Program-made: the position numbers and the translations under genes
Shown: one piece after another, positions 1 through 59,043 of the stretch
Numbering within the stretch: the first letter of the stretch is position 1
Layout: the number at the start of each line of letters is the position of its first letter
The notes under the pieces: model-generated
What the model was told of the DNA's origin: nothing
Database searches by the model: none
Seen by the model: the letters and a program-made list of their open reading frames with translations, nothing else
Origin: Clostridiales bacterium
Lineage (GTDB): Bacteria; Bacillota; Clostridia; Peptostreptococcales; Anaerovoracaceae
Direction of reading: 5' to 3'
NCBI GenBank assembly: GCA_012735145.1
Contig: JAAYIA010000004.1
Coordinates: forward strand, 1-59,043
DNA length: 59,043 bases

Positions 1-1082
1 CGTGTGCCATTCTTTTGTTCCTGTGCCTGCTTACAATAGCAAACCTTTGTCTCTGTACCATTATACTTCTTAAGAAGGTCTTGCATTCTCTCGAGGTTAC
101 CTCCGCAAGCACACACCAGGATTCCTGTCTTAGCTCCATGAAGATCTAAGAAAGGAACTGTAACGAGTACTGCTCCTGTAGCCTTAGTTATAGGCTCATC
201 CAAAGTACCTGCTCTTCCTGTAAATGATCCACCAACAATGATTTCTCCGTATTCACCTTCTATTCCGCCTGCTCTTTCGATAAGAGCTGCAACGCTTGTT
301 CCGATTGGAACATTCTCGAATACGTGTGCTGCGTTTCCGCCTGTAATCTGTCCTCTTATTGTAACATTCTTGTCTATTAGCGGCTTCTGTTCCTCAATAG
401 CCTCAACACATGAGTAAACTGTTTCACTGTTAACAACTACAGCGTTTGCTGCTGATGGCAGTTTATCCGGCTCAAGCTCAATTCCAAGACATTCTCTGAC
501 TACAGCTCTTTCCTCTCCCATTGGATAGATGTCCGGAAGAAGATGTCTTTCAACTGAAGGCTCTTTTTTGAGAACTTCATCAAGAAGCTCAATTGCTTTT
601 CTATTCTTCTTCTTGATAGCGATAATTCCCTTATCAGCTCCTGCGATCTCCATAAGATACTTAACTCCTCTAACAAGAGTCTCCGGATCTTCTTCAATCT
701 GACGGATGTTGTGTTCAAGACCAGGCTCACACTCGGCTGCATTAACAAGAATATATCCATGGTCAAGATTAGCGTTGAGCTTGATTGCTGTAGGGAAGCC
801 CGCACCACCCTGGCCGATAACTCCTGCCTCGGCGATCATCTCAAGGTTAGTTCCCTTCTTAATCTTGACAAATTTGTCCGGCTGTTCTTCATCTGGCTTG
901 ATAATTATTCTATCATCGGTAATCTCTTCGACAACACCGTACACACTTGAATGAACGTTAGCACCAAGGCCGGTCGGAGTTGCAATAAGTGTGCCCTTCT
1001 TAACCTTATCGCCTACCTTTACAATCGGCTCACATGGTTTGCCAACCGCACCCTGCTTCAGTAGCATCTGAATGTTTTCCAT
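1..1082 (-). CDS. prdC: Proline reductase-associated electron-transfer protein PrdC (RnfC-like), N-terminal ~360 aa; the 3' end runs off the window
   Basis: Absent from the ORF track because it is open to the window edge. Manual reverse translation from the ATG at 1082 (RBS AAGGAGA upstream) gives MENIQMLLKQGAVGKPCEPIVKVGDKVKKGTLIATPTGLGANVHSSVYGVV...AGVIGQGGAGFPTAIKL...VNAAECEPGLEHN...ILVCACGGNLERM with no stop down to position 1. This is RnfC/PrdC-type architecture, and it sits divergent to a proline racemase. Confidence 0.7.
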   Translation of the reverse strand, partial: MENIQMLLKQGAVGKPCEPIVKVGDKVKKGTLIATPTGLGANVHSSVYGVVEEITDDRIIIKPDEEQPDKFVKIKKGTNLEMIAEAGVIGQGGAGFPTAIKLNANLDHGYILVNAAECEPGLEHNIRQIEEDPETLVRGVKYLMEIAGADKGIIAIKKKNRKAIELLDEVLKKEPSVERHLLPDIYPMGEERAVVRECLGIELEPDKLPSAANAVVVNSETVYSCVEAIEEQKPLIDKNVTIRGQITGGNAAHVFENVPIGTSVAALIERAGGIEGEYGEIIVGGSFTGRAGTLDEPITKATGAVLVTVPFLDLHGAKTGILVCACGGNLERMQDLLKKYNGTETKVCYCKQAQEQKNGT

Positions 1083-1402
1083 GTTCCTTTTCTCCTTAAC
1101 TCTACAACTTTTTTTCTTTTAAATATTATTTAAGCACCAAAAAACTACTTCTGTGCCTTGTTTACTATAACACTTTGTCTTATTTATATCAATAATAGTT
1201 CGTGAAGTTATATTCATAAACTCTATAAATTTTTGGTTTCTAAAGAAGTAATTTATCTATAATGCTTTTGCATTTTTTCTCACACAAATTATTATTATTA
1301 TACATTTTTTCTTAATCTTTTTTTCTTGACTTTTGATTATGACAACCATCTTATATAACTTGTTAAATGCACTTATTATAGCTACAATCAGATGTTAATT
1401 TC

Positions 1403-1432
1403 TTGACATTCTTTCGTAATATGCGTTATCAT
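1403..1432 (+). promoter_or_regulatory. Candidate sigma-A promoter for the proline racemase gene
   Basis: TTGACA (1403-1408), then a 17-18 nt spacer, then TTATCAT (1426-1432). It lies about 75 nt upstream of the ATG at 1508. A small GGCG...CGCC hairpin follows. Confidence 0.35.
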
Positions 1433-1507
1433 TACAGAGGTGAGGCGGAGCGATTCGCCATATATCAATAATAATTATGTGATTTACTTTTAAGGAGGTA
1501 ATTACCA

Positions 1508-2551
1508 ATGGCAAAGCATCTTGAAGCTAAGATTAATTATGATCTCTATGACAAACAAATTCTCAGAACCATCGAAGCTCATACAGAAGGTGAATATTGC
1601 AGAGTATCCATCGACTGCCCTGATGTTCCTGGAAGCACCATGATAGAAAAGAAGCATTACCTTGAGGAGCACTATGACTATCTCAGAACTATGCTTATGT
1701 TTGAACCTCGTGGACACCATGACATGTTCGGTTCATTCCTCTGCGAACCTGTTAACCCAGAAGCTGACTTCGGAGTATTCTTCCTCGATGGTGGTGGATA
1801 TCTGAATATGTGCGGACACTGCACAATCGGTTCCGTTACCGCTATCCTCGAAGGCGGACTCATGGAAATGAAAGAGCCTGAAACAGAAGTTGTTCTCGAA
1901 GCTCCTGCCGGAATCGTAAGAACCGTTGCACAGTGCAAGGACGGTAAGGTTACAGGCGTAACTCTGACAAACGTTCCTGCTTTCGTTTACAAGAGAGATC
2001 AGGTCGTTAATTACAACGGCAAAGATGTCGTATTTGACATCTGCTTCGGAGGATCTTTCTTTGCTCTTGTTGATACGGAGAAGAATTTTGGCCTTAAAGT
2101 TGGTGTTGATACAGCAAAATTCCTTACAGAATGGTCAAGCTTTGCTCTCCAAGAAATCAATAAACAGATTCCAATTCAGCACCCAACACTGGATATAACA
2201 TCAGTTGATTTGATTGAAAACTACTCAACAACAGATACCCCTGGTGCTGACCTAAGAAACCTCGTAGTATTTGGAAACCCTGCTAACCCTCAGCTCGACA
2301 GATCACCATGTGGAACAGGTACTTCTGCTAAGCTGTCACTCCTCTACGCAAACGGCGAACTCAAAATTGGTGATAAATTCGTTTATGAATCATTTATCAA
2401 AACTAAGTTCATCGGCGAAGTTAAAGAGACGACCAAGGTTGGCGAATTCGATGCAGTTGTTCCTATGGTAACAGGTGCTGCTTATCTCTGTGGCGAAGCT
2501 AAATGGTTCATGGATCCGGACGACGTTATGGCAAAGGGATTTGAAGTTTAA
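1508..2551 (+). CDS. Proline racemase / 4-hydroxyproline epimerase family protein (probably the PrdF-type proline racemase)
   Basis: 347 aa with both catalytic Cys motifs (LNMCGHCTIG and DRSPCGTGTSAKL). RBS AAGGAGG precedes the ATG. It is adjacent to prdC. Confidence 0.85.
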   Translation: MAKHLEAKINYDLYDKQILRTIEAHTEGEYCRVSIDCPDVPGSTMIEKKHYLEEHYDYLRTMLMFEPRGHHDMFGSFLCEPVNPEADFGVFFLDGGGYLNMCGHCTIGSVTAILEGGLMEMKEPETEVVLEAPAGIVRTVAQCKDGKVTGVTLTNVPAFVYKRDQVVNYNGKDVVFDICFGGSFFALVDTEKNFGLKVGVDTAKFLTEWSSFALQEINKQIPIQHPTLDITSVDLIENYSTTDTPGADLRNLVVFGNPANPQLDRSPCGTGTSAKLSLLYANGELKIGDKFVYESFIKTKFIGEVKETTKVGEFDAVVPMVTGAAYLCGEAKWFMDPDDVMAKGFEV

Positions 2552-2580
2552 TATTAGCAACAAACATTAAAACAACTTAA

Positions 2581-2613
2581 AAGCCGACTGCTTAGGCAGT
2601 CGGCTTTTCTTTT
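2581..2613 (+). terminator. Rho-independent terminator of the racemase gene
   Basis: Perfect 11-bp stem AAGCCGACTGC/GCAGTCGGCTT with a 4-nt loop, followed by TTCTTTT. Confidence 0.85.
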
Positions 2614-2674
2614 ACTCTAATTATATTAAAGGTCTTTGATAATAAATTGTCGGTGTATTCTTTGCAGTGCTTAC

Positions 2675-2703
2675 GTTGACTTTAAGATGAATTTATTGTA
2701 ATA
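2675..2703 (+). promoter_or_regulatory. Sigma-A promoter of tRNA-Arg
   Basis: TTGACT (2675-2680), a 17-nt spacer, then TAATAT (2698-2703). The tRNA 5' end is 17 nt downstream. Confidence 0.55.
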
Positions 2704-2719
2704 TATTTGGGTACTTATT

Positions 2720-2796
2720 GCGTTCGTAGCTCAATTGGATAGAGTGTCTGACTACGAATCAGAAGGTTCGGGGTTCGAGCCCCTGCGGACGCACCA
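2720..2796 (+). tRNA. tRNA-Arg (anticodon ACG)
   Basis: Cloverleaf read by eye: acceptor GCGTTCG/CGGACGC, D-arm GCTCAATTGGATAGAGT, anticodon stem TCTGA/TCAGA with loop CTACGAA (anticodon ACG), T-arm CGGGGTTCGAGCCCCTG, discriminator A and an encoded CCA. Confidence 0.9.
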
Positions 2797-2801
2797 TAAC
2801 A

Positions 2802-2830
2802 AAAACCCGTTATTTCTAACGGGTTTTTAA
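2802..2830. terminator. Bidirectional intrinsic terminator (tRNA-Arg on the plus strand, prsW on the minus strand)
   Basis: Stem AAAACCCGTTA / TAACGGGTTTT with loop TTTC, flanked by A and T runs on both sides. Confidence 0.8.
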
Positions 2831-2874
2831 TTTGTTCACCAATTTGCTTTATATTATCTTCTATATTTGCTAAC

Positions 2875-3597
2875 CTATTCATCCATAACACCAGTATAGA
2901 ATCCTGCTTTCTTATCTGCCATAGATAGTTTTCTTACTATTTTGATAGCAATCACATACATAATCAAGACAAATATGAGAAGCCCATATGCTGCCTCGCT
3001 AGATCTTAAAAATGCGAATGTATTGTAGACTCCATGTATAAACATTGGAACAACAAGTGCGAGTATAGTGTATATTAAAGACTTTCCTTTTTTGCCAATT
3101 ATCGAATTTTTCTTGGAGTATGAATAGAATGCCCCCATGGCAATTCCGCAAAATGCGTGAAGAGGAACCGCCGTGAAGGCTCTTACAATAGCCGTTTGCA
3201 TTCCGTATTGAGCTACGTATAGAACATTCTCGAGAACGGCAAACCCAATAGCTGCAGATACTCCATAAACAATCCCGTCAAACCTATAATTGAAATGCTT
3301 GCATTTCCACGTAGGAATTCTAAGTGCGATGAACTTTAAAATTTCTTCCCAAAAAGCTGCCAGTGCAAAGGCATTTATAAGTGCATATTCCAATGACCCT
3401 TCAGGATATACAGGGAGAAAATTGCTTGCAAAACTCTCTACATAACCGGCAATTATACACGAAATTCCGCCATAAAGAATTACCTTTATTATCATTCCTA
3501 TAGGCTCTTTTTCTACCTTATCTTTGATATATACATATATCACTATCAGTAGCCCCGGAATTATTGCCAAAGCTGTGAGTTGATTGTTTAAGTACAT
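2875..3597 (-). CDS. prsW: PrsW-family intramembrane glutamic metalloprotease
   Basis: 240 aa, polytopic, with the signature FWEEILKF (EExxK) and FIHGVYN (HxxxN) motifs. Confidence 0.75.
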   Translation of the reverse strand: MYLNNQLTALAIIPGLLIVIYVYIKDKVEKEPIGMIIKVILYGGISCIIAGYVESFASNFLPVYPEGSLEYALINAFALAAFWEEILKFIALRIPTWKCKHFNYRFDGIVYGVSAAIGFAVLENVLYVAQYGMQTAIVRAFTAVPLHAFCGIAMGAFYSYSKKNSIIGKKGKSLIYTILALVVPMFIHGVYNTFAFLRSSEAAYGLLIFVLIMYVIAIKIVRKLSMADKKAGFYTGVMDE

Positions 3598-3843
3598 ACT
3601 TATTTGCCTTTTCCCTTTTTTCTGTTATCTATAAAACCTTTTAGCGATTGATGTTTCGATAGAAGCGATATTGTTTTGATTTTAGCATACCTATAGGTTG
3701 TTTAGATAGCTCTTAATTTTAAGAATTATTATCATGATTTATAGTGTATAATATTCTTAACTTAAAGTTTTATATACTATAAACGATATTAAGAAGCATA
3801 TCAGAATAAGCATCGGCGTATTTGAAAAATAAAGAGGTTTTTT

Positions 3844-4809
3844 ATGGACAGGATTGCAGTATTAACAAGTGGAGGAGATGCTCCCGGGATGAATGCGGCT
3901 ATACGTGCTGTTGTGCGTTCGGGAATATCTTCGGGAATGTCAGTATATGGCTCTCGCCAGGGATATGAAGGCCTTATCAATGATGAGATTTTTGAGCTTA
4001 AATGGTCTGACCTTGGTAACGTACTTCATACGGGTGGAACAATCCTTGGAACTGCACGCTCCGAGAGGTTTTTTGAAGATAAGTGGATAGATAAAGCAGC
4101 TGACAATCTGAAAGCTCATGACATAAAAGATGTCGTTGTAATCGGAGGTGGCGGTAGCTTTAAGGGTGCCGTGCGTCTTGCACAGCGAGGGATTTCTGTT
4201 GCTTGTGTTCCTGCAACGATTGACAACGATTTTGGATATACGGATTATACGATTGGCTTTGATACAGCCGTAAACACTGTTTTATCAATCATATCAAAAA
4301 TTAGAGATACATCGTCCTCCCATGGCAGAACAATTATAATTGAAGTGATGGGAAGAACTTGTGGCGATATCGCACTATCCGCAGGCCTTGGCGGTGGAGC
4401 AGATGTAGTTCTTGTTCCTGAGATTTCTATGAATATTCAAGAAATAGTTGACAGGGTACGAGAAGGACAGGCAATCGGTAAACTTCACAATATAATTGTG
4501 AAATCTGAAGGAGTAGAGATTCCAACAAATGAACTTGAAGAAGTGATAGAAGGCGTTACAGGTACAGAAACAAGGTCTGTGGTTCTCAGCTATATACAAA
4601 GAGGAGGAAGTCCTACCGGGAGAGATAGGACCCTTGCAAGCCTTATGGGAGCCGAGGCCGTAAAAATTCTACAAGAAAATTCTAATCCAGTAGGAATAGC
4701 TGTAGGTATACATTGTGAGGCAATAATATCAGTACCTCTTCAAGAGGCAATTGATAAAGCGCCTATATTTCACAAAGAACTGTACGACCTAGCTTTCATG
4801 CTCAGTTAG
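3844..4809 (+). CDS. pfkA: ATP-dependent 6-phosphofructokinase
   Basis: 321 aa. N-terminus RIAVLTSGGDAPGMNAAIRAVVR, plus IGGGGSF, PATIDND and MGRTCGD motifs. Confidence 0.95.
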   Translation: MDRIAVLTSGGDAPGMNAAIRAVVRSGISSGMSVYGSRQGYEGLINDEIFELKWSDLGNVLHTGGTILGTARSERFFEDKWIDKAADNLKAHDIKDVVVIGGGGSFKGAVRLAQRGISVACVPATIDNDFGYTDYTIGFDTAVNTVLSIISKIRDTSSSHGRTIIIEVMGRTCGDIALSAGLGGGADVVLVPEISMNIQEIVDRVREGQAIGKLHNIIVKSEGVEIPTNELEEVIEGVTGTETRSVVLSYIQRGGSPTGRDRTLASLMGAEAVKILQENSNPVGIAVGIHCEAIISVPLQEAIDKAPIFHKELYDLAFMLS

Positions 4810-4837
4810 ATACATGTCTGATTATATTTTTTTATAA

Positions 4838-4877
4838 AAAAAGGTTTTCATTACAACAAAATGAAAGCCTTTTTTAT
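4838..4877. terminator. Bidirectional terminator between convergent pfkA and fbp
   Basis: Stem AAGGTTTTCAT / ATGAAAGCCTT (one G-U pair) with a 9-nt loop. An A-run precedes it and a T-run follows. Confidence 0.75.
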
Positions 4878-4917
4878 TACAAACAACTGATAACCTTACC
4901 AGCTTAATATATTCTTG

Positions 4918-5013
4918 CTATAATTTATTTCTGTTGTTTTTCATCAAAAGAAGTAAATACCACAAACACAGCGCGCTTAATACTCCTCCCAAAATTTTAG
5001 GCAACATCTCCAT
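4918..5013 (-). CDS. Possible 31-aa hydrophobic micro-protein downstream of fbp
   Basis: MEMLPKILGGVLSALCLWYLLLLMKNNRNKL, a single TM helix. An SD-like AGGCGGTGA lies about 6 nt upstream of the ATG at 5013. The longer 61-aa track ORF overlaps the fbp 3' end and is less plausible. Confidence 0.25.
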   Translation of the reverse strand: MEMLPKILGGVLSALCLWYLLLLMKNNRNKL

Positions 5014-5032
5014 TTTTTCACCGCCTTTCCAA

Positions 5033-6982
5033 TCAGTAAACTTCTTTGATTTTTCCGCTTTTGAACTCGTCGTATAAAGCTTCAAGATCGGATATTTGTC
5101 CACGAAGTTCCGCTCCGGTATCCGTATCCCTTATTCTCAATCTTTCTGCAACCGTGTCTACCAAATGCATTACAGGTTTGTGGAACACTTGTGTGCCATC
5201 ATCCTGTAACGGCTCATATGGCTTATGCTCGGCTATATAGGTGTGCTTTGATGTGCATATAGCGGTATATCCGGCTATCCCTGTAGTCTTCTGATATGCT
5301 TTGGAAATACCTCCATCAATTATAAATATCTTCCCTCCGGCCTTGATTGGTGATTCTCCATCTTTTAATTTAACCGGAACATGTCCGTTTAGAATTTTCC
5401 CAATTTCCGGCTTGAGCCCAAAATCCTCTAAAATTCTATTCGCAAGATTTTCATCGTTGATATATTTATAATAAGGAATTGTATGTTCCTTGTGTGTAGA
5501 CTTATCCTCTATAAAATATCTTTCGAAAGTTGTCATCTTATCCTTACCAAATAGAGGAGAATCTTCTGATAGCCATAAGTACCACAAGAAGCCTGCCTCT
5601 TCGGCGCTGGTCTTACCGAGTGGCATATTATATCTTGCAGCCCTTATCATCTCATCCAGCTTCTGCATATATCTAGCACCTTTATAGGTCCGACCATCTA
5701 TTTCAACATCCTTAAAACTTCCATCCTTATTCAAAATCATACAACCGTGATAAAACAGATTACCATTACTTATCTTGTAAAGTGCTCCACAGGAATAAAG
5801 GTAATCGATATGTCTTTGAAGCTTCTCTGAATTGATTATTGATGACTCCAAAGCCACCATAACCTCCTCTTCTTCTTCGGTCAACTTATAAGGGTTGTTT
5901 GGATCTAATGTAGGAAGATTGATATCCCGCATAGTATGCTCCACACCCTCTATTATTACCGTTCCTTTTTTCAAGTCTATATTTTCAAGTAAGTTTCTCT
6001 TATCCAGATTATATTCCGGATGTGCTATTATCTCTTGACCTTCAATCTTGAACTGTATTATTGATATCATCTTGTGCATCTTAGATGCAAGTTCTGTGGG
6101 TATCGGATCAAAACTGTTTGTTTCTAATATGTTTGGCTGGAAAAACTCGCAAGGGTCATCTTTGTAGATTTTTTCGGCTAATGTTGCGAGTGGTCTCAGA
6201 TTGATTCCATACCCTACTTCAAGCATATCAAAGTTATTGTAGCGAACATTTATCCTTATCATAGTCGCAATGCAGGCTCTGTTTCCGCAAGCTGCACCCA
6301 TCCATAATATATCGTGGTTACCCCACTGAATATCCACTCCGCGACTGGACATTAGATATTCCACAATTAGGTCTGACTTAGGGCCTCGGTCAAATATGTC
6401 TCCAATAATATGAAGCCTATCAACTGTCATATTGCTAATCGCATCTGTCATATCTATTATGAAGCTTTCAGCAGATTCGTAGGCTATGATAGACTCAATA
6501 ATTTCATCATAGTAACGCTGTCTGTCTTCGGCATCATCAGCAAACAAAAGCTCATCCATAATATACTCAGACTCTTTTGGCAGGCTTTTTTTCACCTTGG
6601 AACGCGTATACTTACTTGACACCTTACGGCAAATCAAAACGAGTCTTTGTATTGTGATTCTACACCACTCATCGAAATCTTCTTCGCTCTTATGTCTTCT
6701 GGCTATTTCAGAATCCGGATTATATATAAGCGAAGCCAGGTCATCGCACTCCTTCTCACTGAGTATATCTCCAAAGGTTTCATCTATACGCATGCGAATC
6801 ATTCCCGAACCACTTCTCACAAAATAGTGAAAAGCTTCATATTCTCCATGTATGTCACTAAGGAAAAACTCTGTTGCCTTTGGTAAGGCAAGAATTGCCC
6901 TCAGGTTAATAATCTCCGTTCTTACAGCTCTTCTATTCGAATACTTCTCTGCAAGAAGTCGAAGATATTGTATGTCCGGCAT
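5033..6982 (-). CDS. fbp: Fructose-1,6-bisphosphatase, class 3
   Basis: 649 aa, the Firmicutes class-III FBPase size, with metallophosphoesterase motifs (LSDIHGE, IIGDIFDRGP, GNHD). RBS GGAGGT. Confidence 0.9.
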   Translation of the reverse strand: MPDIQYLRLLAEKYSNRRAVRTEIINLRAILALPKATEFFLSDIHGEYEAFHYFVRSGSGMIRMRIDETFGDILSEKECDDLASLIYNPDSEIARRHKSEEDFDEWCRITIQRLVLICRKVSSKYTRSKVKKSLPKESEYIMDELLFADDAEDRQRYYDEIIESIIAYESAESFIIDMTDAISNMTVDRLHIIGDIFDRGPKSDLIVEYLMSSRGVDIQWGNHDILWMGAACGNRACIATMIRINVRYNNFDMLEVGYGINLRPLATLAEKIYKDDPCEFFQPNILETNSFDPIPTELASKMHKMISIIQFKIEGQEIIAHPEYNLDKRNLLENIDLKKGTVIIEGVEHTMRDINLPTLDPNNPYKLTEEEEEVMVALESSIINSEKLQRHIDYLYSCGALYKISNGNLFYHGCMILNKDGSFKDVEIDGRTYKGARYMQKLDEMIRAARYNMPLGKTSAEEAGFLWYLWLSEDSPLFGKDKMTTFERYFIEDKSTHKEHTIPYYKYINDENLANRILEDFGLKPEIGKILNGHVPVKLKDGESPIKAGGKIFIIDGGISKAYQKTTGIAGYTAICTSKHTYIAEHKPYEPLQDDGTQVFHKPVMHLVDTVAERLRIRDTDTGAELRGQISDLEALYDEFKSGKIKEVY

Positions 6983-6994
6983 TGTTACCTCCGA

Positions 6995-8269
6995 TTAGTC
7001 ATGATCTATTTTCATAATATCTGCGCCGATTGATTGAAACTTCTCTACAAAATTATCATAACCTCTTTCAATATGATATATCTCACTCACTTCCGTTGTT
7101 CCTGTCGCAACCAGGCCTGCAAGTACCATAGCAGCTCCAGCTCTCAAGTCGGTCGCCCTGACTTTAGCTCCGTGTAACTTCTTGCCTCCCGGTATGACAG
7201 CTTCTCTATTTTCTGTCGATATTCCGGCGCCCATCCTATTCAGCTCTACAACGTGCATGAATCTATTCTCGAATACCGTCTCTCTGACAAAGCTCTCTCC
7301 CTCAACTGTAGTAAGAAACGCCATGAAAGGTGACTGGATATCTGTAGGAAAACCCGGATAAGGAAGTGTTTTAATATCCGTAGCAATAAGATCTCTATTT
7401 CTTGCATCTACATATATCCCCTCAGGCGTCACATCAATATCAACGTTACATTCCTTGAGCTTCGCTATTATAGGTCTGACGTGGCCCGGCAAAGCATTCC
7501 TTATAAATAAATCGCCCCTGGTTATTGCTGCGGCAAGCATGAACGTGCCTGTTTCTATCCTGTCAGGAATGACCTCATGGATAGATCCGGAGAGTCTTTT
7601 TACTCCTTCAACTCTTATCATATCCGTACCGGCGCTTTTTATTTTCGCTCCCATCTTGTTAAGAAGATTGGCAAGATCGATGATTTCAGGTTCTTTTGCA
7701 GCATTCTCAATTATGGTTGTGCCGTTTGCCAAGGTTGCCGCCATAAGTATATTCTCTGTAGCTCCAACACTCGGAAAGTCAAGATAAATAACATCTCCCT
7801 GAAGCCCCGTCTCAGGTACGGTTACAATAACTCTATTGTTTTCATAATCCTCCGTAACCTCTGCACCGAGAGCTCTGAACCCCTTCAGATGAAGGTCTAT
7901 AGGTCTCTTGCCGATTGTACAACCCCCCGGAAGAGGCATTATAACTTTGCCTTTTCTCGCAATCAGTGGTCCCATTGTAAAAATAGATGCTCGCATAACG
8001 CCGACAAGCTCAGGATCTCCTTCCACCGATACTATATCTTCGGCGGAAACCCTAAGCTCATCTTTACTGCTATTATCCACCTTTGCACCGTAGCTACGTA
8101 ATATATCCTTCATAACCTTAACATCTACAAGATCCGGTGCTCCTTCGATGACGCAGGTATCTTTTGTAAGAAGTGTTGCTGCCATCAGTGGTAGAACCGA
8201 ATTCTTCGCACCGCTAACAGTCACTTCTCCATGAAGTGGTCCATTATTATTGACAAGAATTTTCGCCAT
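6995..8269 (-). CDS. murA: UDP-N-acetylglucosamine 1-carboxyvinyltransferase
   Basis: 424 aa: VSGAKNSVLPLMAA, active-site loop PGGCTIGKRPIDLH, and DLRAGAAMVLAGL. Confidence 0.95.
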   Translation of the reverse strand: MAKILVNNNGPLHGEVTVSGAKNSVLPLMAATLLTKDTCVIEGAPDLVDVKVMKDILRSYGAKVDNSSKDELRVSAEDIVSVEGDPELVGVMRASIFTMGPLIARKGKVIMPLPGGCTIGKRPIDLHLKGFRALGAEVTEDYENNRVIVTVPETGLQGDVIYLDFPSVGATENILMAATLANGTTIIENAAKEPEIIDLANLLNKMGAKIKSAGTDMIRVEGVKRLSGSIHEVIPDRIETGTFMLAAAITRGDLFIRNALPGHVRPIIAKLKECNVDIDVTPEGIYVDARNRDLIATDIKTLPYPGFPTDIQSPFMAFLTTVEGESFVRETVFENRFMHVVELNRMGAGISTENREAVIPGGKKLHGAKVRATDLRAGAAMVLAGLVATGTTEVSEIYHIERGYDNFVEKFQSIGADIMKIDHD

Positions 8270-8292
8270 TAATTCATCTCCTACAGTTTATT

Positions 8293-8823
8293 TCATGCAG
8301 CTTTAGCGGACTTCACAATTTTTGCTGATTTTCTTTGCTCTCTTCTCTCTTGTCTTTTTGCCTTCTTTTCTACCTTCTTAAGTTTGTGTTCGGCTTTTTT
8401 TCTCAGCTTGGCTTGTTTGTTGACTTTGCGAATTGTTTTTTTTGTCCTCTTTATTTCTTTCCGTGCCTTTGCTCTTTCTCTATTGCTGGCAATTACAGCA
8501 AGAGTCCCGCCTCTCCTGATTATATTCCTGCTAAGAAGACTTCCGAAATTCCATAGCATAAGTCCACCGGCTATTACCCCTATAGTTTTTGTTATAGGAG
8601 AAGTGTCAGAAACTATTGAATTTACGGCATTAAGAGCGCTTGCTTCTACTCTGTCTGCTTTAAGTTGAACCTCATCGACAAGATTCTTTCCTGCTTTTGT
8701 CAATTCCTTGATATTCTTAATCAAGCTAATTGCATGTATACCCATCTTCGCAAGGACTGATACAAACGCTATAAGCACGAGAATAAGGCAAATCACTAAT
8801 ATTTGATTAATCGTAATAGTCAT
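8293..8823 (-). CDS. DUF948-like membrane protein with a very basic Lys/Arg-rich C-terminal tail
   Basis: 176 aa: an N-terminal TM helix, a coiled region, a second hydrophobic segment, then RERAKARKEIKRTKKTIRKVNKQAKLRKK... Product is inferred from architecture only. Confidence 0.5.
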   Translation of the reverse strand: MTITINQILVICLILVLIAFVSVLAKMGIHAISLIKNIKELTKAGKNLVDEVQLKADRVEASALNAVNSIVSDTSPITKTIGVIAGGLMLWNFGSLLSRNIIRRGGTLAVIASNRERAKARKEIKRTKKTIRKVNKQAKLRKKAEHKLKKVEKKAKRQERREQRKSAKIVKSAKAA

Positions 8824-8844
8824 AATATACTCTCCTTGTTCTGT

Positions 8845-9120
8845 TTACTTTGTGCGTTTTTCAATTATTTTTTGCATCATTCCCAACCCTGTACTGGTAA
8901 ATCCGTTGACTTTTTCAGCGCTGCTCTTGACCTTATTCTCAATCTTGTCAATCGTTGCTTTGGCTCCTGCTGCGGCTGATGTACCACCGTCAAGGATATT
9001 ATTGGCTTTCTTGATTGTTTCTGTGAGATTCGATATCAATACTATCAAGAAAATAACCAGCACAATAAGTGCAATAAGTAGAACCCCAATCAAGACACCC
9101 TTCAAGCTAATCGTAACCAT
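8845..9120 (-). CDS. DUF948 (YtxG-like) small membrane protein
   Basis: 91 aa: an N-terminal TM helix followed by a helical region (NLTETIKKANNILDG...). RBS AAGGAGAAG. Confidence 0.5.
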   Translation of the reverse strand: MVTISLKGVLIGVLLIALIVLVIFLIVLISNLTETIKKANNILDGGTSAAAGAKATIDKIENKVKSSAEKVNGFTSTGLGMMQKIIEKRTK

Positions 9121-9226
9121 AAACTTCTCCTTCTCTCGTTTTCATCTCGGTATTTGAAGCTTCAATATTGTGATAATTATATCGGTAATAGGCTTTCCAT
9201 TCAAGATTTAGAATAGACTTTAAACA

Positions 9227-9994
9227 TTATCTCTGTCTTTCATACAAGCTCATAATTTCGTCTGTATATCTATCGTTCCTTGTGCGTACAATTATATTCG
9301 GCAAGATTTTCAGTTCAGGTCCTCCCCCCTTGACGGCATGTATAAGAACAATGTTCGCAGGCTCCCCCTCACGTGGTAAAACCATCTGAATTTCTTTGGG
9401 CTCAAGATCGACACTTCTAAGTGCTTCAAATATGTCTACAAGCCTGTCCGGTCTGTGAACAAGATAAAGGCTGCTGAATTTTTCCAGTATTTGAGATACG
9501 ACAGTAGCAAAGTCATATATCCCGGCTGTTGTCTCATGTCTCGCAATATACCTCGACTCTTGGCTTGATGGTATCGAAGCTCCTTTTCTAAAATATGGCG
9601 GATTTGATACAACAGCATCAAACCGGATATCTTGTTCTTCGCTGAGATCTACCCAGTCTTTAACGTCCATTGTTGCAAACTTGATTCTGTCATCCAAACC
9701 ATTAAGCTTGCATGATCTTGTGGCCCTGTCGATAGCATCTTGCATTATATCAATACCCACGAGGGTAGTCTTGGGAATTTTATGAGAGATAATGAATGCG
9801 ACAACACCGCTTCCGGTCCCAATATCCGCAATGTAGCTTCCCGGCTGTATTCCTCTTGCTCCGGTCTCACCTGAGGCAAAAGCTGCAAGAAGCACAGAGT
9901 CAATTCCATAACCGAAATCCTCATGCTGTATAAGCTTTATCCCGTCAAAACCAATGTCGTCTATTCTTTCTCCGTCTTGAAGCTTTTGTATCAT
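9227..9994 (-). CDS. SAM-dependent methyltransferase, YabB / tRNA1(Val) (adenine37-N6)-methyltransferase-like
   Basis: 255 aa with the SAM motif DIGTGSGVVA and catalytic NPPYF. It has the same position as B. subtilis yabB after yaaT. Its ATG overlaps the upstream stop (TAATG). Confidence 0.75.
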   Translation of the reverse strand: MIQKLQDGERIDDIGFDGIKLIQHEDFGYGIDSVLLAAFASGETGARGIQPGSYIADIGTGSGVVAFIISHKIPKTTLVGIDIMQDAIDRATRSCKLNGLDDRIKFATMDVKDWVDLSEEQDIRFDAVVSNPPYFRKGASIPSSQESRYIARHETTAGIYDFATVVSQILEKFSSLYLVHRPDRLVDIFEALRSVDLEPKEIQMVLPREGEPANIVLIHAVKGGGPELKILPNIIVRTRNDRYTDEIMSLYERQR

Positions 9995-10914
9995 TAGAAA
10001 TCTCTCATCAGTGCCTCTAATTCACGGATATCTTCTTCGATTGTTTCATCGGCATCCAAGCTTTCTTCTTTCTGACCTTTCAGTTTCTTTCTTTTTATTT
10101 CTTCTTTTGAGAAAGTTTTTATCTTGTGATCAAAAACTTCTTCTCCTGTTTCAGGATCTATCTCTATTCCTCTTGTATTAATTTTTCCGTTAAAGTAGTC
10201 TACGCTAATAACTTTGGCTGGTCCATCAGGTGTATCTACTCTCTCGTTATCGTTAGGCATTCCCTTTCGAAGTTCCCTGTATGTCTTGTCCTCAAAGTTT
10301 AGACAACACATTAGTCTTCCACAGGTCCCAGAAATTTTTGTCGGATTCAAAGACAAATTCTGCTGTTTTGCTCTCTTAATAGAAACCGGTTGGAATTCAT
10401 GTAACCATTTACTGCAACAAAGCGGTCTTCCGCATATGCCGATACCACCGAGCATTTTTGCTTCGTCTCTTACGCCTATCTGCCTAAGTTCAATCCTGTT
10501 CCGAAAAGTTCCTGCAAGATCTTTGGCAAGTTCTCTAAAATCCACTCTTCCATCAGATGAGAAATAGAATACTATCTTAGATCCGTCAATCATAAACTCA
10601 ACATCTATCAGCTTCATATCGAGATTGTGTTTTGCTATTTTTTCCGTACAGGCTTTGAGGGCCTCCTCTCTGCGTGATAGATTCTCATGATATGCTTCCA
10701 GATCTTTTTCTGTAGCTCTTCTCTCAATCGGTTTTAGTTCTGCAACTAGATCCTCTTGCTTAATCATCTTGTTCTCTATTAAAATACGCCCGAGCTCCAT
10801 GCCTCTTGCTGTTTCGACAATTACTTTGTCGCCTCGGTGATATTTTTTCCCTTCTGGATCGAAATAGTAGGTCTTCCCTGATTTGCGAAATCCTACTCCA
10901 ACTATCTCAACCAT
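9994..10914 (-). CDS. ricT: PSP1-domain protein (stage 0 sporulation protein YaaT / RicT)
   Basis: 306 aa with Cys clusters CGRPLCCSKWL and CGRLMCCLNFE. Synteny is with holB-yaaT-yabB. Confidence 0.85.
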   Translation of the reverse strand: MVEIVGVGFRKSGKTYYFDPEGKKYHRGDKVIVETARGMELGRILIENKMIKQEDLVAELKPIERRATEKDLEAYHENLSRREEALKACTEKIAKHNLDMKLIDVEFMIDGSKIVFYFSSDGRVDFRELAKDLAGTFRNRIELRQIGVRDEAKMLGGIGICGRPLCCSKWLHEFQPVSIKRAKQQNLSLNPTKISGTCGRLMCCLNFEDKTYRELRKGMPNDNERVDTPDGPAKVISVDYFNGKINTRGIEIDPETGEEVFDHKIKTFSKEEIKRKKLKGQKEESLDADETIEEDIRELEALMRDF

Positions 10915-10925
10915 AAATTTCCTCC

Positions 10926-11720
10926 TTATTGAATCTCCAGAATCAGCCTCTTCAAAGCTTTACTGTAGTCCATTCCTCTCTTGATGTCTTTGACGGCCTC
11001 TTCAGCAATGTCAATCATATCTGCCATTTCTTCTCTCATTGTGCCGTGTATCATATTGTATCTGTATTCATCTTCAAGCATACCTATAAGCTTCTCAGCA
11101 TCTTGACGTGTTTTAATATTCTTTGCTATAACGTTCCTTTTTTCATAGAAAAAGGATTCTTCTCTCATAATCGTTTCTAATGCTTCACAAAGCATCTCTG
11201 CAGCGGATTCATCTTCATACTGCTCTGTATAATCGCGCACCCTTATAGTGATACATCTCGATTGAATGGTTTTCAAAAGCCTCGATTTGTTTGATGAACC
11301 AAGTATTATAACAACTCCCCTTTCGGGTTCTTCCAAAGTTTTGAGAAGCTTGTTCTGTATAATTTCAGTGAGAGAATCTGCATCGTCAATAATCCCGATA
11401 ACATGCTTGCCATATGAACCCAAACGCAGTCTCTCCATCATTTCTGTGGCGTCTTCTGTTTTGTAGGAATTTTTGCCGGTCATTTCCATATGAACGATAT
11501 CCATACTCGTTCCCTTGGCTATCTGCCTGCAAGATGCACATTGGCCGCAAGGTCTTAATGCTGAATCTGTTTCTTCGCACTCGAGTATTGAAGCTAATTT
11601 CTCCACAAATGCTTCTCTAACTCTGGTTTCCTTCTCTTCGACAATATATGCGCGAGAAAAATTCGTATCTCTTCCGGTATTTAAGATCATATTATTAATC
11701 TTAGTTGTATCAAACTGCAT
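10926..11720 (-). CDS. holB: DNA polymerase III subunit delta' (short form)
   Basis: 264 aa with zinc module CGQCASCRQ, box IIDDADSLT, KTLEEP and sensor SRC. It lies downstream of tmk, as in Bacillus. Confidence 0.8.
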   Translation of the reverse strand: MQFDTTKINNMILNTGRDTNFSRAYIVEEKETRVREAFVEKLASILECEETDSALRPCGQCASCRQIAKGTSMDIVHMEMTGKNSYKTEDATEMMERLRLGSYGKHVIGIIDDADSLTEIIQNKLLKTLEEPERGVVIILGSSNKSRLLKTIQSRCITIRVRDYTEQYEDESAAEMLCEALETIMREESFFYEKRNVIAKNIKTRQDAEKLIGMLEDEYRYNMIHGTMREEMADMIDIAEEAVKDIKRGMDYSKALKRLILEIQ

Positions 11721-11734
11721 GCTTACTATTTCCT

Positions 11735-12355
11735 CTACCTAGTACCAAGTTCCTCTAAATATGATCTAATCTCTTTTCTGATATCGTCTATAGATCCTGT
11801 TGCATCTATTCGTTTTACTCTGTCAGGCTCTTTCTCCGCTATCTTCTTGTATCCTTCGTACACTCTATAATGAAAACCCAAGTTTTCTCTTTCCAGTCTG
11901 TCAGGCTCCCCTGTCTTTGCAGCTCTTACACCACCAATCTTAGGGTCTATATCAAGCCAGAATGTTATATCCGGTCTTAAGCCTCCGGTAGCTATTGAGT
12001 TGACCTCGGAAACCATCTCCCCCAGCTTTCTTCCATATCCTTGGTAAGCAATCGAAGAATCTACAAATCTATCGCAAATAATAATTTCTCCGCGTGCCAG
12101 TGCTGGTTTTATAAACTCTCTGACGCTTTGAGCTCTCGCAGCAGCATATATCATCATCTCTGTCACGGCTTCCATTTCAGCATTGCCCTTATCTAGCAGT
12201 ATATTTCTGAGCATCTCGCTTATGCGTGTACCTCCTGGTTCTCTTGTACACACCACAACACAGTTCTTCTCTTTGAAGAATTTCTCTATATACTCTATCT
12301 GCGTTGATTTGCCTGCTCCGTCGCCGCCTTCAAGCGTAATGAAAAGCCCCCCCAT
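11735..12355 (-). CDS. tmk: dTMP (thymidylate) kinase
   Basis: 206 aa with P-loop ITLEGGDGAGKSTQ and the DRFVDSSIAYQG motif. Confidence 0.95.
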   Translation of the reverse strand: MGGLFITLEGGDGAGKSTQIEYIEKFFKEKNCVVVCTREPGGTRISEMLRNILLDKGNAEMEAVTEMMIYAAARAQSVREFIKPALARGEIIICDRFVDSSIAYQGYGRKLGEMVSEVNSIATGGLRPDITFWLDIDPKIGGVRAAKTGEPDRLERENLGFHYRVYEGYKKIAEKEPDRVKRIDATGSIDDIRKEIRSYLEELGTR

Positions 12356-12528
12356 TAGCGTCTTTCTCTCCTCTCCTTGCTTCTGTTAACGTATGTTTTT
12401 CCCGTCCTATTGACATCTTTTCTTGCCGTTCTATTCACATACCTCAATACCTGTATATATAAGAAAAATGCAAAGGCAATTACAGGAGCTGCAAGCAATA
12501 TTAATAAAAGTATTTTAAATAAAATCAT
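12355..12528 (-). CDS. Unannotated 57-aa single-pass membrane micro-protein, translationally coupled to tmk
   Basis: Hand translation gives MILFKILLLILLAAPVIAFAFFLYIQVLRYVNRTARKDVNRTGKTYVNRSKERRERR*. Its TAA overlaps the tmk ATG (TAATG). It falls below the ORF-track size cut-off. There is no SD, but a TATAAT box lies 9 nt upstream of the ATG, so it may be leaderless. Confidence 0.35.
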   Translation of the reverse strand: MILFKILLLILLAAPVIAFAFFLYIQVLRYVNRTARKDVNRTGKTYVNRSKERRERR

Positions 12529-12676
12529 ACAAAATAATTATAGCATACAATCTATGAATATCTGTATGCTTATTGTCTGAATTTTCTCTCCCAAAATTTC
12601 TGACTGCTTTGCAATAGGTATTATATTTGTTTATAATTAAACATTAGAAACAGATAATAAATTTAAAGGAGTTACA

Positions 12677-14344
12677 ATGAATAATATTGACCTTAGTAAT
12701 CTCATATATCCTTCTCTTCCTCACACTCCTGAGGAGTATGAAAGCATATATCCGGCAAGAACTCTTCCTCAAGGAGCCAAGGTAACCCGTCTTGGTCCAA
12801 GCCCTACCGGTTTTATTCATCTCGGTAACCTCTACGGGGCCTTTGTAGATGAACGTCTTGCATCTCAAAGTAACGGTGTTTTCTATTTGAGAATTGAAGA
12901 TACCGACGAGAAGAGATATGTCGAAAACGCTGTTGAAACAATTATCTCTTCACTAAATTTTTTTGACATATGCTTCAACGAAGGTGTTACAGAAGATGGA
13001 GATATAGGCAAATACGGCAGCTATACACAAAGCGAAAGAAAAGAAATCTATCAAACCTTTGCAAAAGAGCTTCTTGCTAAGGGTATGGCTTACCCTTGTT
13101 TCCTCAGCGAAAAAGAAATCTCTTCTATTCGCGAAGAACAGGAAACCCTTAAAATAACTCCCGGCATTTATGACGGTTGGTCAAAATATAGGAATTTTGA
13201 CATAGACTCTGATATATCAGCAGAAGTAGAACGCAGAATTAAGGCTGGCGATCCTTTTGTGATAAGATTCAAGTCAAAGGGCGTCCCGAACCTCTCTGCA
13301 GAAGAAACCAAGAGACATAATGTTAAAGATGCTATTAGGGGCACGCTTTCTGTTCCGTGTAATTTTCAAGATATTGTAATAATAAAGCGTACCGGTATAC
13401 CTACTTATCATTTTGCTCATGTTGTGGACGACCACCTTATGAGGACAACTCATGTGGTAAGAGGTGAAGAATGGCTTTCATCTCTGCCTATACATATCGA
13501 ACTGTTTGCAGCTTTGGGGTGGAGCCTGCCTGTATACTGTCATACGGCACAACTCATGAAGATTGATGAAGACGGCAACAAACGTAAACTTTCAAAGAGA
13601 AAAGATCCTGAGCTTTCTCTTGATTACTATAGAAGTCAAGGCTATCATCCTACTGCTGTAAGAGAATACTTAATGACTATTCTAAACTCAGACTTCGAGG
13701 AATGGCGAGCAGAACATCCGACTTCAGATATTGACGAATTCAATTTCACAACAGAAAAAATGTCTGGAAGCGGTGCTCTCTTCGACTTGAACAAGCTCAA
13801 TGATGTCAGTAAGAACACTTTACTGAGAATAAATGTTTCTGAAATAGCATCTTGGCTTAAGAAATGGGCGTATGAATTCGCCCCTGAATATGCTTATGTG
13901 TTTAAGGATATGGATACCCTCGAGCAGCTTCTCGATATAGGCAGACACGATGCTCGTCCAAGAACAGACCTTGTATACGCAAGGCAGATTATGGATTTTA
14001 TTGGATATTTCTTTGATGAAAGCTTTGAGATTCAAGACGAATATCCTGCCGAGGCTTCCACTGATGCCAAAGTTATACTGCAAAAATATCTTGATACTTA
14101 TAACTATGACGATAATAACGAAGCTTGGTTTAACAAAATCAGATCAATTGCAACAGAGCTCGGATATGCAGGTAAGCCGAAAGACTATAAGAAAAACCCA
14201 GATAAATATAAGGGGCATGTCGGGCATGTCAGTTCAGTTATACGTATTGCAATTACTGGCAAGGTTCAATCCCCTGAATTATGGACGATACAACAAATAA
14301 TGGGCGAAGATAAAACAAGAGAACGTATCTACGCATGTTTATAG
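12677..14344 (+). CDS. gltX: Glutamate--tRNA ligase (long, 555-aa form)
   Basis: Class-I signatures: PSPTGFIHLGN (the HIGH equivalent), FYLRIEDTD and KLSKRK (KMSKS). RBS AAAGGAG. Confidence 0.85.
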   Translation: MNNIDLSNLIYPSLPHTPEEYESIYPARTLPQGAKVTRLGPSPTGFIHLGNLYGAFVDERLASQSNGVFYLRIEDTDEKRYVENAVETIISSLNFFDICFNEGVTEDGDIGKYGSYTQSERKEIYQTFAKELLAKGMAYPCFLSEKEISSIREEQETLKITPGIYDGWSKYRNFDIDSDISAEVERRIKAGDPFVIRFKSKGVPNLSAEETKRHNVKDAIRGTLSVPCNFQDIVIIKRTGIPTYHFAHVVDDHLMRTTHVVRGEEWLSSLPIHIELFAALGWSLPVYCHTAQLMKIDEDGNKRKLSKRKDPELSLDYYRSQGYHPTAVREYLMTILNSDFEEWRAEHPTSDIDEFNFTTEKMSGSGALFDLNKLNDVSKNTLLRINVSEIASWLKKWAYEFAPEYAYVFKDMDTLEQLLDIGRHDARPRTDLVYARQIMDFIGYFFDESFEIQDEYPAEASTDAKVILQKYLDTYNYDDNNEAWFNKIRSIATELGYAGKPKDYKKNPDKYKGHVGHVSSVIRIAITGKVQSPELWTIQQIMGEDKTRERIYACL

Positions 14345-14356
14345 GAAGGATATAAA

Positions 14357-15268
14357 ATGGAACCGATTCTAATAATTATGGCCGCCGGCATCGGAAGCCG
14401 TTATGGTGGAATCAAACAACTTGACAAGATTACAGATCAAGGTGACATAATAATGGACTTCAGCCTTTACGATGCGTATGAAGCAGGATTCAGGAGGGTC
14501 TGTTTTATCATTAAAGAAGAGTTTGAAGATGTGTTTAGGGCACATATTGAAAACGGTGCAGGGAAAAAGTACGAAGTTAAATACGTATTCCAAGATATTA
14601 ACGATATTCCCGAAGGCTATACTCTTCCCAAAGGAAGGATAAAGCCTTGGGGGACAGGACATGCAGTTCTTTCAGCCAGAAGGAATATCGACTCATCTTT
14701 TGCGGTTATCAACGCAGATGATTACTATGGCAAAGAAGGTTTTGTGAAAATATATGATTTTCTTACAACTAAGGCCGATGCCTCGCATAATTGCATGGTG
14801 GGTTTTGAGATTGAAAAAACCCTGTCACAAAACGGCACTGTATCTCGTGGTATTTGCAAGGTCAAGGATGGAAAACTTAATGAAATAGTTGAACATCTCA
14901 AGGTAAGTAAGAATCCTCAAACAGGCCTGATTACAGACATTCTCCCTGATGGAACTTCCGTTGTTATTCCTTCCGACTCACCTGTATCAATGAACTTATG
15001 GGGTTTTGGCCCGGAATACATTGATCTTCTTGAAGCCGGCTTCATTACCGCCCTTGATAGGATAATGACCGAAAACCCTATGAAAGGCGAATACTATATA
15101 CAGGTACCTATTAATGATCAGCTTGCTGATTCCTCAGCTTCTTGTGAAGTTCTACCTTCATCCGATCAGTGGTTTGGAATTACATATAAAGAAGATAAGC
15201 CGGATGTAATAAAAAAATTCGCTGCCCTTAAAGAGAGCAGCGAATATCCTATGAATCTTTGGGAATAA
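14357..15268 (+). CDS. Sugar-phosphate nucleotidyltransferase family protein
   Basis: 303 aa with the N-terminal IIMAAGIGSRYGG.KQL nucleotide-binding loop. Confidence 0.65.
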   Translation: MEPILIIMAAGIGSRYGGIKQLDKITDQGDIIMDFSLYDAYEAGFRRVCFIIKEEFEDVFRAHIENGAGKKYEVKYVFQDINDIPEGYTLPKGRIKPWGTGHAVLSARRNIDSSFAVINADDYYGKEGFVKIYDFLTTKADASHNCMVGFEIEKTLSQNGTVSRGICKVKDGKLNEIVEHLKVSKNPQTGLITDILPDGTSVVIPSDSPVSMNLWGFGPEYIDLLEAGFITALDRIMTENPMKGEYYIQVPINDQLADSSASCEVLPSSDQWFGITYKEDKPDVIKKFAALKESSEYPMNLWE

Positions 15269-15296
15269 ATGTATCAAGTTTTTGATTTAAATAGAT

Positions 15297-16223
15297 TTAA
15301 CGTTTGGAAACCTTGACTTTGATTTTTTGGCCTAACGACGATTCTGCGATTTTTATTCCATTTGGAAGATTATATTCAATATCTATGCTCTTATCCTCAT
15401 ATATATTGGAGATATCTATCTTCTTCGTTGTAATAGTATCTATTTTTTTGATTTTCTGTGCAGGCCCCTTAATCATCACTTTATCTTCTGTTTCATAAAT
15501 TCTGTTATACCCGTTATCCTGAGAATTTATAACATTAGTCACAAGCTTTACCTCTTTTGTAGTGCCTACGACAGCGGTAAACCTTATCTCACTTGGTAGA
15601 ATTACTATATGATTTATCTTTTCTCCATTTTTATCTATAGCTATGGGTTCAACAGTAAATCTCTTCTTTTCATTAGAAACTTCTGTGGCGTTAAGATAAG
15701 CGACCACTCTATCAATTTTCTGAATATTACTCTTTGAACCGACCGCTGAAACTCTGTCATATGTCATATTACTTGCATAAGGTTCGAACTGAGTGTCAAC
15801 TTTCTCTTTATATTGAACCGATATATCAAAATCATCGCCGTAGCTATACTCAATAGCCAAAGAAATCGAATCGGCTTCTGTCTCTGTTACTTCTGTTCCC
15901 GCAGGCCCTTCTATCTCGAGACTTATTCCATTCTCCCCTTCAACTGCAGCGCTTACATCAGCAATAACACTAATATTATCTGCCGAGATGTTCTTGGTAT
16001 CTACTCTTTGTTGTTCAAGCGAGACATCAATAGCATCATAGTTTGATTTTGAAACTGCCAGTCCTTTATCTGCTAAAATATCCTCTCCTACGAATTTAAT
16101 AGGAACATCTTTATATTTAATCTCACAGGTAGGATCAAAGTTATAAACAACATATATCCAAGCAACGAAAGAGATTAAGAGGGCAAGAATGATATTAAGA
16201 GTTTTTCTTTTCCTAATTTCCAC
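15297..16223 (-). CDS. cdaR: YbbR-domain protein CdaR (regulator of diadenylate cyclase)
   Basis: One TM helix followed by repeated YbbR-like beta domains. I place the start at the GTG at 16223 (AGGAGG 7 nt upstream), overlapping the cdaA stop, rather than the track start at 16268, which would overlap cdaA by 55 nt. Confidence 0.75.
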   Translation of the reverse strand: MEIRKRKTLNIILALLISFVAWIYVVYNFDPTCEIKYKDVPIKFVGEDILADKGLAVSKSNYDAIDVSLEQQRVDTKNISADNISVIADVSAAVEGENGISLEIEGPAGTEVTETEADSISLAIEYSYGDDFDISVQYKEKVDTQFEPYASNMTYDRVSAVGSKSNIQKIDRVVAYLNATEVSNEKKRFTVEPIAIDKNGEKINHIVILPSEIRFTAVVGTTKEVKLVTNVINSQDNGYNRIYETEDKVMIKGPAQKIKKIDTITTKKIDISNIYEDKSIDIEYNLPNGIKIAESSLGQKIKVKVSKR

Positions 16224-17049
16224 TCTTTCTTCCTCCTTTGAAAAATTTACCGAAGAAATCAGTATCATCGGTCGTTGTAATATAGAGATCCAAAAGCATC
16301 TTCTCTAGAGTTTTGAGATCGAGGAACCTTTTTAATTCTCCATTTTGGGCAACCGAAATAGCACCCGTTTCTTCAGATACGATTATGACGAAGGCATCCG
16401 ATACTTCACTCAGCCCCAAGCCGGCCCTATGCCTTGTGCCGAGGTTTTTTCCTAAAGTTGTCCGATTTGTCAACGGAAGAACGCAGCTTGCAGCATAAAC
16501 TCTTATTCCCCTTATTATCACAGCCCCGTCATGTAGAGGTGACCCTTCATAGAAAATATTTCCCAGCAATCTAACCGACATTTCCGCATCGACTACCACT
16601 CCGGTTTCAATGATATCCGACAACATAGTCTCCCCTTCTATGACCATTAGTGCTCCTGTTTTCATAGATGAAAAATCGTCGACAGAATCAACTATCTTGT
16701 GTACGGTTGCGTATAACTCTTCGTTGCCTATATCACGGAACTGCATCGGGATAACTCCCCTTCTTCCAATCTGCTCAAGCCCTCTTCTTATCTCAGGCTG
16801 AAATAGAATTACAACTGCAATTATTCCGACGGTTAACAAGCTTCTAAGTAACCAATTTAATAGGTTCAGTCCCAATATTTGTGAAACAAAAAATATAGCA
16901 ATGACAAGGAACACCCCTCTAAACAGCTGCTGTGCTCTCGTCTTCTTGATAAAGCCAAACAACTTATACAAAAGGTATGCAACAATAACGATATCAATGA
17001 TATCCGTGATTTTGACAGTCATTAACAGGCCTGTTATCTTGTCTGCCAT
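16213..17049 (-). CDS. cdaA: Diadenylate cyclase CdaA
   Basis: 278 aa with three N-terminal TM helices and DAC-domain motifs DGAVII and GTRHRAGLGLSE. Confidence 0.92.
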   Translation of the reverse strand: MADKITGLLMTVKITDIIDIVIVAYLLYKLFGFIKKTRAQQLFRGVFLVIAIFFVSQILGLNLLNWLLRSLLTVGIIAVVILFQPEIRRGLEQIGRRGVIPMQFRDIGNEELYATVHKIVDSVDDFSSMKTGALMVIEGETMLSDIIETGVVVDAEMSVRLLGNIFYEGSPLHDGAVIIRGIRVYAASCVLPLTNRTTLGKNLGTRHRAGLGLSEVSDAFVIIVSEETGAISVAQNGELKRFLDLKTLEKMLLDLYITTTDDTDFFGKFFKGGRKSGN

Positions 17050-17140
17050 TCTTCCTCCGATTATTTATTTATAGTTTCGTTTATATTTTCCAATACTAAT
17101 GGATTTGAGTTTTCCCAGTTTAAATTCAAGCATCTCTTTA

Positions 17141-18589
17141 TTATTCTATGATCGTTATGCTTCCATCCTTTTCAGTTTTGAGTGTCTGTCCATTCATCAC
17201 AGCTTCTATATATGATTTTGCCATCTCAATGCTGTCGGGATCTTGTGTCATAACATATGCAGCCGCTGATCCTGTAGTATAAGTTCCCATCGAGCCGTCA
17301 CCACCCACCAATGCGTTCTTGGTTATATTCCATTTTGGATTTCTTGCCAATTGCATCTTCACAAGAGATCTCATTTCTCTTGAACTAAAACTCATTTCAA
17401 AGTATTTCTTCAATTCAGACAGGACCTTGTTATAACTCAGAACCATAGTTTTGCTGTTCATAGCTTTCTTGAGTATCGCTTCAAGGACAGCCTGCTGATT
17501 CTTTACTCTTTGGTTATCACCTTCATCAAATGCTTTTCTTTCTCTCGCAAAAGCCAGAGCCTCTTCACCGTTCATGTGATTCCAGCCCTTCTTGACTGTC
17601 CAGTTTTTTCTTTTGACCGGAACAAACTCATAATCCGACTTCACATCAACACCGCCAATGGCATTTATAAACTTCTTAACAGTTGTAAAATTTACTTTCA
17701 CATAGTAATTAGCGTCTATATCCAGAAGACTTTCCTCTGCACCGACTGTGGTTGCAACGCTATAAAAGCCCGTATGAGTCAATTTATCCATCGCATAATC
17801 CATATCAGGCATGTATATCTGATAATCTCTCGGTATCGATGTCATCAATATCTGCTCTGTTGAAGGGTTAACAGTGACGACCATGTTTACATCAGAACGT
17901 CCCTGCTCGTCGATTGTTCCGTTCACATCTATTCCTGTTATAACGAAATTAAACGGGTCCTTCGTAATCTTTTCAACGCGTTTATCATTATCTACTGACG
18001 TATAGTTAAGGAATGTCAGGGTTCCTATGGCATATGCGGAACCAAGTAAATACATTCCCATCAAAAGAATACTCGTTACAGATGCAATGTCTCTTACAGT
18101 AGGTGAAATATTCTTCTTCCTTAATTGAACTACCAAAATGAAACTGAGAAGAATCAATATTAGATAAAAGATTATGAGGGTGACAAATGGAAGGATATCC
18201 AGAATTGTCATAATCGCAGCGAAAACAACCAAAGAAATTAAATACAATACAGAAAGTCCTTTGTGGAACTTTCCTGCCTTTCTCTTCTTCTTATTGCTCT
18301 TGGTTTTCTTGTTACCGTATGTGCTACGGTATTTGTCGTACGCTTCTTTCTGTGCCTGCTTTTTAGCAGCAGCTAATTCCACCTCAGAAGGATGTTCTTG
18401 CCTTGATCGACGTTTAACATCTCCAGAAACTTCCTGTGCTTTTCTTTCCCTGGGTTGTCCTCTTAATTCAGAATAGGCTTTCGCCTCATCGTACTGACTT
18501 TTTGCTCCATCACTCGAATGCTCTTCAGGAATTGGTTTACCATAGTCAAAATTAAGCAGATCGTCTAGATCTTGGTCTTTGCGACTCAT
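17141..18589 (-). CDS. LCP (LytR-CpsA-Psr) family cell-wall glycopolymer transferase
   Basis: 482 aa: a basic cytoplasmic N-terminus, TM helices, and an LCP domain with MTSIPRD and RERKAFDEGDNQRVKNQQ. Confidence 0.85.
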   Translation of the reverse strand: MSRKDQDLDDLLNFDYGKPIPEEHSSDGAKSQYDEAKAYSELRGQPRERKAQEVSGDVKRRSRQEHPSEVELAAAKKQAQKEAYDKYRSTYGNKKTKSNKKKRKAGKFHKGLSVLYLISLVVFAAIMTILDILPFVTLIIFYLILILLSFILVVQLRKKNISPTVRDIASVTSILLMGMYLLGSAYAIGTLTFLNYTSVDNDKRVEKITKDPFNFVITGIDVNGTIDEQGRSDVNMVVTVNPSTEQILMTSIPRDYQIYMPDMDYAMDKLTHTGFYSVATTVGAEESLLDIDANYYVKVNFTTVKKFINAIGGVDVKSDYEFVPVKRKNWTVKKGWNHMNGEEALAFARERKAFDEGDNQRVKNQQAVLEAILKKAMNSKTMVLSYNKVLSELKKYFEMSFSSREMRSLVKMQLARNPKWNITKNALVGGDGSMGTYTTGSAAAYVMTQDPDSIEMAKSYIEAVMNGQTLKTEKDGSITIIE

Positions 18590-18608
18590 ATATTGTTCCC
18601 CTCTGGCT

Positions 18609-18674
18609 ATCTGTTTCTATATTTCTGTCTCTATATTTCTGTCTCTATATTTCTGTCTCTATATTTCTGTCTCT
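18609..18674. repeat. Tandem repeat: four perfect copies of the 14-bp unit ATATTTCTGTCTCT plus one degenerate copy
   Basis: Perfect units lie at 18619-18632, 18633-18646, 18647-18660 and 18661-18674. A degenerate ATCTGTTTCT copy is at 18609-18618. The array spans the hpf stop codon and ends about 20 nt upstream of the LCP start. Confidence 0.95.
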
Positions 18675-19192
18675 AGAATTCCATAGGCGTTACCTTTACG
18701 CTTATAAACAACGCTTACTGCATCTGTATCCATATCCAAGAAAACGAAGAAATCATGCCCGAGCATTTCCATCTGAAGAACTGCCTCTTCAGCAACCATA
18801 GGTGAAAGCTCCAGCCTTTTTCTTCTGACAATTTTCATATCGTCTTCAGTGATTTCATCTTCGTGTTTAGGTAGAAATTCCAGTTTAAGTGCCTTATTCC
18901 CCTTGTATCTTGATTCGAGTTTGCCTTTTAATTTTGACATCTGACTCGCAAGTTTGTCGGTTACCATATCTACAGCCTCATAGATGCTATCATTAGCTGT
19001 CTCTGCCCTAAATACAGCCTGCTTTGCGTTTATGGTCGCCTCAAGCTTAGGGACATCTCTGAGCTTAGATACTACAATGTTTGCTTTTACATCCTCAGCG
19101 AAGTATTTATCCAGCTTACCTATCTTTTTCTCAATATAAGTTTGTAGTTTGTCGCTCATACTGTAATTTTTTGCTGAAATCTGAATCTTCAT
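18659..19192 (-). CDS. hpf: Ribosome hibernation-promoting factor, long form (RaiA/YvyD family)
   Basis: 177 aa with N-terminus MKIQISAKNYSMSDKLQTYIEKKIGKLDKYF and the C-terminal dimerisation domain (FFVFLDMDTDAVSVVYKRKGNAYG). Confidence 0.92.
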   Translation of the reverse strand: MKIQISAKNYSMSDKLQTYIEKKIGKLDKYFAEDVKANIVVSKLRDVPKLEATINAKQAVFRAETANDSIYEAVDMVTDKLASQMSKLKGKLESRYKGNKALKLEFLPKHEDEITEDDMKIVRRKRLELSPMVAEEAVLQMEMLGHDFFVFLDMDTDAVSVVYKRKGNAYGILETEI

Positions 19193-19291
19193 TTTTGGAT
19201 CCTCCTTTTGTAGTTAATTTACTTATTTATTATAACATAACCATATGTAGAATTGTGTAGCACATATGTCAAAAAATCGAAGGTGTAAAGA

Positions 19292-19317
19292 TAAAAAATG
19301 CACCCTTGCGGGGTGCG
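19292..19317 (-). terminator. Intrinsic terminator after the 19343-19999 ORF
   Basis: The minus strand reads GCACCCCGCAAGGGTGC followed by ATTTTTT. Confidence 0.75.
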
Positions 19318-19342
19318 ATGATTTACACATACAGATCTCCTG

Positions 19343-19999
19343 CTATTTGTTATCCATTACTCGAAGCTGAGGCGTCACTCCTCTTTCTCTGGCATACTGT
19401 TGTCTTATACTTCCATCTTCTCTCGACACCATTTCTCCATACGGCTCAAGCAAATCGTCAAGATCAAATTCGTCTATCGGTATAAGACAATACATTCTTT
19501 CTATTTCACCAAGGTCTCGTTTTCCTTTTTTGTCGAGAACCTCTACTTCTCCGACTCCTTCAATATATAGAACCCAGCTCTTCTGATCCAGAATCATCTT
19601 ATGTATATCCTTATCTGCGATATAATAGTTGTATACCTTCATTCCATATTGATAAGCATAATAAAGACCCTTATCCGATGCTTCAAATCTGGCATTATGT
19701 ATCTTCTCAAAAGGTGGTCTGGTGATCTTATTGATGGATATTCCAAACACAAACAACACAGCTAACACTATACCTATTACAAGCCAGAGAACCGGCTCTC
19801 TGCCCGGAGCATATTTTATCGGAAGGAACATAATTCCAATACCGATAATCACTGCAACAAGGCTCATGTATTTGAGAATCTTGCCTTTTGGGTGAGCTTC
19901 CGCCCATGCACTTTGCCTTTTCTTAAGAAGCATAAGGTTGCCATTATAAATATCATTGTCCTCGCTGATGATATACAAATCATTGTTTCTGTTCGCCAT
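19343..19999 (-). CDS. Hypothetical two-TM membrane protein
   Basis: 218 aa with RBS AGGGAGAG. No recognisable catalytic motif. It lies between the structured RNA region and hpf. Confidence 0.6.
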   Translation of the reverse strand: MANRNNDLYIISEDNDIYNGNLMLLKKRQSAWAEAHPKGKILKYMSLVAVIIGIGIMFLPIKYAPGREPVLWLVIGIVLAVLFVFGISINKITRPPFEKIHNARFEASDKGLYYAYQYGMKVYNYYIADKDIHKMILDQKSWVLYIEGVGEVEVLDKKGKRDLGEIERMYCLIPIDEFDLDDLLEPYGEMVSREDGSIRQQYARERGVTPQLRVMDNK

Positions 20000-20039
20000 T
20001 ATCTCTCCCTAAGGTCATTAAAAGGTTTCCTGTGTCGTT

Positions 20040-20312
20040 TTCTAAACTTTGTGACAATACATTTGCGCGAATTCGGAGAGCCACTCGACCTGGTCTTTGA
20101 CCCCACACTTGCCTTTGTCCGGTTTCCGGAGGACTTACATCTAAGATACGCCATGATCACAATTACTTATATTCACTGCTTACGTGGGTCCCTTTGCCCG
20201 TATCTGGCTTGGACTTGCAACCACGAACATGACTCATTCCGAATTTCAGACTTCATTCTAACATATTACTTCCTTTGTTGCATCCTTTGTTTCCCCATTT
20301 TACAGATGCAAT
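20040..20312 (-). ncRNA. Candidate raiA-motif structured RNA (comFC-hpf intergenic)
   Basis: A 320-bp non-coding gap that is locally GC-rich against AT-rich surroundings. Long-range complementarities: AATTCGGA (20070-20077) with TCCGAATT (20238-20245), and GACCCCAC (20099-20106) with GTGGGTC (20195-20201). Local hairpins: CCGGTTTCCGG (~20118-20131) and TTGCATC/GATGCAA (20278-20311). The position immediately downstream of comFC and upstream of hpf(raiA) is the typical raiA-motif locus. Boundaries are approximate. Confidence 0.5.
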
Positions 20313-20319
20313 ATACAAA

Positions 20320-21105
20320 CTATGATAAGTTGTCTGAAGTTTTAAAAACATCTGCTCCCGATGCAAATGACAGAAAATCTGTTTCTTTGGCACCATTTTG
20401 TTTCAGAAGAGATGCAGCCTCATCAACAGTTGAGCCAGTCGTATAAATATCATCAATTATCAATATCCTTGCCCCTTCAATTTTGCCTAAGCAGGCCTTT
20501 CTTACTTCAAAGGCATTCCGAATATTTTCCACCCTTTCGCCGGGCGTCATTGATTTCATAGCCGATGTTTGATGCACACGATTAAGTAATTCTCCCGAGT
20601 ATGTAACTCCCGACCTCTTTGCAAACTCTTCGGCAATCAGAGCGGCCTGATTATATCCTCGTTTTCTCCTTCTCTCAATATGCACAGGTATCGGACATAT
20701 AATATCGTATCTTGAACGAAGCTCTGCCGATTCAAAGTCCACAAGCATTCTGTCGTACATCATTTCACCTATAGTTCCGGCAATGTCTGTTCTTGCATCA
20801 TATTTGAGGGCAAACACCATTGCTCTTTCGTGAGTCCCATACTCTGCACATGTATATCCCTTGTCAAAGTTATGTTGATGTTCCCTGCAATTGAAGCAGG
20901 TTGTCATAGGATTGTTATCGGATAATGGCTTTCCACATTTATCGCAAGTTCTACCTATGGCCCACTTAACACACTTCATACAATCATCGCACAGCCTGTA
21001 TGTTCTCGAATTATCTATAATTTTTCCACAGGATATGCAATAAATATCGCTTGGATATATTAAATCGAGTACCTCCGTGCCTATACTTCTAAACAATTGA
21101 AACAT
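20320..21105 (-). CDS. comFC: ComF family protein (ComFC, phosphoribosyltransferase-like)
   Basis: 261 aa with N-terminal Zn-finger Cys pairs (CISCGK...CDDC, CDKCGK...CFNC) and the PRTase motif ILIIDDIYTTGSTV. Its start overlaps the recD2 stop (TAATG). Confidence 0.85.
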   Translation of the reverse strand: MFQLFRSIGTEVLDLIYPSDIYCISCGKIIDNSRTYRLCDDCMKCVKWAIGRTCDKCGKPLSDNNPMTTCFNCREHQHNFDKGYTCAEYGTHERAMVFALKYDARTDIAGTIGEMMYDRMLVDFESAELRSRYDIICPIPVHIERRRKRGYNQAALIAEEFAKRSGVTYSGELLNRVHQTSAMKSMTPGERVENIRNAFEVRKACLGKIEGARILIIDDIYTTGSTVDEAASLLKQNGAKETDFLSFASGADVFKTSDNLS

Positions 21106-23351
21106 TATTTACCCCATACTCCCTGTTTGTCGAATGCATCTAAATCGACAAGCTTGTGCTTCAATCCGGTAAATCTGCTATCGGCCCGATTATTTGATAT
21201 CATCCAATGCAAATATTTTGGATCACCGACTATTATTACGAGTTTCTTACCTCTTGTAATCGCCGTATACAATAGATTTCTTGTCATCAACATCGGTGGT
21301 ATATGCCACATTGGAATTATTACCGCAGGAAATTCAGAGCCTTGACTTTTGTGGACTGTTATTGCGTATGCCAAATCCACCTCATCGAACATTTCCCCTT
21401 CATATGTAATAAGGTTATCGTCGGAACTGACCAACATAGAACGCTCTTGAAGGTTAATGCTATCGACTTTACCTAGGTCGCCATTAAATATACCTTGACC
21501 TATCTCAAGATTAGTTGTATCTCTTCTTTCGGCTTGATAGTCATTCTTGAGCTGCATCACCTTATCGCCTTTACGGAAAGTTTGGGGTCCCATTTTGAGT
21601 TCTTCTTCACCTTCTGCTGCCGGGTTTATTATTTCCTGAAGAATCGAATTCAGACTCGGTGATCCAAGTATTCCTCTCTTGGTAGGAGTCAAAACCTGTA
21701 TGTCATCAGCAGATTTTATAAAGTCATAAAATCTCTCCAATCGGCCTCCAACCAGACCTTTAATTTCCTCGATGATATCGTCTTCGTTATACCTTTCAAT
21801 TATGAAAAAATCGCTGTCATGACCGCCGGTTTCCGGAAATTCTCCATTGTTGATTAGGTGTGCATTTGTCGCAATTCTGCTATCCTGAGCTTGCCGAAAA
21901 ATCTCTTTGAGACACACCGTATATATATACTCGCTTGCAATCATATCTCTAAGCACATTTCCCGCTCCAACCGGAGGAAGCTGATCTGCATCTCCTGTAA
22001 AGATCACTATCGATCCGCTTTTGATGGCATTAAGAAGTCCGTCCATAAGCATTATGTCAATCATAGACGCTTCATCTATAATAAATACTTCCTGTTCAAG
22101 GGGTCTTTCATCGGTTCTGCCAAAGCGCATTTCATCTTCATCAACAGAATACACATATTCAAGAAGTCTATGTATAGTCATTGCGGGCTCTCCCGACGCT
22201 TCTTGCATCCTCTTCGCCGCCCTTCCTGTAGGTGCTGACAAAGCAATCGTCATATCCAATCTGTGAAAAATTCTAACCAGAACATTGATTATAGTTGTCT
22301 TACCCGTTCCCGGTCCGCCGGTTATTATTGTGGTGCTTCCCATAAGACTCGCCTTGACCGCATATCTTTGCTCATTCGATAATTTAATATTTCTTCCATA
22401 TTCGTCAGCAAGGTCTTTTTCTGCGTCGCTGATCAAATTGTCAATTGTTGCCGGCACAGCTTTTGGCTCAGCTTCCTTGATACGCTTGAGGTTATATGCA
22501 ACCCTTTGTTCAGCATAATAATATCCGTATAGATAAACGACTTGTATATCATCTACCATATCCATCTGCAGCTCTCCGGCAAAAGCCATCTGTTTGACTA
22601 CTTCTCTGACTCTTTCGCTGCTCGCATCTATCAGTTCTACAACGCTCTCAACCAACATGTTTTCCGGCATCAATGTGCTTCCGCTTGAGGCCTCTTTCTT
22701 GAGAATAAACTTGATTCCACTTTCTATACGGAATTCGCTTTCCGAATCAAAACCGAGTTTCTCGGCCAACTTATCGGCTTTGCTGAATGTCATGCCATAT
22801 AAATCATCAACGAGAGCATAAGGATTATCTTTTACAACACGTTCCGATTCTCCGCCATACATTTTATATATACGAACAGCATCGGCCATCTCAATGCCGA
22901 GTTCTCTAAGCACGAGAGATATTTTTGCAAAATCACGAGATTCTGCAAAGGACTCTGTTATATTTGCTAATCTTGATGGGCCTATTCCTCTTAATGAAAG
23001 TAGTTTCTCCGGTGAATTTTCAATTACCGCTAACGCCTCATCTCCAAATGTATCTATCAGAGTGTCCGCCATCTTGGGACCTATACCTCTTATATTACCG
23101 GCGGCAAGGAACTCTCTGATAGCATCTATACCTTCCGGTTGTATCTCTTCGTAGCTTATAAAGCTAAACTGCTCACCATACCTCTTGTGTACCGTAAACC
23201 TGCCTTCAAGTCTGTAGCTACTACCGGTTTTTGGCTCATTAAAAACACCGGCCACCCTTATAGACCCTTCGTCTGTGGTTAGGATGGCGACGGTGTAGCC
23301 ATTATCGCTATTGTTGAAAATAATTTTACCGAGCTTGCCTTCTTTAATCAT
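21105..23351 (-). CDS. recD2: SF1B ATP-dependent RecD-like DNA helicase (RecD2)
   Basis: 748 aa with Walker A GGPGTGKTT, motif FIIDEASM, GDADQLPPVG and the C-terminal AITVHKSQGSEF. Confidence 0.9.
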   Translation of the reverse strand: MIKEGKLGKIIFNNSDNGYTVAILTTDEGSIRVAGVFNEPKTGSSYRLEGRFTVHKRYGEQFSFISYEEIQPEGIDAIREFLAAGNIRGIGPKMADTLIDTFGDEALAVIENSPEKLLSLRGIGPSRLANITESFAESRDFAKISLVLRELGIEMADAVRIYKMYGGESERVVKDNPYALVDDLYGMTFSKADKLAEKLGFDSESEFRIESGIKFILKKEASSGSTLMPENMLVESVVELIDASSERVREVVKQMAFAGELQMDMVDDIQVVYLYGYYYAEQRVAYNLKRIKEAEPKAVPATIDNLISDAEKDLADEYGRNIKLSNEQRYAVKASLMGSTTIITGGPGTGKTTIINVLVRIFHRLDMTIALSAPTGRAAKRMQEASGEPAMTIHRLLEYVYSVDEDEMRFGRTDERPLEQEVFIIDEASMIDIMLMDGLLNAIKSGSIVIFTGDADQLPPVGAGNVLRDMIASEYIYTVCLKEIFRQAQDSRIATNAHLINNGEFPETGGHDSDFFIIERYNEDDIIEEIKGLVGGRLERFYDFIKSADDIQVLTPTKRGILGSPSLNSILQEIINPAAEGEEELKMGPQTFRKGDKVMQLKNDYQAERRDTTNLEIGQGIFNGDLGKVDSINLQERSMLVSSDDNLITYEGEMFDEVDLAYAITVHKSQGSEFPAVIIPMWHIPPMLMTRNLLYTAITRGKKLVIIVGDPKYLHWMISNNRADSRFTGLKHKLVDLDAFDKQGVWGK

Positions 23352-23404
23352 ATATTTGATAAACCCTAACAGCGAGCGTTAAATATGCGCAATCCCTTGA
23401 CCTT

Positions 23405-24379
23405 CTAGAATGTTTTCTTATATAGCCTTCTATTATCCAAAGTGAATACTCGATCACTGAATTCGCCGGGCTCAATGTTTTGAAGAGCTTCTTCGCAGTC
23501 ATACATCTTCGCATCAAGTATATCTAGGTAATGGAGAATTTCCGCCTCCGGAAACATTGGTTTCTTCGGACTTCCAAACTCCGGTTCATAATGATGGCTG
23601 AGAGACATATGTTGTAACATGAGACTTTTCTCCTCATCGATTTCAAGAGCTTTGCCTGCTTCAGCTATGGAATTAACTCCCATTACCAGGTGGCCAAGTA
23701 ATTTGCCCCTAAGGGTATAGTCCGGAACTACTCCGTTCTCATCTGAATCAATCTCTTCCAGCTTATCTATATCATGAAGAGCAACTCCCGCGAGAAGAAG
23801 ATCTCTATTAAGATATGTGTACACTTCACATGCCCTGATTCCCATTTCCATCATTCTCATAACATGGTAAAGCAGTCCCCCGTATTCTGCGTGATGATTA
23901 CTCATTGCCGCCGGGTAATACATTAGCCTATCTTTATTCTTATCATAGAAATATCTGCATATCTTCTTAAGATCATCGTCTTCAAAGCTGTCTATTGTGC
24001 CTGTTATAAAATCATACATATATTGTGATTCATGAGGAGCAGATTTATAGAAATCGTATTTGTCTATATTTTCTTCTTTTGTCCTTCCCTTAATAACATC
24101 TATGATTATCTGATTCTTACCTTGCCATTCCTTGCATCTGCCTGATAAAGAAATAATCATCCCAATCTTTATATTGCTAAATGAAGAAACTTCTTCATTG
24201 GTCAGGGACCATTTTACCGCTTGCACCTCTCCGGTTGCGTCAGCAAGAGTCATATACAGGTGCTTCTTTCCGTTATTTCCATCTCTGATATCAGCATTTC
24301 TGACGAGATAACTGTCCGTAATTATGTGTCCTTCATCGGGTTTAAGATCTTTGACATAGTAAGATTTCATGAATATCAT
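23405..24379 (-). CDS. yhaM: 3'-5' exoribonuclease YhaM family (OB-fold + HD domain)
   Basis: 324 aa with an N-terminal OB fold and an HD domain (LLYHVMRM, ALHDIDK, SHHYEPEFGS). Confidence 0.8.
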   Translation of the reverse strand: MIFMKSYYVKDLKPDEGHIITDSYLVRNADIRDGNNGKKHLYMTLADATGEVQAVKWSLTNEEVSSFSNIKIGMIISLSGRCKEWQGKNQIIIDVIKGRTKEENIDKYDFYKSAPHESQYMYDFITGTIDSFEDDDLKKICRYFYDKNKDRLMYYPAAMSNHHAEYGGLLYHVMRMMEMGIRACEVYTYLNRDLLLAGVALHDIDKLEEIDSDENGVVPDYTLRGKLLGHLVMGVNSIAEAGKALEIDEEKSLMLQHMSLSHHYEPEFGSPKKPMFPEAEILHYLDILDAKMYDCEEALQNIEPGEFSDRVFTLDNRRLYKKTF

Positions 24380-24489
24380 TCGACTGTACGCATGCCCATC
24401 TCCGGTGAGTATACGCAGCCTTCTCCTTTCACTTCGATATTTCGAGATGTTTTCGTATGGCTTCGATTATACCACAGCCCTTTGCACTG

Positions 24490-24498
24490 TGTTATAAT
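24490..24498 (+). promoter_or_regulatory. Extended -10 element (TGTTATAAT) upstream of nadE
   Basis: A TGnTATAAT match 28 nt upstream of the ATG at 24526. No good -35 element. Confidence 0.4.
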
Positions 24499-24525
24499 GA
24501 GCCTGTGAATATTGGAGGTGAGATT

Positions 24526-25263
24526 ATGAATTTCGATGCCAACAAAGCGAAGAACGCAACCATTGAATGGATTCGTCAGTGGTTCGAAAAAAATGGATTC
24601 GGATGCAACGCAATAATAGGAATAAGCGGCGGCAAGGACAGCTCAATCGCAGCGGCTCTATGTGTAGAAGCTTTGGGTAAAGACAGAGTTATCGGAGTGA
24701 TGATGCCGAATGGGGATCAATCTGATATGGACATGGCAGTTCTGCTTGTGAATCATCTCGAGATTGAAAATTATGTAGTTAATATCAAAGGGGCCTTTGA
24801 CTATCTTCTAAACCAGATTAGTGATACTGGTATAGAAATCAGCGATAACACACGAATCAATCTACCTCCGAGATTAAGGATGTCCACCCTATATGCCGTC
24901 GCCCAATCCCGTAATGGTAGGGTTATAAACACAAGCAACCTTTCGGAAGATTGGGTTGGATACTCTACACAATATGGGGATTCTGTCGGCGATATGAGCC
25001 CTATGTCCAGCTTTACAGCTGCCGAAATACGTGCCATCGGAAGAGAACTCGGACTTCCTTCAATCCTTGTAGACAAAGTCCCTTCTGATGGACTAACGGG
25101 CAAAACAGACGAGGATAGACTAGGATTCACATATGAGGTTCTGGACCGATACATAAGAACAGGCGAAATAGACGATCTTGATATTAAAAATCGAATAGAT
25201 GAGCTGCATGAGAGAAATCAGTTTAAGCTGAGATTCATGGATTGCTTCAGATATGAAGGCTAA
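24526..25263 (+). CDS. nadE: NH3-dependent NAD+ synthetase
   Basis: PP-loop GISGGKDSS. I place the start at the ATG at 24526 (GGAGGTGAGATT-ATG) rather than the upstream track start at 24457. Confidence 0.9.
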   Translation: MNFDANKAKNATIEWIRQWFEKNGFGCNAIIGISGGKDSSIAAALCVEALGKDRVIGVMMPNGDQSDMDMAVLLVNHLEIENYVVNIKGAFDYLLNQISDTGIEISDNTRINLPPRLRMSTLYAVAQSRNGRVINTSNLSEDWVGYSTQYGDSVGDMSPMSSFTAAEIRAIGRELGLPSILVDKVPSDGLTGKTDEDRLGFTYEVLDRYIRTGEIDDLDIKNRIDELHERNQFKLRFMDCFRYEG

Positions 25264-25285
25264 TTGCAATATAAAAAGCAATAAA

Positions 25286-25313
25286 AGTGCCCCTGTTGAG
25301 GGGCATTTTTTTG
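25286..25313. terminator. Bidirectional terminator between convergent nadE and copA
   Basis: TGCCCCT GTTG AGGGGCA followed by TTTTTTT, with an A-run upstream. Confidence 0.8.
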
Positions 25314-25333
25314 TTGCATAATATGTCAATCTT

Positions 25334-27442
25334 CTAAAACTTTATCAAATTGATTCTAAGTGCATTCATACACACACAGAACGATGAGATGCTCATGGCT
25401 GCTGCTGCCCACATTGGGGTAATTGTCCATCCTCCAAATAAAGAGATAAAGGCTCCCGCTGCAAGAGGAATCAACAATATATTGTAGAAAAATGCCCAGA
25501 AGAGATTCTCGTGAATATTTCTCAGAGTTTTGCGTCCAAGCTTGATGGCCTTTACAACATCGGTAATACTGCTGTTTATCAGTACAACATCAGCCGATTC
25601 GATTGCCACATCTGTGCCGGCTCCTATAGCAATACCAACATCCGCACTGACCAATGCAGGTGCATCATTGATTCCATCTCCGACCATTGCTGTCTTGTCC
25701 TTGTCAAGCAAGTCTTGTATAGCTTTTTCTTTGCCATCAGGCATAACCTCTGCAATTACCTCGTCAATACCTACTTCAGCAGCAATAGCTTCCGCTGTCG
25801 TACGTTTATCTCCTGTAATCATAACCGTATGAATTCCTAAGGCCTTAAGCTCTGAAATTGCCTGTCTGCTGTCCGTTCTTATTGAGTCGGCAACTGCAAC
25901 CACTCCGAGTAATTCTCCTCCCTTTGCAAAGAAAATCGATGTTTTCCCTGCATGTGAAAAATTCTCTGTTTCTTGCTGCAGTCTTTCTATGTCTGCCTCG
26001 TCAACATTGTTCTCAACCAGGAAGCTTGAATTCCCACCAACAATCCTCAAGGCTTTGCTCCCCTCTGTAATTACTGCCTCAACACCTCTGCCGGCAACTT
26101 CTTTGAAGTCTGCGATTCTCAGAGTTGTGCTCTTATAATAATCGCTTACCGCCTTTGCAACAGGATGATCTGATCTTGATTCCAAGGCTGCAGCTACGGA
26201 AATCAGCTCTTCTTCAGAAATGTCTCCGTAAGGATGAACATCAGTCACCACAGGCTCTCCGCCCGTTATTGTTCCCGTTTTATCCAAGGCTACAATCTTT
26301 ATTCTTCCCATCTCCTCAATTGCTGCTGCTGTTTTGAAGAGTATTCCGTTACGAGCTCCTACTCCGCTGCTTACCATTATCGCAACAGGCGTTGCCAGTC
26401 CTAAAGCACAAGGGCAGCTTATTACCAAAACAGCAATTGCTCTTGTCAGAGCATAAGATACTCCATGCCCGGCAATAAACCAGATAATAAACACCAAAGT
26501 CGCTATTCCTATTACCGCAGGAACAAAGATTCCTGCAATCCTATCTGCGACTCTTGAAATAGGTGCTTTTGATCCTACAGTATCGGATACAAGATTTATA
26601 ATTTGAGCGAGGGCTGTATCTTCGCCGATGCTCTTTGTCTTGACTCTTATATAGCCCGATTTATTAATAGTAGCCGCAGAAACTTTGTCTCCGACACTTT
26701 TATCTACAGGCAAGCTTTCTCCCGTCAGTGCGGACTCGTCTATTGCCGCATGCCCTTCAATTATCTCTCCATCGACAGGTATCTTCTCTCCGGGCTTTAC
26801 TACCACAACTTCTCCCAATCTAATGTAGTCGACACCTACGATTATCTCCTCACCGTCTCTTTCGACATTGGCTGTCTCCGGAACCAAATCAATCAGTGCC
26901 TTCAGTTCATTGGTTGTCTTTCCTTTTGAAATCGCCTCAAGCATTTTTCCCACGGTGATAAGTGTTACTATCATCGCTGCCGACTCAAAATAGATATTGT
27001 GTCCCCCTTGATGAATTTCTGTCGCTTTGCCTGAAATCATTGTTATGAGCACCCAAGCGCTCCAGAGGTATGAAACACCTGATCCCATAGCCACCAGTGT
27101 ATCCATATTCGGAGCCAACCTCATAGCTCCCTTAAATCCATTTATAAAAAAAATCCTATTTATGTACAGAATTATCGTAGCAAGAAGCATCTGGATAAGG
27201 TAATTCCCTATGCTACCGAATTTTTCTATCGGACCTAAAGGCCAGCCCAGCATGGAATGTCCCATAGAGAAATACATCAAGATTAATAAAAAACCCAAAG
27301 ATTGAATCAATCTTTTCTTAAGCTTGGGTGTTTCTGTATCTTCAAGGGCCTTTGCTCTATTCCTTATTTTATCTCTGTAACTTACTGAAGTACTTAATTC
27401 AGGGAGAGGAGGATGACTCACAGGCTGCACCGTAGCCGGCAT
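25334..27442 (-). CDS. copA: Copper-translocating P1B-type ATPase body (CopA) lacking its N-terminal metal-binding domain in this frame
   Basis: 702 aa with CPC ([11 protein letters not shown]), [19 protein letters not shown] and GDGINDAP. The MBD is encoded by the overlapping upstream ORF in another frame (see findings). Confidence 0.9.
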
Positions 27443-27611
27443 CCTCCACAGCTTTAATTATCACTTCAGGTTCAACATCACCTTCAACATTCATAGAATT
27501 AGTCAAAAGGTTAACCGATACACTTTCAACTCCTTCGAGCTCTTGTACAGCCTTCTCCACTCTCGCCGAGCAAGCAGCACATCCCATACCGTTCACAGTA
27601 TAATTTTTCAT
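27399..27611 (-). CDS. HMA (heavy-metal-associated) CopZ-like domain ORF, 70 aa; either a stand-alone chaperone or the frameshifted N-terminus of CopA
   Basis: [44 protein letters not shown]...[29 protein letters not shown] lies 6 nt upstream of the ATG at 27611. It ends CCC TGA and overlaps the ATPase ORF by 44 nt. Confidence 0.8.
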
Positions 27612-27652
27612 ATATATCTTCCTTTCTGTACGATTATATCCGTACGATAAAT

Positions 27653-28747
27653 TTATAGCGTTAGATCTCCGTCCTTCACCCATCCGAGTTTACGACAGCC
27701 TGTGTTAATAATCGGAGCAAGGATTGCAGGCAGAATAAATGATATGAGGATTAGTCCGAGCCAATCCATACCTGTGATTCCTACTTTTGCTCCCGAAGCA
27801 ACATCAGCGACCCAGCCGGAGTAAACTCCTATCTGTCCTACAAGCCCACATGTACCCATTCCGCTTGCAACAGGTGCTCCGTTCATCTGCAGCTTAAATA
27901 TACAAGTGGCTATCGGTCCCGTTATCGCCGCAGTCAAGGTAGGTGCAATCCATATACGAGGATTTTTTACAATATTACCCATTTGAAGCATCGATGTTCC
28001 TATTCCTTGTGAGACAAGGCCTCCCCATCTGTTTTCTCTGAATGACATCACGGCAAAACCAACCATCTGTGCACAGCAGCCGGCAACAGCAGCTCCGCCG
28101 GCCAGCCCGGTAAGACCCAGTGCTGCACATATAGCCGCTGAAGATATAGGTAATGTAAGAGCAACGCCGACTACTACGGAAACTATAATTCCCATAACAA
28201 GAGGCCTAAAATCTGTAGCCCACATTACTATTCTCCCTACTTCCATTGCCATCGCACCAAGACCCGGTGCCCACCAAACTGAGAGAGCTATGCCTGAGCC
28301 TATAGTTACAAGAGGAGTGACGAGTATGTCAACCTTAGTCTCTCCACATACTGCCTTTCCAAGCTCTGCAGCAATTATTGCTACGAACAGAACGGCAAGC
28401 GGTCCACCGGCCCCACCAAGGGTATTAGCTGCAAAGCCCACGGTTGCAAGCGAGAACAAAACAAGCGGTGGAGCTTTAAGTGCATAGCCTATTGCAACTG
28501 CCATAGCAGGACCTGTCATTGCCATCGCAAGACCCCCTGCTGTATACTCAGCACTTCCGACAACAGCTATCGGTTCTGTTAGGAATCCTATATGGAACTG
28601 AGTCCCTAGCGTGTTGATAATAGTTCCTATGAGGAGAGAACAGAACAAGCCTTGTGCCATTGCGGACAAAGCATCTATACCATACCTCTTTGCACTAATC
28701 TCGATTTGCTTGCGTTCCATAAACAATTTGATAGAATCTTTTGTCAT
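27653..28747 (-). CDS. Polytopic membrane protein, PTS EIIC-like (PTS_EIIC_2-type) family
   Basis: 364 aa, Gly/Ala-rich with about 10 TM helices. N-terminus FMERKQIEISAKRYGIDALSAMAQGLFCSLLIGTI. The family call is from memory of this N-terminal pattern only. Confidence 0.45.
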   Translation of the reverse strand: MTKDSIKLFMERKQIEISAKRYGIDALSAMAQGLFCSLLIGTIINTLGTQFHIGFLTEPIAVVGSAEYTAGGLAMAMTGPAMAVAIGYALKAPPLVLFSLATVGFAANTLGGAGGPLAVLFVAIIAAELGKAVCGETKVDILVTPLVTIGSGIALSVWWAPGLGAMAMEVGRIVMWATDFRPLVMGIIVSVVVGVALTLPISSAAICAALGLTGLAGGAAVAGCCAQMVGFAVMSFRENRWGGLVSQGIGTSMLQMGNIVKNPRIWIAPTLTAAITGPIATCIFKLQMNGAPVASGMGTCGLVGQIGVYSGWVADVASGAKVGITGMDWLGLILISFILPAILAPIINTGCRKLGWVKDGDLTL

Positions 28748-28865
28748 TTTCTCTTTTTTCCCTTATAATAAACTTCGAATAGCAAACACGGATAAATATA
28801 AAATTACTGTACATATTGTAACAATAATAACACATGATAAAGTGTAACATAAGAAGAGAGGAAGA

Positions 28866-29951
28866 GTGCTATTTATGTCTCAAACAAAAAACAAAAAACA
28901 AGTCGGTAAAAAAAGAAAGCGGCTTTCGCTTATTATTGCCGTTCTTGCAATTTTACTTGTAATTACCGGAGTGTATGCTTTCGGACTTAGTCCGGTAGAT
29001 CCCGGTAACGATGAAGCAATTGTAGTTGATATTCCCAGCGGAACAGGTGCGTCTCAGGTCGTATACATTCTTGATGACGCCGGTTTAGTTAGAAATGTTT
29101 TTTTCGCAAAAATCAACGCCAGAATTGGTAGGTATAACAGCCTACAGGCCAACGCATACATATTCAGCAAAGGTATGTCATTTCCTAAAATGATGAACGC
29201 CATTAACAAAGGAAGTTTTGAGTACATTTCAAAGCGATCTGTCGAGGTTGCTGATGGTGCGAGGCTTGAGCAAGTAGCTGCTGCAATGTCTAAGGAGCTT
29301 GACTTCTCAGCTCAGGAAATAATGGATAAATGGTCAGATAAGAAATATATTAAAAAGCTTATCGATAAGTACTGGTTCCTAACCGATGAGATTCTATCTG
29401 ACGATGTTATCTATCCTCTTGAAGGATATCTATATGCGGATACCTACTTCGTTACTACAGAAAATTCCACTATTGAAGAATTTACCGAAATGTGTCTGGA
29501 CAGGATGGATGCAGAGCTTACACCAAGGAAGGACCAAATCAAAGCATCGGGCTTCACTGTCCACAAATTCCTTACTCTAACCTCTATTGTAACAAAAGAA
29601 GCAAGAGCAGGTGACCAACCTGAGGTTGCGGGTGTATTTATAAATAGGCTAAATAAAAATATGTCTCTCGGCAGTGATGTAACTGTATGTTATATTTTCC
29701 AAGAAGACAGAGTTGAATTGAAGGTTAGCCAGCTTGAAAGCGACAATCCTTACAACACGAGAAAATTTGAAGGACTTCCTCCGGGACCTATCTGTCAGGT
29801 TGTCGGCGAAGGAATGGATGCGGTTCTCAAATACAAGAAGACCGATAATATATACTTCTTTGCAGATGCTGACGGTAAGGTTCATTTCTTCAAAACACAA
29901 GCCGAGTTCGAAAAAGGAATAGAAGAAATTGGACTGCTTCAGGATGATTAA
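28866..29951 (+). CDS. mltG: Endolytic murein transglycosylase MltG (YceG-like)
   Basis: 361 aa with an N-terminal TM anchor and the YceG domain (LEGYLYADTY, ASIVTKEA-type segment, SDNPYNTRKFEGLPPGPI). An alternative ATG start is at 28875. Confidence 0.85.
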   Translation: MLFMSQTKNKKQVGKKRKRLSLIIAVLAILLVITGVYAFGLSPVDPGNDEAIVVDIPSGTGASQVVYILDDAGLVRNVFFAKINARIGRYNSLQANAYIFSKGMSFPKMMNAINKGSFEYISKRSVEVADGARLEQVAAAMSKELDFSAQEIMDKWSDKKYIKKLIDKYWFLTDEILSDDVIYPLEGYLYADTYFVTTENSTIEEFTEMCLDRMDAELTPRKDQIKASGFTVHKFLTLTSIVTKEARAGDQPEVAGVFINRLNKNMSLGSDVTVCYIFQEDRVELKVSQLESDNPYNTRKFEGLPPGPICQVVGEGMDAVLKYKKTDNIYFFADADGKVHFFKTQAEFEKGIEEIGLLQDD

Positions 29952-30001
29952 GAGCATCTTCTAAAAGAACACCATCAATATATAATATTGCTTTTAAAAC
30001 T

Positions 30002-30040
30002 AAAACCCTACTTTGATTCTCTTGCAGTAGGGTTTTATTA
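30002..30040. terminator. Bidirectional terminator between mltG and the NUDIX gene
   Basis: AAAACCCTAC ... GTAGGGTTTT stem with flanking A and T runs. Confidence 0.7.
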
Positions 30041-30043
30041 TAT

Positions 30044-30580
30044 CTATTCATTTATCACAGTGCAGTTGTCGCCTTGATACTTTATCGTCATGGATATTTC
30101 CTTGGCTCCTTTGAGAATTGGTTCAAGGAAGGACTTATCACCCTCCCACATTGGTAGGGCCATTAGATCACTTCTTTTTATCCACTTGAGAACTCCTTCA
30201 TCGCAATCGGGAGGGAGAAATTTATCTTCACGTATAAAAATCTCCTTGTCTTTTTCATCCTCAGGTTCAAAATCATCCGAATAATATAGATACATATCTT
30301 CATTGCCATACATATCTGATCTAAACTTGACTATACCAAGAAATTGGGCCGAATTTAAAATCAGTCCTGTTTCTTCTCTAACCTCACGCATATTACACTC
30401 ATTCGGATTTTCTGATGGCTCTATTTTACCTCCAACTCCAATCCATTTGCCTTCGTTAATATCGTTTTGTTTCTTATTCCGATACAGCATAAGAAATTCC
30501 TCATTATGCTCAATATAGCATACGGTCGTTTTTCCTATCTGTTCGGTTTTGTCCATATCGTTTTGATTGTTTAAGTCCAA
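30044..30580 (-). CDS. NUDIX hydrolase (MutT-like)
   Basis: 178 aa with the Nudix box GGKIEPSENPNECNMREVREETGL. Confidence 0.85.
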   Translation of the reverse strand: MDLNNQNDMDKTEQIGKTTVCYIEHNEEFLMLYRNKKQNDINEGKWIGVGGKIEPSENPNECNMREVREETGLILNSAQFLGIVKFRSDMYGNEDMYLYYSDDFEPEDEKDKEIFIREDKFLPPDCDEGVLKWIKRSDLMALPMWEGDKSFLEPILKGAKEISMTIKYQGDNCTVINE

Positions 30581-30589
30581 TTGTATGTA

Positions 30590-31066
30590 CTACTCCACTC
30601 TAATACTATTTATCTTTTGATCTTTCAGAGGCTTATCCATCATATTTCTCTCACTGCTGACTATTGTGTCCGCAACTTCCATGCCTGATGTAACTTTACC
30701 AAAAGCAGCATACTGTCCATCAAGATGAGGAGAATCAGCTGTCATAATAAAGAACTGTGATCCTGCTGAGTTTGGATCCATTGCTCTTGCCATAGAAAGC
30801 ACTCCTCTGTTATGTTTAAGATTGTTCTCGAATCCGTTAGCTTTGAATTCTCCTTGTATGCAATGTCCCGGCCCACCCATGCCTGTGCCGTCAGGACATC
30901 CGCCTTGTATCATGAAGCCCGGAATTACTCTGTGAAAAATCAATCCGTCATAGAACTTCTCATTAGCAAGCTTCTCAAAATTTTCAGCTGTCTTAGGTGC
31001 GATATCCTCATATATCTCACCTCTCATTACGCCACCGTCTTCCATTTCAATAGTAAATTTCTTCAT
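30590..31066 (-). CDS. ppiB: Peptidyl-prolyl cis-trans isomerase, cyclophilin type
   Basis: 158 aa with FHRVIPGFMIQGG, LSMARA and GSQFFI. Confidence 0.92.
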   Translation of the reverse strand: MKKFTIEMEDGGVMRGEIYEDIAPKTAENFEKLANEKFYDGLIFHRVIPGFMIQGGCPDGTGMGGPGHCIQGEFKANGFENNLKHNRGVLSMARAMDPNSAGSQFFIMTADSPHLDGQYAAFGKVTSGMEVADTIVSSERNMMDKPLKDQKINSIRVE

Positions 31067-31175
31067 TTTATTCCTCCGTTATTTTATTTTTATTTCATAC
31101 ACATATATGCAAATATTTATATGCGCTGTTTGTATGATCAAAACGATTAAAAACCTTGCTATATTACTTTCGTTA

Positions 31176-34100
31176 TCACTCTACTGATTTTAGCGACTCT
31201 GTCATAGATATATTCCTCAGCCTTCTCTGCATTACCAGATTTACGACTACCGCAAATACAAATGTCAAAAGAACAGACCATACATAGTCCATATTGTTCA
31301 GTCGCGGCTCAAAATATATCATCTTAACAGCTATATTGTCTATTACAAAGCTCAAAAGCCATTTGCCCACCGGCATACCCACAACTGCGGCAATCGCTAT
31401 TAAGAACATGTTTTCTCTGAATACGTACTGAGAAACCTCATATTGGTTGAAGCCAAGTACTTTGATGGTTGCAATCTCTCTAATTCTCTCCGTAATATTG
31501 ATATTTGTCAAATTATACAGAACTATAAAGGCAAGAAGAGCTGCACATAATATTACAACAAAGACCACGGAATTAAGGCTTTTCATCATCTTCGCAACTC
31601 TATCCATAAGGTCTACGCTCACAACCGAAGCTGCGGAGTATTCATATCCTTGTGCTTCAGTTGCCAAGTTTCTTATAGTTGCCTCGTCCGAATCTTCCGG
31701 AGCATTGATAAGTGCGGTTTTTTTGCTTGGGGCTTTTCCGAAACCTTTCTCATAGGTTTCTTCACTCATAAAGATGTTATCGAAAACATAATTATCACAT
31801 ACTGCTGAAACTGTCACCGTCATCTCTCTATAACCGTCTTTGAGCTTAATCTTGTCTCCGGGATTTATTCCCATTTCTCTTTGTATTTTTCTTACAATCA
31901 CAACTTCTCCATCACCCGGAAAAGCAACCTTCTTGCCAGATCTATGCAAGTTAATATATTTGTCAAAGTTCTTTCCATCAGATGCGTAGCATTCTATCTC
32001 GTCTTTCTTGTCTCCGGCAATAATGTCCATGCTTGAAGTGTGTAAGAATAAAACGTCACCTGTTTTATCATCGGTCTTATCATCCATGTATTTCATGAAC
32101 TTCTTCTGCCTATCAGCATTCATATCTTTGTTGAATGCAACCTGATAATCATACAGAGAAATTTCCTTAAATTGATAGTCGGCAACCTTTGAGATGCTCG
32201 TCTTGATACCAAAGCCGGCTATCATAAGTGCCGTGCATCCGCTTACCCCGATAATCATCATAAGGAATCTTTTTTTGTCTCTGAATATATTCCTCATCGA
32301 GACTTTATATAGGAAACTCAATCTGTTCCAAATAGGAGTCATTCGCTCAAGCAAAATTCTCTTGCCCACTTTGGGCGCACGTGGCCTTATCAGACTTGCA
32401 GGTGCTACCTTAAAGTTTCCTACTATCGCAGCCAATGTTGCTCCCATTGAACAAATCATTGCAACCGCAAGAGAAATCAACCCCAGTTTCCAATTTATAA
32501 CATAGTCGACTGTGTCACTAAATCCGTACATCATCGAATAAGCTTTCCAGATTACCGACGGGAACACCTTGCTTCCAATAAAGAAGCCCAGTACTGCTCC
32601 GATGAAAGCTGCGCTTCCTGAATAGAACATGTATTTAGACAGTATCGCTCCGTTGCTGTATCCTAAGGCTTTAAGAACTCCTATTTGAGTTCTTTGCTCA
32701 TCTATCATCCTCGTCATAGTCGTCATGCATACAAGAGCAGCGATTAAAAAGAAAAATACAGGGAATATCTTTGCTATATTATCTACAATATTGGAGTTGC
32801 TATCGAATGAAGAATAGCCTGTATTATCCTTCCTTGAAAAAGCATAGGAATTGCCTGTTTCCATCTCGTCAATCTTGTCTTGAGCTTCATTTATCTTATC
32901 TTTTGCATCTTCGAGCTTTCTCTCTGCTTTGGTAAACTCTTTATACGCCTCTTTTTTTTGTGTATTCAGTGTTCTCTCACTCTCGATAAGGGTTCCTGAT
33001 TTCTTGTTGAGAGTTTCCAGCCCGGCTTTCGCTTTACTGATACCGCTATTCACTTGCGCAAGATTTGCTTTTAGTCCATTAATAGTGCCTGTAATAGCGT
33101 TTATCGTTGCAATCTGAGTATTATATTCTTGAATATATTCTTCTTCTGTAATTTCTCCGGCTGCATATTTATTTTCAATTTCTGTTTTCTTTGCATTTGC
33201 TTGAGCCAAATGGACTTTTGCTTCACTGATTCCTGCCTCAATCTGAGCTTTCTTCGCTTGCAAATTCGCTATTGTAGCGTTCAACTCTTTCTTTGTTGAA
33301 GCAACCGTCTTCTTTCCGGAGCTTATCTGATTGGCTGCTGAATTCAATTTGCGTTCAGTATCAGCCTTTGTTTTCTCGAATTCTGCCAGGCTGTCCTCAT
33401 ATTCCTGTTTCTTCTCATCAAGCTTTTCTTGGGCCTCTTTCATGGCAGTAGTCCTGCGTGCCTTGGTTATGTTATCGGCGAGGTCTTCCATAGGCTTTTT
33501 ATTCCTTGTAAGCTTTGAATTCAGTTCCTCAGATAGAATTTCTTCGTCACCCTCAAGCTTGACGTATAGGGAAGTATAATAATCTAAATCGAAAGAATCT
33601 TTATTTATATAGAAAAAAGTATCCAAGGCTCCGTCTCCAATATCGGTAGATCCCCTCTGATAGTCCATATATATTGGTGTGTTGACCTTTCCTACAATGA
33701 TAAATTCTTTGGCCTTAAATTTCTTGAGCGTATCCTTGTCGTTATTGGCTGAAAGCTTAACTTTATCGCCAATATTATAACCTTCTCCTATTACTGTATA
33801 TGCATCTATTACGCATTCGTTATTCTTCTCCGGCAATCTGCCTTCGACTACTTTCAATGTATTTATTTTATTCGGAACGGATATAGCTTTAAGTGTTTCT
33901 TCTTGCTCTCCGTTCGTCTCTAACAGCACGTCTATGTCTATTGAGCCTTCGCTTTGTGCGACGCCTTCCACCTTTGATGCCATCTTGACGCTTTTATCAT
34001 CTATTCCATAAGAAGAAAGGATGCGATAGTCATAGAAATTTGTAGATCTAAGATAATCACCTGTTGTTTTAACCATGGACGCTTTACAGTTTTTCAATCC

Positions 34101-34202
34101 GGCAAAAAAACCAACACCAAGAGCTACAATTGCCAAAATAGCAAGGTAGCGTGTCAATGATGTTATTATTTCTCTCAAAGCAGCTTTTTTAAGCATTTGC
34201 AA
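31176..34202 (-). CDS. ABC transporter permease, double FtsX/MacB-type, with a long extracytoplasmic coiled-coil insert
   Basis: 1008 aa with two FtsX-like 4-TM modules and a coiled coil of about 220 aa (residues ~230-450). The track start is a TTG; an ATG lies at 34196. Confidence 0.8.
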   Translation of the reverse strand: MQMLKKAALREIITSLTRYLAILAIVALGVGFFAGLKNCKASMVKTTGDYLRSTNFYDYRILSSYGIDDKSVKMASKVEGVAQSEGSIDIDVLLETNGEQEETLKAISVPNKINTLKVVEGRLPEKNNECVIDAYTVIGEGYNIGDKVKLSANNDKDTLKKFKAKEFIIVGKVNTPIYMDYQRGSTDIGDGALDTFFYINKDSFDLDYYTSLYVKLEGDEEILSEELNSKLTRNKKPMEDLADNITKARRTTAMKEAQEKLDEKKQEYEDSLAEFEKTKADTERKLNSAANQISSGKKTVASTKKELNATIANLQAKKAQIEAGISEAKVHLAQANAKKTEIENKYAAGEITEEEYIQEYNTQIATINAITGTINGLKANLAQVNSGISKAKAGLETLNKKSGTLIESERTLNTQKKEAYKEFTKAERKLEDAKDKINEAQDKIDEMETGNSYAFSRKDNTGYSSFDSNSNIVDNIAKIFPVFFFLIAALVCMTTMTRMIDEQRTQIGVLKALGYSNGAILSKYMFYSGSAAFIGAVLGFFIGSKVFPSVIWKAYSMMYGFSDTVDYVINWKLGLISLAVAMICSMGATLAAIVGNFKVAPASLIRPRAPKVGKRILLERMTPIWNRLSFLYKVSMRNIFRDKKRFLMMIIGVSGCTALMIAGFGIKTSISKVADYQFKEISLYDYQVAFNKDMNADRQKKFMKYMDDKTDDKTGDVLFLHTSSMDIIAGDKKDEIECYASDGKNFDKYINLHRSGKKVAFPGDGEVVIVRKIQREMGINPGDKIKLKDGYREMTVTVSAVCDNYVFDNIFMSEETYEKGFGKAPSKKTALINAPEDSDEATIRNLATEAQGYEYSAASVVSVDLMDRVAKMMKSLNSVVFVVILCAALLAFIVLYNLTNINITERIREIATIKVLGFNQYEVSQYVFRENMFLIAIAAVVGMPVGKWLLSFVIDNIAVKMIYFEPRLNNMDYVWSVLLTFVFAVVVNLVMQRRLRNISMTESLKSVE

Positions 34203-34205
34203 TTT

Positions 34206-35024
34206 CTACCATTCTATTTCAGCTATAGATATCGGATTATGATTTACGATAACGTCTTGTACGATTCCATTTCTGACGCTTATAACTCTGTCAGCCATAG
34301 GTGTTATTGCCTTGTTGTGTGTAATAATGATTACAGTTGCTCCGGAAATATGTGCCTGATCCTGAAGAAGCTGTAATATCGATTTCCCTGTGTTATAGTC
34401 AAGGGCGCCTGTTGGCTCATCACAAAGCAGAAGCTTGGGATTTTTTGCAAGTGCTCTTGCTATAGCCACTCTCTGCTGTTCTCCGCCGGAAAGTTGTCCC
34501 GGAAAATTTTTCATACGCTCCTCAAGGCCAACCGCTTTGAGTGTTTCGGTCGGATCAAGAGGATCCTTACATATCTGGGTGGCAAGAGAAACGTTTTCAA
34601 TTGCCGTGAGGTTCTGCACAAGATTATAAAACTGAAATACAAAGCCTATGTCGTATCTTCTATATTTCGTAAGTTCCTTTTGATTCATCTTACTTATCTC
34701 TTGCCCATCTAGGATTATCCTTCCCTCGGTCAAGGTATCCATTCCACCAAGAATGTTCAAAAGAGTTGTTTTTCCCGCTCCGGATTCTCCTACGACTATT
34801 GCAAGCTCTCCTTTTTTTACCGTAAAACTTGCATCTCGTAAGGCTTCAATACTAACTTCTCCAACTTGATATACCTTGCGGACATTTTCAAAAACAACAT
34901 AATCTGGGCGAATGTCTTGAATCTCTTCGGACTTCTTCGACTTCTCCTCTTTCTCTTGTGACAGCTCAGCTTCAGCTGCCTGAATAAGCTTTTTGAATTC
35001 TGCCATTTCTTGATTTTTGTTCAT
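34206..35024 (-). CDS. ABC transporter ATP-binding protein (MacB/LolD-like)
   Basis: Walker [10 protein letters not shown], signature LSGGEQQRV and Walker [10 protein letters not shown] moved the start to the ATG at 35024 (AGGTG 7 nt upstream). Confidence 0.9.
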
Positions 35025-35046
35025 AATCAACACCTACAAATTATTA

Positions 35047-35943
35047 TCAGATGATAATATTGATACAACCAATTATCAGACCTATAAGACCACCGAGATT
35101 GACTATCATATCGAGCTCATTTTTCATTACTGACAGTACTCCCTTTTCAATATCTTCAACTGACATAGAATTGATCTTATCTTCAACTATCCTTGCTACA
35201 TCTATTCTTCTAAGGGCAGAGTTTACCGCATTTACAACAGATTCCCGGTACGCCTCGATAAGTTTATTTCTTACAAATTTTTCATCATATCCCGCTTCTT
35301 CTAACACGTGAATAGGTGTCCTTTTTCCAAGATCTTGTATTTTAGTTCGGCATACTTCTTCGACCATATTCGTCCCACGAGTGTCGATGAATTCAATCAT
35401 TTTATCACTCACGGTAATCATCATATTATCCACTATCTTATTAGATACAAACAGACTAAGTAATTTGGATGTAGAGAGGGCTTCTTTCGTCATTCTTCCC
35501 CCTTCGTCTCTCATCAGTTCCGGTATATCCATCTCCTTAATTGCTTCTATAATTTTTGCAGTAAGAAGTTCTGTAAAACTCTTCTCTATTTTAATATATT
35601 TTTTCGGTCCAGCGACAAGAATTGCTCCTGTATCCCGAATATCCTCTGCGAGAATTGCCATAAGCTTATCAATAAGGGGTTTTTCTATCTCCTCTGTAAG
35701 CATCCGATTAGATATATCCTCTTTGGTGAAAAGCTCGTCGGCGACTATCTTTCCGGCTGATTTTGCAAGGCGTTTCTTGCCTTTTGGGATTGCTCCCGGT
35801 GTAAAGGGTACGGTAAATCCAAATATTTTCTTCTCTTCTCGTGGAACAAATATCATCTTAACCGCTATGTAATTGGTGAAAAATCCTATAACGGCCCCCA
35901 CAAGTGGAGGCATAAGATAATCACCCACAAATTCCCAGTTCAT
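35047..35943 (-). CDS. DUF445 family membrane protein
   Basis: 298 aa with the N-terminal GAVIGFFTNYIAVKMIF motif and a C-terminal TM helix. Confidence 0.65.
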   Translation of the reverse strand: MNWEFVGDYLMPPLVGAVIGFFTNYIAVKMIFVPREEKKIFGFTVPFTPGAIPKGKKRLAKSAGKIVADELFTKEDISNRMLTEEIEKPLIDKLMAILAEDIRDTGAILVAGPKKYIKIEKSFTELLTAKIIEAIKEMDIPELMRDEGGRMTKEALSTSKLLSLFVSNKIVDNMMITVSDKMIEFIDTRGTNMVEEVCRTKIQDLGKRTPIHVLEEAGYDEKFVRNKLIEAYRESVVNAVNSALRRIDVARIVEDKINSMSVEDIEKGVLSVMKNELDMIVNLGGLIGLIIGCINIII

Positions 35944-35966
35944 CTTCTCTCCTTTAATAGTTGCAC

Positions 35967-36515
35967 CTAGTATTTGAGATTTTTTCTAATCTGCTTCCAA
36001 TCCGGCATAAACCTATCCATCAGTTCATAAAAGCTCCCTCCATGGTTCGGAACCAGAGTGTGCACGAGCTCATGGAGTATTACATAATCAAGTTCTTCAT
36101 CTGTTCTTGTAGCAAGCATCAGACTCAAATTAATATGGCAGGTTGTAGTATTACAACTTCCCCATCTTGTATGCATGTCTCTTACGCTCCAGCCGGTACA
36201 ATGAAGCCCGGTCCACTGCTCAATCGCCGGCAATCTTTCGGCGATTCTTCGCTTCAGCGAAGCTCGGCGTTTTTCTTTTTCCGCAGGTGTTGAAGGCGCC
36301 GGATGAGCAGAGGACCTTTCCTTAACTCTTGAAATGTTTTTATCTATCCAGTCTCTTCTGCTTCTTACAAAACTTATTATATAACCGTCCGTCATAATAT
36401 ATGGAGCGCTTACAATCACTTTGCCATCCGGATCTTTAACTCTAATATTCATTCTTTTGATTCGCTTGCGAGTTACCTCAACAGGCAGTTCATCAATATA
36501 TATAACCTTCTTCAT
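35967..36515 (-). CDS. YgjP-like (DUF45) zinc metallopeptidase
   Basis: 182 aa with HELVHTLVPNH (HExxH...H). Confidence 0.75.
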   Translation of the reverse strand: MKKVIYIDELPVEVTRKRIKRMNIRVKDPDGKVIVSAPYIMTDGYIISFVRSRRDWIDKNISRVKERSSAHPAPSTPAEKEKRRASLKRRIAERLPAIEQWTGLHCTGWSVRDMHTRWGSCNTTTCHINLSLMLATRTDEELDYVILHELVHTLVPNHGGSFYELMDRFMPDWKQIRKNLKY

Positions 36516-36551
36516 AGTCTATATAATACCATATTATATAAAATTATATTG

Positions 36552-36580
36552 AAAAACCGAGGTTATATAACCTCGGTTTA
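36552..36580 (-). terminator. Terminator of the symporter gene
   Basis: AAACCGAGGTTATATAACCTCGGTTT palindrome, followed on the minus strand by TTTTT. Confidence 0.8.
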
Positions 36581-36636
36581 ATATAATTATTAAATTATTT
36601 TCAGGAAGTTCCACATAATATGGGCATACCACTTGC

Positions 36637-38058
36637 CTATTTCCAGCACTCTGCCTTGCTCTCATCAAGATCTATATTCTTAGCCTTGAAAACAGGTTGT
36701 AGACCTGCTTTTTTCTGATCTGTATAATCTTTGAGAGACTTGATGGCCACTCCACCAAGTATTGCAATCGTCGGAATATTACAAACTACCATTAGTCCTT
36801 GGAACATATCAGCTGTATCCCATACAAGACCTGCCTGTGCAATTGCCCCCAAGAACACGAGTACTGTAGCAACTATTCTGAATACCAATGATTCTGTCTT
36901 AGATATATCCCTTTTCAGGATAAATGCCAAACATCCTTCACAGTATGCGTAGTTGCCGATAAGAGTAGTAAACGCAAACAATGACATTGATACTGCAATG
37001 AAAACAGGGCCAAAAGTTCCAAGCGAAGTATGCATACAAGTCTGAACATAGCCTGCAGCGTCAGCAGCACCGTCGACGACAAAATCAGCCGGATTAATGC
37101 TTGTTGTTGAAAGACACATAAACGCTGTTGCTGAACAAATAAGAAGCGTATCGATAAATACAGATAATGTCTGTACAAGTCCCTGCTTTACCGGATGAGC
37201 GACATCCGCTTTGGCTGCAGCGTTAGGAGCAGAACCCATACCAGCTTCATTTGAGTAAAGTCCTCTCTTGAGTCCCCACATGAGGCACGACCCGGCAAAT
37301 CCGCCAAAGATTGCTTGTAAATCAAACGCACTTGCGAAAATCAAAGAAAACATTTTTCCGAGGTTGGAAGCATTCATAACGAGAACTACAATGGAAACTC
37401 CAACATAGATCAGTCCCATAATAGGTACAAGGAATTCTGTAACCTTTGAAAGTCTTCTCGCTCCACCAATTACAATAGCAGCAAACAGCAGTGCAAGAAT
37501 AGCTCCGATTACAGCTGCTGTGTTCTTGCCATAGAAATCAAAAGTAGCAAATGTTGATTGCAGGTTATATGCCGCCAACATATTATATCCTACCGCGTAT
37601 GTAAAGATAATGAGGAATGAGAACAGGACTCCCAGCCATCTCTGTCCAAGAGCGTTCTGCATATAATATGAAGGTCCACCGTAGTAAGTTCCATCATCTG
37701 CTTTTTTCTTATAAATTTGTGCAAGAGTGGACTCGATAAATGCGTTTGCACCACCAAAGATAGCTGTAATCCACATCCAGAAAATCGCTCCCGGTCCTCC
37801 AAGCACGATAGCTGTACATACACCGATAATGTTTCCTGTACCTACTCTCGATGCTGTGGAAATCATCAACGCTCCGAAAGATGAGATACCATTCTCATTC
37901 TCAGGTTTCTCCATAACGACCTTAAGCATCTCAGGGAATAAACGAACCTGAACAGCCTTAGTTCTGATTGTAAAGTAGATACCCACAACAATCAGGAACA
38001 TAGGTACAACATATGGCTGATACAGAATGTTATTCATAAAACCAACAAAAGCACTCAT
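36637..38058 (-). CDS. Alanine/glycine:cation symporter (AGCS) family transporter
   Basis: About 473 aa with typical AGCS motifs (ASRVGTGNIIGV, GLYSNEAGMGSAPNAAA). I place the start at the ATG at 38058 (AAGGAGA upstream); the track start is an upstream TTG. Confidence 0.88.
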   Translation of the reverse strand: MSAFVGFMNNILYQPYVVPMFLIVVGIYFTIRTKAVQVRLFPEMLKVVMEKPENENGISSFGALMISTASRVGTGNIIGVCTAIVLGGPGAIFWMWITAIFGGANAFIESTLAQIYKKKADDGTYYGGPSYYMQNALGQRWLGVLFSFLIIFTYAVGYNMLAAYNLQSTFATFDFYGKNTAAVIGAILALLFAAIVIGGARRLSKVTEFLVPIMGLIYVGVSIVVLVMNASNLGKMFSLIFASAFDLQAIFGGFAGSCLMWGLKRGLYSNEAGMGSAPNAAAKADVAHPVKQGLVQTLSVFIDTLLICSATAFMCLSTTSINPADFVVDGAADAAGYVQTCMHTSLGTFGPVFIAVSMSLFAFTTLIGNYAYCEGCLAFILKRDISKTESLVFRIVATVLVFLGAIAQAGLVWDTADMFQGLMVVCNIPTIAILGGVAIKSLKDYTDQKKAGLQPVFKAKNIDLDESKAECWK

Positions 38059-38249
38059 AATATTCTCCTTTTCCAAAATACGACTTCTAAGTTAAAACAT
38101 ACATACTTGTTAATAACAACAAGTTCATATCAATCACACGTGATTATTTTATCAAAACATAAAATATGTGTCTATAGATTTTTGATATTTTGTATAATTG
38201 TATACAACTTTGCCGTCAATTATCAAATCCTTTTGTCTTTACTCTCCAA

Positions 38250-39287
38250 TTATAGGGACTTGACCGCTTTTATTAATGCCTCTGTCTCTTCATCAGTCGT
38301 TGCCCAAGAGGTGCAAAACCTTACAAGACCATGATTATCATCAACCCAATGGTCAAATTCAAATATAAATTCCCTGCTCAATGAATCCATAGCAGTCTTA
38401 GGAAGTGCGTAGAACAGCTGATTAGTGGTTCCTTTAATAAAAGGTGTGAAGCCGGCTTCTTCAAAGGCCTCTTGAATTCTGTCCGCTTTGCGTACAGCTG
38501 CTTCGGTAATATCAAAATACAAACCGTCTCTAAACTGCACAGAGTATTGCAACCCTATAAGCCATCCTTTTGCCAGAAGAGCTCCATTCATCTTCATGTA
38601 ATTTCTAAAGTCTTCATTAACTTCTGTACTTTTTATGACGACAGCCTCGCCGATAAAGTTCCCACATTTTGTGCCTCCAATATAGAATGCATCTGAAAGT
38701 CTGTGTATATCCTTGATAGTAAGATCGCAGTTTGATGCAGCAAGTCCGTATCCCAGTCTTGCTCCATCAACATATAAATATAAATCGTACTTATCACATA
38801 CCTCACGCAGAGCTTCAAGTTCTGCAAGAGAATATATAGTGCCAAATTCAGTCGGATAACTTATATAGACTGCCTTTGGATGGGTAATATGTTCGTATGT
38901 AGGTGAGTTATTGCAGTTTCTCATAAATTCATCCACTTGTGATGCGCTAAGTTTCCCATCAACACCCGGTACTGTTTCTACCTTGTGTCCTGTATTCTCA
39001 ACAGCTCCGGATTCATGAACAACAATATGTCCCGAATCAACAGAAATAACAGAATTAAATGGATGTCTCAACATTGCCGATAAAACAATGAAGTTCGTTT
39101 GCGTCCCTGCAACCAAAAAATGCACATTGGCATTCTTGTCTCCCACAACATTCTTAATGGTTGTCTCTGCTTCCTCACACCATTCATCTTTGCAATATCC
39201 GCCGTATGCATTGTTGTTATCCTCGGTTAACACCTTCAATATCTCCGGGTGCATGCCATGATTATAGTCGTTATTATAGCGAATCAT
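38250..39287 (-). CDS. PLP-dependent threonine aldolase / beta-eliminating lyase family enzyme
   Basis: 345 aa. N-terminus NNDYNHGMHPEIL...YGGY, plus LVAGTQTN and GGTKCG (candidate PLP-Lys). RBS GGAGGAG. Confidence 0.55.
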   Translation of the reverse strand: MIRYNNDYNHGMHPEILKVLTEDNNNAYGGYCKDEWCEEAETTIKNVVGDKNANVHFLVAGTQTNFIVLSAMLRHPFNSVISVDSGHIVVHESGAVENTGHKVETVPGVDGKLSASQVDEFMRNCNNSPTYEHITHPKAVYISYPTEFGTIYSLAELEALREVCDKYDLYLYVDGARLGYGLAASNCDLTIKDIHRLSDAFYIGGTKCGNFIGEAVVIKSTEVNEDFRNYMKMNGALLAKGWLIGLQYSVQFRDGLYFDITEAAVRKADRIQEAFEEAGFTPFIKGTTNQLFYALPKTAMDSLSREFIFEFDHWVDDNHGLVRFCTSWATTDEETEALIKAVKSL

Positions 39288-39454
39288 CTGTTATCTCCTC
39301 CTATTTCATATTCAGTTCAATGCATTAAACCAGATTGAGCTTTTTAATACCAACAATCGTACAAATTTCAGTTAATTATACCACAGGACAAACACCTTGA
39401 GACTGGTTTTAATGGTATAATAAAATACTAAAATTTATAGGATGGGCTGATATT

Positions 39455-42328
39455 ATGAATTCAAAAATTAAAATTAATGATAAAATATGCGGTTTTACAG
39501 TAACTGATATACAGGATGCATATGATGCAGGGGGCAGACTTCTGCGTATGGAGCACGAGCACACCGGTGCGCAGCTTTGCTGGATAGATAACGGAGAAGA
39601 AAATAAACTTTTTTCTGTAGGCTTTAAAACTCTCCCTGAGGACAGCACAGGAGTTTTTCATATTATTGAACACTCTGTCCTTTGCGGATCAGAGAAATTT
39701 CCTGTCAAAGAACCATTTGTAGAGCTCTTGAAATCATCTATGAATACTTTCCTTAATGCTATGACTTTTCCTGACAAGACTCTCTATCCTGTATCTAGCC
39801 GTGTCGAGCAGGATTATCTTAATTTGACCGAAGTATATCTCGACGCTGTTTTCAATCCCCTCATACTCAAAGACAGTAAAATTTTCTATCAGGAGGGTCA
39901 TCATATTGAAACAACCGGAGATATTCCTGAGTATAAAGGTGTTGTCTTCAATGAAATGAAAGGGGCTATGTCAGATGTTGACAGAGTTGCAGAAGAAGGA
40001 ATGAACAAGCTTCTCTTTCCAGATAACTGCTATCAATATAATTCAGGTGGTAACCCTGAGGCAATAACGGATCTTACATATGAAGATTTTATAGATGCCT
40101 ATAAAAAATCCTATCATCCATCAAATTCGTATTTCTATCTCGACGGAGATATTCCTCTTGAGAAAACTCTTGAGATGATAAACTCATATCTAATCCATTT
40201 TGACAAGTCAGAGAATCTTCCCGAGATTACAACACAGACTCCAGTAACAGGTAAGGGAACTATGCAATTCGATACCAATGATGATGATGCAAAGGCTGTG
40301 GTTTGTTTTGGTAAGATTATTTGCGGATGGGAAGACAGGTGCAAGGTGCTCGCCATGCATGTGCTTTGCGACTACCTTGCCGACTCGAACGAGTCGCCGC
40401 TCAAAAGAGCAGTCCTGTCTTCCGGTCTCGCTGAGGATATGGAAGTCTACCTTATAGATGGAATAGCTCAGCCATATCTTATGATGATGTTCAGAGGAAC
40501 CTCTCCGGATCATGCAGCCAAACTACAGGAAATCTCAGAGCAAACCGTTTCAGATATCATTAATCAAGGTATACCTCATGATTCATTGACTGCAATAGTC
40601 AACCAAATGGAATTCAGGCAGAGGCAGCTTCCGGAGCCACAGGGCCTGTATAGGGCCTCATATGCACTCTCTTCTTGGCTTTACGGTGGGGATCCTCTTC
40701 TTTATATCAAAACAGGAGAAGCCATTTCCGAGCTTCGAGAAGCAATCAATAATAACATTGTCAAAGATCTAGCACAGAATTATTTTGCAGATATGTCAGA
40801 TTTTTCCAAGCTATATCTAATCCCTTCATCTACACTCGGAGAAGAACGAGGTAAAGAAGAAAACGCAAAGCTTATCAAGACCTTGTCCGAAATGCCCTCG
40901 GAAGAGAAGATTGCCCTTGATAATATGAATGTAGAACTTGAAAAATGGCAACATGAACCTGATAGCGAATCGGCGATTGCCTCAATCCCAAGACTTCGAT
41001 TAGAAGAAATAGATAAAACAGTTAACTTCCCTACAACAAAAATCAGCGAAATATCCGGTGTCAAAATTCTGTATCACGATTTACCATCCAACGATGTAAT
41101 CTACCTTACCTGCTATTTCCCGCTGACGGATCTTTCTCTCGAAGAGCTCACCGTATTCTCGTTGATGGCGGAGCTTTATAGGGAGCTACCTACGGAAAAC
41201 TACGATGTGACAAGCCTTGCGAAAGAGATTAAGAAATATATAGGTTCTTTAAACTTTGATATTGACACTTATGCAAAAGACGACGACAGATCATCATGTA
41301 CTCCTTGTATCAAGGTACAAGCAGCTTTTCTCAAGGAAAATCTCGCCCAGGCGGAGAGCTTGATATATGAGATCCTCCTCAAGACTAAATTTGATGATTC
41401 GGAACGCATACGAGAACTTGTAACACAAATAGACGAGGAGGGCAAAAGATTTGCTGTCTCTTCTGGAAATCGCCTTGGTGCTCTTGTCGCACGCTCACAT
41501 TACTCATCAATGGCTGCTGTATCTGAAGCAACAGGAGGTTATACTTTCATACAATACCTCCATAAAATTAACCAGGATTTTGATGCCAAATTCAAAGAAT
41601 TTCAAGACCTTGTTACACATGTAAATAATTCTATAGGCAGACAAGGAATGGTATTGAGCATCACTTCATCTGAGGAAGTTGATTTGACCGATTTTATAAA
41701 TCGCTTTGCAGAGGGTTCAGACAAACCTATTGCAGCCCAATATACAACAACTCTTCCGGCGAAGGTTGGTATTGCCGTACCTTCATCGGTTTCACATGCC
41801 GTTATCGCCTATGACCTAATAAGGATGGGCATCAAAGCCGATGGCAGTCTTCATGTCGCAACAAGCATCGTCTCCTTTTCTTATCTTTGGAACGAAATCA
41901 GAGTAAAAGGTGGTGCCTACGGTGCATCAATGTCATCAAGCAGAAACGGCTCTCTTCTTTGTCACACCTACAGAGATCCCAGTCCTGCCAGATCGATTGA
42001 CAAATTTGCCAATATAGCTGCATTCATAGATGATTATGCAAATAATCCGGGAAACAGTCTTGATGGTTTCATCATATCAACATTATCCAACACAGATCCT
42101 CTCGTATCCCCGGGAATCAAAGGCAGGATAGCCGACGATTTCTATCTGTCAGGTCTCAGCAATGATTACAGAATTCGTTTACGCAATGATATGCTCGAAA
42201 CCACACCGGATACCCTAAGAAAATGGAGCGAAGCCTTCCGAAAGATCTCGGACGAAGGCAGCGTATGTATTGTGGGCAGCGAAGCGGAACTAAAGGAATG
42301 TGCAGGTTTGACCATATATAAACTATAG
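39455..42328 (+). CDS. M16C insulinase-family metallopeptidase (PreP/PqqL-like)
   Basis: 957 aa with the inverted zinc motif HIIEH, then SVLCGSEKFP and NAMTFPDKT. Confidence 0.85.
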   Translation: MNSKIKINDKICGFTVTDIQDAYDAGGRLLRMEHEHTGAQLCWIDNGEENKLFSVGFKTLPEDSTGVFHIIEHSVLCGSEKFPVKEPFVELLKSSMNTFLNAMTFPDKTLYPVSSRVEQDYLNLTEVYLDAVFNPLILKDSKIFYQEGHHIETTGDIPEYKGVVFNEMKGAMSDVDRVAEEGMNKLLFPDNCYQYNSGGNPEAITDLTYEDFIDAYKKSYHPSNSYFYLDGDIPLEKTLEMINSYLIHFDKSENLPEITTQTPVTGKGTMQFDTNDDDAKAVVCFGKIICGWEDRCKVLAMHVLCDYLADSNESPLKRAVLSSGLAEDMEVYLIDGIAQPYLMMMFRGTSPDHAAKLQEISEQTVSDIINQGIPHDSLTAIVNQMEFRQRQLPEPQGLYRASYALSSWLYGGDPLLYIKTGEAISELREAINNNIVKDLAQNYFADMSDFSKLYLIPSSTLGEERGKEENAKLIKTLSEMPSEEKIALDNMNVELEKWQHEPDSESAIASIPRLRLEEIDKTVNFPTTKISEISGVKILYHDLPSNDVIYLTCYFPLTDLSLEELTVFSLMAELYRELPTENYDVTSLAKEIKKYIGSLNFDIDTYAKDDDRSSCTPCIKVQAAFLKENLAQAESLIYEILLKTKFDDSERIRELVTQIDEEGKRFAVSSGNRLGALVARSHYSSMAAVSEATGGYTFIQYLHKINQDFDAKFKEFQDLVTHVNNSIGRQGMVLSITSSEEVDLTDFINRFAEGSDKPIAAQYTTTLPAKVGIAVPSSVSHAVIAYDLIRMGIKADGSLHVATSIVSFSYLWNEIRVKGGAYGASMSSSRNGSLLCHTYRDPSPARSIDKFANIAAFIDDYANNPGNSLDGFIISTLSNTDPLVSPGIKGRIADDFYLSGLSNDYRIRLRNDMLETTPDTLRKWSEAFRKISDEGSVCIVGSEAELKECAGLTIYKL

Positions 42329-42332
42329 TGCA

Positions 42333-42366
42333 AAGAGCCCATTGTCATTATAAACAATGGGCTCTT
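42333..42366. terminator. Strong palindromic hairpin directly after the M16 gene stop
   Basis: AAGAGCCCATTGT / ACAATGGGCTCTT, 13 bp with an 8-nt loop. The U-tracts are weak. Confidence 0.45.
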
Positions 42367-42385
42367 AATTTACATATAACATTAA

Positions 42386-42439
42386 CGACACTTGATTTTG
42401 AATAATCGAAAGATAAATTCAAAGCAAGTGTCGTTTTTC
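42386..42439 (+). terminator. Intrinsic terminator (plus strand)
   Basis: CGACACTTG ... CAAGTGTCG outer stem with an inner TGAAT/ATTCA stem, followed by TTTTT. Confidence 0.6.
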
Positions 42440-42458
42440 GTTAGATTATACTAATATA

Positions 42459-42707
42459 CTAAAGGCCTTTTGCCTTGTATATCTGAGTATAACTTCCATC
42501 TTCATTGCAAATCACCATAATCTCCATTTCGTCATGATCCGGATCAAACAGAGGCTCGGGTGCATTGTATCTAACACAAGTACCACAACTGCTGCTCAGA
42601 TTTCTTGGAACCGGCATAGTCCTTGCCTCATATCCCTTAGATCGGCATAGCCTCTCATATCTTATCGATCCAAAATGCATAAAGAATGTCGCTATATAAG
42701 TATTCAT
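42459..42707 (-). CDS. DUF3343 domain protein (putative Se/S carrier)
   Basis: 82 aa. It is the third gene of the yedE-yedF-DUF3343 arrangement. It carries the conserved N-terminal F...A...E..L....Y-like pattern and a C..C pair. Confidence 0.65.
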   Translation of the reverse strand: MNTYIATFFMHFGSIRYERLCRSKGYEARTMPVPRNLSSSCGTCVRYNAPEPLFDPDHDEMEIMVICNEDGSYTQIYKAKGL

Positions 42708-42722
42708 GGCATCACTATACCA

Positions 42723-42923
42723 TTACTTGGATATTTTGAGAAGGAATTCTCCATCTTTTTCCTCAACAGCAACTTTGTATCCTTGACTCTCTGCATAACG
42801 GGTTACATTCTCACGAGGTGTATTCGAATCTACAAGAACCTCATAATAATCCCCTTTGCTCTTCATAGCCTTCTGCGTCATGATGACAGGCGTTGGACAT
42901 GAAAGTCCTCTTGCATCAACCAT
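42723..42923 (-). CDS. yedF: TusA/YedF-family sulfur/selenium-transfer protein
   Basis: 66 aa with the active-site motif DARGLSCPTP. Confidence 0.85.
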   Translation of the reverse strand: MVDARGLSCPTPVIMTQKAMKSKGDYYEVLVDSNTPRENVTRYAESQGYKVAVEEKDGEFLLKISK

Positions 42924-42935
42924 AATAACCCTCCT

Positions 42936-44045
42936 CTATTTTGTTTCAGTCGCTACCTTAGCGTCCTGCCTTACATAAGTATTTACAACCCCAATAATTG
43001 CAACCACGATGATGCCGATGATAACTGCTGTCTTACCTGCAGGTGTAGGCCCTTCGCCACTTGCTGCCAATCCAAAGTTGTGGCAGAATGCAGCACCGAC
43101 CATAAGTCCAATAATCGTAACCGCACTGTCTGCACTTCCCTCACCGGACATAACCAGCTGTCTGAGCGGACATCCACCAAGCAACACGCATGCAAAACCT
43201 ACTAAGAGCATTCCAAGCGCATTCCACAGTCCGTCAGTATGTGCAACAGGTTGTCCCTCTATTCCTAAAACGAAGTAAGGTGTTCCTGTAACAGCACCCA
43301 AAACCAGATTCGTAACGAAAGCGGCAACAAGAATAGCTAGGAATCCTAGAATAAGTCTTGTTTCTCTAAAAAGAACCAAGTCCCTTATTCCGCCTACCAT
43401 ACAAAGTCTTGTCCTCTGAGCAAATACTCCAACAAAGAGTCCTGCCGCCAAAGATACTCCAACTGCTGCATGCATAGCACCCGGCCCCACGCCCTCTGCA
43501 GTGAAAGCGATATATGCCGGTTTAATAATAAGCAAAGCAAAGATTACAAGTTCAATTATAGGGAGAATATATCCTTCCGACTTTGTCAAGGTATATGTTC
43601 TCTTAAGAGAGTAGCCGTTCTTCAAGAAGAAAATTCCACAGAATATTCCGGCTGTAAATCCAACCAAGCCCGCAAGAGCATTCAAATCTCCGCCTGCAAG
43701 TCTTAGAATCATTCTATACGGGCATCCCAGGAACATAAGACATCCTACCATTGCAAAGAATCCAAGGACAAATCTTGTCATCGGAGCACTTCCACCTTGA
43801 GATCTGAACTCTTTCTTTGCAAATGCAGCGAGGAAAGCACCAATAACGATTCCAATAATCTCAGGTCTTATGTACTGAACCGGCGGAGCTTTATGCAATC
43901 CCAAGCCTCCGGCAGTGTCACGCAGGAAGCAAGCAATACAGAAGCCCATATTCTTAGGATTTCCGAAATACACAAGTGCTGCCGAAATAACACCTATCGC
44001 AAGGCCTACTATAGTCATCATGAGCTTGTCATTTTTCTTATTCAT
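42936..44045 (-). CDS. yedE: YedE-family putative selenium/sulfur-compound transporter
   Basis: 369 aa, polytopic, with conserved Cys-containing half-helices (GFCIACFLRD and RLCMVGGIRD). It is followed by yedF. Confidence 0.8.
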   Translation of the reverse strand: MNKKNDKLMMTIVGLAIGVISAALVYFGNPKNMGFCIACFLRDTAGGLGLHKAPPVQYIRPEIIGIVIGAFLAAFAKKEFRSQGGSAPMTRFVLGFFAMVGCLMFLGCPYRMILRLAGGDLNALAGLVGFTAGIFCGIFFLKNGYSLKRTYTLTKSEGYILPIIELVIFALLIIKPAYIAFTAEGVGPGAMHAAVGVSLAAGLFVGVFAQRTRLCMVGGIRDLVLFRETRLILGFLAILVAAFVTNLVLGAVTGTPYFVLGIEGQPVAHTDGLWNALGMLLVGFACVLLGGCPLRQLVMSGEGSADSAVTIIGLMVGAAFCHNFGLAASGEGPTPAGKTAVIIGIIVVAIIGVVNTYVRQDAKVATETK

Positions 44046-44189
44046 ATTTTTCCTCCATATTTTTATGAATTATGTAGTATTGACAAGGGAATAAAACCTA
44101 TTCCCATACTCATTTTACGACCCATACCGGCTCAACTCAAATAGAGTTTGTTAATACTTTCGCAATCTAATATATCAATTTTCAATACT

Positions 44190-44363
44190 CTATTTCTTGT
44201 TTACACTTTTAAGATTCACTTCCATTTTTGTCTCTTGCTCCACCGCGTGCTCTTCTTCAGCTTTTCTTAAAATTGCACCAAGTCCATGCAAAGCTTCAAA
44301 GGGTGCAAACTGCTTTGCTCTTTGTGAGTTGGGCATTTTTTGTCTCTTCTTATTTCGTTCCAT
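44190..44363 (-). CDS. YolD-like small protein (57 aa), not in the ORF track
   Basis: Hand translation gives MERNKKRQKMPNSQRAKQFAPFEALHGLGAILRKAEEEHAVEQETKMEVNLKSVNKK*. RBS GGGGGA lies 4 nt upstream, and the start is 10 nt after the polymerase stop. The FAPFEAL segment resembles the YolD-family core found next to Firmicutes Y-family polymerases. Confidence 0.45.
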   Translation of the reverse strand: MERNKKRQKMPNSQRAKQFAPFEALHGLGAILRKAEEEHAVEQETKMEVNLKSVNKK

Positions 44364-44372
44364 CAAATCCCC

Positions 44373-45749
44373 CTATTCCTTATGCCCTCCTATTTGCTTA
44401 TTTCTCTCCAAAGTCGTAGCAGCTTCCTCGAGATCCATCCCCTTGAATACGGCATTTTTGCCGTATTTGTCTCTTAGATAATTTACAGTTGTTTGTAATG
44501 CCTCATCTCTCTTGATACGAATATGAATCTCGGTTACAGGGTTTTGTAATCCTTCACTGCGTACGCGACCTGTTGTTTTGCCCTCTTTTCTTGCCTCTTC
44601 ATACTCAACCTCAAATATATTTATCTGCTTGTTAGCTCTGACATCCTTTATATCGTTAAAGTTTATATATACGCGCCTCACAGGATATTCTTCATTAACA
44701 ATTTTTCTGTATAGATCTGCCACTGCAGGTATGATAATTGTCGATGCATTCAACGGAATCGTAAATGAAACCGAACCTCTTACCATTGGGAGCTTAAGTG
44801 CATTGGAATACCCAATTGACATGGAAATATTTGCTGTTACCATACCAATTTTCGTCATTTCCAAACACATCTGCTCTGTCATCTCTTTGATGATGAGTTC
44901 TCCCTCGTCGTAGCTATAATCTCTCATCAGAACTTGTCCCCGTGAAATAGAACGACTTTTGTTTTTATAACCTTTGATATCAGCTATTGTTGTGGGCTCG
45001 ACTCCCCACGCATGATCAATCAGTAGCTCTGCATCGACCCCGAACATTTTATACATCAGGTCCTCATCAGCATAAGCTATTTCCCTCATAGTATAGATCC
45101 CGATTTTGGCAAGCTTGCGTGCCGTTCCCGGCCCGATTCTCCAAAAATCCGTAATTGGCTTATAGTCCCAGAGGGTATTTATATATGATTCCTGATTCAA
45201 ATCTCCTATAAAATTCGGTGAATGCTTTGCTGTTATATCAAGTGCAATTTTAGCAAGATACATGTTTGTTCCTATACCTGCCGTTGCCCTTACTCCTACC
45301 CTTTCAAGAACCTCTTTCATCAAAAACTCTGCCATTTCCTTGGGAGTAAAACCATACCCCTTCAGATATGCTGTTGCATCAATAAACACCTCATCTATTG
45401 AGTATACATGTATATCCTCTGGCGATACGTAGTCTAGATACACCTTATATATCCTTGCCGCATAGTCCATATAAAGCTGCATCCTCGGCGGAGCCATAAT
45501 ATATTTAAGGTGCTTGGGAATTTCAAATACCCTAGCTCTTCCGCTTACTCCTTGTGCCTTGAGGGAAGGGGAAACTGCAAGACAAATAGTTTTATCCGTC
45601 CTTGTCGGATCTGCCACCACAAGATCTGTTGTCATCGGATCTAAGCCTCTCTCCACGCATTCAACCGAAGCATAGAAAGACTTCAGGTCTATCGAAATAT
45701 AAACCCTACTCTCATCCGCAATATGATCTTTGTGTACATTGTTCTTCAT
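44373..45749 (-). CDS. Y-family (UmuC/UvrX/DinB-like) translesion DNA polymerase
   Basis: 458 aa with YISIDLKSFYASVE, the catalytic SIDEVFID and a little-finger region. Confidence 0.88.
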   Translation of the reverse strand: MKNNVHKDHIADESRVYISIDLKSFYASVECVERGLDPMTTDLVVADPTRTDKTICLAVSPSLKAQGVSGRARVFEIPKHLKYIMAPPRMQLYMDYAARIYKVYLDYVSPEDIHVYSIDEVFIDATAYLKGYGFTPKEMAEFLMKEVLERVGVRATAGIGTNMYLAKIALDITAKHSPNFIGDLNQESYINTLWDYKPITDFWRIGPGTARKLAKIGIYTMREIAYADEDLMYKMFGVDAELLIDHAWGVEPTTIADIKGYKNKSRSISRGQVLMRDYSYDEGELIIKEMTEQMCLEMTKIGMVTANISMSIGYSNALKLPMVRGSVSFTIPLNASTIIIPAVADLYRKIVNEEYPVRRVYINFNDIKDVRANKQINIFEVEYEEARKEGKTTGRVRSEGLQNPVTEIHIRIKRDEALQTTVNYLRDKYGKNAVFKGMDLEEAATTLERNKQIGGHKE

Positions 45750-45750
45750 A

Positions 45751-46482
45751 TTATAATGCTCTCTTGCGATATTCTCCCGGTGTCATTTCTTCAATGTTCG
45801 TAAAACTCTTTGTGAAGTAGCTCTGAGAACAGAAAGTCAAACGCTCTGCAATATCTGCAATCGTCAAATCGGTTTCTACAAGAAGCCTCTTGGCTTCGGC
45901 AATTCTTTCTCTTAATATAAATTCACTTATTGTAATCCCCAGCTCTTCTTTGAAAATTGCCGAAGCATAGGTTCTACTCAAATTAACCTCATCCGCAATT
46001 TGCACGAGCTCAATTTTTTCGTTAAGATGCTCCTCAATATAAGTCATCATTCTAGCCAATCTCAGTGAATGTTTTTTGCTCTTAAGTACATATCTGACCT
46101 TTACTGCAAAGTCATGAGCCATTCCGTGAACCAAATCATATAAATCAGGTAGAGAAACAGCATGTTCAAACTCCTTAACAAATTGATCTCTAATATCATA
46201 TGCGACCATATCAAGAAGCCCAGCCTGAATTGCAATCACACACATCTCCGAAGCTGCACATACTGATTCATAATGCATCTTACTCATTGCATCACTATAT
46301 GAACCGCATTTATTAAAAAGTGCCGTTGGATATTCGTAGTTTTGTTGTGACAGTTCAGATATCCTGCCTGCATTTCCCTCTTGAATAGCATCAAAATATT
46401 GCTTTTTCTTAATATACGGAAGATAAACATGATTTCGACGCGTGCGACTTAGAATAAGATTTATTGTTTGTTTGTTTGCCAT
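45751..46482 (-). CDS. AraC-family transcriptional regulator
   Basis: 243 aa with a C-terminal double HTH (LSRTYASAIFKEELGITISEF...IADIAERLTFCSQSYFTKSF). Its stop is 1 nt before the polymerase ATG. Confidence 0.85.
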   Translation of the reverse strand: MANKQTINLILSRTRRNHVYLPYIKKKQYFDAIQEGNAGRISELSQQNYEYPTALFNKCGSYSDAMSKMHYESVCAASEMCVIAIQAGLLDMVAYDIRDQFVKEFEHAVSLPDLYDLVHGMAHDFAVKVRYVLKSKKHSLRLARMMTYIEEHLNEKIELVQIADEVNLSRTYASAIFKEELGITISEFILRERIAEAKRLLVETDLTIADIAERLTFCSQSYFTKSFTNIEEMTPGEYRKRAL

Positions 46483-46591
46483 TTCTTTTTTTCTTGCTTA
46501 TTTATAATTAAATTAAGCTTTCTCCTAATTTTTTTATATTTTTCATAACAAAATTATAACATATTCATTTATTAAATCATATAATCAAGGT

Positions 46592-46769
46592 GCAATCAGT
46601 GTTTGCATGTAAACTTGTCGGTTCAGCCCGAGAGGGTATGTTTACAGGCAACACAGCCTATTCTCCTTTCTACGGGGAGAATAGGCAAACATACGATTAG
46701 CTAATAGTGCTTTGAGAAAACAGCTTTATTTGGATCATTCGGGGGGGCGATCGAGATAAAGCTTTTTTC
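46592..46769 (+). ncRNA. Candidate orphan small or structured RNA (class unknown)
   Basis: TATAAT at 46580-46585, with a weak -35 ATAACA 18 nt upstream. An 11-bp hairpin GCCTATTCTCC/GGAGAATAGGC is nested in GTATGTTT/AAACATAC. Alternative pairings exist (TGTAAAC/GTTTACA, TGTTTGC/GCAAACA). A plus-strand terminator AGCTTTATTT...AGATAAAGCT plus T6 lies at 46722-46768. There is no plus-strand gene downstream. Confidence 0.35.
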
Positions 46770-46773
46770 ATGC

Positions 46774-46799
46774 AAAAAAGGGAGTGGCTATCCACTACC
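46774..46799 (-). terminator. Weak terminator after the 46822-47247 ORF
   Basis: The minus strand reads AGTGGATAGCCACT, then CCC and TTTTTT. The stem is only 5 bp. Confidence 0.4.
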
Positions 46800-46821
46800 T
46801 TCTTGCTATATCCGACATATT

Positions 46822-47247
46822 CTATCTGTTCTTGGTATTACTTTGATGCTTTCCGTCTTTAATTCGTTTTATTCGCTTTATGCGTAATAGCGTAATCAGA
46901 AAAACCGTCAACACTCCCATAACTACAATTATTAAAATATCAATTTTCTTATTTATGACAAACAAGAATTCATTTTCGTAATCGCTATTTTTAAATTCTT
47001 CCTTTTTATCCTCTGCTTCTTCCCCCTCAATTTGACCAGAATTGGTCTGGCGATCTTCTTGCTTTCCGGCATCCAAGGCAACCGATTCATCTTCTATCGG
47101 TTGTTCTCCCGATTCAACAGACATTGAGGGAGATTTCGAATCTTCACCTTGCTCATTAGCCGCCAAAATTCCCACAGGAAACAATGATACAATTATTGAC
47201 AATATAAGTGTTATAAATGTTGCCCTGACAATCACAGATCTTTCCAT
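46822..47247 (-). CDS. Hypothetical acidic protein with an N-terminal signal/anchor and a C-terminal TM helix
   Basis: About 141 aa from the ATG at 47247 (the track start at 47286 is a TTG inside the GH25 gene). MERSVIVRATFITLILSIIVSLFPVGILAANEQGED..., a Glu-rich centre, and the C-terminal ILIIVVMGVLTVFLITLL-RIKRIKRIK. Confidence 0.5.
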   Translation of the reverse strand: MERSVIVRATFITLILSIIVSLFPVGILAANEQGEDSKSPSMSVESGEQPIEDESVALDAGKQEDRQTNSGQIEGEEAEDKKEEFKNSDYENEFLFVINKKIDILIIVVMGVLTVFLITLLRIKRIKRIKDGKHQSNTKNR

Positions 47248-47263
47248 TTTACTTTTTTGCAAC

Positions 47264-49435
47264 CTACCTTGTGTTAACCGATTCAACTTTGCTCCATGAT
47301 GAGTAATATTTCTTTTTTCCTATTTTCTTGTAAGATCGAACCTGAACATAATATTTCTTTTTATCCCTAAGCTTTTTAACACTTTGTGATACTTTGTTAT
47401 ACGAAGTTCCTATAGTTTTTGTTTTCGCAGATGACATATTGGAACTTGTGCTATATCTTAGCTGGTAACCACTCACATAATTACTCGGAGATTTATACAC
47501 TTGAACCTTAAACCCATTATTTAATGCACTAAGCCTGTAAATGGATGCCGGTTTCACAACTATTGAGTATGAAGACGTTATATATCCCGGATATGTCTTC
47601 CCAGTTACATAAACCTTATATGATCCCGGATTTTTACTGCCACTTGAGTATTTTATAGTAACACTATCGTTACTGATTTTCAGACCTTCATAATATGACG
47701 TAACCAGAGGTTTTATGACTTTTCCAGTATAATAATATCTTGTTTCTGAAGTTGAAGCCGTGATCAGGGATCTTCTTGGATCGTTACCCGAACGATTCTT
47801 AATCCAATCTCCGTTAACAGAAATGTCAGCAGTACCTACAAGTGATTTGTCTTTGTAAACTCCTAGCAGCATCCCTGTCTTTACTGTTTTTGTATCGGAA
47901 AGTTTTGCCCCTCGGGCGTCAATAACCGAAAGGCTGTAATTCTCGTAACCTTCTATAAAACCGAGATTATTCAAGAATTCTCTTACCGTAAGCCCGGTAG
48001 GTACATTTCTTACATACGAGTCTCCGATTTCAAACAGATAAAGCGGCTCTGATTTCTGAGGGGCTTCTTCTGTAGGTCCAGGAACTTCGGTATTAACTTC
48101 AGCTGAAGTTCCACCCTCCCCTGAATCAAATCCTGTTTTCCCGGAGACTGTCTCTCCTAATTCTGAAAGATCTTCTTCTGTCTCCTCTACCGGTAAGCCC
48201 GTTACATCTCCTGCGACAGCAGTCTCCTCTTCTTGGTTTTGCTGAGGCGAAACATTTCCGAAAATATATTGTGTTTCTCCAAGTTCATTGGTGTAATTGG
48301 CATTGTCTAATCCTATGCGACTTATGAATCCGGTTCCTATCGTGAATGGAATCAGTGCGTACCCATTGTAACTTCCGATTCCTCTAATATAAGCATACGC
48401 TTGCTGATCGCCTTTCTTAATATTGTTAATATATCCAATAGTATAGTCTTTACCTTGAATGAGATTTTTTCCTTTATTTATAACTTCAAATTTAGGTTCG
48501 ACAGTTTTACCTGAGTAATTCCAATCTGTGACCCCATATATCTCGCTGTTTGTAATATCGTTCTGATCATTCGATTTTGGATTTCTCTTGATATACCAAA
48601 AGTTTCCATCTGTAGATCCAATTTTTCCTGTACTACTTGAATAAATCCCGTTTATCAACGCAGTACTGGTAAATTGCCACTTACTATAAGTCTTTGTTGA
48701 TGTGCATTTACTATAGTATTGAGCACACCACAAATCCACATCGCTTCCGATATTATTCTCATCAATCATCGAACTGAAAAAGCTCGTATTTGCATATATA
48801 CCTACTTCGTAACCCTCGGCCTTGACCGTATCACAGAATGCTTTGGCACATTTCGTTGCTTGGATCTTGTTATTCTTAATACTATAGAGTCTACCCTTAT
48901 CACTTCCGGAAGAAGGTCCTGCATATTCATAATCCATATATATAGGGAGGTCGAGGTCCTTTGGTTTGATACCGAGCTTCTTAAGCCTATTAACAGCCTT
49001 AGTTGCTTCAGCCTTTGCTTCTGTAACGGTTGTAGCCTGTGAAAACACATAAGCACCTACCATTACACCCGCATCCTTTGCTTTGCGATAATGTCTTTCA
49101 AATTTTTCATCATCCCACATTGATCCTGATGACCCATAACCGGTATAGGTAACTCTTAAGATTGCAAAGTCGACATTGTTTTCTTTTTTTGCAGTGCTCC
49201 AATTGGTGTTTGCTGACTGATAAGTTGAAATATCAACGCCGTTTGTCATAAGGTAACCACTGAATTTAGACTTATGCATATATGTCGTTCTTCCTGTGCT
49301 GCCGTAAGGTGAATTAGAAGTAAATTCTGACGCAGCAAGAACCGGTATCGGTATAGCTCCGATACCAACTGCAAAGCATAATGTCATCATTAGTGCTATT
49401 ATTTTTTTGTGTTTTTTTTCATTTTTTCTATTCAT
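47264..49435 (-). CDS. Secreted GH25 muramidase (lysozyme) with C-terminal Ig/FN3-like repeat domains
   Basis: 723 aa with a signal peptide, the GH25 core (GVDISTYQ...VDFAILRVTY...GAYVFS), a linker, and C-terminal beta-rich repeats (GYQLRYSTSSNMSSAKT...YYVQVRSY). Confidence 0.8.
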   Translation of the reverse strand: MNRKNEKKHKKIIALMMTLCFAVGIGAIPIPVLAASEFTSNSPYGSTGRTTYMHKSKFSGYLMTNGVDISTYQSANTNWSTAKKENNVDFAILRVTYTGYGSSGSMWDDEKFERHYRKAKDAGVMVGAYVFSQATTVTEAKAEATKAVNRLKKLGIKPKDLDLPIYMDYEYAGPSSGSDKGRLYSIKNNKIQATKCAKAFCDTVKAEGYEVGIYANTSFFSSMIDENNIGSDVDLWCAQYYSKCTSTKTYSKWQFTSTALINGIYSSSTGKIGSTDGNFWYIKRNPKSNDQNDITNSEIYGVTDWNYSGKTVEPKFEVINKGKNLIQGKDYTIGYINNIKKGDQQAYAYIRGIGSYNGYALIPFTIGTGFISRIGLDNANYTNELGETQYIFGNVSPQQNQEEETAVAGDVTGLPVEETEEDLSELGETVSGKTGFDSGEGGTSAEVNTEVPGPTEEAPQKSEPLYLFEIGDSYVRNVPTGLTVREFLNNLGFIEGYENYSLSVIDARGAKLSDTKTVKTGMLLGVYKDKSLVGTADISVNGDWIKNRSGNDPRRSLITASTSETRYYYTGKVIKPLVTSYYEGLKISNDSVTIKYSSGSKNPGSYKVYVTGKTYPGYITSSYSIVVKPASIYRLSALNNGFKVQVYKSPSNYVSGYQLRYSTSSNMSSAKTKTIGTSYNKVSQSVKKLRDKKKYYVQVRSYKKIGKKKYYSSWSKVESVNTR

Positions 49436-49446
49436 CTTATCTCTAA

Positions 49447-49791
49447 TTACAACCTAAAAAGCTCCTTAACTTTCTCTTTCTTGAGATTTTCGCCCTTTAT
49501 CTCGATAAGGCCTATTTTTTCCTCTTCGACTTTTCTTATCTCGCATTCACGAGGTACATATTCAAATTTCAGCCATGAACCATCTACACTCTTTACGACT
49601 CCTTTGGCTTCCAGAACCTCTCCGCATTTATCAAAGCTATGAATTATGTTAACGAGATCTTCTTTTGAATATTTATTTGACGTAGCAGCTTCCATCTCTT
49701 CAATATCGTATCCATGATGAATTGCTCTATCGCATTTATCACCACAGCTCTCATGATTATAAGGATATTCCTTGACTTGTTTCTCTTCCAT
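49447..49791 (-). CDS. Hypothetical 114-aa Cys/His-rich protein, possibly a CobW-C-terminal-like domain
   Basis: I place the start at the ATG at 49791 (GAGGTG 5 nt upstream). MEEKQVKEYPYNHESCGDKCDRAIHHGYD...LEAKGVVKSVDGSWLKFEYV...IGLIEIKGENL. The family call is weak. Confidence 0.4.
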   Translation of the reverse strand: MEEKQVKEYPYNHESCGDKCDRAIHHGYDIEEMEAATSNKYSKEDLVNIIHSFDKCGEVLEAKGVVKSVDGSWLKFEYVPRECEIRKVEEEKIGLIEIKGENLKKEKVKELFRL

Positions 49792-49903
49792 ATTGCACCT
49801 CGCTTTATTTACATTATTATCATTTTTGTTAATGTTTATATTTATTAATGTCATTGCGAAATTTGGCTGTCCTTATACATTTATCTTGTGATATTTCGTA
49901 AGG

Positions 49904-51004
49904 CTATTCTGCATATTTGCTCGGAATCCCAAAATACTCCTCCATCGTAATCCAGTTCCCATCATTATATAAGATTTCGGCTAATTCTTTTCCTACATAT
50001 CTGTAGTGCCAAGACTCAAATATGTATCCTGTTATCTCTGTTTTTCCCTTTACATATCTTAATATCCAGCCATACTTATAAGCATTATCGTTAAGCCACT
50101 TGCCTTCCGCTGTGTCTTCAAAATGATCTTCAACAGAGTTTATGTCTACAGCTAACCCAGTTTGATGTTCAGAATGTCCCGGTCTTGCAGAATAGGAATC
50201 GGCTTTTTCTTTTCCATCTTTGGCAATATAATAATTATAAAGAGATTTTTGTGTGCTGTAAGAACGATATCCACTGACAATGCTGATATCTATTCCGTCC
50301 TTTTGTGCGGCATTGTCCATTTTATTCCATGCCTTCGCCGCTTTGTCAGTCAAGTCTCCCGGCCCATAGCTTACAGGTAAAGTAAAAGTTTTGCTAGCAA
50401 CAAGAACCCCATCAACTGTCGTTACTCCATCCTTTCTCTTTCCTATAAACCCATTCGATGTAACAAATGATATATCATCATCGTTTGCATTGATATCGAT
50501 TACATTTACTTTAATCTTTTTTTTCGACTTATTTCCCGATTCGTCCTCAGCGGAAATTTCTATTTCATAGTCACCAATCTTATTGGTTTTTACCTGTCCT
50601 TTATAATTGACATCGATAATTTCACCTGAATTATCAATAACTCTGATTGCTTTTTTCGGTTCGAATGGTTGTCCGAGTAAGCAATTGATTGAATTTGATA
50701 CCTGTATTTCAGGTGGCTTCGTATCCGATACTTTAACCTTGAATTCATATGGTATAGTTTTACCGTTTATTTCAATATTTACCGAAACTTTGACCTTTCC
50801 GGCTTTACTTGTATCTATTTCTACATCTTCCATGAGCTTACCTTTTTTTACACTTTCAATATAATCGGAAGCCTTTGCCTTCGAGTTAATCTCCGCGTGC
50901 AAATCTTTCGCAAGAATAACTCTGGATTTTGTCCAAAGGAAGCTCAGATATGCAATTGATCCGACGATTGCGATTAACAGAATCAAAATTATTTTCTTTT
51001 TCAT
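49904..51004 (-). CDS. M15B (VanY-type) D-alanyl-D-alanine carboxypeptidase with N-terminal Ig-like domains
   Basis: PGHSEHQTGLAVDI and ESWHYRYVG zinc-site motifs, with a signal anchor MKKKIILILLIAIVGS. The start is at 51004 (GGAGAAAAAGATT-ATG). Confidence 0.85.
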   Translation of the reverse strand: MKKKIILILLIAIVGSIAYLSFLWTKSRVILAKDLHAEINSKAKASDYIESVKKGKLMEDVEIDTSKAGKVKVSVNIEINGKTIPYEFKVKVSDTKPPEIQVSNSINCLLGQPFEPKKAIRVIDNSGEIIDVNYKGQVKTNKIGDYEIEISAEDESGNKSKKKIKVNVIDINANDDDISFVTSNGFIGKRKDGVTTVDGVLVASKTFTLPVSYGPGDLTDKAAKAWNKMDNAAQKDGIDISIVSGYRSYSTQKSLYNYYIAKDGKEKADSYSARPGHSEHQTGLAVDINSVEDHFEDTAEGKWLNDNAYKYGWILRYVKGKTEITGYIFESWHYRYVGKELAEILYNDGNWITMEEYFGIPSKYAE

Positions 51005-51182
51005 AATCTTTTTCTCCGGATATCCTCTACAAATTGATATATTACGCAAATGTCCCTCTTAGGGTAAGAATATCACGGATTACATGTAATTAGGCCATAT
51101 TTGTATCTATTTGTTATCTAAATATCCCTCCTAGTCTTGTTCTGGTAGTGACTTTAATACGTTATTCCAATATAATTAACAT

Positions 51183-52118
51183 ATGAATTTTAAGATGAAT
51201 GAACGCAAAGGTGAATTTATTGTAGGTCTGGCCCTTGCACTGAGGGGCTCTTCTCTTCTTTTTGGTAAAATCGCACTGAGAACAATGGGACCTTTTCTTT
51301 TGATGGGTACGCGATTTATTATTGCATTTGTACTAATCGGTCTTATATTTCATAAACAATTGGTCAAAGTAACGAGAACAGAGCTCTGGCACTGTACATT
51401 ACTTGGTTTTTTCTTCTTTCTTTCTATGGCCTTCGAGTTGAACGGTCTCAAAACCACACCTTCTTCTGTCACGGCTTTCCTTGAGGGATCTGTTGTTGTT
51501 ACCGTTCCTGTTATAACATGTATTGTGACGAGAAAACTTCCTACGCGAATGGTGGTTCTGACTTCAATTATCGCTCTTCTTGGTGTGGGTTTTCTGACTC
51601 TTAAAGGTGGACGGATAGGATTTACGACAGGCGAACTTCTTATACTGACAAGTGCTATGTGGTACTCTATTACTGTGCTTATCACGGATAAAGCTGCAAA
51701 AAACGACGATCCTATGGTAATCGCCATATATCAGCTTCTATTCATATCTCTCTTTGCATTTGCCGGCGCATTCATCTGGGAGGACATTCGTCTTCCACAA
51801 AACACAACTGAGTGGAGTGCTATTCTGGCTCTCGCTTTGATATGTAGCGGCTTAGGCTTCACTTTGCAGCCTCTGGGACAGAAATATATAACGCCTGAGA
51901 GAGCAGGATTGCTTTCCGTATTCAACCCTCTTTCCGCATCGACTCTTGGTATCATATTCCTTGGCGAAAAAATAACTTGGAGCATCTTTGTAGGCTCACT
52001 TCTTATTATTATTTCAATCTTCTTACCGTCCTTTATCAATAAAAAACCAACTACTCTCGACGAGAACATTTCCGAAACAAATCTGCCCAAGTCCGATTGC
52101 AGCAACACAGAACCCTAA
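51183..52118 (+). CDS. DMT (EamA-type) family transporter
   Basis: 311 aa with 10 TM helices in two EamA-like halves. No clear RBS; the start is uncertain (alternative ATG at 51195). Confidence 0.7.
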   Translation: MNFKMNERKGEFIVGLALALRGSSLLFGKIALRTMGPFLLMGTRFIIAFVLIGLIFHKQLVKVTRTELWHCTLLGFFFFLSMAFELNGLKTTPSSVTAFLEGSVVVTVPVITCIVTRKLPTRMVVLTSIIALLGVGFLTLKGGRIGFTTGELLILTSAMWYSITVLITDKAAKNDDPMVIAIYQLLFISLFAFAGAFIWEDIRLPQNTTEWSAILALALICSGLGFTLQPLGQKYITPERAGLLSVFNPLSASTLGIIFLGEKITWSIFVGSLLIIISIFLPSFINKKPTTLDENISETNLPKSDCSNTEP

Positions 52119-52131
52119 ATTTTTACTTCTC

Positions 52132-53187
52132 TTAGACTAGAAAACTTTCCGGCTCCGCAATATATTTATCCAATTCAAAAGGATTCAGTATTTCTTTGTC
52201 CGTTACTACACCCTTTACAAGCTCAGGCGGTGTTATATCGAACGCAGGATAGTAACCTTTGACATTTTGGTTTGATGTAGGTATTCCCATTGCCTGTAGA
52301 ACGAAGGTCGGCTCCCTCATCTCAATCTTAACTGTATCGACACTCGGATGACCCTTATCAGGTGCTCCTGTTACATAATAAGGAACATTATGAGAATTTG
52401 CTACAAGAGCAATCTGATATGTCCCCACCTTATTGATGACGTGACCATCTCCACAAATCACATCAGCTGCTGACGTAAATATATCTATCCCTTCATTTTT
52501 CATCACAGTCGCAGGCATATTATCAGTTATAACTGTTACATCAAATCCCATATCGTAGGCTACTGTCGCGGTTAATCTTGACCCCTGAAAATATGGCCTG
52601 GTTTCTGGGCAGAAAAGCTTTATATCCTTGCCTTGATTCCTCGCTTCTTTGAGCATTTGTCCAACCATCGTCTCGGCAAAACACTGTGTCATTATACTTC
52701 CTTTAGTTGGAAACTTATTTGCAAGGTGCTTTGCAGCCATTCCAATTTTACTATATCTGATATTGTTCATATCGACAGCATGAGCTCTGATTGCTTCTGC
52801 AATATTTTGATTTCCGCTCTCGAGTTCTTTCTTGGCAACTTCAAGACAAGATACGGTGATGCTCTTCATACGTTTTGCGGTTGTCGGTCTTGCGTTTGCG
52901 ATTGCAACAGCCGCTTCCGTCAAATATCGCAGTTGAGCCCCCGAACTTTGTCCTCGACATTCATAAGCTGCAAGAGCCATGCCCATAGCTGCAGCGACAT
53001 ATGGTCCCGCACTTTGAGTGACCATATCAGCAATCGCCTTTACTACTTCACGGTATTCCTTGCATTCACAAAACTTTACTTCAATAGGGTAAATTCTTCG
53101 ATCCAGAATCCTTACCATTCCGTCTTCATACCAAGCTATATTCTCGAACTGCAGCATCCAGGCCAGCCCTTTGTCTTGTCTATCCAT
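52132..53187 (-). CDS. eIF-2B alpha/beta/delta-family sugar-phosphate isomerase (MtnA / 5-deoxyribose-1-P isomerase-like, divergent)
   Basis: 351 aa. The N-terminal W..DG.VRILDRR pattern and the C-terminal GAD.I..NG...NKIGTY-like segment (VICGDGHVINKVGTYQIAL) fit the family. The canonical VRGAPAIG loop is replaced by TQSAGPYV. Confidence 0.55.
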   Translation of the reverse strand: MDRQDKGLAWMLQFENIAWYEDGMVRILDRRIYPIEVKFCECKEYREVVKAIADMVTQSAGPYVAAAMGMALAAYECRGQSSGAQLRYLTEAAVAIANARPTTAKRMKSITVSCLEVAKKELESGNQNIAEAIRAHAVDMNNIRYSKIGMAAKHLANKFPTKGSIMTQCFAETMVGQMLKEARNQGKDIKLFCPETRPYFQGSRLTATVAYDMGFDVTVITDNMPATVMKNEGIDIFTSAADVICGDGHVINKVGTYQIALVANSHNVPYYVTGAPDKGHPSVDTVKIEMREPTFVLQAMGIPTSNQNVKGYYPAFDITPPELVKGVVTDKEILNPFELDKYIAEPESFLV

Positions 53188-53337
53188 TTTATTCTCTTAT
53201 CACTTTCCAAACCTTATACAGCCATATATAACCATATATTTTCGCATACTCAGTATAATATATTAAATTATATATATATTTCTTCCTTTACAATATTATT
53301 TTACCTTCTCTGTTGCAAAACAATCAATCCATCATAT

Positions 53338-53370
53338 CGAAAAACCGAGCGAAATTCGCTCGGTTTTATT
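53338..53370. terminator. Bidirectional terminator (mainly for the surface-protein gene)
   Basis: CCGAGCGAA T TTCGCTCGG with flanking A5 and T4 runs. Confidence 0.8.
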
Positions 53371-53440
53371 GTTAAAACTTTCAATTTTTAGGCTATATAT
53401 ATCTTTTTTATTAAGGATCGATTTGGCTGCATTTCTCTTA

Positions 53441-55942
53441 CTATCTGCGCCTTTGCTTAATCACTATTAATGCGATGCAGGACATTAAGCACAAGCCCAA
53501 TCCGATAAATGGTAATTTGGGAAGTTTATCTCCTGTGGCTGGCCCATGTATTTTTCTTGGCACGTCATTAAATCTTACAGTTTGTTCCTCATTGTTAATA
53601 TCCGCATGAACAGCCAGAATTTCTCCATCCTTTGATAGTTCCTCATATGCGACAACGGCTTCCTCTCCCAGAGCCAAGCTGTTAAATCTAAATTTATTCT
53701 CTACAGTATCCTCAGCCATCTCCGGCGTGAACTTGATTACGCTTAAAATTTCTTTGCCCTTGTCGGTCATGGGCTTTCCCTTTGCCTTACATACAAGCCT
53801 TCCTGTTAAAGTGTACTCCTCTCCGGGTATAAGATTTTGAAATTTCACAGTATCATACAGTTCGGTTTCTTTTGAAACCGTCGTGTTATGATTATCATTC
53901 TTCCTGTCAAGAAGCACCGTCTCTATACGAGGTCTTTCCTGATTAAGAAAAGTGACCTCTTCTATCGATGCACCTCCTGCGTTTTTTGGTCCTCCCAACC
54001 ACATAATAGCATTCTCATCTCCTGTAATTCTGAATTCAAAACTTGGATGCTCACTTTCTTGTGCCTTGTACATATTAATCATGTGTGAGGAATTATATCC
54101 GATTTCTTCAATTCTGTATGTGCCTGCATAAAGCATGCCGAAATCTATGACTCCGTTTTCATCAGTCCCCTTTATCAGCTCCAAATCAATTCCAAAATCA
54201 GTCTTACCCGAAAGCTTAAATTTGATATCTGCGATGCTTTGTCCAGGATATTCTTTCTTAAGCTTAATCGGTGTTCTCCTTGCTTTATTTTCAAAGTTGA
54301 ATACAGCATCTCGGTTTGTATCCGTCAATATGACAGTTTGTGATTCCGGCTGTCTGTACATTTTTGACTGAGAATCTGTCATTTTCTCTGTTACCGTATA
54401 TTCACCTGCACTGAGATTTGTGTAAGACTTGTTGCCCGTCTCATCTGTTACAAATTCATCCTCAAAGACCCCTGCCGCTCCTAGAAAATCGAATGTATTT
54501 ATCTCTATTTTATATAAATCCTCATCATATTCAATCCTTTCGGGTTCAGATTCTATTTCTCGTTCACTATTAGTCTTAAGCCTGATTTTCGCACTAATGG
54601 TTATTACTTGTTCACTTCTTTTTCCTAAGATATCGGTATCGCTGTTATCTTTTTCCTCCGGATTTTCCGCTTCATTGTACTCCGTTTCAGCTTCTTCAGT
54701 TTCTATGTCCTCATTATTATGAATCAAGATATTATTCATCCGAACAAAGTATTCTCCTGTTTCACCATTTTTGGCAGCCGTATTCAAAGCTTTGAGGTCT
54801 TCAGCATCAACAGTCCATTCGCCTATGGAGAGTTCATCTGTTTTGCATTCTACTTGCGGATCAAGTCTGTGTATTAACTCCTCTTCGGTAAGCTTACGAT
54901 GGTTAAAAAGATGCCCTTTAACAGTAAATCGAAATCCTGCAACACTGCCTTCGTCGTTAACCGTTTTTATTATATTCAACCCTACAAGAGGCCTGTATCT
55001 GTTTGTCCATGTTATATAAGTTGTTTCATTTTCAATTATTTCAATCTCTTTGTCTATAGTCAGGGATTCATAAGATTCTTTCTGTTCATCTGTCAATAAC
55101 TCGTTTACTATGTATACGCCCGGTCGCATGCCTTTAATTTCGAGTCTGCCTTCAGAATCTGTTTTTGCCGTGTATGAAGTTTGAGTATCATCCTTTTTGC
55201 TAAACTTAAACTTAAATCCCTCCGTTTCACCACATAAATTGCCATCTTCATCTTTTATTCCATCATCGGAAAGTTCCTTTATCAGTTCCGCATCTCCCGG
55301 CTCAATAGGACTTATATTGTATGTTGCAAGCCTCTGATAATTTAATGTGCTGCTAGTTTTGTTCGGAGAATATATGAAGGCCTCAAAATTTTCTTCCGTA
55401 GGAAAAGGCTGCGCTTTAGCATCTTTATAGACCTTATGTGCCTCATTACTTTCCTTGTCGGTAATTTCACTTAAATGTGGCCATTTTGTCCATCTGTCTC
55501 CATTATGATATGCAAGATGCATGGCTAGCCTGAGTATACGTACATCTTCAGCATTTTTTGTGTACTTATCCGACTGCAGATGAGCATAGTAATATAATAA
55601 CTTTGCCACATTTCTTTCATTTGCAGGTGAGCTCGTCTTAATTTTTGACAAATTTCCCGTTGTTCCCTTCTTAGGATAGGTTCGGCCCGTATCCATACAA
55701 TAAGAAAAACCTGACATTCCGCTTATCTTACCGATATGTTCTGTAGACGATCCGGCCTGTAGAGCCTTGACCGATACAACCTTCGCTGAAGCTGCATATG
55801 CTTTGTCTGCTTTGTACCCTCCTATTACAACAAGGCTCGTTGCAATAAACATAAAACATACTAGCCGCGATATCAGTTTTCGTATTACACGCATCCTTTG
55901 CATCTGTCTTGTTTCAGCCGGATTACTTTTGACTTTAATCAT
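53441..55942 (-). CDS. Large cell-surface protein with repeated Cna-B/SpaA-type (prealbumin-fold) domains and a C-terminal sorting-signal-like tail
   Basis: About 833 aa from the ATG at 55942 (AAGGAGAAAG RBS; the track start at 56047 is less likely). It has a signal peptide and repeated G.Y.V.E segments (PGVYIVNEL, AGEYTVTEK, AGTYRIEEIGY). The C-terminus GPATGDKLPKLPFIGLGLCLMSCIALIVIKQRRR is a motif + TM + basic tail. Confidence 0.7.
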   Translation of the reverse strand: MIKVKSNPAETRQMQRMRVIRKLISRLVCFMFIATSLVVIGGYKADKAYAASAKVVSVKALQAGSSTEHIGKISGMSGFSYCMDTGRTYPKKGTTGNLSKIKTSSPANERNVAKLLYYYAHLQSDKYTKNAEDVRILRLAMHLAYHNGDRWTKWPHLSEITDKESNEAHKVYKDAKAQPFPTEENFEAFIYSPNKTSSTLNYQRLATYNISPIEPGDAELIKELSDDGIKDEDGNLCGETEGFKFKFSKKDDTQTSYTAKTDSEGRLEIKGMRPGVYIVNELLTDEQKESYESLTIDKEIEIIENETTYITWTNRYRPLVGLNIIKTVNDEGSVAGFRFTVKGHLFNHRKLTEEELIHRLDPQVECKTDELSIGEWTVDAEDLKALNTAAKNGETGEYFVRMNNILIHNNEDIETEEAETEYNEAENPEEKDNSDTDILGKRSEQVITISAKIRLKTNSEREIESEPERIEYDEDLYKIEINTFDFLGAAGVFEDEFVTDETGNKSYTNLSAGEYTVTEKMTDSQSKMYRQPESQTVILTDTNRDAVFNFENKARRTPIKLKKEYPGQSIADIKFKLSGKTDFGIDLELIKGTDENGVIDFGMLYAGTYRIEEIGYNSSHMINMYKAQESEHPSFEFRITGDENAIMWLGGPKNAGGASIEEVTFLNQERPRIETVLLDRKNDNHNTTVSKETELYDTVKFQNLIPGEEYTLTGRLVCKAKGKPMTDKGKEILSVIKFTPEMAEDTVENKFRFNSLALGEEAVVAYEELSKDGEILAVHADINNEEQTVRFNDVPRKIHGPATGDKLPKLPFIGLGLCLMSCIALIVIKQRRR

Positions 55943-56149
55943 TTGTTCTTTCTCCTTCCGATATATAAATCGTATCTCCTTACCTCGTGGACATAAGGTT
56001 ATATCGGGACGAAGAAACAATCGAACAGTCTGCGTGCGAATATACACATCAAAGTTGCGATTACATGATCATTTCATATAAATATGTTTTGGGTATGAAA
56101 AAGGATAATTTCTGTCTGAAAATAGATCTGCATTATTCAAAGAAAATAT

Positions 56150-56195
56150 ATGCAAAAAATAAAATAACAAAGGCGGTGATCTAATCACCGCCTTA
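56150..56195 (-). terminator. Terminator of the GH20 gene
   Basis: AAGGCGGTGAT TAG ATCACCGCCTT (11-bp stem), followed on the minus strand by a T-rich run. Confidence 0.8.
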
Positions 56196-56325
56196 GTCTA
56201 TCGTATTTCTATGTTTTTATGGAAAAATTATATGGAGGTGCGAATTGTTTGTTCGCTTTGTGTATCTATATAATAGCCTTAATTTATGTAGAATTAGTGT
56301 TCCTTAAGCGTGCATTAAGAGTGCA

Positions 56326-58323
56326 TTATAGGAAGGATATAAGTTTTTGAAACAAATTCATTCCACTATGCAATTTCGCCGGCACTGGCATTTCTACTTC
56401 CTCTGCCGGATTTCCTTGGAAACCCGGAAAAGATTTCATGGATTCCGCAAATGTCTTAAAATCTTCATACTTAATACCAGCACCTATACCTGACTCTGTT
56501 GTATTCACCTTAGGATTCCACATTTTGGTTGCGTTTGCCCATGTTCTGAGCTCAGTTTCCTTCCATATCTTTTTCTCGTTCTTATAGTCCGGCCTATCAC
56601 ACCATATGCTAAAATAGGCACCGCCGAACTTGTTAGGATCTACCGTTTTCTTTGCACCGGGCTTGCTTGAAAAAGACCTCGGATTCCAGTTCTCAAATAT
56701 ATTCTTGGAGTTGACAGTTTTATACTTATTTTTCATATAGTCTCCATCCCCCCAATCGGCCACGACGTAGTAACACCATTTTGAAATATCGTTATACATA
56801 GTATGACCCTTATCAGCATACGATTTTGCCGGCGTATTACCTCCCGACCAATAAACAATTTCTACCGATTTTCTAAGCTTAATATGCTGATTTTTATTTA
56901 AACCTATGTCATCATTAAACACTCTGCATTTATAACCGAAGCTCTCGAGCCTATTACTTACTGTATTGAGATAGTTTATAAAAGTATCTCTCGCACTGCC
57001 ATTCTTAATTCCGAGTTCATTGACTGCAAATTTATCCCAATGCTGAATCGCTTCCCAGCGATTGTAATAATCGAATGTCTTCCCATCCAGTTCAAACTCA
57101 TTCCATCCAAGTATTTCATCACCGCATATATCAAATTCATTACTTCCCAGCTTGCGGAAGAACTTTGCATAATCGTCTATAAGTGCATCCATGAAGGCAA
57201 CATCGTACTCATCCGTAACATCGATACCTATACCATTTGTCTTCTTTGTCTTGCCATTGTAACTATAATGGTTGGCAATTGAACCAAAGCCCTTTGTGTT
57301 CTTGTCGTATGTCTTATCATTATAAGTAAATGTAAAATCGGGATTTTTCTTTACGTAGCTCTCATATTTCTCAATGAGGTACCTATTGTGACCGGGTACG
57401 TCAAAGGAGGGAATAACCTCCATGTTATAGGTTCTCGCTACTTTGGCAATTTCTACCATATCCTGTCTGCTGATAGAATCCACTCCCTCTGTAATCCATG
57501 GGAATACCTCGGAGTCTATCCTTAAACATTCGGACTCTGAGAAATGGAGGATTATCTTATTATATCTTTGAAAAGAAGATCTTTTAATAAAATTCTCTAT
57601 CCATTCCTTTGAAAAATATTTTCTTCCACAGTCAAGAAAAATATGTCTATCAATCGAATCAGGCCCGTCTTCTATATAACAACAGTCTAAAACTGATTTA
57701 TCCTCATCTCCGTTTTTTTCCTTAGCCATCTGAAGAAGACTGATTAGTCCATAATATATTCCGGTTTTTCCAGTTGCTGTAATTACTATATTTTCCTTTT
57801 CGATTGACATCATATAAGTTTGATTTATATCAGCAGTATCAATTTCCGGATTGAATTTGTCATTACCTTCTACAACAATTACAATATCTCCCTTTTTTGC
57901 GAATCTCTCCGCTCCATGCACTACCGATAAAACTTTTTCGCTGGGAATTTTCTCAGATGCAAACTCCGCATCCATAAGCCTTACTGTGCTCAGAATTTCT
58001 TCCGTGGGAAGCTTGTCAGTTGCAATATAAAATCTTGTTTTATTTGTCAGTTCAAAACTACCTTCCCTTGCCTCATATTTTCTAGTAAGTGCTTCCGCAA
58101 CAGTCTTTGAGCTAGGCTCACGCTCCGGAGGAATTTCTATTTGTTTAGTCTTTTCCGCCTTTTTCCCATATAAGCCCAGAGCAGTCGATTCAGGCGAAGC
58201 TGCATCCTGAGTTGCGGGCATATCATCCGTAGCAAAAACCGGTACGTACATCACCATCACCATACATAATATTAAACTTGCTGATATTATTTTATTTCCT
58301 ATTTTTCCAATCGTGTATAACAT
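56326..58323 (-). CDS. GH20 beta-N-acetylhexosaminidase, secreted
   Basis: 665 aa with a signal peptide. A GH20b-like N-domain precedes a TIM barrel with HFSESE, FDVPGH and the catalytic-region ICGDEILGW. Confidence 0.8.
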   Translation of the reverse strand: MLYTIGKIGNKIISASLILCMVMVMYVPVFATDDMPATQDAASPESTALGLYGKKAEKTKQIEIPPEREPSSKTVAEALTRKYEAREGSFELTNKTRFYIATDKLPTEEILSTVRLMDAEFASEKIPSEKVLSVVHGAERFAKKGDIVIVVEGNDKFNPEIDTADINQTYMMSIEKENIVITATGKTGIYYGLISLLQMAKEKNGDEDKSVLDCCYIEDGPDSIDRHIFLDCGRKYFSKEWIENFIKRSSFQRYNKIILHFSESECLRIDSEVFPWITEGVDSISRQDMVEIAKVARTYNMEVIPSFDVPGHNRYLIEKYESYVKKNPDFTFTYNDKTYDKNTKGFGSIANHYSYNGKTKKTNGIGIDVTDEYDVAFMDALIDDYAKFFRKLGSNEFDICGDEILGWNEFELDGKTFDYYNRWEAIQHWDKFAVNELGIKNGSARDTFINYLNTVSNRLESFGYKCRVFNDDIGLNKNQHIKLRKSVEIVYWSGGNTPAKSYADKGHTMYNDISKWCYYVVADWGDGDYMKNKYKTVNSKNIFENWNPRSFSSKPGAKKTVDPNKFGGAYFSIWCDRPDYKNEKKIWKETELRTWANATKMWNPKVNTTESGIGAGIKYEDFKTFAESMKSFPGFQGNPAEEVEMPVPAKLHSGMNLFQKLISFL

Positions 58324-58355
58324 TTGTTTAATTCCATTTTTTCAATATATTAACC

Positions 58356-59043
58356 TTATTTAATTCCTATGATCTTATCGTATATTAATATTCCAATGGC
58401 TAATGTAAGTATCTCGGCCACTATCATAGCCCACCATATTCCCTCACCGCCAAAAATTGTTCCAACAAGAAAAATTGCCGGCACGAGCATATACGCACAT
58501 CTTCCAAGAGAAATTGTAATTCCGTATAGAGGTTTTTCGAGTGATGTGAATCCCGATGCAAGGATTACATTAAGGGCCGTAAAAATACTGGCTAAGATAA
58601 AAATCCTTAATGCATATGCTGTGTACTCGATAAGTGCAGTATCTAAAGTTATAAAGACTCCTACAATCTTTTTGGCAAATATCAGGACAAATAAAACTGC
58701 AATAGCTTCGACCTTCATCGCCGTCCTAAATTGATAATGCATCAATTTTTTAATCTTATCTTTTTCACCCATACCATTATAATAACTGATTAGCGGCTGT
58801 GTCCCCTGTCCTATTCCAATTGCAATTATGACGAGTATCTGTGCAACATATGCAATTGCCGAATAACTGATTAGTGCTTCTTCTCTCAAAAAAACGTCTA
58901 TTGCATGAACGTATACAAATGTAATAAGACCCGGCGACAGTTCAGACATTCCCGTAGGAATTCCTTTTCCGATACATGTGACAACCTTGCCTATATCAAA
59001 CTCAAAACGTTTGAAGCGTATTTTTGCCCGCTTAGACAGAAAA
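58356..59043 (-). CDS. MATE family efflux transporter, C-terminal part; the 5' end lies beyond the window
   Basis: The reading frame stays open upstream of the track Met out to position 59043 (…FLSKRAKIRFKRFEFDIGKVVTCIGKGIPTGMSELSPG…). The profile is hydrophobic and 12-TM MATE-like. Confidence 0.75.
   Translation of the reverse strand, partial: FLSKRAKIRFKRFEFDIGKVVTCIGKGIPTGMSELSPGLITFVYVHAIDVFLREEALISYSAIAYVAQILVIIAIGIGQGTQPLISYYNGMGEKDKIKKLMHYQFRTAMKVEAIAVLFVLIFAKKIVGVFITLDTALIEYTAYALRIFILASIFTALNVILASGFTSLEKPLYGITISLGRCAYMLVPAIFLVGTIFGGEGIWWAMIVAEILTLAIGILIYDKIIGIK

What the first reader, a model, noticed from the sequence alone, without database searches (positions are those of the whole stretch)
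27398..27460. copA is split at a CCC_UGA +1 shift-prone stop: candidate programmed frameshift choosing between a CopZ-like chaperone and the full-length pump
On the minus strand, a complete 70-aa HMA domain ORF (27611 to 27399, CxxC site GMGCAAC) is followed by a 702-aa P1B ATPase body (27442 to 25334) with no metal-binding domain of its own. The two overlap by 44 nt, and the ATPase lies in the +1 frame. The ATPase frame is open only from 27457. Its first ATG has GGAGG directly abutting it with no spacer, so independent initiation looks poor. The HMA frame ends TCA TCC TCC TCT CCC TGA A. A +1 slip of peptidyl-tRNA-Pro from CCC to CCU would put GAA TTA AGT (ELSTSV..., the ATPase frame) in the A site. 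That would yield a single-MBD CopA of about 757 aa with normal architecture. CCC_UGA has been reported as a +1 shift-prone context in E. coli, and prfB uses the analogous CUU_UGA. E. coli copA itself uses programmed -1 frameshifting to make a 70-aa CopA(Z) chaperone. Here termination would give the chaperone and frameshifting the pump, the inverse logic, which to my knowledge has not been described. The mundane alternatives are a real 1-nt indel (split gene or pseudogene) or an assembly error.
Basis: partly seen in the sequence, partly recalled or inferred. Interest (0 to 1): 0.7.

Follow-up and report, generated by a model that had tools for sequence, protein, structure and literature searches.

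The report
Conserved +1 frameshift site splitting copA
A copper-pump gene is written in two reading frames that meet at a rare CCC codon, and every known relative in its clade keeps this layout, so ribosomes most likely make a small copper chaperone by default and the full pump only when they slip one base forward.

Summary
It is neither an assembly error nor a recent indel. Six independent public assemblies carry the same junction. Fourteen further lineages, with ATPase identity down to 67% and saturated synonymous sites, keep the same layout: a 68-73-aa HMA ORF, then the P1B ATPase body in the +1 frame.

These 15 sequences form one clade among 138 in-frame relatives, and no in-frame member lies inside it. 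The junction codon is CCC in 15 of 15, although CCC makes up only 6.6% of the other Pro codons in these genes. The next base is A (12) or T (3), never G or C. The 0-frame stop follows 0-3 codons later. The next codon is AGT in ten lineages, and AGG, AGA, TGT-TGA or TTT-TGA in four. Only the window has TGA directly after CCC.

No start codon or Shine-Dalgarno site is conserved in the ATPase frame, and no conserved RNA structure was found.

Best reading, at about 0.78: a programmed +1 frameshift at CCC. Termination gives a CopZ-like chaperone and slippage gives a 758-aa CopA. This mirrors the E. coli copA -1 frameshift with inverted logic. I found no published description. No experimental proof exists, and the efficiency is unknown.

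The parts
27620..27627 (-). Shine-Dalgarno-like AAAGGAAG, 8 nt upstream of the HMA ATG. This is the only plausible ribosome entry site for the whole copA unit.
   Evidence: Sequence. The anti-SD duplex is -5.9 kcal/mol here, and -5.6 to -11.9 kcal/mol at the same place in all 15 clade loci.
27399..27611 (-). 0-frame ORF of 70 aa encoding a CopZ-like HMA domain (GMGCAAC), ending ...CESSSSP-TGA. This is the default translation product.
   Evidence: Pfam HMA match at E=2e-21. dN is 0.03-0.28 while dS is mostly above 1 across the clade, which indicates purifying selection.
27398..27407 (-). Proposed +1 shift site TCT CCC TGA A. tRNA-Pro in the P site slips from CCC (27404-27402) to CCU (27403-27401), which puts GAA (27400-27398) in the A site.
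   Evidence: CCC is invariant in 15 of 15 clade loci. The preceding codon is T[C/G]N. The next base is A in 12 loci and T in 3. The 0-frame stop lies 0-3 codons downstream. CCC is 9% of Pro codons in the window and 6.6% elsewhere in these genes.
27399..27457 (-). Overlap window in which the +1 frame is already open and the 0 frame has not yet terminated. Any productive shift must occur here.
   Evidence: The equivalent window is 50-122 nt long in the relatives.
25334..27400 (-). +1-frame coding sequence of the P1B-1 Cu(I)-ATPase body: 688 codons after the shift, plus the stop codon. It carries [22 protein letters not shown] and MSxSS motifs.
   Evidence: Pfam E1-E2_ATPase and Hydrolase matches. 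The post-shift ORF is intact at 685-695 codons in all 12 complete clade loci, with dN 0.02-0.26 and dS saturated.
27428..27447 (-). Candidate internal start signals that are not conserved. GGAGG (27447-27443) abuts ATG (27442-27440). GTG (27430-27428) lies 12 nt downstream of the GGAGG.
   Evidence: The ATG derives from GAT-GCN (Asp-Ala of the EDAGYG motif) and is present in only 10 of 15 loci, with a weak SD duplex (-2.5 to -5.5 kcal/mol). The GTG with an SD-like duplex (-9.3 kcal/mol) is specific to the window.
25288..25305 (-). Terminator-like GC-rich hairpin followed by a T-rich tail, 29 nt after the copA stop codon.
   Evidence: This is a consensus scan only.

Best explanation
copA in this clade is expressed through a programmed +1 ribosomal frameshift.

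- Ribosomes start at the HMA ATG (27611).
- Most terminate at the 0-frame stop just after the HMA domain and release a roughly 70-aa CopZ-like copper chaperone.
- A fraction slip one base forward while peptidyl-tRNA-Pro sits on the rare CCC codon. The slip is CCC to CCA in most lineages and CCC to CCU in the window.
- Those ribosomes continue in the +1 frame and make a 758-aa CopA with a normal layout of one N-terminal metal-binding domain.
- In the window the A-site codon is the UGA stop, and release after a C-terminal Pro is slow. In most relatives it is AGU, a rare Ser codon in those genes.

**Shown:** the ORF architecture, its conservation, the invariant CCC(A/T), purifying selection on both halves, and the lack of conserved initiation signals.

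**Inferred:** that slippage happens, which tRNA slips, the efficiency (probably low), and the chaperone role of the short product.
For: 1. The split is real. Six independent Logan assemblies have the identical 91-nt junction and differ from the window by only 2-3 substitutions, with no indels, over 2278 nt.
2. Fourteen further lineages carry an HMA ORF of 68-73 aa with the ATPase always in the +1 frame. Indels in the linker come in multiples of 3.
3. In a neighbour-joining tree with 138 in-frame relatives, the 15 split sequences are monophyletic and no in-frame member lies among them. A junction-peptide profile found no in-frame revertant among 5.8 billion proteins.
4. dS is above 1 or saturated between nearly all pairs while dN is 0.02-0.26. 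All 12 complete post-shift ORFs are intact.
5. CCC is invariant at the junction (15 of 15), against 19 of 288 (6.6%) for the other Pro codons in these genes. The following base is A in 12 and T in 3, never G or C. CCA would be only 5.6% of Pro codons, and the 0-frame residue at that position is not conserved (S, R, stop, C or F). Neither frame's protein sequence therefore explains this base.
6. The variant sites are all known shift-prone types: CCC_AGU, CCC_AGG, CCC_AGA, CCC_UGA, CCC_UGU_UGA and CCC_UUU_UGA.
7. There is no conserved start in the ATPase frame. The ATG at -38 is a by-product of GAT-GCN, is absent in 5 of 15 loci, and has a weak or abutting SD. L102 has no start codon between -83 and +118.
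8. The conserved +1-frame peptide starts immediately after the site ([20 protein letters not shown]). The conceptual product is colinear, with the same linker length, with in-frame homologues.
9. There is precedent. +1 frameshifting at CCC_UGA and at CCC followed by a sense codon is used by Listeria phages (PMC5009743). tRNA-Pro(UGG) pairs weakly with CCC and shifts readily (PMC4519876).
Against: - There is no experimental evidence of a trans-frame protein.
- No stimulatory element was found. RNAalifold on 15 sequences from -45 to +105 gives no conserved structure. There is no SD-like sequence at prfB-type spacing, and no Rfam match.
- CCC followed by an A-starting codon occurs 20 times in frame in the window's other ORFs and is not avoided. 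Intrinsic slippage at CCC_A is therefore probably low unless unseen context boosts it.
- AGT is not rare in the window organism, and AGA (in L182) is usually a common codon, so the slow A-site codon idea fits only partly.
- The third C of CCC is also the second base of a +1-frame Pro codon. Dual coding could contribute to its invariance.
- P1B pumps lacking the metal-binding domain are known to work, so a separately initiated pump would be viable.
- The window has a GTG 12 nt downstream of a GGAGG.
Confidence: 0.78

Rival explanations
1. These are two separate genes: a copZ-like chaperone gene and a copA that lacks a metal-binding domain. The pump is translated independently, either from an internal start inside the HMA ORF or by termination-reinitiation coupling.
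For: - Gene callers annotate the locus this way everywhere.
- An ATG at -38 exists in 10 of 15 loci, and the window has a GTG 12 nt downstream of a GGAGG.
- From general knowledge, separate copZ and copA genes are common in Bacillota, and P1B pumps without a metal-binding domain are functional.
- No frameshift stimulator was found.
Against: - The start codon is not conserved. It is absent in L007, L090, L091, L102 and L180, and L102 has none between -83 and +118.
- SD duplexes at these candidate starts are weak or have zero spacing, whereas the HMA start always has one.
- Overlaps of 44-95 nt are atypical for coupled genes.
- This model does not explain the invariant CCC plus A/T, which includes a base that is synonymous or unconstrained in both frames.
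- It does not explain why all variants are classic +1 shift-prone motifs.
- The upstream +1-frame peptide is unconstrained.
Confidence: 0.15
2. The cause is transcriptional slippage, or some other recoding event such as a quadruplet-reading tRNA-Pro or a -2 shift, rather than P-site slippage of a normal tRNA.
For: A quadruplet-like reading of CCCA or CCCU would give the same protein. The data cannot separate these sub-mechanisms.
Against: There is no homopolymer long enough for RNA polymerase slippage. The run is 3 C in most loci and 5 C in two. No tRNA-Pro gene is available to inspect; the window holds only tRNA-Arg. A -2 shift has no re-pairing option at this site.
Confidence: 0.03
3. copA is a pseudogene, or the split comes from a recent 1-nt indel and the pump is simply inactive.
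For: A single-base frame break after the first domain is what a random indel would look like in one genome.
Against: The break is shared by 15 lineages whose synonymous sites are saturated. Both halves are under strong purifying selection, and all 12 complete post-shift ORFs are intact at 685-695 codons.
Confidence: 0.02
4. The split is an assembly or base-calling error at the CCC run.
For: None beyond prior plausibility for a short C run.
Against: The junction is identical in six independent sequencing runs and assemblies. The same frame relation appears in ENA, NCBI, JGI and Logan assemblies of 14 other lineages.
Confidence: 0.01

Closest known systems
E. coli copA programmed -1 frameshift producing the 70-aa CopA(Z) chaperone (Meydan 2017 and Drees 2017, as cited in PMC9548414; also PMC5009743)
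   Same: - The gene family is the same.
- One mRNA gives a roughly 70-aa HMA chaperone and the pump.
- The recoding site sits in the linker right after the first metal-binding domain, at about codon 70.
- A CCC triplet is part of the site (from memory, C_CCA_AAG in E. coli).
   Different: - The direction is +1, not -1.
- The logic is inverted. Here the 0 frame terminates to give the chaperone and the pump needs the shift. In E. coli the 0 frame gives the pump and the shift gives the chaperone.
- There is no X_XXY_YYZ heptamer and no downstream pseudoknot.
- The full product has one metal-binding domain rather than two.
Listeria phage A118/A500/PSA +1 frameshifts at CCC_UGA (tsh) and ACA_CCC_(UCC) (PSA cps) (PMC5009743)
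   Same: - The shift is +1 with tRNA-Pro on a rare CCC codon, in low-GC Bacillota.
- Both a stop codon and a sense codon are used in the A site.
- The product is an extension of the shorter protein.
   Different: - Those are phage structural genes, where the shift adds a C-terminal extension to a minority of subunits.
- Here the gene is cellular and chromosomal, and the essential enzymatic body lies entirely downstream of the shift.
prfB (release factor 2) +1 frameshift at CUU_UGA
   Same: - It is a conserved bacterial chromosomal gene whose full-length product requires a +1 shift shortly before a 0-frame stop.
- The window's CCC_UGA has the same stop-in-A-site form.
   Different: - prfB depends on an internal Shine-Dalgarno sequence 3 nt upstream and is autoregulated by RF2 acting at the UGA.
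- No such SD is present here.
- 12 of 15 lineages have a sense codon, not a stop, after CCC.
- The short prfB product has no function, whereas here it is a complete HMA domain.
copZ-copA operons of Bacillota (B. subtilis copZA, Enterococcus hirae copYZAB; from general knowledge)
   Same: The products are a roughly 69-70-aa CopZ-type chaperone and a P1B-1 pump. In several clade members csoR lies directly upstream.
   Different: In those operons copZ and copA are separate genes with their own ribosome-binding sites, and CopA keeps its own N-terminal metal-binding domain or domains. Here the only metal-binding domain available to the pump is the chaperone ORF itself.
Yeast Ty3 (GCG_AGU_U) and EST3 (CUU_AGU_U) +1 sites (PMC5009743)
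   Same: AGU serves as the slow 0-frame A-site codon and GUN as the +1-frame codon. Ten of 15 lineages have CCC_AGU_A, read as GUA after the shift.
   Different: Those are eukaryotic systems. Ty3 shifts without P-site re-pairing, whereas CCC to CCA re-pairs well. AGU rarity holds only for the GC-richer clade members.

Membership tests
P1B-1 Cu(I)-exporting ATPase (CopA) | P-type ATPase core: an actuator domain with TGES and a phosphorylation domain with DKTGT and GDGINDAP | tested here: met
   Pfam E1-E2_ATPase (E=1.7e-55) and Hydrolase (E=8e-37). LTGES, DKTGTIT and GDGINDAP are visible in the translation and invariant in the alignment.
P1B-1 Cu(I)-exporting ATPase (CopA) | Transmembrane metal-site signature: CPC, then YN, then MxxSS | tested here: met
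   [19 protein letters not shown] and AMSISSF are present and conserved. Assigning this signature to Cu(I) specificity rests on established knowledge of the family.
P1B-1 Cu(I)-exporting ATPase (CopA) | N-terminal HMA metal-binding domain on the same polypeptide | tested here: inconclusive
   It is absent from the 702-aa ORF and present only in the conceptual +1 product. It is in frame in 156 of 159 relatives outside the clade.
CopZ/Atx1-type copper chaperone | A stand-alone HMA fold of about 70 aa with an MxCxxC motif | tested here: met
   The 70-aa ORF matches Pfam HMA over residues 4-60 at E=2e-21 and contains GMGCAAC. Copper binding and transfer were not tested.
Programmed +1 ribosomal frameshift | Two overlapping ORFs in a +1 relation, with homology to a single protein running across the junction | tested here: met
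   The conceptual product is colinear with in-frame homologues and has the same linker length.
Programmed +1 ribosomal frameshift | ORF architecture conserved over long evolutionary distance, with both parts under purifying selection | tested here: met
   There are 15 lineages forming one clade, with dS saturated and dN 0.02-0.26. In addition, 44 protein clusters (90% identity) of short HMA ORFs end in P plus 0-3 residues.
Programmed +1 ribosomal frameshift | A shift-prone site conserved at the nucleotide level beyond what the protein sequence requires | tested here: met
   CCC occurs in 15 of 15 junctions against a 6.6% background. The fourth base is A or T only. All variants are known shift-prone patterns. 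One caveat applies: dual coding could explain the third C.
Programmed +1 ribosomal frameshift | No independent initiation signal for the downstream frame | tested here: met
   No start codon is conserved, and SD duplexes are weak or have zero spacing. The window-specific GTG at 27430 leaves some doubt for this one genome.
Programmed +1 ribosomal frameshift | A trans-frame protein is detected, and the shift depends on the site | not testable with these tools
   This needs proteomics, ribosome profiling or reporter assays.
prfB-type +1 frameshift | An internal Shine-Dalgarno sequence about 3 nt upstream of the shift codon, with a UGA in the A site | tested here: not met
   No SD-like sequence lies at that spacing. 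GAGGA occurs 10-11 nt upstream in about half the loci only. UGA directly follows the shift codon only in the window.
E. coli copA-type -1 frameshift | An X_XXY_YYZ slippery heptamer, a downstream pseudoknot, and a -1 frame that terminates at once | tested here: not met
   The ATPase lies in the +1 frame. The -1 frame is full of stops and leads nowhere. No conserved downstream structure was found.

The most novel reading that the evidence does not exclude
A whole clade of anaerobic Clostridia (Mogibacterium-like Anaerovoracaceae from gut and rumen samples) has made a +1 ribosomal frameshift at a bare CCC-A/U site obligatory for producing its copper pump. The unshifted product is the cognate copper chaperone. 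This would be a convergent mirror image of the E. coli copA -1 frameshift. It would also be one of very few conserved +1 frameshifts in a non-mobile bacterial gene besides prfB. Because no mRNA stimulator is evident, the chaperone-to-pump ratio might be set, or even regulated, by tRNA-Pro supply or modification, by EF-P, or by the acidic Cys/Ser-rich nascent tail.
Probability: 0.7. Interest if true: 0.8.

Novelty: new variant of a known kind. Interest (0 to 1): 0.75.

Why it matters
Conserved programmed +1 frameshifts in ordinary bacterial genes are very rare. prfB is the textbook case.

This one would show that two distant lineages independently solved the same problem, making a copper chaperone and its partner pump from one gene. 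They used opposite frameshifts with opposite default products.

It would offer a natural minimal +1 site, CCC-A/U with no obvious stimulator. That site could be used to study how tRNA-Pro, m1G37 and EF-P control reading-frame maintenance in Bacillota.

It also has a practical side. Annotation pipelines currently call these loci as a small HMA protein plus a copA lacking a metal-binding domain with a wrong start. As a result, the pump's real N-terminus is missed in every member of the clade.

Tried and rejected
- **Assembly error:** rejected. Six independent assemblies have the identical junction.
- **Recent indel or pseudogene:** rejected. The split is clade-wide, dS is saturated, and the ORFs are intact.
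- **CCC_TGA as the conserved heptad:** rejected. Only the window has it; relatives have CCC_AGT and other variants.
- **prfB-like upstream SD stimulator:** not found.
- **Conserved RNA structure or pseudoknot from -45 to +105:** none. RNAalifold gave 3 trivial pairs and no covariation.
- **Known RNA family at the junction:** none in Rfam.
- **Transcriptional slippage:** rejected, because there is no homopolymer.
- **UGA read-through in the 0 frame:** leads to a stop 9 codons later. Relatives use TAA or TAG.
- **GTDB genome scan:** It was useless for finding clade members but served as an in-frame baseline.
- **Search for an in-frame revertant spanning the junction:** none found.
- **Hungry A-site codon as a general explanation:** only partly supported. 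AGT is rare in the GC-richer members but not in the window.
- **Literature searches for a described +1 frameshift in copA or a P1B ATPase:** nothing found. The library lacks many subscription papers, so prior description cannot be excluded.
- **tRNA-Pro repertoire:** could not be examined, because the window holds only tRNA-Arg.
Full report
**1. Observation**

All coordinates here are on the minus strand. A 70-aa ORF (27611..27399) encodes a complete HMA domain with GMGCAAC. It ends TCT CCC TGA A (27407..27398). A 702-aa ORF (ATG 27442 to 25334) lies in the +1 frame, which is open from 27457. The overlap is 44 nt from that ATG. The third frame is closed by several stops.

Pfam places HMA (E=2e-21) on the short ORF. 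It places E1-E2_ATPase plus Hydrolase, but no HMA, on the long ORF. Skipping T27401 gives a 758-aa protein with all three domains. The [22 protein letters not shown] and MSxSS motifs mark it as a P1B-1 Cu(I) pump.

**2. Not an artefact and not a recent mutation**

The exact 702-aa and 70-aa products are encoded on contigs from at least six independent sequencing runs. Their 91-nt junction is identical to the window. The 2278-nt HMA-to-stop stretch differs by only 2-3 substitutions, with no indels.

**3. The split is a clade character**

A search with the conceptual fused protein gave a clear pattern. The ten nearest protein clusters (67-78% identity) are all 697-709 aa and lack HMA. More distant hits (at or below 64%) are about 860 aa with HMA in frame.

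I fetched DNA for these and for three metagenome loci and two further HMA-ORF clusters. Together with the window, that makes 15 distinct lineages. In all 15, an HMA ORF of 68-73 aa overlaps an ATPase body in the +1 frame.

Genomic context differs between lineages. Several have csoR directly upstream. The window subclade sits behind a PTS_EIIC_2 gene.

As a baseline, the HMA domain is in frame in 79 of 79 CopA loci from GTDB species representatives. It is also in frame in 77 of 80 metagenome loci with a similar HMA. The remaining three are the clade members.

In a neighbour-joining tree with 138 in-frame relatives, the 15 split sequences form one clade with no in-frame sequence inside it. A profile of the conceptual junction peptide found no protein spanning the junction in frame among 5.8 billion sequences. 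An HMA-ORF profile found 44 clusters of short HMA proteins ending in Pro plus 0-3 residues.

**4. Both halves are functional**

Between nearly all pairs, dS is above 1 or too saturated to compute, while dN is 0.02-0.26 for both the ATPase and the HMA part. All 12 complete post-shift ORFs are intact at 685-695 codons. A pseudogene is excluded.

**5. Anatomy of the junction**

I anchored the 15 sequences on the last Pro codon.

| Lineage(s) | 0-frame sequence at the junction |
|---|---|
| Window | TCT CCC TGA |
| 10 lineages | T[C/G]N CCC AGT, then 1-2 further codons, then stop |
| L100 | TCG CCC AGG TAA |
| L182 | TCG CCC AGA GGA TAG |
| L180 | TCT CCC TGT TGA |
| L102 | TCC CCC TTT TGA |

- CCC is invariant in 15 of 15. 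Elsewhere in the same genes CCC is 19 of 288 Pro codons (6.6%), and six genes have no other CCC. In the window, CCC is the rarest Pro codon at 9%.
- The base after CCC is A in 12 lineages and T in 3, never G or C.
- One caveat applies to the third C. It is also the second base of a +1-frame Pro codon, so dual coding could fix it if both frames were translated.
- The fourth base has no such explanation. It is the synonymous position of that +1-frame codon, where CCA would be only 5.6% of Pro codons. In the 0 frame it is the first base of a residue that is not conserved (S, R, stop, C or F). Selection therefore acts on the nucleotides themselves.
- In the neighbouring HMA codons (GTN GAR GAY GCN GGN TAY GGN) the third positions vary freely.
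- Every variant is a recognised +1-prone pattern: CCC before a stop, CCC before AGU, AGG or AGA, or CCC_UUU_UGA, which adds a second slippery codon in front of a stop.

**6. No independent way into the ATPase frame**

The called ATG (at -38 from CCC) is a by-product of GAT-GCN, the Asp-Ala of the conserved EDAGYG motif. It is missing wherever Asp is encoded GAC, or otherwise absent (L007, L090, L091, L102, L180).

Its SD duplex is weak, at -2.5 to -5.5 kcal/mol, or abuts the ATG directly. The HMA start always has an SD of -5.6 to -11.9 kcal/mol. L102 has no ATG, GTG or TTG between -83 and +118.

The next downstream starts, near +100, would delete the conserved [20 protein letters not shown] segment. 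That segment begins right after the site and is homologous to the linker of in-frame CopAs.

The +1-frame peptide upstream of CCC is unconstrained.

The window does have a GTG (27430) 12 nt downstream of a GGAGG. This leaves some room for internal initiation in this one genome, but the feature is not conserved.

**7. Stimulators**

None was found. RNAalifold on 15 sequences from -45 to +105 gives no conserved structure and no covariation. There is no Rfam match and no SD-like element at prfB-type spacing.

CCC followed by an A-starting codon is not avoided in the window's other genes, at 20 of 49 CCC codons. The intrinsic slip rate is therefore probably modest.

AGT is a rare Ser codon in the GC-richer members, at 0-9% of Ser codons in the same genes. 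It is not rare in the window organism (15%). Notably, the window is also the lineage where that codon has been replaced by a stop.

The tail before the site is acidic and rich in Cys and Ser (C-E-E-D-S-S-P). This is unlike the linkers of in-frame relatives. A nascent-peptide contribution is possible but untested.

**8. Mechanism proposed**

The shown and inferred steps are kept apart here.

- **Shown:** the architecture, the conservation and the codon statistics.
- **Inferred:** the steps that follow.
  - Ribosomes that start at the HMA ATG reach CCC with peptidyl-tRNA-Pro in the P site.
  - Pro is a poor peptidyl donor and a poor substrate for release (general knowledge).
  - tRNA-Pro(UGG) pairs weakly with CCC and better with CCA (PMC4519876).
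  - A fraction of ribosomes therefore re-pair on CCA or CCU, one base forward, and continue into the ATPase frame.
  - The rest terminate 0-3 codons later and release the chaperone-sized HMA protein.
  - The result is a fixed, probably high, chaperone-to-pump ratio from one mRNA.

**9. Comparison with known systems**

The closest functional analogue is the E. coli copA -1 frameshift, which yields the 70-aa CopA(Z) (PMC5009743; PMC9548414). It involves the same gene family, the same two products and the same position after the first metal-binding domain. It differs in direction, in which product is the default, and in having a heptamer and pseudoknot.

The closest mechanistic analogue is the set of Listeria phage +1 shifts at CCC_UGA and at CCC followed by a sense codon. 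prfB shares the need for a +1 shift but has an SD stimulator and RF2 feedback, neither of which is present here.

Seven literature searches found no description of a +1 frameshift in copA or any P1B ATPase. The library is incomplete, so this is absence of evidence only.

**10. Verdict**

| Explanation | Confidence |
|---|---|
| Programmed +1 frameshift at CCC | about 0.78 |
| Two independently translated genes | about 0.15 |
| Other recoding routes | about 0.03 |
| Pseudogene | about 0.02 |
| Sequencing or assembly error | about 0.01 |

This is a new variant of a known kind, namely frameshift-coupled chaperone and pump expression in copA. A recoding specialist would find it surprising, and it can be tested directly with a short reporter and one diagnostic peptide. 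The nearest named relatives are Mogibacterium-like MAGs (Anaerovoracaceae), not Lachnospiraceae.

Noticed in passing
window 27653-28747 (-) and loci L091, L096, L097: In the window, copA sits 41 nt downstream of a PTS_EIIC_2-family gene and has no copper regulator next to it. The only promoter-like match on that strand lies upstream of the PTS gene (28824-28795). In the other subclade a csoR (PF02583) gene lies directly upstream of the HMA ORF. How copper regulates the window's copA is therefore unclear.
   Followed up: partly
proteins P0008, P0014, P0018, P0083: The nearest in-frame relatives (about 860 aa, Mogibacterium-annotated) carry a second HMA domain at the extreme C terminus, after the last transmembrane helix. 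The frameshift clade has lost it.
   Followed up: no
protein P0243: This clade-like ATPase N-terminal fragment reads ...KAPARPAKANYIEKV and lacks the usual L-P-V signature of the +1 frame. It may represent another junction variant. Its DNA was not seen.
   Followed up: no
proteins P0148, P0156, P0158: These short HMA ORFs have N-termini typical of in-frame families (GMTCA or GMSCA) but tails typical of the clade (..SSPR..DSPSR..SSPRG). Either the arrangement extends beyond the GMGCAAC group, or there has been recombination.
   Followed up: no
L119, L150, L153: Three in-frame copA loci from short metagenome contigs (coverage 1.1-1.3x where the contig name gives it) have premature stops well inside the ATPase body. 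These look like sequencing errors. They differ from the clade-specific split.
   Followed up: no
window 51183-52118 (+); 39455-42328 (+); 17141-18589 (-): One other ORF in the window ends in CCC_TAA. Single in-frame CCC_AGT and CCC_AGG occur in two long ORFs. These sites could serve as internal controls for how leaky CCC contexts are in this organism.
   Followed up: no
window 25288-25305 (-): A GC-rich hairpin with a T-rich tail lies 29 nt after the copA stop codon. It is probably the transcription terminator of the unit. A convergent NAD synthase gene (24457-25263, +) lies beyond it.
   Followed up: partly
L061 and L067: Two distant CopA loci have a separate upstream HMA ORF in another frame, while the pump also keeps its own in-frame HMA. 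This is the ordinary copZ-plus-copA arrangement and contrasts with the clade studied here.
   Followed up: no
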